A stretch of DNA of 43,625 nt from Ministeria vibrans ATCC 50519 (taxonomy: Eukaryota; Protista; Filasterea), in contig CALSCP010002090.1 of NCBI GenBank assembly GCA_943704425.1, positions 1-43,625 on the forward strand, in the 5' to 3' direction. The notes under the pieces were generated by a model. It searched no databases. It was given only the letters and a program-made list of their open reading frames with translations, and had not been told where the DNA came from. Within the stretch, counting starts at the first letter, position 1. Each line of letters begins with the position of its first letter. The translations under genes and the position numbers were made by a program. Shown here piece by piece: positions 1 to 43,625 of the stretch.

Positions 1-51
<51 letters not shown>

Positions 52-60
52 AGTGATAGA
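1..60. repeat. (GA)n microsatellite followed by one AAACAAAGTGATAGA motif, inside the MFS gene intron
   Basis: Directly visible; the same motif recurs at several other loci in the window. Confidence 0.95.
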
Positions 61-317
61 CATCAGGCGAGATGCAAGAGATAAGAAATATGATGTCATG
101 GGGCAAGCATTCAGTCATCCATCCTCAAGCGCACACATACAACACACGCACACACACGCAGATATATAACACATCACAACCAAGGTGCACAAATGGATAT
201 GGGGCATGCCGCGTCGACAGACACAGCAAAGATCGTTTTTGTCGACCACAACACGCTGTGTCGCCCATCCTCCTTAATGCCCACCCAACCGGGCAACCGC
301 CGCCTTTCCAAGCTTAC

Positions 318-602
318 CATGTAGCCCACAAAGGGAAACAGCGACGTCATGGTCAGCGAGTTGCCGAACATTGTCAGTGACAAGATTCCAATCACAGTCC
401 ACGAGAGTGCGTTTTTAGGCGGCGCTTCTTCCGCCTTCAACGCCTCCTTGCCTTTCTTCGCCTTCCGCGTCCATCCGTGGTTGCTGTTCGTAGAATCCAC
501 ACGTTGCGAGCGCTCTTCCTCCTCCGCTTGAGCGCTGCATGACTCGATCGACAGCGAATCTCCCTCATCCGCCATAATCGGCGAATTGGCGCGATTTCTC
601 AT
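318..602 (-). CDS. First coding exon of an MFS transporter (ZIFL/Tet-like); gene continues left of the window
   Basis: Hydrophobic TM1 VIGILSLTMFGNSLTMTSLFPFVGYM resembles the ZIFL-type 'SLFPF' segment. GTAAG donor at 317. Start is ATG 602 or 575. Confidence 0.7.
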
Positions 603-768
603 CCCAAAACGTGTCCTATAAGTTCCACTTGACTCGCCCACAACCAAAGCAGTCAAGTCCCAAATATGACAGGAGAAAAATAAAAATAAAAGAAAAAGTC
701 TATATTTTCAATAATTCTCTTCTATTCACATCAAATCATTCAGTAGTAAAATTTTAAAGCAACATCCC

Positions 769-861
769 TCACGAATTGCCATCATAAAATGCCCTCAGCT
801 CTTCGCACTTTCTCTTTTCCTACTCACATTATTCAACAGTCGGTCACATATATTTCTTTTT

Positions 862-953
<92 letters not shown>

Positions 954-2422
954 GTCTCTCTCTCTCTTACCGCTCGATCACCCTCAAAGTCGTCAAACAT
1001 GGTCTGCACCGCCTCATCAAAGCTGTCAACAGAACCCTTGAAGGCACTCGACTCACATTGCTGGCGCAGATTTTTCAGCCGCTCCACAAAGAGGGTCTTG
1101 CCAATGGGGTGCGCCTCAAGCTCAGACACGCGCGTCAACATGACATTCTCCGCACTCTTTGTCTTCGTCTTCTTCTTCGGCGATGCGCCTGCTGATGCCA
1201 CGTCGGGCTCGGGTGCGTGAATGGGACACAGCCAGGGACCGTCGCCGCTGGTGGGCGTCTTCGTCAACTTGGCACACTTGACATGCATCGACACAGTACA
1301 CTTGTCACCACCACAGCGCAACAGTAGTCCTGTCGTCTTCTGGCAGCCTCCACAGTAATTCTCGTGCTCGACAGTTTCATCATCGTCTTCATCAATCACA
1401 CGCGCACGCTTGCTCTTCTTCTTCGTCTTCTTCTCATCACCACCCGCCACCTCCTCTTCTTCCTCACCCTCATTCTCTTCATCCTCTGACTCACTCTCGT
1501 CGCTTTCGCTCTCGTCACTTGCTGGCGCTCTCTTTCGCTTCTTACTCTTCTTCTCCTTCTTGACCTTCTTGGCCTTCTTGACCTTCTTCTCCTTCTTCTC
1601 CTTTTTGGCCTTCTTGGCCTTCTTCCGCTCCTTCTTATCGCATAACGCACACATCCACCCGTCCGCCTGAGACTTCTTCAGCGAAGCACACGCCGGATGA
1701 ATCACAGTAGAGCAGAGCACACACGGTACCAAAACACCGTTGCCCTTACCGCACCTGACACACTCCGTATCGTGCTCGTCCCCTTCCTTCGCCATCACAG
1801 ATGTCTTTGACTCTCCTTTCTTTTTCTTCTCCACACCTTCTAAGCTCTTCTTCTTTGCTACGCACACGTCACAGAACCAATCGTCGTCCGGCACACATCG
1901 CAGTTCCACGCAACGTGGATGGGCCACCGCATCACACCCTTCGCACAGCATCAATGAACCCGAACTCTTCTTGCACACCCCACATTCGCTCTCGTGCGTG
2001 TCTTCTTCTTCTTCGTCTTCGTCGTCTTCGTCGTCAACAACACGTTTCTTTGTTGTCTTCTTCTTCTCTGTCTTCTTTGGCGACGCACAATCGGGACAAT
2101 ACCAGTCGCCGCGTGGCACCGCACGCAGTCCTACACAGTTTGGATGTGCCACAGCATCGCACCCCTCACACAACATGAGAGAGCCTTTGCTAGAGTGACA
2201 CACGCCGCAGTCGTCGTCGTGCGTGTCCTCTCCCTCCTCCTCATCCTCCTCTTCTTCATCGTCATTGTCGCCACCACGCTTAGTCGAACACCGTGCACAG
2301 TACCAGTCGTCATCGGGAACACGTCGCAGTCCGACACAGCGTGGATGGGATACAATTGGACACGACTCACACAGCATGAGCGAGCCCGAGCCACGATTGC
2401 ACACACTACACGAGTCATTGTG

Positions 2423-2464
<42 letters not shown>

Positions 2465-5400
2465 CCCCACCTCAAAATCGTCATCGTCATCATCATCGTC
2501 GATAAACGACGCCGCAGTCGCACGAGTCGTCTTCCGTCGCTTACTTGCGTTGCCCTTGCCGCCTCCGCGAGACGACGCAGGAGCTGCACGCTTCTTAGCA
2601 CTACCACCACGCTTCTTCGTCGACTTCCTGCTGGCCTGACGCAACTTGCGTCGCTCCGCTCGCGCCTTGGCCTTCTCTGTCTTGCGATTCACCCGTGCCA
2701 CACACTTGGCACACGTCCATGTGCCACGAGGCGCCCGCGTCAACTGAGCACACGACAGGTGATACGAGTGCTCACACGTGCCACACACCAACGTCTCAAA
2801 GAAATCGTCCTCCTCCGCAGCTCGACACACACGACACACGCCCTTGGCGAGCGGGCTACCGTCGATCTCATCGTCTTCTTCTTCTTCTTCGTCGTCGTCG
2901 TCCTCCTCCTCCGACTCCTCGTCACTCAAGAGTTCCTCACTGTCGTCATCACGGCCACCGTCGTCCATGCCCTCGTACAGACCTCCGCCCGTGCGCGAGC
3001 TCACGCACTTGGGACAGCGCCAGTAGCCGCGCGGAACGTTGCGCAGGCCAAGACAATCAATGTGATAGGCGCGCGGACAGGTGTCACAGCAAAGAAGTTC
3101 GCCCGCGGAGTGGCAGGCGAAACACTCATCATCATGGTCAATCTCCTTGTCGTCGTTTGCATGTTGACGGTTGCGCGTTGGCGACGACACAGACTGAGGC
3201 TTGCACGCGGTGCACAGCCAGTCGCCCTCAGGAACCTCGCTGAGCGGTGGCTTCAAGCAGAACATGTGAAAGACGAGATCGCAGCCTTCGCACACGAGCG
3301 TCTTGTCGGCGTGCGTCTTCTTGCGACACACCTGACACTTGGCATTCTCAATGCTCTTGTCCCAGCACACAAATCGGTCAAGCACGCCGACGCAGAGCAT
3401 GAGCTCGCCAAGACTCTGCGATCCACGTACCACGTGTAACAGTCGCGAAAGGCACGTCTCGTTCGCATCGCCTGCCGCCAGAAGGTGCACATCCACCGTC
3501 GCCGTCGACTCGCCCGCCTCCACATCTGCTAAGGCGGCTTTTCTCCAAACGGCCACACGTTGCAGCTCGCGTGTTACTTGTTTGGCAGCCGCGCCGCTCC
3601 CAAGCGGCGCAGACAACATGCGCACCTCGACTGACTCAATGAGACGCGCCAGTTCGTGTCCAACCAATGAGATCACCTCGCGAACCGTGTGCGACGATGG
3701 CGCAGCGGTGTTGGCACCTTCAGACTCGCCGTCGCCGCTGCCACTATCACTCGACTTCTTCTCTCTTGGCGCATCACTGGCGCGTCGCCACTGTTTCAGA
3801 CGATCATGCCAGGCATCCCGCTCGTCTTCAGGCACGCCTCCAAGTAGCGCGGCAGTCAAACGATCTTCGAGCTCGGCCATTTCATCGAGGAGCGCCTTGA
3901 GGTAGGTGCCATCTGCGGACTCCTCCTCGGCAACCTTGGCCGCATAGGCGAGTCCTTCGGCCAAATCGGCCGTGTCTAGTTCGGTGAGATCCTCACCCGC
4001 CAGCGACGATGGCTGAGGACCACTAGCTTTGGTGCCCCGTCCAGAGCGAACCGTCGCCTCGCCGACACGATGCTCTTCGCCAAGTACGTTGGCAAGAAGC
4101 TTCTCGCGCAGTGCTCGCTCGCGCACACCACGTTGCTCAAGGGTGGTGGCAAAGGCTACGGGGTCAACAACGCGCGCAAGAACTGACGTGTGTCCATCAG
4201 GCGCAGTCGTGACGGCAAACCAGCCGGGGAGCGCGTGAAAACGCCAGTAGGTGCGTCCACGACGGTCGACACCAAGCGGCTGAGAACGCGAGCAGCCTTG
4301 TGAGTCCCACAGGCGTGCCCGAATTTTTCCCTCTTCCGCCTGACGCTTGCGTAGACGCTTCTCCAGCGCGAGTCGCTCCGTCTCGACACGTTCGGTGGTA
4401 TGACGATGGGCCAGCGCCTGCTCGCGCTCAAAACTTGTGTTGGCCGCAGCCNNTGTGTTGGCCGCAGCCGCACTCTCGGCCGAAGCCTGTTTGCCCTTCT
4501 TGCTACCCTTGGCCTGCGTCGTAAGCTCCAGTGCCGCGGCAGCCGCGGCACTCTGAGCGTCCGTCGCTGCCTTGTTCTTTGCCTCGAGTTCCTCTTTGGC
4601 TTCCTTCTCGCGCTCGCGCTCGTTCTTGCGCAGCTGCCTCTCCGCTGCGTCACGCTCCATGTCCATACGTCGCCACTCGGCGAGTGTCTCGCGCAACGAC
4701 TTGCGCGCGTCAAAATACTGCTCGTGAGACTCATCGATGCGTTGCGTTGCGTACTCCGTGACGCACACGGCGTCTACAAGCTGCTCAAGAAGCACCACTT
4801 TGTCTCGTGCGAGCAGATCACAAAACGCAACGCGCTCAAGTGATGCAAGCGACTCGCTCACGCCCCCCTCGACGACATGACCACGCGCCAGCTCGTGCGC
4901 AAGAAACATGTGGAGGAGCGGTGAAAGGGTCACGGCGTTGACATGGGCGAGTTTGAGTGGGAGACGCATCACAGCGTCGAGAGTCCTGCACGAGTCGGAC
5001 TCGAGTGCAATCTTGAGCAACTCAATGGCAAGCAGCACTGAGCTGCCCTCGACGTCCGTGTCCATCATGGCATTGCCCACACCGGCCGGAGTGGAAAACG
5101 CTGCGGGCAAGTGAAACACGTCAAATACGGCGGCAAACTCGACAACGGCCACCGCACGCATAATGAGGTCGACGGGCAGTGGTAAAGCAAGGGGTGTGAG
5201 TTCGCCCAGGGCACACGCATCGGCAATGTCGTCGTCGTCGCGAATGCGACGGTTCTCCCTCTCAAACTGACGTTGCTTCTCTCGCTCCGCCTTGAGCCGT
5301 TCGCGTTCCTGCTCTCGCTTCTCCTTCTTCAGCCTCTCCGCCAACACGTCCGCCTGCTTCGACTTCTCGTCCATGCGCTTGAGCGCTTTCACATCAAGCT

Positions 5401-6393
5401 GCTTCATCTTGACTCCGCCAAGCTGAAGCATGTCGATCATGGTCAGCTGTCGCCCGGAGGCCGCTGCGGCCCCTGCTGTCTTCTTGGCACGTCGAATCAC
5501 ATCGGTTGGCGCAACGCGTGGGCGACGCGTCGCCTCGACCACGCGTTGCATCACGATTGCCAGCACGCCGTCCGATTCCTTGCTCACCGAACTCAGCAGC
5601 CTGTTGAGGTTCTCGTGGTCGAGTGGCGTCAGTTCGCTGCTCATGACACACTCTGGCTCCTCGGAGTCGTCGTCGTCGTCACCGCTGCCACCGCCACGAC
5701 CCCCACCGCTGATGGAAGGGGTGGAAAGTGAATCGGCGCGACGATGCACAAGACTGTGTTTGGGACGCGGCAGCTTGAACTCGTCACACCACGCATCGGT
5801 GACGACCAGACGGCCCGCGCGACGACGCGTCGCGCTGCGAATAAACGTGCGAATGGCCTCGCGTGTCGCCACCTTGTGGCGGTTTGGAAACGGTTCACAC
5901 TCGCTCGCTGCGACCGTTTTCGTGTCGGTGCCCTGCAGTATCACGTATCGTGCAGGGCGCGAACCAAAGGGTAAAAGAGGTCCCTTGCTTCGCTGCTTTG
6001 GTGTTGTTGCCGCCGACGACGAAGGAGTGCCTGCCTCAGTCGCAACGGGAGACTCACCAACGTTCTTGCTCGTAGAGCCAGAGAGCAGGGGAGTGTCTTC
6101 ATCGCAATCCACAACAGTGGTGTTGTTGTTGCTGTCGGTGACTACCGAAGCGTCCAAAATGGACAAAATGGTCGCTTCACTGTTTGATGGCACGTGATTG
6201 ACAGCCTCGCCCTGAAAGCAGCACGACGAAGCGAGTCCTGCAATGACACTGTCCGTCGCGCGATCAAGAGTCACCTTGTCGTCAACACTTCGCAGCAGCA
6301 TCTCAACCGTTGCACGTCTCACATACAGCGGAACACGATCTGACACGTTCCTGTCAGCATTTTGTTCATGACACAATGCCTATCACACAAACA

Positions 6394-6472
<79 letters not shown>

Positions 6473-7355
6473 GAGAAAGAAACAAAAGTGATAGAGAGAG
6501 TTAAATAAAGTGATTAAGTAAGTAAGGAGAAGAACAAGATAGAAGAACAAAGTGATAAAGTGAGTAAGGAGAGAGAGTGATAGATAGTAAAAAGGAGAAC
6601 AGGTAAGCGATGGAAAGAGAGAGAAGAAGAAAAGAAACAAAGTGAGAAGAAAGGAAAGCAACAAAGCGAGAAGAGGGGAAAGCAACAGAGTGATAGAGAG
6701 AAAGTGTGTGTGTGTTGTGTGTGTGTGTGTGAGTGAGTGAGTGAGACAGAAAAAAAATCAGACACACTCGCTCGTCACACAAATCACAGAAACAGGTTAA
6801 ATTGTTGCAGTAGGGAAGGAAGAGTCGCATGTTCGCCGTATCGGTCGTTCTGTGACGGGCTGTGGTGCTTTTCAGAGTGTCCTTTGGGTTTGGCGAACGA
6901 AAAACGAGAAACGCGCGCGAAACGTTTTTTTTTTTCGATGCGAATCACGAACGTCAACGAACATTACGAGAGAAGTCCTACAGCTGACATACCTGGGCAT
7001 ACGTCATGTTTCCCCTGCCCGACGTTCGACACGACCACAATGGCTTCTTGTACAGCGCCAGACGATCCGAATATTCCCTAAGTCAAACACAAAAGGAACA
7101 CAATGCAACACACAGAAGATGAGAATGGAAACGGGCGCGAGTCGTGTGCGTGGATATGTATGTGAACGGGTGCGTGTGTGTGTATGGATGTGTGTGTGTG
7201 TGTGCGTGCGTGTAACGACTCGGGTAAGCGAGGATCACATACTCGTAGGAGCGAAAGACTTCGCCAGTTTCCTCATAGACAAAGACCAGCTCGGCAGGAT
7301 ACAAGTCGGGTGGGCGACGAGCAAGAACCCACTCGGACTTTTTGAACAGGGGCAT
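769..7355 (-). CDS. BAZ1A: BAZ1A/ACF1 (WSTF-family) ISWI-associated chromatin factor: WAC, DDT, WHIM/WSD, 8 PHD fingers, degenerate bromodomain; about 1885 aa
   Basis: Exons 7355-7243, 7077-6993, 6379-971, 819-769 are GT-AG and frame-consistent. WAC: MPLFKK...ETGEVFRSYEEYSDRLALYKKPLWSCRTSGRGNMTYAQAL. WSD: QPLGVDRRGRTYW and RGVRERAL. Eight PHD-type Cys/His motifs. Confidence 0.88.
864..967. repeat. (CT)n microsatellite filling the last BAZ1A intron (820-970)
   Basis: Visible. On the minus strand it is flanked by a GTAAGA donor and a TAG acceptor, so the ORF track's poly-RE tail is intronic. Confidence 0.9.
6396..6745. repeat. GA-rich compound repeat with degenerate AAACAAAGTGATAGAG units and (GT)n, in BAZ1A intron 2
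   Basis: Directly visible. Confidence 0.9.
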
Positions 7356-7690
7356 GTCTATACACGTAAAATTATTATTGATTTTTCAATATGATTACTG
7401 ATTAGAATTTAGAGTGTTGATTCAAGCAATGTGTGTAGCAAAAAACGAAGGGAAAGCAGCAATGTTCAATGTAGGAACGGCGCCATACTGATTACTGAGT
7501 ACTGAGCACTGACTACTGTTATTTATGAACTGATTAGTGAAATCAAAAGTGAAAGGTGTGTGTGTGAAGGTGAAGGAAGGCGGAACGACACATGATCGTC
7601 TCGGGATAAATCAAATCATAAAATATATAATTAATAAATCACTCTTCTCTTGCCTCCTCGACTTGAACCTTGCGGCCGCCCACCAATTGC
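7356..7690. promoter_or_regulatory. Bidirectional promoter BAZ1A/NUP210 with clustered TACTGA motifs
   Basis: Divergent ATGs about 335 bp apart, AT-rich; TACTGATTACTGAGTACTGAGCACTGACTACTG at about 7486-7518. Confidence 0.6.
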
Positions 7691-10600
7691 ATGCTCAAAA
7701 TGATGCTGATCACCGCGGTGGCAGCGCTTGTCCTTTGCACTGTTCAGGTCGACGCTTCAACCCAACGATCTCTCAACGCGCTTCAGGTCCTCTTGCCGCT
7801 CGCCACAACTCGCGACGATACAAGAATAAGCGTCAACTTCACGCTGACGGGCCCACCCAAGGCGCGCTACAAATGGTAAAGCAGCGTCTGCACGTTTTGT
7901 CGTTTGTCCTCTGCTCCCGTCGCCTCCCCCGTCTCCCGCCATCCCCCTCTTCCCCCTCCCCCTTCCCCTTTCTCTTCCTTTCCCTCGTCCTCTCTCTGTC
8001 TCTCTCTCTCTCTTTCCTTCTCTCTCTCTCCGTCTGCCATGCTTTCTTTGATATTTCCCTTTGTCGACAATCGCGCTCAAACGTTTTTTTTTTTTTTTTT
8101 TTTTTAAAAAAANNNNNNNNTTTTTTTTTTGAAAAAAAACTCGGGTTTGACTTTTTTCAGGATGTCGACGATGCCACAAGTTGCGTCGGTGTCTGCGCTG
8201 GCCGACACGTCGACCGACCTGGCGATGCACCCGTCACAGCGCGTGACGCGGTCTGCCGTGATCGAAGCGATGTCTACATCGCGCGAACGTGCGTCGACAT
8301 TGATCATGGCGGAGGAAGCCACGACGGGCAACCTGCTGCGCTGCGACGTCTTTGTGGACGCCATCACGCGCATTGAGATCATCACACGCACTCGTGTATT
8401 GCACCTCGACGACGTGGAGCTCTTTGAAATTGCTGCGTTTGACAGCGAAGGCAATCTCTTTTCTAGTCTCGAAGGTAACGAATGCTTTTGTTTCTCTCAC
8501 TCTTTCTCTCTCTCTTTCACACCCTTTCTTCTTTATCTTTGCTAAAATTGATTTTGGTAGGACTGCGATTTCAATGGGAAATATTGAGCAGTGGCGACGG
8601 TGTGCCGGGTACGAGCATTCTTCAGTTTGAGTCGTTCCGTCTGTCAAGCGTCGACGTCTCGACAGTCGTGGAGAATATGGAACGCGCCGGCATGCAAGGC
8701 GATCGAGTACTGGTGCGAGGCATTTCGACGGGCACTGCCTTTGTGCGCGCGAGCGTAGTCGAGCCAGGCCACGAAAATGTGCCGTCGTCCAAGGTGAAAC
8801 TGTCGGTGATTGAGCCATTCATGCTCGAACCATTTGAGGCCATTTATCTTGCCCGCTACGCCTTCCTTGCCTACCGCCTGCGACGCAGTCGTGCACCTCG
8901 CGGCGAGTATGTGCAGCTTCCCAGTCCGCAATACCTCTGGTCCGTCACCAACAACAAGATTCTCGAGCTTGCCGAGCCCCGCAATGGACTGGTCAGCGCC
9001 CTTGAGCTCGGCGACGCCACGCTTGTCGTCGTCGACAAAAACATGACGGAGAACGAAGCGCGCGCTGCCATTCATGTTGTCGTTCCCGCCTTTATTGGCT
9101 TCTTTGTGCGCCCCATTATCTCGTCCAAGGGGGCCCCATCCACTGCTCCTTTTAACACCGACGACAACAATTCCCATCCCTTTGCTTCCAGCACGTCCTC
9201 CTCTGCATCTACTCCTTCGTCGTCCTCCTCCTCCACCTCCAACTGGCACCTTGAGCGCGGGCGCGAATACGAGTTTGGTGTGGAGCTTTTTGACGAGCAC
9301 TCGCATCGCATGGTCATTTCGGCCAATGTCGTCTTTGGCACGGTCGTGCCCGAATCCCACCTCACGGCGCTGAGTGCCTCTTCTAACCACTCCCACTATC
9401 ATGTACGACCACACCGGAGTGGCGTTGCCATTGCCACTACCTCTATTAGCGACATCAAGGAACGTCTCAATCGCGGCGGTGTGTACACGCTGCCCAAGGC
9501 ACTCTCGATGCGCCAGGAGATTCACATTTTTGAGCCGGTCGTGGTACAGCCGCACGTTGTTCGGCTGCCTCTGTACGGTGCGTCGGGCGACGGTGAACAC
9601 TCGTACCGCGTCAACGTCACCGGCGGCTCCGGCTCTTTTTTGTGGGACTCCGACTCGTCACCCGTGGCCGTTGTCAACGCCTCGGGTGTGGTGACGGGCG
9701 GCGGTGCGGGGCGTGTCGCTGGCACTGCGCGAGTGGTCGCTGTCGATCGTCGCAATCATTTGCACCGCGACACGGCCAAAGTACTCGTGGCGCCCACTGC
9801 GTCAATGCGCTTTATGCCATCGCGCGTGGAAATCACCGTTGGACAGCAGTTGGTGCTGCCCCTTGCAGCGTTTACTGCGGCGGACATCGAGGACGCAGGC
9901 ATGTTCCACAATTGCTCGCGTCTCCTGGTGCACTACCGTGTTGCCGATCCCACCATGTTTCGTGTCGTGTCGCCGGCCGATCCGGATTTTGATGTGTCCG
10001 TTCAACTGATTGGCGAACAAGGATGCACTACGGTCGCTGTCATTGCCCTGCGCGAGGGTCATACGACACTCACGGCCCTCTACCGTGACGGCATTCAGGC
10101 GGACGTGACACTCTTTGCGTACCGTCCGCTTGCCGCCGTTGCTCCCTCACCCATGCCCATTGTGGTCTCGTATGGCTCCATGGCAACCCTCGTGGTCGAA
10201 GGCGGTCCTCGTCCGTGGCTCTTTGACACGACGCTGCACGCCGAGACAGTCACCGCCAGTGTTCCCGAGAAAATCCTTCTGCTCGATCGCGTTGACAACG
10301 GAGCGAGTGGTAGCAACAGTGGTGGTAGCAGCCACCACCACAACCAAGTGGCCGAGCCACAGCCGCGTGCCTACCCTCTTCATGCGATCCAGTATACGGA
10401 GCAGACGTTGACGGTCACATGTGGCAATCGCCCTTCGCCTCAGAACCTCTATCCGGCTCGCGAGCAAATCACCATCACGTTTGTATGTGCCAATCCGCAT
10501 CGCATTGCCGTGCATCCAGTGATTACGCGCCCTGCCCTCGGCAGCGATGCTTGCCCCGGGAGTAGCGAGACCGCCGTAGGCGGCAGTACAGCTTATACGG

Positions 10601-13377
10601 TGGTACAGGTGCGCAACAACCGCACCTTGCCTTTTGCGCTGACGGTGCTCGACGCCAAGGAGCGCCCCTTTGCCAATGTGAGCACCATCAAATTTAACTG
10701 GTCGCTTGACGATAGTGCGCGTGTCACGGAAATTGCATCCCTGTTACCCCCGCCGGCCATTGTTGGTGGCGAATGGCCCGCGCGTCCCGGTCGTTCGGTG
10801 CGACTGAGCGCCACGCGCGGCATTGCCAAGCTCACCATTGAGACCGATGGCTTCTTCGTACCCGCTTTTGTCGAGACGGTGCGTCTGGAACATGCCACCA
10901 AACCACACAATGATGGAGCTGGTGCTGCTGCAGGCGATGCGGCTGCCAGTGCTGGTGATGCGGCTGCCAGTGCTGGTGATGGACGACCGCCGTGGTCGTT
11001 GCCACACGTACTGCAGACTCTTGAGTTGCGACTCGTGCGCAATGCACGAGTGATTCCTCCTCATTTTTCGCTCTTTTTCGATCGGAACAACACGGTGGTG
11101 CTCCCCGTGTTTGATGGCTCTGGACAATTTCGCGTGAGTCTCAATGTCTCGACCCTGACGAGCGCGCATTATGATGCCAAACAAAATGGAATTGCTCTGA
11201 CACCCGCCGCTTGCTGTGGCGGCGTTCTTTTGCGCGTGTCCGACTTGTGTTTGGGCGACTCGGACGATGCGCTTGTGAGCGTCACGGTCAGCAAGGTGCA
11301 CTCCTTTGAGGTGGTCGCACCCGAACATGTGATGCTGGGGGCGCTCGAGCCCACGAATGTACGTGTGCTCGACATGTACCAGCGTCCATTTCCTCGCTCG
11401 CAGCACACCGTCATGAATTTGCGTCCGGTTGTCACGTCCGACGTGATTGTCCTCACGCCCAAAGCGGTGGACACGGATGATGGCAAGGGATCGAGCGAGA
11501 GTGAAGATGGTGCGTGGCATGGACGCCTTGTGGCCTCTGACGGCGAGTACATCTTGCATGGACACCATCTGGGCAGCAGCCAGTTAGCATTTTTGGCGGG
11601 CGGTGCGCGTTCGTCGCAGTATCCCGTTCATGTATTCTCGCCGCTTGCGCTTGTTCCCGGCAGTTTGTGGCTCGTGCCTTCGGCGGTATTTCAAATGCTA
11701 GCGACTGGTGGGCCCTATGCGGGCGTGAGCACACGTTTCCAACTCGAAAACGACACGGTGGCGCACGTGAGTGCCGTGGGGGTGGTGAGCGCACGTCGCG
11801 TGGGCACCACCACTCTGACCGCGACCTCCGTTGCAGTGGGTCGTCCGTCCAAGGTCGACGAAGACTCTGCGAGTTCTGCCACCAAAACGGCGACCTCGAC
11901 GATGACTAAAGGGAGCGCGCACGCACAACCTTTGCACCCAACCAAGTCGGCACTTTTGCAAGAGCAAGAGTACGCACGTGACAGTGGCACTGTCCGCGTG
12001 ACCCAGCTGAGCGGGATTGGTATTCGTGTGTCGAGCACACGCATTGTCGCCGGATCGCATGTGCCTCTGGAGGTGGTGGGCCGCGATGGTGAGTCTGCCT
12101 TTGTGTTTGCGACCGCCCCGTCGCTGGCATTCGACTGGTCCTGCAAAGAGTCTGCCATTGCCATGCTCTGGCCAGGAAATCGCCGTTCCAACATTGTCGG
12201 CGCGAGGGCCAAAACGACAACGACGACCACGACCACGACCACGACGACGAAGAGTAAACATGGGGGGCACACTAGCACGACGGGTGATGGTGGCGATCGA
12301 CTGTCGTACTACGGCGTGGGCGGTCACTCCGCACTGCTCGTGACCAGTGCTGCTGGTGTTGTGGGCGTGTCGGTGACGCTGACGTTGCGCCCCGACGTGA
12401 TTGAGCAACTTCAGGGGGAACACGACCGTCCGCTCGTGGCCGGCGTGGACCAGTTGACGGCATCTATCCAGTTAGAGATTGTCGAGCCACTGCGTCTGCT
12501 CACGCCCACACGATTGTTGTTGCCACCGCACGGGAGTGCGATTATTGTGACGAACAAACGGCGAGTGCTCTTTCAGGTGACATGCGACTGTGCGACGTCG
12601 TCCCAGAAGGCGCCTATCATCCAGGTGAACGAGCAGGGTGTGGTGACTGTGGTGGGCGACGCAGGGGGCCAAGCACGAGTGGTTGTGACGTCGTACGACG
12701 ACAATGTGAACCAGTCTGCCGTGGTGGTGGTCGAGGTGCATGCCATCACGTCGCTCGTAGTCACCGAGCGATCCGATCAGGCGGACGCGGCGACGACAAG
12801 TGGGGCACTGACGAGTCTGCCACTCGGTCTTGACGCTGCGTATGAGATTGTGTGTGTCGACGAGCACGGACGTCGGTTTGATTCGCTTGCGGGAGTGCGC
12901 TTTGTGCTGGTGCTTAGTCGCCTGGACGTTCTCACCATTGTGCGTGGTGGCGGAGGAACGGGCGAGAGTGAGGCTGGTGAACAGGTGGAGCGCGCGGCCA
13001 ATACCCATGTGGTCCATGGTGCAATGAATCGGGCGCGCACCGCGTTTACGGTGCGTGCTGCTGGTGAAGGCGACGTGCTGCTGGCGGTCACTGTGGAGAG
13101 TGGGGGCAACATCACTATGACCACCTCCAAGGGAGACGGTGAAACAGAGACATCATCATCATCATCATCATCATCATCAACGACAACAACAACAACAGCG
13201 AATAGTAAAGCTGAGAGCATCAAGGCACGGCAGACACGACGAGGCGGTCAGAACGATGTGGAGCAGACGGCTCGTGCGTTTGTACACGTCCATGTGACCC
13301 ATGGACTCTTGCCCCACATGCCCATTCTACATGTGGGCTCGACCATTCAGTTTGCGCCCACTTTTGACGTGGACTCT

Positions 13378-13408
<31 letters not shown>

Positions 13409-14541
13409 CACAGTGGTGGAGCTCAGACGACGATCGAGTGGTAACGGTGGACGGACGGACGGGTGTTGCGACGGCGGGAGCACTTGAGGGACGCTGTGCG
13501 GTCCACTTCAACAGTTCGCGGGCCAAGACGCACACGCGTGTGCGAGTGGCGCGTGCCCTTATGATGGAAGCAGACGTGTCGCGAGTGCCATGGGTCTCCG
13601 ACTTGCCCACGAGTGCGCGCTTTCGTGTGCCGGTGGACTTTCGAACGGGCGACGGCCTGAAGTTTACTCACACACCTAAAGGAATCCCCTTTTCCTGTCG
13701 TGTGAGTCCCAGTGAGATTCCTCTTGAGTGTGCCGCCGAGCTGAACCCGGAGACGGGCGAGCACGCGTGCGTACTGGCGCCTCAACAACAAACGCATCAA
13801 GGAGCAGGCGATGTTGCGCAGAACAATGGCAATGTGACGGTGCATGTGACGGTGGGCGGCACCTCGTTTGAGTATGCGCTTCGCTATGTGCCTGCGTTCC
13901 GGGTGAGCACGACGCGCGTGCGTCTCAACAGTGCCGAACCCAACATGCTAGTGCGTGTGACCAATGCACGGGAGCACCTGCGGTACATGCGTGCGTCGTC
14001 GGGCGATGCACACGTTGTCGATGTGAAGGCGCTTGACGATAGCAACGGCGACGACTCGACGCTTCTTGTGGAGATTTCAGCGCAGAAGAAGCTGTTGCGA
14101 CAGCGAAAGCCGTTTACCGATGTGCCAGTGCACTTGGTTTCGACGCTGACGAACCAACGAGTGGAAATTCTCGTGTCGTACGTGGGCTCGACGGCTCCTC
14201 CGCCGCCTCCATCTACGTCGCTGGCGGTGGATGGAGCGGGCGCACGCGACAGCGACGCTGGCGATGCTACCTGGCTTGTGCTCCTTTTCCTGCTTGTGGT
14301 TGCTCTGCTTGTTGCACTAATGTTTGTTGTGGCACGCGCACGCAGCGAGCAGGCTCCACAAGAGCAGCCGCAGCAGCCGCGTCAGACGTTTGCGCCGTCG
14401 ACGCCCATGACCACCCCGCGTACGCCGCTGGTGCCTTCGTCCGCTGCCGCACATGCCATGCGAGGCTTTCAACACGACCGGTTTGGGTCGCCTTTCAAGG
14501 AGGTGCGTAGTGAGGCAATGGACATGTACAAAACTCATTGA
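7691..14541 (+). CDS. NUP210: Nuclear pore membrane glycoprotein gp210; about 2159 aa
   Basis: Exons 7691-7875, 8161-8474, 8561-14541. Signal peptide then LNALQVLLP. Conserved LRCDVFVDAITRIEIITRTRVL and AFDSEGNLFSSLEGLRFQW. Long Ig-like beta-rich lumenal region, single C-terminal TM (WLVLLFLLVVALLVALMFVV) and an S/T-P-rich tail. Confidence 0.93.
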
Positions 14542-14769
14542 GAGAATGCAAGACAAGAGAGAAAAGAGAATAATAATTATAGAGTAAAAAATTCTTTTTT
14601 TGTTGATTTGATTTTTTGTTTGGTCTTCGAGCGAGGAGCACGGTTAAGTTGAGTGAAACGTGAGTATAGGAATGATTAGAAATACGTCTCGAGAAGAAAA
14701 AGAAAGAGAAAAAAAAGAATAATTATATTTTTTTTTTCATCCAAAAAGCATTACAGAACACAGAACATT

Positions 14770-15526
14770 TTATCGGGTCTTCTCGAAGCCAATGTCGCTG
14801 TGGTACTGACGGAAGCACTGACGGCACATGTTGAGGCCGTACTTGCGGATCAGACCGTGACGGTTGGCGCACACGCGGCTACACAAAGGCAAAGAGGGAA
14901 ACGAACGAGACGGTCAGAAGAGTAATGTAATAATGTACAGAAGATCACACACACACACAATCAGACAGAATCCAGAAAAAAAAAAAAAAAAAAGCTGATT
15001 TGTGGTGAGCGACGAAGAAACAGGTACGGCTGCGGCAGAGGGTACGTTTGAATGTGTGCGAGGGTGTTGGTGTGGCGGGGTGAGCGAGCCCATTGGGCGG
15101 CGGGCGCAAGCAACGCGAATAAAAAACGAAAAAAGGAAATGAATTGTGTGCCAAAGACGGACAGATGAGGACGGCTGAACGCATGCACGGGGCTATCCTT
15201 GCAGGGAATCGCATGGACAGGCTACTGGAGTGGCCGGAGAGTCATTTAGGGGGCGCTAGGAGCGTTCAGAGGAGGAAAGGACATCGCCAAAAAAAAAAAA
15301 GCCAATGGACAAGAGAGGAAAACGTAAAGCAGCCGATAGGAGGAGGGGGGTGTGTTAACGTGCATAGAATGGAGGAGGGGCTGAGAGAGAAGAGGTGGAT
15401 GGCGAGGAAGCGCTGGACGACGAAGAGGATTGTCGAGAGCATTTGACACACATGTTCTTCTTACCAAGCGCGGCTGCCAGGGCCGTATTTCTTCGGGTGC
15501 GAGTTCCAGATAGCCGACTGAGTCAT
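14770..15526 (-). CDS. RPS29: 40S ribosomal protein S29 (uS14)
   Basis: Exons 15526-15465 and 14878-14770 give [56 protein letters not shown]. Not shown in full in the ORF track. Probable 5'UTR intron 15535-15682. Confidence 0.97.
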
Positions 15527-15682
15527 TGCGGTGTCTACAAGAGGCAAGAGTGGCGGATAAGCGCGTGGTGAAACGACAGAGAGAGCGCAGAGTGAAATGC
15601 ATTTCTCAAACGCTGTTTTTGGACACCACGGCACACGACTGCGCGCAGGGTGCACATGAGAATATAATATAAGCATTTGTAC

Positions 15683-15807
15683 CAAGAAACCAACGAAAAA
15701 AAGAGGAAGACTCAAGAGAGGAAGTTGATCGTTTTAGGTGGACTCAACAGTCAAAATCAAACTCGAAATATAATCATCGACCTTTTTTTTTGCTGAACCT
15801 ATATTGC
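15683..15807. promoter_or_regulatory. Compact bidirectional promoter for RPS29 and RPL4, with pyrimidine-tract (TOP-like) leader exons on both sides
   Basis: Minus strand CTTCCTCTTTTTTT before the donor at 15682; plus strand CC(T)9 at 15781 before the GTAAGG donor at 15808. Confidence 0.6.
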
Positions 15808-16041
15808 GTAAGGAAGAGGACGAGTGTGTGGTTGGGAGAGACGTTGGAGGGGGGATGGTTTGGATGCATCTCTGTGCATGTCAACGTTTCGTGTGCGCTT
15901 CTGTTCTCAGCGCTGTACTGTCCTCAGTGCACGCCAGACCGTGTCGCTGCCCCTCCCTTCCTCTTACTGTGCGTGTGTTCCAGTGTGTTGCGTGGTTGTC
16001 GTGTGCTTTACAAGCGCAGTTCTCTCTTGGCGTGGTGTTTC

Positions 16042-16226
16042 TTTTTTTTTTTTTTTTTTTTTTTTTGCATGTCCTCTCGTTCGTTTCCGCTTGTATGTCG
16101 AAGAATTCTCGCCGGACTGGTCCTGATGGGCCTTGGCGGACTACCCGTGAGGGGACCTGGGTGAATACGGGGTGAAAGTCAACCGCATTCTCCATCAGCA
16201 TGTGAAAAGAAAAAGAAAAAAAAAAC
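16042..16226 (+). ncRNA. Candidate structured intronic RNA element in the RPL4 5'UTR intron
   Basis: CTGATGG/CCATCAG stem encloses two GNRA hairpins (CCC-GTGA-GGG; GAATACGGGGT-GAAA-GTCAACCGCATTC). Outer poly-T/A-rich arms can also pair. Confidence 0.35.
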
Positions 16227-16454
16227 GGTTCGTGTGCACTGCTCACGAGTCGAAATCGGTCGGTTTGTCTCTGACTCATCGACTAGTTTGTTTGGCAATA
16301 CATTTCGGCGGCACAAACCCCTCCCCGTTTACCACTTGTTCGCTTTCTCTCTTTTTTTTCTCCTTTTTTTTTCACTTTCCTCACTTCATTCTTAAAAAAG
16401 GGCATTTTCGTGTTGCTGACTTTATTACTGTGTTGCCTGTGCATCTGTAGAGCA

Positions 16455-17736
16455 ATGTCGACTGCGTGTGCTCGCCCCGTCGTTTCGGTCCACTCCGCCG
16501 AGAAGGAGAAGGAGTCCGCCGCTGGTGGCGTCGCTCTCCCGGCCGTCTTCCGCTCGCCCATCCGTCCCGATGTCGTCAACTTTGTCCACACCAACATGGC
16601 CAAGAACCGTCGTCAGGTACACGCCGAACAACAAAACAACGAGGCTCTGGGGGGGGGTTTTATATAGTTTTACACGATACTTTTTTTTTTTTTTTTTTTT
16701 TTTGCGTGTGTCGTAGGCGTACGCTGTCAACGTCATTGCCGGCAAGCTGTGCTCTGCTGAGTCATGGGGCACCGGCCGTGCTGTTGCGCGTATTCCCCGT
16801 GTCGCTGGCGGTGGTACCCACCGTGCGGGCCAGGCTGCCTTCGGCAACATGTGCCGTGGTGGTCGCATGTTCGCGCCGACCAAGGTCTGGCGCAAGTGGC
16901 ACCGTCAGGTGAACCAGGGCCAGCGCCGTTTCGCGACTGTCTCCGCTCTGGCTGCGTCTGCTCTGCCCGCGCTCGTCATGGCGCGTGGCCACCGCATCGA
17001 CCAGGTCCCCGAGGTTCCTCTGGTCATCTCCAACGGCATTGAGTCTGTCACGCGCGCCAAGCAGGCCGCTGAGATCCTCAAGCGTGTGCACGCCGACGCT
17101 GACGTCGAGCACGCCAAGGACTCCAAGCAGCTCCGTTGCGGCAAGGGAAAGATGCGCAACCGTCGCTACGTGCTCCGCCGCGGCCCCCTCGTCGTGTACA
17201 ACGAGGACCACGGCATCACCAAGGCATTCCGCAACTTGCCCGGTGTCGAGACGTGCTGCGTGACCCGCCTCAACCTGCTCCAGCTGGCGCCCGGTGGCCA
17301 CATGGGCCGCTTTGTCATCTGGTCGCAAGGTGCCTTCCAGAAGCTCAACGAGCTTTACGGCACCTGGACGCGCGCCTCGTCCAAGAAGCACTTCCACCTG
17401 CCCCACCACACCATGGCCAACTCGGACCTGGGCCGCCTCATCAACTCCGACGAGATCCAGTCGGCTGTGCGCGCCGCCAAGGCACCCGCCAAGCGTGCCC
17501 CGATCAAGAAGAACCCGCTCCGCAACGCCGCCGTCCTCGTCAAGCTCAACCCGTACGCCATTACGCTTCGCCGCCGTGAGATCCTCACGTCGACTGCGCG
17601 TGCTGAGGCGAAGGCCAAGGCGCTCGCTGCCCGCCGCGCCGGTGGTCCCTCGACCCTCACTGACGCCGAGCGCAAGGCCCGCAAGGTTCGTCAGAGCCAG
17701 AGCAAGGCCTACGGCAAGGTCCTCAACGCCGAGTAA
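16455..17736 (+). CDS. RPL4: 60S ribosomal protein L4 (uL4); about 393 aa
   Basis: Exons 16455-16616 and 16717-17736. Motifs [76 protein letters not shown]. Strong C/T-ending codon bias. Confidence 0.98.
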
Positions 17737-18048
17737 AGCCTTCTTATGAATACTGTTCATCAAAATCAAGTGTATAAGTCTTTAGTTCTTTCTTTCTCTT
17801 TTTTTCTTCTTTTTCTCTGCTCGTCGTCAACGAACAAAGCAATCGTATACACTATACTTATTGTTATTTGCCTCAATCATCTCAAAAGTATATCTATGCT
17901 CTAGCATTGGGGCTGGAGATAGAAAGTCAATTTGGCACATAAACGAATAAATCGATTAAGAAAATGAGTAATTCTTTGTTCTTGTTTGATGGAAGGGAAA
18001 AGTTGCACAACAGACCGCTAAGTTGACCTTGACTGCCCTTCATTCTCC

Positions 18049-18731
18049 ATGAGCAACGCTGTCGCGTCATTTTTGCCAAAGGTGTCTCCCAAAGCACTGA
18101 CTTCACCACTTTCTTTCTTTTCTCACTCAAACTCGCTCGTATAGGTTGTGTCCGCTGCAGTGTCGGGAAGCATTGATCAAGTCAGGGAGGCCCTGGAAGC
18201 GGATCCTCGTAAGTGTCACGGTGTGCAATGTGACGGTGATGCACTAAACTTGGTGCTTTGTTAGAATGCATTTGGGACGCAGCGCAGTTTGGACACACTG
18301 CTCTACATAAGGCGGTACATGGAGGCCACACGGATGTCGTCGAGATGCTGTGTGCGCACGCCAAGGCCACGGACAGTTCTCGACCATTTGTCACCCTCAA
18401 AACACGGTGGGGGTACACGGCGCTGCATCAGGCGGCCGCCGATGGACACACTGATGTGGTACGAATGCTTGTACGACGATGGGGTGCCGATGTGGATGCG
18501 CCTGGTCCAATGGGACGCACAGCGTGTGCTTTGGCGGAGCGTGCTGGTCACACGCAGACTGTTGCCTTTCTCAAGCGTGTCCGCCTCGGCATGAGCAGCG
18601 AGAGAGACGAAGACGCGAACATGTGTGATGGTGGTGGTAACAGTGATGGGGATGGGGATAAGGATGGGGATGAGGATGAGGATGGTGCTGATGGCGAGGA
18701 CGAAGATGAAATTGTTGTCACCATGGTGTAA
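18049..18731 (+). CDS. Small ankyrin-repeat protein with acidic C-terminal tail
   Basis: Exons 18049-18081, 18145-18208, 18265-18731. ANK motifs GHTALHKAV, GYTALHQAA, GRTACALA. Confidence 0.8.
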
Positions 18732-18847
18732 ATTTATAGAAAAGATGACCCAACGATTCTTTTCCGCATGTATAGTGAGTGTAAAAGTACATATACAATA
18801 GTTGTTTTCTTGGTTGTACTGAGAGTTCGATGATGGAAGACACTTAC

Positions 18848-18849
<2 letters not shown>

Positions 18850-18887
<38 letters not shown>

Positions 18888-18905
18888 CTTTGTTTCTCCC
18901 TCCTT

Positions 18906-18962
<57 letters not shown>

Positions 18963-19001
18963 CTTTGTTTCTCCCTCCTTTCGCTCTCTCTCTCTCTCTA
19001 T

Positions 19002-19034
<33 letters not shown>

Positions 19035-19042
19035 NNNNNNNN

Positions 19043-19089
<47 letters not shown>

Positions 19090-19330
19090 AGTGAGAGAGA
19101 GAGAGAGAGAAACAAAGTGATAGAGAGAGAGAGAGAAACAAAGTGATAGAGAGAGAGAGAGAAACAAAGTGATAGAGAGAAAGAGAAAGAAACAAAGTGA
19201 TAGAGAGAGAGAGAAACAAAGTGATAGAGAGAAAGAGAAAGAAACAAAGTGATAGAGAGAGAGAAAGGAGGGAGAAAGAAACCAAGTGATAGAGAGGAGA
19301 GAGAGGGAGAGAGAGAGAGTGTGTGTGTGA
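18850..19330. repeat. Array of TATCACTTTGTTTC-(TC)n units, inverted across an N gap (19035-19042), between convergent genes
   Basis: About 2-3 CT-strand units left of the gap and about 8 GA-strand units right of it. Confidence 0.9.
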
Positions 19331-19549
19331 TGGGAGTCACATTATTCAATGGATCCTCATTGCACTTGTATCATTATTCTTCATGAAACTTATTATTTTC
19401 TTTCTTTTGGTATTGACTTACGACGAGGATTCATTTTTTACAGAAAAAAGGGGAGAAAGAGAAAAAAGAAACAACAAAACAAAGCAAAATTAAAAAATCA
19501 AGAATTGAAACGACACACAGATCAAAAATAAGATAGAGAGAGACAGAGG

Positions 19550-20777
19550 CTAGACGAGACCACATGCCCTAAGGTTGTTTGTGATGATGATGTCTGTGAC
19601 GTCGGTGAAAACATGCATAATGTTGTTGGTGTCGGTGGCGCATGTGTAGTGCGCATAGACCTTCTTCTCGTCACCAAGGTCCTTCATGTTGACAAACTGG
19701 TCTTCAATGTACGCAGACGCCTCTTTGAACACGTTTAAGCCTACGCCAACAAGAGGTGGTTGAGTTGAGTTGCCTGAGTCATGTTGGGTAGTGGCTTACC
19801 GGTGTATTCGGGGAAACAGCGAGTGAGCGGCGACTTTGTGATCTTCTCGTTGAACAAGTCGGTTTTGTTGAGGAAGAGAATGATGGAGGTTTGACGGAAC
19901 CATTTGCTGTTGCAGATTGAGTCGAACAGCCGCAATGATTCTTGCATTCGATTCTGAGAGAGAGAAGAAGGGAGAAAGTATCAGTAATAGTGATAGAGAG
20001 AGGAGGAAGAAAGAAACGAAGTGATAAAGACAGACAGAGAGAGAGAGAGAGAAAAACAAAGTGATAGAAAGAGAGAGAAAAAAATAATAGAGAGAAAAGA
20101 GGGAGAAAGAAACAAAGTGATAGAGAGAGAATAAGAAGAAAACAGAAATAAACAGTGATAGAGAGACAAAGTGAGAATAAGAACGACAGAAAAGGAAAAA
20201 AAGAAGACAACTTACCATTGTGGGGTCTTCGACAAGAGTGAGATCGTACGCTGATAATGCGACGCAGAAGATGATTGCAGTCACATTCTCAAAGCAGTGA
20301 ATCCACTTCTTTCTCTCTGACCTTTGCCCACCCACATCAAACATCCTGCAACCCACACGCACATACACAAAATCAGTGCACGGAAAAACACACACATGAC
20401 ACTCAATACGCGTACCTAAAGTAGATGCCTTTGAAGGAGAACTTAGTTTCTACAATGCCAGACGTGGTGACGCGCGTTCGGAGCACATCTTGCTCCACCG
20501 GCACAAAGTTGGGTGCCGAGATACGTGCAAGGTCGTCCAAGTAGCTGAAATGGAGAGGGCAAGTGAGAAAGGTAAGTGTTAAAAAATACAACGGCATTTC
20601 TCGACTACTCACTATTTCGCAGAGTCGAGCAGTTGATATTCTCTTGCACGCTCAAAGCATTCTTGGACACCACCGTCGGCCCATAACAAGCTGATTGCTT
20701 GTGCAAGGTCCGGTGTGAACTCTTCAGCTGTGGTAAACTCGCCGCGTACGCTTCTCACAAGGTCCACCGACGACTGA

Positions 20778-20808
<31 letters not shown>

Positions 20809-21095
20809 AAGGAGGAAAAGAAAAAGACAATGAGAAGGACGAAATAACAAAACGAACAAGAGACAGAGAGATGAGTTGGATACTAAAAACAAAAACAAAA
20901 AACAACTCACCTCCAAAGAGTCGTCCGCCAAGGGAATTGCCAGAGTTGCCATCGCGCGAACGATCGACGAAATGCTACTGAGGATGTTGTTGAAGATGAC
21001 GACGCGGAAGCTTAAAAATTCCTCGGTAGTGTAGCCACTGGCGTGAATGATCTTCATCTGCTTGACAATGGTGGACTTGCCACTCTCACCCGCAC
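19550..21095 (-). CDS. Heterotrimeric G protein alpha subunit, Gi/o class (exons 2-7; canonical first exon missing)
   Basis: Exons 21095-20911, 20773-20613, 20544-20416, 20345-20216, 19953-19800, 19740-19550. Motifs [36 protein letters not shown]-terminus NNLRACGLV with Cys at -4. Confidence 0.95.
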
Positions 21096-21866
21096 CTGCG
21101 AAAAAAAAAAAACACACACACACAAAACGATGAGATGGGCGGCGGAGGCGTACAGAGCGGTGGTGTGATAAGAGGCGGCGGGACGGGGCGGGGCGGTCAC
21201 CCCTCAGGCAGTCACAAAAAGAGATTCGGAAGGTCCCTGACCTTTGCTCTTTTTTTTCTCTCTCTCTGTTTTTTTTTTGACAAAAAATAATAATAATAAT
21301 ATCGAAAAAAAAAAAACGATTCGGACAAGCGAATGGGTTGCCAACAGCAAAGGGAACGATTCGGGGAGGGATAAAGGGAGGCAGAGGACAGGCAAGCGAG
21401 GAAGGAGGGGCAGAATGGGGGGACGACGTGGGTTTGGGTTTGGGGGACGGAGAGAAGATGACGACTGCGTTTGGCCACCCTACTGCTGCGGTGTCGGCCT
21501 CGACGCAGCGCACACGGCGACCGCCCCACGCCACCAGCCCCCTCCCCCCGTTCGCCCCGCAAAACCACACGCGGTGCAGTGCAGTGCGGGCAGGCGCCAG
21601 CCACGCCGACGCGCTTTCCAAGGCGCGGCCAAGGAGCGAAAATAGAGAAAAAAAAAAAAAAAAAAAAAAAACGGAAAGAAAGAAACAGACAAAAGGAAGA
21701 CAAGGAGAGCGGCAGACGACTGCATATCCACGGCAACGCATTTAGTCGTCCATGCACAGCCACCCGTTGGCGAGGCTGCACAGGAAACGGCCGTTGTCCA
21801 CTGCGTTGAACTCAAACACCCTTTTTTTGTTTTTTTGGTTGGGTTTCCGACAGCACGGCTCCTTAC

Positions 21867-21918
21867 CAAACTCGCGTCTTTGCCAGTCGTTGCCAATGAT
21901 CGGTTCAGCGTCACTCAT
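21867..21918 (-). CDS. 52-nt first exon MSDAEPIIGNDWQRREF, resembling the BRK1/HSPC300 N-terminus; phase-1 donor
   Basis: ATG at 21918 and strong G|GTAAGG donor. IxxDWxxREF matches the BRK1 signature as I recall it (I.QDW.NREY/F). No downstream BRK1 exons found. Confidence 0.5.
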
Positions 21919-22017
21919 TAAAAGGAAGGTGTCGAGCAATTTGTTTGATCAAGAATTCAAGATTTAAGATTCGACTCATTCTTCTGATATTCGTTCTTTC
22001 ACTTTCTTTTGGATTAA

Positions 22018-23507
22018 ATGGAGACGGACGGAGAGGAAGACACGAGTCTGTATGACGACTCGAGTATTGACGAATCCCTGGGCGTGGTGCGGGTGCCGGG
22101 TCTTGCGCCCGTGTGGCTGACAGAACTCGCCAGCGATGTAAACTTCGATCGGTATCAGCCCGTGAGACACACGGACAATCACGGGGAGTCCATCATGAAA
22201 GTACGTCCACGCAAGCAAAGATAGGACACGAAAGGGGAAGTCCAGTAACAGATGGCGTTTTAGGGGACAACATTCAACTCATCCACCGGATGGAATCACG
22301 CGCTGGTTGAGACGTTCATCTCGCTGGGCGACGAGGCGCTCGTTGCCGAGGCCGTGCACTTTGTCGACCGTGCCTGTGACACCGACCTGTATGTACACGC
22401 GGGCCCCATTGCCGCAATTTTGGACGAGGTGGGTGTAAATGGGAAGGCAAAACGTTTTGCACGACACAGACAGTTGTTTGTTGACCTGTTTAGGCACTTG
22501 GACGAACTGCAATGGCAAACGGAACACCCGGACCCACACTGAACCTTCGAGTGGAGTACCACGCCCCCGTGCCTGCCAACACCACCGTGTCGGTGCGAGG
22601 CCGAGTAGAGCGTGTCGATGGGCGCAAGGTCAGTCTTGTTGCCGTCATGTCGGAAACACCTCTGTCGCCTGCGCTCGCCACTGCACACGGCCTCTGGCTT
22701 ACCTTCAACCTTGCCTCTATTGGAATCGAATCCAAGCAGCAAGATCGCCAAGCGTCGTCGTCGTCGTCGTCGTCGTCTGCCGCAATGCAGCAAGACAGGA
22801 AGGCACAAAAAAAGAAGAAGAGTAGACGGCGCACGACAGCCGCACTACTGCTGACCACTCCGCGCTTATGGAATCTCAAGGCACGATTCCGGCGAACGCC
22901 CACCAGCGCACATGATGAATACACATTCATCCATGAAACACTCCGCCCGGCATCCGAGCCACAGACGCCGGAGTGGGCGCGCGCGCTGGCACACAGTGAC
23001 TCGCTCGAGTCGTGCAGTGCACGCGTGCTCGCACAACACCGCCGTCTCTGTCGCCGCCACGACGCAGATCATGTGATACTGACCAGTCAGCGCCAGTGGT
23101 ATGCCTACTACCGTGTGCGTTCCGCCACACCCACTCCCACGAGCAACTCAAGTGCCCTTGTGGCGCTGCATACCTTTGGCTTCTACTGTGAAGGCCCCCC
23201 GGGCTGTGTCCATGGCGGCTGCATTGCCACCGCCCTCACAAACGCCGCCCTGGTGCTTGCCCGTGGCTGCGGCACCGACTCGCATGCTCTCGTCGCAGCC
23301 CATCCATGCACCCTGCACGTCCGTGCCCTCTCCATTAACTACCGCAAGTTTACTCCTCTCGGCGAGACGTATCGTCTCGATTGTCGCTCTGTGGGACCTC
23401 CCTCCGACCTGCGCTTCGACTGCACGCTCTCCAGTCCTCTGTCAGACACCCTCCACGCTCAAGGCTCAATCCACCTCGCAAGGAGACCCGCTCCCTCAAA
23501 ATTGTAG
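22018..23507 (+). CDS. Tandem (double) hotdog-fold acyl-CoA thioesterase, PaaI/THEM4-like, with C-terminal PTS1 (SKL)
   Basis: Exons 22018-22200, 22264-22428, 22494-23507. Domain 1: VHAGPIAAILDEALG...TLNLRVEYHAPVP. Domain 2: EGPPGCVHGGCIATAL...LSINYRKFTPL. Ends PAPSKL*. Confidence 0.82.
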
Positions 23508-23709
23508 CAAATCATAATAATAACAGAATAAATATTAATAAAAATAATTATATAATTTTATTATTATTATAATTATTTTTTATTTTTATTATTGTTATTA
23601 TTATTATTATTATTATTAGTTGGAAATGATAAAATATAAAAATATTTTAATTAAATTATTATTATAATAATTATTAGAATAAATAAATTAATATTAATAT
23701 ATTTTTTTA
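23508..23709. repeat. Extremely AT-rich (ATT/TAA)n spacer between convergent stop codons; probable shared 3'-end region
   Basis: Directly visible; includes AATAAA. Confidence 0.8.
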
Positions 23710-25899
23710 TTATTGGCGTTGTTTGGCTCCTGACGGCGCTGCGCTGTTGGTCTTGACGGGCGCTCTCACAATGCGCTTGAAGAGGGACAGTTTGGTGTCA
23801 AAATCGAGCTGTTCGGGGCGTGACGGGAAGAGCGCCTCGGAGTCGCCACGACGGTACACACGACGCAGTGTACCCTGCCACGTCTTGCCATGTGCGCCCT
23901 CCATCACCTTGTGGAAGTCTTGCTTTGCCTGCTCGTCCAGGTGGTCGGGTGCGTGCTTGTCGTTGACGTGGCTCAGGCGCTTCGTATGCATGGCTGGCTG
24001 GCTCTTGCGACGCCCGCCGGCGCCCAAGCCAGCCTCCGCATGGCTTGACGGTCGCACTGGCATGCGGTCGTGGAATGTCACTACCTCAGTGGGTGCTTCA
24101 TGATGCGGGTTCGAGGAGACGCTCGTGCGTGCCGATGGTGCGGCGTCGCCAGAAGCAGTCGCATCGGTGCTCGTGCGACTCGAACGCCACTGATTGGACG
24201 ACGCGTTCGCCGACGCATCTGCCGTGAGGGCTCTCGACAAAGGACGCTCGATGCCAATGGTGGTTGCCGCACGGGCGACGCGCTTGCCCGCTCCCGACGC
24301 CATATCCAGCGATGACGATGACGACGCAGCCGACTCGGGCAGAGTGTGCGTGTTGTCAGTGGAAGTCGACACGGACGAGCTGCTCCGTTCCACCGCCGCC
24401 TTTTGCATTTTGTTTTGCTTCTCCAGCGCTCGCTTGATCAACTTTAGTTCGGCAATCTCGGCCTTTTGCGAGTCAACCATCTGACGCATGGTGAGCAGTT
24501 CAAGACCGAGCTCGAGACGCGTGCGTGACTCGCCTTCGCCACGCTGCGTCGGCTCCGCCAACACTTCCTCTGCCTGCTCAACGGCCGCCACGTCGTCAAG
24601 CTCGTCGATGTCGCCCACCAGCTTGTTGAGCTGCGACTCGGTCGCAATAGAACGCACCTGTTCCTGCAGCAGCAGACGCAGTGCATGGTCCGCGTCGTAC
24701 ACATCCTTGACTGCCTTGAGCTTGAGTGTGCTCTCGCGCGCCGCTGGCAACTCATCTTGCACCTGCTCATTAGTAGTCTTCGTCAGCTTCTCCAGGTCGT
24801 CAATCACAACCGAGGCAGCGGCAACCGAGCGCTTCGCATTCGAGTACGCCTCCTTCTTCTCCACAAGCACACTGTGCTCCTTGCGCAGTAGTGCCCCCAT
24901 CTGCTTGAGCTCTTCGCGCAACTCTTCGCGCACCTCCTCTGGAAAGTCACCCTCTTCAATCTGCGTGCCCACTGTCTGCATCTTCTTCTCAATCTGAAGC
25001 ACACGGTCCTCGTGTCGCTTCACACTGCTCTTCATATGTGCCAGCTCTTCCTTCCGCCCCTCCTGCGACAGGCGCTCTTCGTCAAGCATGGCGACAAAGC
25101 GCGCTCGTCGCGCCGCATACTCCTCCGCGTTGCGCGGATCGTCAAATGTATTCTTCTGCTTCAAATGATTGATAAAGTACAGACCAACTTGCTTGTCGAC
25201 GCAATAGTCCCATCCGTACGGTAAGTCTGAGTGAAACAACAACAACCCCCCCACACACACACACACACCAAAAAAAAAAACAAAGCAAAAACAACAAGAG
25301 GCATTAGAGGCACTGGGCAGACACCTATGTGTAGGCTGTACCTTGAGGTCCGCGATTGTGAGTAGGAGAGTCTCTTGGATCGATCCAGCTCGACTGTCGT
25401 TTGTTGTGACTATCAACAAGAAGGGAAATCGGTTGAGGCAAGCAACGCAGAGCAGAGCAACAGAGGGGGAGGAAGGGGGTGGGCGGGGATTGCAGTAGAA
25501 GGAACGGCGCGCCCAGCACGCACGCCACAGGCACGACGGGGGGCGCTGTCTTTGCGTGATTCCTCGGCACACGTCAGTGGACACCAGCTCTGCCGTCGAC
25601 ACAGGCCCCAAACGCACAGATACAGACGCAGCACCGCGTACACCGGACACCCAAAACAACCAGCAATGCAATGGGCGGTGTTTCAAGCGCCATTGCGGCA
25701 AGGGGCGCGCGAGAGAGCGCGCGAGGAAAAAAGAAAAAGAAACGCATATTCTGTGCACTGCTCGAACTTACTCGAGAAAGTACGTTTTAGCATCCTCCGT
25801 TGATCTCTCCTCCCATCCTTCAGGAAGCGGTTGCTTCTTCCATTCAGGCGTGCGAACTGGCGGAGGCTTAGACTTGGTTCTCTGGACGGGGTGAGACAT
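23710..25899 (-). CDS. KIBRA/WWC-like WW-WW coiled-coil protein (compact, about 570 aa)
   Basis: Exons 25899-25772, 25409-25342, 25226-23710. WW1 PLPEGWEE...TYFLDHNKRQSSWIDPRD; WW2 LPYGWDY..DKQVGLYFINH..KNTFDDPR. KIBRA-like C-terminal RTRLELGLEL...EIAELKLIKRALE and FDTKLSLF. Confidence 0.8.
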
Positions 25900-26035
25900 T
25901 TTGAGAGTAGGAAAAAAAGTGAAAATGTTTAAGTTTTAACCGACTGATATACTACTAATTCCTACTCATGGAAATATCATTAATTATCAATTATCAAGTC
26001 AATACTCATTCCTTTCTTTTGATCGCGTTTGTAAC

Positions 26036-26112
26036 ATGGACAGAAAAGCAGAGCTGGAGAGGAAGCGAGAGAAGCTGAAAGAGCTGAAAAAGCAACGTGA
26101 AGAACGAAAGGT

Positions 26113-26147
<35 letters not shown>

Positions 26148-27975
26148 AACCAGTCTTCTGTTGTAGGCTCCACCGCCATCCTCAAACACAGGCGCCTCTG
26201 CGACAGCTCCGGAGACAACGACACCGGCAGCAGGTGCAGGGGCGGCCGACGTCGACGAGCTTGTGGCTTCGTTGATCGGCGTTTCAAAGGGGACGTCGAG
26301 TGAGACGGGCGCCCCAACGACCGCTGCTGCTGCTGCTGCTGGCCCCGAGGAGAGTTGCGCGACGGACGCCGCTGCCGGCGCACCGGGGGACGGCGATGCA
26401 GCACATACAGTTGCGACGGCGCGACGTACCGTCGAATTGACGACCACTGCGGTGCAAACGGTCGCTGACATTGCTCCGCGCCCCGTTGAAAAATACACAA
26501 AGGAGTGCCAGACAACGGTGACCGTTGACCCGTCGCGCACCGATGTCGTTCTTGAAGGCGACGCCTCTCTTGGCGGGGCTGGTAGTGGTGGGCTTGACGG
26601 CGGCAATGACCACGACGACGACAACGACGACGACGACGACGACGAGATTCAACTTGGCTCAACCAGTGCTCTTGGGGATGCCAGTGTCCTCACCGACGCG
26701 GATGCCTCGTCATTCACCGCAGGTGGTGGTCTTGACGTCACTCTTAGTGACGAGGCTGCTGCTGTTGCTGCGGCTGCCACAGCGCCTGTCCAGGTGATGA
26801 ACGACGAAGAACGCACGGTGCTGGAGAGCACTGACACATATCGAGCCTTCTTCGAGCGTGCATCACTCATGGTGGAACGAGCATTGTCGGGTGGGTATGA
26901 TGTTGCAGTAGACTACCGCGCGAACGAGGAGGAGGAAGAGATATCGGGTGATGGCATGCGACTGTCACTGCTCAATGCCTTTTCAGACGAGCGATGGTCG
27001 CGCCATCGTGGCGTCACCTCCCTCGACATCTCGACACGCCACCCCGAACTGTTCTGCGCATCGTACAACCAGAATCCCGAGGCACCGCACGAGCCCGAGG
27101 GCTGTGCGCTCGTCTGGAATACACACATGTACGACCGACCCGAGTTTGTCTTCACGTGTCAGTCCCCCGTCCTCAGTGCGACCATGGCCAAGTTCCACCC
27201 CAACCTTGTCATTGGCGGTACTTACTCGGGCCAGCTGGTGCTGTGGGACAACCGCGCCAAGCAGACTCCCGTTCAGCGCACCCCCCTCACCGCCTCGTCA
27301 CACACCCACCCGGTCTACTGCGTCTCCATCGTTGGCACGCAGAATGCACACACACTCGTGACTGCCTCGACCGACGGCCACATGTGCTCGTGGACCCTCG
27401 ACATGCTCAGTGAGCCCCAACAGTCGCTCGAGCTGCACCACGCTTCCGAGAACCGTCAAGACAGCCGTCGCATTGCCGTCACGGCTCTCTCGTTTCCCGA
27501 CAGCGACATCAACAACTTTGTCGTGGGCAGCGAGGACGGCAACGTGTATCTCTCGTCGCGCCACAATGGTATTAAGGCAGGCGCCTGCCTGCCCTTCCCG
27601 GGTCACGCCGGTCCCGTCACCGACGTTCACTTCCATCCACCAAACTCCGACAACACCGACCTTTTCATCACTTCCTCCCTCGATTGGACCGTCAAGCTCT
27701 GGAGCTCAAGAGTACGAAGAATTTTTTATATATATGTTGAAGCATACTAATCGCTTACCGTTTCTCCTACGTATTTGAATAGTCACCGGCTCAGCCAATT
27801 CATAGCTTTGAATCGGCGAGCGACTATGGGTTTGGGGCACGGTGGTCGCCAACCAACCCGGCACTGTTTGCTGCGGTCGACGGCAGTGGCCACCTCGACA
27901 TGTTCAACATTAATCGCGATCTGGAGGTACGCGTCTAGTCGACAGTCCATCTGTCACTTGCACAGACACAACACG

Positions 27976-28007
<32 letters not shown>

Positions 28008-28377
28008 ATTATATAATTATATATATATAATTATTATAATACTATACTCTTTTATTCTTGTCCCCCTTCCTTTCTCCTTTGTCGTTCTCTTTCCCTCTCG
28101 AAAACTCTTTCACGCTCTGTGGTTGTAGATGCCAGTACATGGCGTTGTCGTTGACGGTGCACCTGCCCTGAACACGCTGCGGTGGACTCACGACGGCAAT
28201 CGGGTTATCACAGGGGGATCCGACGGCCGTGTGTTCCTCTACGATGTCGGCGACCGCATTGCGTCGGCGCGTCCTGACGAAGGCATGCGTCTGAAGCAGA
28301 CCTTGAAGGATCTGGCCATGGCCAAGCAAGCGACCGAGGCAATGCCTGCTGGCGCGGCTGAGGGCGGCTCTCGTTAG
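26036..28377 (+). CDS. DYNC1I: Cytoplasmic dynein 1 intermediate chain
   Basis: Exons 26036-26110, 26167-27711, 27783-27926, 28129-28377. N-terminal RKAELERKREKL, YTKECQT LC8 site, WD40 motifs IGGTYSGQLVLWDNR, HTHPVYC, FVVGSEDG, TSSLDWTVKLW. Confidence 0.95.
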
Positions 28378-28513
28378 GAGCGAGAGAGAGAGCACGAAAG
28401 TGTTTTGTTTTTTGTGTTTTGACTATACAATCTTCTTTTTCAATTAATAACAAAGTATAATAAGATGTTTATAGAATATCTACATTGAAATAGTGTACAC
28501 ACATAAGTGGGTG

Positions 28514-31015
28514 CTACCGACGCGAGGCAGGTGGCGGAGGAGGAACAGCGGAGCCGGTAATGGGGGGCCGGCCGCGCGAAGAGATGGCAATGGCGGACTG
28601 CTGATGGAAGAGCTGCTGCTGCTGTTGTTGTTCGCGCTCGCGTCGTTGAAAGGCGGCTTCGCGGCGGACGCCCGGAAGTTGTTGCTCAGCTGCTTCGGGA
28701 GGCGGTGGTGGCAAAGGGTCGTCGGCGTGACGGCGACGCGCGGGCGTGGCACTCATGGGCTGGGCGGGGCTTGACTCGGCGCGGCTGCGACGGGGCAAAG
28801 GAGGAGGGGGACCGCCGTTTGGGTCGCCCGCACCGAGGTAGACTGAATCGACAGAAGTGAGGCTGCTGGGAGGCGTAAAGATGGAATGGGGATTGCTGTC
28901 GATGGAAGAGGCGAGAGAGCCCACACCGACGCTGAGAGGGGGCGACGGAATTGACGTGGACGCGCGAGGACGACCGTCAGTGCTCTCGCAAAGAGGGTGC
29001 CGGTGAGGTGATGGATACTGTTGATGTGGGGTGGCAGTGAGCTGACTGACACTCCGTTCGCGTTGTTGCGCATGCGGCACAGCTGGAGGCTGTGATTGAG
29101 TGCGACGGGCGGCGGCCGGATCATCAGCGCTGATGCGACGCACAGCAGCGACATGCGAAATGCGTGGGTCGGGTGGCGAGGTCGAGAGCGAGGAGGAGGC
29201 TTCGTCGACGTCGAGCGAAGCGGAGGTACTCAGCTTGGGGCGACGTCCAAAGAATGATCGTTGACGCGTCACCTCCTTCGTGGAGGCGCCCGCCACGGGT
29301 GATGGGGCTGGAGAGGAGCTGTTTGACGAGGTGCTGCCCTTGCGCAGCGTAAGACTACGCAACTTGAAAATGCCCGACGAGGAGCGCGAGCGAGTGTCGC
29401 CACTGGACGCGCCTGGCGACGACGATGACTGATGAACATTGGCCGACGAAGACGAAGTGCCGCCTGCAGCACCATTGCCACCACCCCCACCACCGGCGCC
29501 CGGACCACCCACCGAAGACGCTCGGTTGCCACTGCCCATTTCGGAGCTGAGCTTCTGGAAGATAAGCGCGGTGCCCCTGCCCTGGCCAAAACGACGTGCC
29601 AGTTGCACGTGCAAGGGGTTCTTTGAGAGCGCCGTCTCGTGAATTTCGTCGCCGCTGAAGGCGCCCTGGATCATTTTGCCTTGCACCGTCAGCAGATGAT
29701 ACCAGTTTCGGACGTTCTCGGGCTCGCCGGGCACGCCAAAGAGAGGGTTGACGTCGCGCACGAGCAACTGGAAGCAATCCAACTCAATGTTGGTGCGTTC
29801 AATGTCGCTTCGATGGAACATTTTCACCTGTTCCTGACCGGCACTGTCGAGCAGCAAAACACACTCGACGGAGACGAGCAGCTGAGCCATTTGCATGCCC
29901 ACCGAGCCCTTTCTGCCCATACCAGTCTCGGCTGCGTCGCGTGTAGGAGTGGCCACGGGTGCACCAGTCTCGGGATCGGGCACAAACGCAACGGTGAACA
30001 TGTGGACAAGGGCCGCGCGCTGCTCCTGAGCCGACGAATCGGCACAGCCCACAGCATCGTCGCGCGCCCGATAGCAGCAACTCCACTCACCGCACAGAAA
30101 CGCCCCCGGATGGTACTTGTCCAGAATACAACCACCGTTGCGTTCGCTCAAGAAATTTCGCAATGAAGACACCCAATGGTCTCGAACCTACAGCAAAGTG
30201 CAAAAGTGGGAACGGTACGGGTTGGAACAGTTACCACAAAAAAAAAAAAAGCGAATGGACGAAGAAGGAAGAGGAGAGAGCCGGTGGGGAAACGGTAGGT
30301 AAGGAGAGGCGGGTATGGGGGATCGGCGAGGGTGGGCGGGGAGACTCAAGAGGGGCGGGAAGTACCTGGTCCGATCCCGTGTCGAAGTACAGAACGTTAT
30401 CGAGCGTTGCTGTCTTGTGGATGATCTGGAAGGCACACACGGCCGCGTCGCCAAACACGAGGTCGTCGACATTCTCGACGAGGGCGATCGTCTGGATGGG
30501 CGCCAGAATCGGCGGGAGGGGCCCAGTTGAGTTGGAGGCGGGAAGCACTTCAAGGTGGTCACTGTGCAGCGTCACCTGTCGCTCACACCACTCCTTGGCC
30601 ACAAGAGACTACAGAGAGGGCAAGACAGCGTGCCACACACACATGCTGCGTCAGAACCAGACACCTGCACTTCACACACCGCTGGCAAATCCACAAGATC
30701 TCTTCCCTTTTTTTTTCTTTCGTTTTCTTTTTTTTTTTTTTTTTTTTTTNNNNNNNNNNGGTGGTTCGGGCATGAGCACGACAATTTCGTTTGCAAGCGC
30801 CGGCACCCATCGATACAGATCAATCTGGTTAACGAAAAGAGACTTAAATACTATGAGGAGAGGCGTCCAAGAAAGAGATGGGGAGCAATGGGGCGTGGGA
30901 GAGTGTGAGGAAGAGGCAGACGACCCAGGCAGGAGCAGGGGGAGCGTGAGGGCGAGAAATCGGTCGGTACCTCTCGAACGCGGAGCGTTGCCCGCAACGC
31001 TCGTGCGTCTCCCAT
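28514..31015 (-). CDS. PH + Btk zinc motif + IRS/Dok-type PTB-like domain + Ser/Pro-rich tail adaptor protein; about 653 aa
   Basis: Exons 31015-30971, 30608-30366, 30187-28514, all phase 0. PH: KEWCERQVTL...FQIIH...VRDHWVSSLR. Btk motif: KYHPGAFLCGEWSCC...GC. The PTB-like segment is a weaker call. PPPLPRR and PLPPPP motifs. Confidence 0.72.
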
Positions 31016-31297
31016 CTGTGATTAACCAAACGTCAAGTGAGAAGTCAGAAGTGTCGGCCGCGCGTAACAGAGCAAGACGCGATGAAATATTTGATCGGAG
31101 AGTTGAGACTTTGAGAGTTTCTCAGGAGAGAAAGCCAGAAAGGAAGTTTGTGAGTTCGCGAGTTCAAATCCATTGATGTCGCAACCGACTGTCGTTCAGC
31201 CGCTCAAACCCTTCACACGACTTGAACGGTTTTGTCTGCTCCATTGCCAAATCACCAGGGAGTGAATACGCTTCACTTTCTCTATCATTTTACTATT

Positions 31298-31313
31298 CTT
31301 ATAATAATTATTA

Positions 31314-31380
<67 letters not shown>
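31298..31380. repeat. (ATT)n microsatellite downstream of the TBC gene stop codon
   Basis: Directly visible. Confidence 0.95.
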
Positions 31381-31387
31381 GATAGTT

Positions 31388-34291
31388 TCAGTCGTCATCA
31401 TCTTCCTTGCGGTTGTCCGTACGCTGCAACATAAACTCACGACGCTGTTCCTCAAGCTGGTCCTGCTCCTCCCTCACTTTACGCATGTGGTACTCGCGTT
31501 TCGCTTGGATCTTGGCAATGGGGAACGGGTTCAGATCGACAAAGGCAACCTAAACGAAACAACAGATTATCAGTTTCGATTATGCGTCCATCTTTTTTTT
31601 TTTTGCCTTTGTCATCTTCTCGTGATCCCACAGGTCCAATCCAACTCCTTTCAGTGCCCCAAAAAGAGACCAGGTCTCGTTGATTTTGATCAGTCGTGTT
31701 TCGGCTATTTTCAGGATGGCTACACAGAGACAAAGTCAGCGGCAGGGACAATGAGTCGGGTTTAACAACAACACAGTAAATTTCCATACCAATGGCATAA
31801 CGAAACAGTGGCTTTTGACCCTCGTACATGAACGTGTCCCAAATACGCAGCATAGTCTATCAGTTTAGTACAACGTGTGGAGTGTGAGTCAATGATTGTG
31901 AGGTAAATGCGTTTGTTTGCGTGTCTCTCTCTATCTCTTTGTTTCTCGATATCACTTGACAAACTCGCTTCTCTCTCTATTACTTTGTTTCTCTATCGAT
32001 CGACTTTTGTTTCTCTCTCTCTCTATCTATCTATCCCCTCTCCCTCCTCTCTATCCTCTCTATCTTCTCTCCCTATATATTTATGGTGTGACTCGTACGG
32101 GAGCGGGGACGGCATCGGCAAAGACAGTGAGGAGCCAGTTGAACGTGATAAGGGTGAGATCAACCTGATAATGCTCGAGGTGTTGTGACAGACGCGGACA
32201 CTTCTCAGTAAGAGTGTCGCGTAACACACGTTGATCTATGATAATAATTATAGTTGTTATTAATAAAAATAATAATTATTATAATAATAATAATAATAAT
32301 TATTATTATTATTATCAAATTTTGAGAGAATATCTGAAGGAACTCTTTAAACGTACCCGCCTGGCTTGTGGTGAGAGTGAGACTGTAGTAGGAAGGAGGC
32401 ATGAGATGCTCGACAATGCACATAAGTCCCCAAAAGGCGTCGTCTTCGTCAAGGTAGAGCAGCAGAACTGCTGCAAGGAGGTTCATTCCTTGGCAGTAGC
32501 GTACCTCCACGTCGTGCCAGCTGTAGGCGCGCAGCACACGTCGCAGTTTGCTAATCATGGGACTGTCGGGACGCGAAAACTGGACGTTGCCCGGCAGTGT
32601 GCGCATGAGATCCAGCTCAATTTGCTTCGTTGCCTTGCTCTCGTCCCGCTTGTGTGTCTCCAACAACTCCCGATAGTAGTTTGAGCCGTAGCGCTCGCGC
32701 TCCTTGCGCACTCGAAAGTTGACGCAGCTGAGCCAGACCTTGCCGCGGTACTCGCTGGGGATGCCACTACGTACCAGCTGCTTGAGCTCGGTGGTGCGCG
32801 GGTAGTCGCCACGCTGCGCCTTGCCCGCCTGGTGGTACGCCTGCCACTTGCGCAGTCGGTCCGCATCTGACGTGTCCCCCTGTGCCGTGTAGTACTTCTT
32901 GATGGGGTTCAGTAGCGCACCCAATCCCAAATTGGCCGTGTCTCCCGCTCTCTCGTCCATTGCCGTGCCCAACAGCGCCGGATCTTCGGGCATGATACGC
33001 TCCTGAAACCCATTGGCGTCGTAGCCGGAGGCAGTGCTCGCCGACTGGCCTGCCAACGCCTGCGACAACAACAAACGAATGTCGGCAATGTTGTCGGGCG
33101 TCACAATCGCACTCGCAACCATGTCGTCGGCGGCCGACGCCGGCTCGTGCTGCTTTACTCCTCCCCCCTCTTCTTCGTCGGTCGCAGCAGTGGTGGTGGT
33201 CGTGGTGGCCGCGACAGCGGGCTCGTCAACATTGCTACCGCTACTATTCGTGGTCATGTTCGCCTGCGACATGCCCATAGTGCGATTGAGCAGCTGTAAG
33301 TACGCTGTACGCACCCGTGCCATCTGGTCATCCTTCTCCTTCAGCCGCGCCTCCATCTCGCTGACCGTACCAGCAAACTCGGCACCCGCATGCTCTTTGA
33401 ACTCCTTGAGCTCGTTAAACTCCTCCATGAGAATTTGCGCCTTGCGCTGCATCGTCTCAACCTCCTTGCGTGCCGCTTGAGCATCACTGCGCGCCGCCTG
33501 CGTTGCCAGATTTGCTCGTGATAGATCTGCCGAGGAGCCCAGACGACTTCGGAGCGTAGTCAGTTCGCTACCTTGCTCCTCGACAATGGACTGCAGTCGA
33601 GCATTCTCATCGGTGAGGAGCGTGGCGTGCGCATTGAGCGACTCGACCTGCTCGCGAAACGTGTCCGCCTCGAGCACTCGGTCCCGTTCCACCTGGGCAC
33701 ACTGCGCCTCAAGCATTGCAATGCGCTGCTCCCGCTCAGCAAGCACCGACGCGCCTTCTTCCGCCTCGAGTGTCCCAAAAAGCTCGCGTGACGACTTTTC
33801 CAGTTCAAGATTGCGAAGGGTGACATAAAGTTGTTCAAGCACATCGTCACGTGCCTGCACTGCCTCGTTGGCACGCACAAGCTCCTCGCGGAGCGTATTC
33901 ACATCGTCGTGGTCCTGCGAAAAGGCCTTGGCCACCTTTTTGGAAGGCTCCACAAACCCTTTGCTCCACATCATTTTGAAGGGGTCCACCATAATCTTGG
34001 TGGTCATAGACTTTGGATGTGAGAGTGAGCTCGAGCCGGCCTTGGGCGTGTGTTGTTGTTGCTTGCCCGAGGAAGCGCCTGCCGTCAAGCCAGCTGCCGA
34101 GCCAGTGCTGAGGCGCGCGCCAGGGTTGTTGTTGTTGCTCGACGCGCGACCTTTTTCGCGTGTCGTGGAGGGCGTACGCGAGAGCGACTGAGGCGACACG
34201 CTGCTTGCTGTAGGTGAGGCGGCCGGGTGAGACAGCGACGACGACGATGACTGTGGAGACATTGTAAAAGGCTGTGCCACTCCTGCTGTTG

Positions 34292-34322
<31 letters not shown>

Positions 34323-35776
34323 TGTTGTTGTTGTTGTTGTTGTTGTTGTTGGTGGTGCTGGGGATGCGGTGCGATCGGTGGGGCAGCTTGAGGAGGCGAC
34401 GGAGCGTGTTTCGGAGGGGGAGGATACGCTGGGAAGGGCGTTGTTGGTGGTGATGATGGGCTGGTCGTTGTCATAGATTTTGGGCATGGAGACGCCACCG
34501 CAGTGAAGATGATGGCCACCTTCGGAGGCCTTGAGAGACGCTGCAGCCATGGTGGCAGGGTCATTGGCGTTGTGGGCTGTGGAATCTGTTGATTCGTGGT
34601 ACGACATGGTGGCGGCACGGGCAGCGGCAGCAGCAGCGGCGGCAATGCTGAAGCCTGTGGGGACCAAAATAGGAGAGGGTTCGCGAGGGGCAGCAGCATT
34701 GCTGGAGGTTTCAGAGGGAGGTACGCTTGTGTTGATGGGTGTGGAGGCGACTAGAGCGACGGGCACAGGAATGGGTGCGACTATCGCCTCGACTGGCTTG
34801 GCGGATGTCGTTGGTGCTGGCGAAGTGACACGCCCCACTGCTGTAGCCGTACTCAGTGTTGCCATCATGGGAGTGCATTGCATGGGTGGGGGTGTGGCAG
34901 ATGGAGGAGGGCCGTCGTGGCGAGTGTCGTCGTCAGCGTGTTGATGCTTCTCAGGTGTAGCCTTCGTAGCGGCGCCTCCGTCGTCGTCGTCGTCATCATC
35001 ATCATCAACTTGGCTCGCCGCATCGTCGGCGGACGCAACCGAGCGTGGAGGCAATGGCAAAGCCCCAGCTGTCCGAGAGCGGTTGAGGTGGGGCGCTGTG
35101 CCTCCAGCAGCCGCTGCCGCACGCTGGTTGTAGCCTCGACGACGCTCCTGCAGCGCAGTGATCCACATGAGCATTTCACCGTTGTCCTTGGCACGTAACC
35201 TCCAGTCGCGGCCGTCCGTGCTGTCGACAAGCGAAAGAAGAAGAGGAGAGAAAAAAAAAAGAAAAAAAAAAGGTTTCGGCAAAAGTGTTGACAACATTTG
35301 AAAGACGTACGAGACGATAAAGTGACCTTCGCCGTGTGTTTCGTGTTCCTGATCAAACGAGAAGGATGCGGACGAGATGTCGATGGAGCTGGAGCAGGAG
35401 ATAAGGGTTAAAAGACGAATCATGAGTTTTTCTCGGCTGTGCGACAAGCAAAACAAATAATCAACGATTTGGCGTACCCTTGAGCATCGCGGTCCTTGTC
35501 TGACTTGTAGTAGTAGAGGCGACAGTTGTTGGAGTCAAACAGAAAGTAGCGCACCTTCCAGGTTTTGACGAGGCCCTTGGCGCCGAGCTACGGGCAAAAC
35601 ACGGTTAGGGTTGGGGTTAGGGTTAGGGTTAGGGTTAGGGGGGGTTGCAGGGGGGCGGGAAGACACACGGGGGTGGCGGCTCTACCTTCAGGAGGGAGCC
35701 CTCGAGCTTCTCGTTGTGGGCGTCAGGTTGAGGCGCTTCCTGCAAATGCGAGAGAGAGAGAGAGAGAGAGAGGAGG

Positions 35777-35810
<34 letters not shown>

Positions 35811-35871
35811 TAGAGTTGCGTTTGGTGAGGGTGAAAGATGAACGACGAAGGAAGACGTGTACGTCTGCCAT
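31388..35871 (-). CDS. TBC1D2: TBC1D2/Armus-like Rab-GAP: PH + low-complexity region + coiled coil + TBC domain
   Basis: Exons 35871-35863, 35739-35686, 35587-35478, 35388-35311, 35220-32357, 32235-32099, 31856-31790, 31719-31607, 31549-31388. PH: KLGAKGLVKTWKVRYFLFD. TBC: LVRSGIPSEYRGKVW, QIELDLMRT, YCQGMN, LRIWDTFMYEG, AFVDLNPF. Confidence 0.88.
35605..35640. repeat. Interstitial telomere-type repeat (TTAGGG)x6, one variant unit, inside TBC intron 2
   Basis: ttaggg ttgggg ttaggg ttaggg ttaggg ttaggg. Confidence 0.9.
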
Positions 35872-36141
35872 TGAAGAGCAGGGTGAGACACAGAGAACGG
35901 AAGGGAGAGAGAGAGAGAGGTTGTTGAGGAGGTCCGAATCAAGAAAGAAGGGAGAGAAAAAAAAATTAGCAAATGCCAAATAGCCAAATTGAAAATAAAC
36001 AAAGAAGGTTTGAGTTAGTTTGGATTCTAAACGACTAGGGAAGGACATTCTAATGAAAGTGTCAAAGTGAGTAACTAGCAAGTGACTGTTCACTGTACTG
36101 ACTACTGAAGAGCGTGGAGAGATTGTAGGCGCAATGCTTTA

Positions 36142-37471
36142 CTACTTTATTGAGTGATACGACGTGCGCTTCCACAGGACGGCGGCACCCACAAAGATGA
36201 TGGCCAGGCCCACGGCGACAACAATGCCAACAATGGTGCCAGCCGACGACTTGTGGTGTTGCGGAGATGGAGGATGGGGCGGGGAGGCCGGGTTGACGAA
36301 GGGCGCACAGGGGATTGTGTTGATGAACATGCGCGACTGCAACAGCAACAATAATAATAAAAATTATTAAGAATTAGAATAATAATACGAATCAGAATAA
36401 TAATAAGAATCAGAATAATAAAAAGAATCAGAATAATAAAAAGAATCAGAATAATAATAATAATAATAATAGTAATAATAACAGCAGTCTGTCAGCTATT
36501 AAATGTGTTGTAACTCTCTCTCTCTATTAATATTAGTACTCAATCTGAGCGACTCAGTTGTGATGGCATTGATTTCCTTACGTGAAGGGTGGGGCTATCA
36601 AAGGAACCGTTAAAGGCTGTACAGTTGTTCAGTGGACCCACAAACGTGTCGGTGGGTGTTCCAGTGCAGTTTGAAGTGTGGTATGCGTCGTAGGAGACGG
36701 TGTCGCCTGCCAACGAGAGTGTGTGCTAATGCAAAGAAAATGAAAACCCCCGCAAAATTAGAATGAGACTTCTTGTGTGGTCATCACGTACAGAAAAGAC
36801 GGCGCCCGTGACACACTGAGTTGCGTTTTGACGAAGCAGCGTCATGACGTAGAAGTAGTCGGTGGACGATGCGGGAGTGGACTCGGTGAAGCCACATCCG
36901 GCGCCTGCGGTGATCGTCGCCAGTGTGTCCGCTGCAATGGTAGGCACCTGTGCTGCGGTTTGCGACAAGGCGCAGCCGGTGACGGTAAGGAGCTGAGCGA
37001 CGCCGTCGAAAGCACTGAATTCGCAATGTTCGAGAGCAATCGTCGAATTGAACAGGCACAAAAGGTTTCCGACCGGTGTGCACGGCGGCTGGCTTCCATC
37101 GAGACAGGAGCAGGCCCATTCAATGCGATATTCACCAGGGGACACTCCAGGCGCCATTCTGTAGCTTGAATCGGCTGTGGGATGGAAACGCGAAGGGATT
37201 TTACGGTGATCGTTTGCGCGACAACAAACGCTCTCTCTCTCTCTCTCTGGCACTTACCTCGCGGCGGTACAGGCTCCCATCGCGCAGAGTCTGTGACACG
37301 AGTGGTTTCCACACTTGAAAAAGCAGTGGCCGACAGGGGCGATGGAGGACAGGCAGTGGGGATGGAAGCCTTGGCATTGTGGTACAAGTTCAAGTAAAAG
37401 TACGATGCAGCCGCAGGTTGCGCCATCGCCACGACCAGCGCCACCCCAACAACTACAACTGGAAACTGCAT
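36142..37471 (-). CDS. Cys-containing type I membrane glycoprotein of unknown family, with C-terminal YxxPhi motif
   Basis: Exons 37471-37258, 37174-36792, 36725-36582, 36336-36142 are frame-consistent. Signal peptide, N-glycosylation sequons, Pro-rich stalk, TM IVGIVVAVGLAIIFVGAAVLW, tail KRTSYHSIK. Confidence 0.72.
36350..36481. repeat. (AAT)n plus tandem AAGAATCAGAATAAT units in an intron
   Basis: Directly visible; 3-4 units of about 18 bp. Confidence 0.85.
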
Positions 37472-37777
37472 GAGTAGTATCGATACAAAAAAATTATTAG
37501 TATTAGAACAATAGTCAATATAATTTTATATGAAAGCGTTAAGTTTATTCATTTTCGCTCTGATACTAAAAAAAAGTTTAAAGGGATTGGTATTATTCAC
37601 ACACACACATATATATATATATTCAAGTTAACATATCTCTCCCCCTATCGGATCATAAATAAATGGGTCCGTTTTCTTTTCTTCTACTACTAATTAATAA
37701 GAAGAAGAAATATACAGTGAGGATTGTAGAATGAAGAGTAATGATGAATCTAATAAAAGGTATTATTAAAATTATTT

Positions 37778-39127
37778 TTATATCCTACAATACTCTGGCG
37801 TCGCCATGTCATACTCACGCTGAAAGACTGTCGACGCATGATCAGCGACAAAAGCAATGACAAGACGCAAGTGCTTTTGGAGCAGCGCAGACGCTTCTAC
37901 AACAAACAAAAAAAAAAAAAGTTCGATTCCTAATCCTTTTGCAGTTTGTTTCGTACCTGGAGCCATTGTAAGAGAGGAGAGAAGCGAAGGAAACTTGACA
38001 AAGAGACGCACCAGATGCTCCGCGCCATAAATCTCCGACACCGTCTTGTCGCCCAATCGCTATACACCGCACCGTCAAACACTCGCACAAACACACACAC
38101 AGACACACACACACACACACAGACACACACATACTCACACATACACACAAGAGAATAAAAGTCAATGAATGGGTACCTTGAGGATTTCACCATACTGTGG
38201 CCGCTCAAAGTGGTAGAGGAGCATAACACCAAGGGCACGATCAAAGTAGACGCGGATGCCTTCAACGGTCTCCGCTAGAATGTCCATCTCGAGCGCATCG
38301 ACCGCTGTCACGCCGTCTGCCGATGCCTTTACACTTGCCACGTAGTCGTTGAGAATATCTGCAACGCTGGGTGTGCGAGGAAGCGACACGAGCTACAAAT
38401 ACACAGAGAGAAAGATCGAAAGAGGAGCAAGTTAGCAATGGAAAACAAACCCAAACGGATTCTCGGTTGAACTAACTCGCTTTTCGCGCGTGATAAAGTC
38501 CCAATCATCGACAAGTTGTCGTTTAAGAATGTCGGGAAGAGGGATTGAAATGGACACTTGCAGGAAGTCGTCTTCGCTCTTGCGCTTGCGGCTGCCCGAC
38601 GATCGAGAGGTGCCTACACACAAAAGGTCTCAGTACACAAAGGAACCCGCCATATACACTTACTCTCTTTCGCCGATGTGCTTGGGGTGTTTGCGGTGGT
38701 AGTAGTAGTGGTCGTGGTGCTTGCCGAAGCAGCCGCCGCCTTCTTTTTCGGTTCCGCTTTCTACACAACGAAGAAAAAAAAAATGTGTCAAAACATCGTT
38801 CGTCGTTTCTTCTTTGTCCAACACTCACCGACTTCTGATCCTGTTTCAACTGACTCTGCTTCCGCCGCGTCTCTTCCGTGTTCTTCTCCAACCGCGAGCC
38901 GCTAACCCACTCGTCCCACCTACGACACCGCCGCACGACGGACGATTGTGCTGAGCGACAGACGACAGACAGTGCAATTCACTTCTTACTTCACTCCCCA
39001 TCCTTTGTAGTGCACGTAATACATCGGCTCCGTGATCTTTGTTGACTCGTTGCGACGAACCGCCACCTACGCGACGCGGAGAGACCAACGCGAGTTTCAC
39101 AATGTTTCTTCATCGGTTGAAAACGCG

Positions 39128-39165
<38 letters not shown>

Positions 39166-39356
39166 ATGTGTTGCTCTTGCTGAGCCACTGGCGGGGGAAG
39201 CAGGCCCAGATCACACCCCTTCAACGTACCTCAAGACACTTTGCTTCGTACAGGACGGGCCCGTGGTACGCAAGAACCTAGAGGGAACGGTTTACAGCCG
39301 AGACACTCGATCAGAGAACTTCGTACCACTTCGCCGACTTCGTAGGCAAACGACAT
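37778..39356 (-). CDS. MORF4L1: MRG15/Eaf3 chromo-barrel + MRG domain protein (multi-exon)
   Basis: VLAYHGPVLYEAKCL, YYVHYKGW..KWDEWV, LKRQLVDDWDFIT, YFDRALGVMLLYHFERPQY and YGAEHLVRLFVKFP on successive GT-AG exons. Confidence 0.92.
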
Positions 39357-39611
39357 GGGAAATGGGTGGTGTGAGAAACGTGCCCAAAGAGTGTGTGAAG
39401 ACTGCAAAGGTGCAAAACTTAAAGTGAAAGTGGAACTGGTCAAGGTCAACTCACAACTGGAAGTGACTCAACTCAACTCAGCTCACTCTCAAGTTGGAGA
39501 GACAAAAGTTGAAAATCAAATCAAATCAAATCAAAATCAAAAATCAATTATCAATCACTTTTAATTTTTTCATTCACACTCAAACCCCACTCTTACATTA
39601 TACATACAACC
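39357..39611. promoter_or_regulatory. Bidirectional promoter MRG15/importin-alpha with (A)AATCA tandem repeats
   Basis: Divergent ATGs about 255 bp apart; AAATCAAATCAAATCAAATCAAAATCAAAAATC at about 39513-39545. Confidence 0.55.
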
Positions 39612-41734
39612 ATGCCTCCTGCTCAAGACCGCCTGAAGGAATACAAATCAAAAGGAGCCGACAACGAGGTAGAAATAAAAAAAACGAAAATATTTTCAAA
39701 TCAGAGCTGCTCAACGCCCAAGCGTCTCTTCTCCTACACCTCCATCGCTATACCCTTTAATATGCTACTATAATATTGTTTATGCCGCTGGAGCGGCAAA
39801 TACAAGCCTAAAAGCTCTTGACGGAGATGTGACAAACTTTTGGCAAACTTTTCGTTTTTTTTTTTGAAACGTTTGTCGACGATCGCATCGAATCTCAGGC
39901 TATTTTGCCCTTCTATAGCACAAAAAATACACCATGGCGTGCCATGGCTGCATTCACTGCGATCCGAATTGTGTTCGCAATTGAGTTTTTGTTTTTTTTT
40001 CGAGATGTGATGACGAATGAATAATATTAGAAAAAAATCAAACTTGTTTGCGATGCATCTGTATTCTTCTCACCTTCACTATGTGTGTCTCTCTTTAGGA
40101 AAGCCGTCGTCGTCGCAATGAAATGACAGTTGAGCTGCGCAAGAACAGGGTACGAATTCGGTGGTTGCCACATGAACAACATTACACGACAACTCACACG
40201 AAACGTATTTTTGTAGCGCGATGAACAACTGTCGAAGCGCCGCAACATGCGCCTTGAAGAGGTTGATCAAGAGAACAGCAAGGCGGGAACGGACGCGAAC
40301 GCGGCTGCTGCGCCTCAGATTAGCAACTTGCCACAGTTTGTGCAGATGATGAATAGTGCCCAATCTGACGAGCGCTTCCGCGGCGTGCAGTCGATCCGTC
40401 AGCTTCTCAGCAAGGCCAAGTCGCCGCCAATCGACGAAGTCATTGCCAGCGGCTGTGTGCCGCGTCTGGTCGAATACCTCAGTGCCTTTGAGAATCCCAC
40501 TCTGCAGTTCGAGTCGGCCTGGGCCCTCACCAACATCTCGTCGGGCACCACCGAGCACACCAAGTATGTGGTGGACATGGGCGCTGTGCCCATCTTCATT
40601 CAGCTTCTCTCTCAGGCGGGCTCCTCAGAGACACGCGAGCAGGCCTCGTGGGCCCTTGGCAACATCTGTGGTGATGGGCCGCACTACCGCGATCTTTGCA
40701 TCAACTCCAAAGTCATCTCGGGTCTGTTCCAGCTGCTTAACGACTGCCACCAGACACTGTCGATTGTGCGCAACTGCACATGGACCATGTCCAACCTGTG
40801 CCGCGGCAAGAAGCCCTACCCGGCGGTCGCCGCGGTGCTCGAGCTTGTCCCTGCGCTGGCCATGTTGCTCACCCACGACGACACTGAGGTGCTCACGGAT
40901 GCACTGTGGGCGCTGAGCTACGCGACGGACGGCGCAAGCGAACAGATTGAGGCAGTGCTGCAGCAGACGGGCACGGCGGCGCGTATTGCCGAGCTGTGCC
41001 AGCACCCGCAGTCGTGTGTGGTCATGCCGGCACTGCGCACCTGTGGCAACATTGTGACCGGCACGGACACGCAGACGCAGGCCATGATCGACGCGGGTCT
41101 CATCAACATCATTGGAACAATTCTCAGCAACCCCACGGCGCGCGACAACCTGCGCAAGGAGGCTGCGTGGGCCCTGAGCAACGTCACGGCCGGCACGCAA
41201 TCACAGATCCAACAGGTCATCGACAGCAATTTGGTGCCGCCGCTGCTGCACGTGCTCTCCACAGGCGACTTTAAGACGCGCAAGGAGAGCGCCTGGGCCG
41301 TTTGCAACGCTATCTCAGGCGGCACTCCCGAGCAGCTGTCGTACTTTGTCTCGCAGGGCTGCATCAAACCCCTCTGCGAAATGCTCACGCTCAATGACGC
41401 ACGCATCATCACAGTTGTCCTCGAGAGCCTCACACACCTGCTCAAGGAGGGCGAGAAGGACCCCTCCGGCGAAAACCCCATTTGCACTTTCATCGAGAAT
41501 GCGGACGGTCTCGACGCCATTGAGCAGCTGCAAGAGCACGACAATGACGACATCTACCGCAAGAGCATGACGATCATCGAGAAGTTCTTTGGTGCCAACG
41601 AAGACATCCTCGAATCTCTCGAGCCCTCGGGTGTCTCTGCCTCGGGCGTCGTTCCCACCTGCGGACCCATTCAGCCGCTCTCTGCCTTCACCTTCACTGC
41701 TCCCGCTCCCTCTGCCTCTGGTTTCTCCTTCTAG
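39612..41734 (+). CDS. KPNA: Importin subunit alpha (karyopherin alpha)
   Basis: Exons 39612-39668, 40099-40149, 40217-41734. IBB domain RRRRNEMTVELRKNRRDEQLSKRRN. ARM repeats QFESAWALTNI, EQASWALGNI, KEAAWALSNV. Ends in FSF. Confidence 0.96.
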
Positions 41735-41915
41735 ATATTTTCACACTTTTACTTCTGCCTCCTCCTCTGTACGAAATGCGCTTCTTTGCTTTGTTTTCAA
41801 ATGAAAATATCTTTCTTTTTCTATTTCTTCGACGAAGACACGAATACTAAGGCTTCAAATTAATGACAATAATAAATTTATTATGAATGTTGTATAATAA
41901 TACGTCTTAATGGGA

Positions 41916-43427
41916 TTAGAACGCGGCTGAGAGATACTTTTTGATGAGACGGGGCAAAATGGCATAACTCATATCGTAGAGCTGGTTGTCAGAGGGAGGT
42001 GCAATGGCGTAGAGACGTGCGAGGAGAGACGGGCTGGACTTGAGAGAGGAGTACTGGGAGGCGCGGAAGTACTGGAAAGAGGCAATTTTGTAGCGCAGTT
42101 GGAAGAGTTTAGTCATGTTGATGGAGTCGAGGCCGTTGATGGGGCGCGAGGAGGCCATCTCGTTGATGAAAGTGAGGTCTTGCAGGTAGAGCGAGAGCAG
42201 CGGGATGGTTGGGAGGCGGCCGTGCAGGCGACGCAGCTCGGCACGGTAACACCGGAAGTTGTGCGCCGGGTCAACAAGTCCTTCCAACTCGTGCAAGTGT
42301 CGCAGTGTCCGCCCCGAGACGACCGTCCAGACCTCTTTAAGGCGCACCAGTGCTCCGTGGTTCAGTCCCTATGTGGTCGAGAAGAGATGGAGAAAGGAAA
42401 AGATAGAGAAAGGGAGAGATAGAGAAAGGAAGAGAGAAAGAAAGAGAGAGAAAGAGAGAAAGTGATAGGGAAAGGAAGAGATAGAGAAAGGAAGAGAGAA
42501 AGAAAGAGAGAGAAAGAGAGAAGGTGATAGAGGGAGGTAGAGAGGAAAATAAAGAAAGAGATACGAAAGAGCATGTTATAGGGTACAACTCCGGTACAAC
42601 ATCGAAGAGTAGAGTCGTACCGACACAATGGCAAAAACGCCCCAGTAATCGTGCAACTGTCGTGATTTCTGTGCCACATGTACAAATTTCATAATCAACT
42701 TGGCAGCGCCCGCATTGAGACGCTTTGTGTCCTCTGCCATACACAAAGACAAAAAAAAACTTACAGTCAGAAATCCCATTGTCTCTCCCTTTTTAGCGTT
42801 TGTACTTGCGGTGGGCGATGCGTCCGCAGGTGCTGCGGCAACCAGAACCATTCCGGCGACCCACCGTGACAGCGTGTTGAACCAGTCGATGGTGCGCATG
42901 ATGTTGATCTGTGCGTGCCACAGCGAATCACTGCCCGTGAGAAACACAATAAACTCGTGCGGTTCAATCTGATGGAGCAGTTCGCTGTGGATCAGTGCAA
43001 GCTGGTCGGCCAGCGCACGTGCACGCACACCATCCAGCGCACCATGCATTGCCTCCCACATGCCCACCGCCTTGTCGTCTCTTGCTGATGACAAGAGGGT
43101 CCCAGCAGAGGCAGATGCAGATGCAGCAGCAGCAGCAGAGGAGCCAAACGACGATCGTCGTCCTTCCGGCGTGTGGTTGACTCCGTGCCGTGTAGCGTGT
43201 GTCACAATATCCCGCAGTTGTGCCTCGTACCGCACGCGCTCGCGTCCCAGTGTCTCGTCCATGGTCGCCGACAGCGCGTGCAGCTGTCGCGCGGCACATT
43301 TCTCCCGTAGTGCATTGAGCGGGCCCATCATTGCCTCGTTCTGTCCTCCTGACGTTGCAAAGTCAAAGTAGTTTTGACGAATCCACTTTGATAAAAATAT
43401 CATCACTCGCGTTTGAATTACTCCAGC
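41916..43427 (-). CDS. RasGEF (REM + CDC25 domain), 3' part; 5' exons lie right of the window
   Basis: RVMIFLSKWIRQNYFDF, LADQLALIHSELLHQIEPHEF, FNTLSRWV, GLNHGALVRLKEVW, NFRCYR, PTIPLLSLYLQDLTFINE. Probable introns 42805-42734 and about 42620-42369. Confidence 0.88.
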
Positions 43428-43451
43428 CTAAAACCGAAAAGAAGGAACGAC

Positions 43452-43535
43452 AATAATTATATTATTACTAATTATTTATTATAATTATTATTATTATTAT
43501 TATTATCATTATTATTATTATTATTATTATTATCA

Positions 43536-43625
<90 letters not shown>
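43452..43625. repeat. (ATT)n microsatellite in a RasGEF intron
   Basis: Directly visible. Confidence 0.95.

Follow-up and report, generated by a model that had tools for sequence, protein, structure and literature searches.

The G-alpha gene in the window (the whole stretch of DNA analysed here, 43,625 nucleotides, which is the entire contig C2090 of a gapped assembly of 29.7 Mb in 2860 contigs) lacks its first exon on this contig. The explanation that we favour, with a probability of about 70%, is an assembly fault inside intron 1, either a misjoin or a dropped segment, with the true first exon lying at positions 14057-14177 of contig C1786. On this reading the locus would be an ordinary seven-exon Gi/o-class G-alpha gene whose intron 1 was broken by the assembly. 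An earlier note on this DNA had described a G-alpha without its own first exon, with a BRK1/HSPC300-like exon in its place. The absence stands for contig C2090, where the entire contig, scanned in six frames for the expected exon end (Lys or Arg, four aliphatic residues and a Gly codon split by a donor), yielded no credible exon, but it does not stand for the genome, in which a match was located on C1786. The observation is hence accurate for the contig, and the appearance of trans-splicing or of a BRK1 fusion is most likely an artefact.

The gene body in the window is made up of the following exons.

21095-20911, minus strand: G-alpha exon 2, entered in phase 1, with the P-loop (G)AGESGKST at its start
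20773-20613, minus strand: G-alpha exon 3, helical domain
20544-20416, minus strand: G-alpha exon 4, switch I region
20345-20216, minus strand: G-alpha exon 5, switch region
19953-19800, minus strand: G-alpha exon 6, NKTD guanine-ring motif
19740-19550, minus strand: G-alpha exon 7, C-terminus ...NNLRACGLV, stop codon at 19550-19552

These exons were read and phase-checked one by one; they were searched singly, and their lengths were only summed. The acceptor of exon 2 reads ...tcgcag (21096-21101, with the AG at 21096-21097), and on the minus strand the GT at 21095 completes a split Gly codon that is followed by AGESGKST, in agreement with the earlier claim that exon 2 opens at the P-loop. 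The downstream exons had been described as intact, and this was borne out: exons 2-7 presented AG/GT borders when read directly, with donors GTGAGT, GTACGC, GTAAGT or GTAAGC, and continued to the stop codon at 19550-19552 without sign of decay.

In a Pfam search of the whole genome, exons 2-7 spanned positions 24-333 of the G-alpha model, and exon 2 alone scored 60.6 bits against a PF00503 cut-off of 48.8 (E 1.9e-16; positions 29-86). The same exon aligned with residues 41-98 of Gi1 in PDB chains such as 7vh0_B, and its closest relatives presented 59-70% identity across it. The features that define the Ras-like and helical domains of PF00503 were all found in the gene body, including the P-loop GxGESGKST, switches I and II, and the NKxD and TCAT motifs. 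Its top relatives in the PDB and other databases were Gt (transducin), Gi and Go, and the protein carries a Cys four residues from its C-terminus (...R-A-C-G-L-V, stop), as is typical of the Gi/o type. Judged from its sequence, the gene body in the window is of the Gi/o class (Gi/o/t-like), and it shares with the animal GNAI/GNAO type the P-loop, the switch regions, the NKxD motif and the Cys at position -4.

Upstream of exon 2, the window presents three features that bear on the missing exon.

21096..21866, minus strand: apparent intron, 771 nt, no N
21867..21918, minus strand: ATG exon-like ORF, 17 codons (MSDAEPIIGNDWQRREF) and one G, with gtaagg at 21866 as the donor
22018..22197, plus strand: first exon of a hotdog thioesterase, a divergent gene that bounds the region upstream

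The structure that had been reported for this region was recovered in each respect: the intron described as gap-free and of about 770 bp measures 771 nt and contains no N, the ATG exon with a phase-1 donor consists of 17 codons plus the G at 21867 ahead of gtaagg, and the thioesterase ATG (22018, plus strand), placed at about 100 bp beyond, lies 99 nt from the ATG at 21918. The donor gtaagg of the ATG exon is similar to the other donors of the G-alpha gene, and the stretch of the ATG exon occurs only once in the genome. A search for a second copy of window positions 21096-21930 in the assembly found none, and an Rfam search of positions 20900-22100 returned no family near any gathering score. 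The ATG exon may be genuine and open another gene, or it may be an ORF that arose by chance in the 99-nt space ahead of the thioesterase. The stretch that adjoins exon 2 is the genuine 3' part of G-alpha intron 1, and the 771-nt interval as a whole is, on sequence grounds, most likely composite, joining non-adjacent DNA or omitting a segment.

Left unspliced, the ATG exon stays open for 58 codons, up to a stop at 21739-21741 (minus strand). Within this frame, the GT..AG interval 21866-21801 (66 nt) is in frame and stop-free, so that the spliced and unspliced versions share a ...N-G-W-L-C-M-D-D end. The 58-codon read-through ORF returned no family match.

The genome-wide search for a G-alpha N-terminus, a check that the earlier note had named, located a first exon 295 nt short of the poly-T end of contig C1786. 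Gene bodies were identified by searching all 29.7 Mb of the genome with the Pfam G-alpha model, and first exons were sought with the first exon of the C774 gene as the query. Only three G-alpha gene bodies were detected, on C774, C434 and C2090, and the query returned exactly three first exons, those of C774 and C434 and the orphan on C1786, the last with a match at 14063-14179 of 59% identity (E 2e-6). The three first exons are as follows.

C1786:14057-14177, plus strand: orphan G-alpha first exon, with an ATG start, 40 codons of which the last encode K-L-L-L-L, a phase-1 G and the donor GTACGC
C774:64379-64504: paralogue first exon, in cis, upstream of the C774 body
C434:9985-10113: paralogue first exon, in cis, upstream of the C434 body

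In both paralogues, the first exon lies 0.9-1.2 kb upstream in cis and is separated from AGESGKST by a phase-1 intron at the same place; this intron in the Gly codon before AGESGKST is common to the window gene and both paralogues. Since two pairs of the three bodies and three first exons are in cis, the orphan exon most likely goes with the window gene.

The assignment of the C1786 exon to the window gene is also supported by the complementarity of their ranges and the fit of class and frame. The orphan exon covers Pfam G-alpha positions 3-28 and abuts the 29-86 range of exon 2, and in PDB searches it aligns to Gi1 residues 3-40 (E about 1e-5 to 1e-9) in the same chains as exon 2. When two full-length Go/Gi-type proteins (P0086 and P0044) were compared with the genome, residues 3-39 mapped to C1786 and the sequence from residue 40 to the end mapped to the window. 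The N-terminal helix and first beta strand (KLLLLG) of PF00503 are accordingly absent from the window and present at C1786:14057-14177. Joining the phase-1 donor on C1786 to the phase-1 acceptor at 21095 yields GGT, the Gly of the P-loop, and the lengths of the seven exons (the C1786 exon and window exons 2-7) add up to 1071 nt, or 356 codons and a stop.

Evidence of a shared class came also from the relatives of each part. Among 1.84 billion representatives, the best relatives of the orphan exon were Go/Gi first-exon ORFs with 58-63% identity. Conversely, the N-termini of the nearest cDNA-like metagenome relatives of exon 2 reached scores of 103-111 with the C1786 exon, compared to 89-91 with the C774 exon and 63-68 with the C434 exon, the margin of the C1786 exon over the C774 exon being modest but consistent. 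The region upstream of the orphan exon comprises a spacer of approximately 1.2 kb followed by a delta-COP-like gene on the opposite strand, an arrangement indicating that the orphan exon has its own promoter region.

The match between the two parts bears as well on the possibility that the C1786 exon belongs to a fourth G-alpha gene, the rest of which is unassembled, with exon 1 of the window gene being unassembled too or the window copy being truncated at its 5' end. This alternative, which we consider unlikely, is in keeping with C1786 simply ending past the exon and with the fragmentation of the assembly into 2860 contigs with gaps. It would nevertheless need two independent losses instead of one, in a genome of 29.7 Mb that presents three bodies and three first exons only. 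Class, phase and residue boundary, moreover, match exactly between the two parts, and window exons 2-7 are free of the decay that a truncated copy might present. Were a fourth gene the explanation, the case would still be a matter of assembly and annotation, involving no new biology.

The position of the orphan exon in its contig provided the main indication of how the two parts came to be separated. Contig C1786 terminates 295 nt past the orphan donor, in ...GAGC followed by T8, and arithmetic on the assembly totals puts only approximately 6% of assembly positions at 300 nt or less from a contig end. Simple repeats were present at 6 of the 10 contig or locus ends inspected: (GA)n at the start of the window and (TTA)n at its end, a T run at the start of C253, (AG)n at the start of C2221, (GA)n at the end of C72, and C1786, which has T runs at its start (GTG, then T17) and its end (T8). 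An orphan exon placed at a homopolymer contig end, in an assembly that breaks in simple repeats, favours an assembly fault. The combination expected of a misjoin, a contig end in low-complexity sequence with complementary gene parts on separate contigs, was thus observed. The interval upstream of exon 2 contains three runs at which such a join could have been made.

21648-21671, minus strand: T24 run (A24 on the plus strand), likeliest misassembly junction
21305-21316 and 21101-21112, minus strand: T12 runs, alternative junctions

In the mechanism that we propose, the 3' part of intron 1 would have been joined, somewhere between 21866 and 21096, to the unrelated promoter side of the thioesterase and the short ATG exon. 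Two first introns with long T runs would have been confused, leaving the arm with G-alpha exon 1 without a partner and attaching the arm with the thioesterase promoter and the ATG exon to G-alpha exon 2; alternatively, a segment may have been dropped at a T run. The join probably lies at one of the three T runs, the T24 run being the first candidate. From the sequence evidence we infer that the C1786 and window pieces are true neighbours on the chromosome and that the contiguity of the window across the interval is false. Of the four readings that the earlier note had put forward, a chimeric assembly at an A/T tract is therefore the one favoured by the presence of the C1786 exon at a poly-T contig end, while split genes joined by trans-splicing, a reciprocal rearrangement or invertible segment, and a real BRK1-G-alpha chimera gained no support.

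Several observations delimit this mechanism. The C1786 tail shares only low-complexity matches with the window and, with no overlap beyond such runs, the junction point is not located. Against a misjoin, the interval contains no N, and the assembler crossed other homopolymers of 22-31 nt in C2090. A two-locus swap would predict a fourth piece, namely a contig that opens in a T run and on which the gene of the ATG exon continues, and this was not found. A search of the assembly for alternative copies or haplotigs of the C1786 ends revealed none. Scanning metagenomes for the predicted exon 1-exon 2 junction yielded 0 matches, the metagenome relatives of exon 2 presenting at most 64% identity. 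A scan of a genome contig collection for the C1786 tail also gave 0 matches, and look-ups of the exact ORFs in public records came back empty, in collections that may omit records close to this genome.

The case resembles the repeat-induced misassemblies of short-read and pyrosequencing drafts in that the C1786 arm ends in a T run while the other contig runs through T24, and in the presence of duplications flanking gaps. It differs from them in that the junction is not located and the fourth arm of a two-locus swap was not found.

The T runs at both ends of C1786 also suggested a model in which the whole of this contig had popped out of the T24 run of the window, and this model was rejected for the head side. 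The T run at the C1786 head is preceded by GTG, which does not match the CCG in the window, and this GTG matches instead an internal region of C1786 at 3551-3686, which belongs to a LUC7-like gene (intron 1 and exon 2). The 41-nt piece at the C1786 head is in frame with the ATG exon, but a stop appears three codons into the next candidate exon.

If the assembly were correct, the gene could be genuinely split, with its parts trans-spliced, or two phase-1 introns could have been broken and reciprocally rearranged in this strain. Giardia is known to join split genes, among them those for Hsp90, dynein and a helicase, by genic trans-splicing (PMC8494341, PMC5224939) and, as in those genes, a donor-bearing exon and an acceptor-bearing body are here found on separate pieces. 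The donor and the acceptor are both good, their phases are compatible and the window interval is free of gaps. We regard a split gene as very unlikely even so, because the exon-1 locus ends at a homopolymer contig end rather than in further assembled DNA, both paralogues are ordinary cis genes and no second exon of BRK1 adjoins the orphan exon. The intron halves, furthermore, show no excess complementarity. When the 295-nt C1786 tail was paired with the 771-nt window interval, the duplex reached -171.8 kcal/mol, compared to -168.8 +/- 7.2 kcal/mol for 200 dinucleotide shuffles, 73 of which attained the observed value. This lack of complementarity, together with the contig break after exon 1 and the cis-spliced paralogues, sets the case apart from the Giardia split genes.

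The ATG exon might instead be cis-spliced to 21095, giving a 333-residue protein that opens with 17 BRK1-like residues, either as a real chimera or through an alternative first exon. The frame is kept from its phase-1 donor to the phase-1 acceptor, and gtaagg is, as noted, similar to the other G-alpha donors; joining in frame is expected by chance in one case out of three. Such a product would be devoid of the N-terminal helix and of the first beta strand, KLLLLG, the latter being present in every relative retrieved. The KLLLLG strand is part of the core sheet of G-alpha proteins. The existence of a canonical first exon on C1786 and the non-significant likeness to BRK1 also argue against a cis chimera, which we deem extremely unlikely. 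Only a slight probability attaches likewise to the broader proposal of a Gi/o gene in two pieces, with a promoter-bearing exon 1 standing apart and exons 2-7 placed behind the exon of a small gene, possibly BRK1, and expressed through a trans-spliced mRNA or a cis chimera.

The identification of the 17-residue exon with the start of BRK1 had rested on a motif of 5-7 residues, and it drew no support from the searches. BRK1/HSPC300 is a coiled-coil protein of roughly 75 residues with L-N-E-K-L-x-x-L-E-R as its conserved C-terminal core, and the D-W-Q-R-R-E-F near residue 11 of the exon resembles the D-W-x-N-R-E-F/Y of BRK1/HSPC300 proteins. A phmmer search of the PDB, including WAVE-complex structures and admitting E values up to 10, found no match to BRK1 with the 58-residue ORF or with a 24-residue stretch, and the top matches of the ATG-exon ORF were prion fragments with E about 1. 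The ORF matched no family in Pfam and nothing in the ESM Atlas. The comparison with BRK1 hence consists of a short N-terminal D-W-x-x-R-E-F in common, the differences being that only 17 residues are available here, that they obtained no significant PDB or Pfam match, and that the core motif was not located; a similarity test on 17 residues has little power.

The remainder of BRK1 had been reported as absent from the window, and the motif search agreed, finding the core neither in the window nor on C1786, with the proviso that a motif split by an intron or left unassembled would escape it. Across the genome, the core returned 0 exact matches and 30 matches with up to 2 mismatches; 10 of the 30 were translated in context, one of them being examined closer, and none of these 10 presented a BRK1 context. 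The search for a second D-W-x-N-R-E-F/Y exon in the genome returned one look-alike (C2037:15638-15658), which lacks a BRK1 continuation, and no second exon of BRK1 was found on C1786 beside the orphan G-alpha exon.

Genes for two large subunits of the WAVE complex were identified in the genome, CYFIP (Pfam FragX_IP) at C1789:2154-5440 on the plus strand and NCKAP1 at C2505:6840-12173 on the minus strand, and their presence leads to the expectation of a WAVE complex and of a BRK1 gene. The WAVE regulatory complex has BRK1/HSPC300 as its smallest subunit (PMC10318009). We consider it possible, if doubtful, that a BRK1 gene really begins with the exon at 21918-21867; this exon would otherwise be a chance ORF.

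The protein encoded by the C1786 exon and window exons 2-7 would depart from the animal Gi/o type at its N-terminus, though not from the G-alpha family. Where animal Gi/o proteins start with M-G-C, and with a Met-Gly N-terminus for myristoylation, the C1786 exon starts with M-S-C-C (C1786:14057-14068). An in-frame stop lies upstream of the orphan ATG and there is no earlier ATG. The paralogues begin with M-G-L-C (C434) and M-P-L-C (C774). The two Cys residues of M-S-C-C could, judging by the sequence, be palmitoylated, there being no Gly2 to accept myristate, and this N-terminus would suggest membrane anchoring by palmitate only in a protein of the Gi/o class.

Should an assembly fault be the right explanation, the result is a correction to a gene model, with no further biological content. 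The Gi/o-class alpha subunit would then be complete, with 356 residues, once exon 1 is taken from C1786, and contig C2090 would be unreliable between 21096 and 21866. This is relevant to counts of G-protein or WAVE-complex genes in this genome, where automatic annotation would yield either a G-alpha cut short at its N-terminus or a spurious fusion.

Contig C1786 presents further irregularities, which count in favour of an assembly fault. Its first 105 positions (C1786:1-105), comprising GTG, T17 and the 41-nt exon-like piece, reproduce at 97% identity the intron 1-exon 2 stretch of the LUC7-like gene at C1786:3551-3686. The 41-nt piece encodes D-I-G-E-C-S-K-T-H-L-P-N-H-K and is flanked by AG and GT, and the copy contains a 27-nt indel and diverges completely past position 105. 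Either another haplotype or a partial duplication could underlie the copy, or this end of the contig could be chimeric. At C1786:3201-3445, a gap of 7 N (3320-3326) carries the same 119 nt on both sides, including the start codon of the LUC7-like gene; this is a typical duplication at an unclosed gap and a sign of local assembly faults. A 750-N gap is located at 10183-10932 of the same contig.

Other genes on C1786 include a long armadillo-repeat gene at 480-2700 (minus strand), with near-identical repeats of 42 residues, and the delta-COP-like gene at approximately 11200-12900 (minus strand), which lies head-to-head with the first exon of G-alpha. A 98-codon frame at C1786:72-365 (minus strand; ...Y-D-C-E-K-I-P-R-T-G-F-V-L-P-P-N-K-Y-R-F-Y...) yielded no match in Pfam, and an 83% DNA copy of it is present at C1105:33018-33117.

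In the window, downstream of the G-alpha stop codon (18850-19350), arrays of (CT)n and 'ctatcactttgtttc' lie opposite their reverse complement, which is found on the other side of a gap of 8 N (19046-19053). The 'ctatcactttgtttc' unit also fills G-alpha intron 5 (approximately 19960-20210), opens the contig (window positions 1-60) and recurs on C774 and C2037. The (CT)n/'ctatcactttgtttc' unit could belong to a satellite-like repeat dispersed in the genome, and the arrangement at the gap is possibly a fold-back artefact of the assembly.
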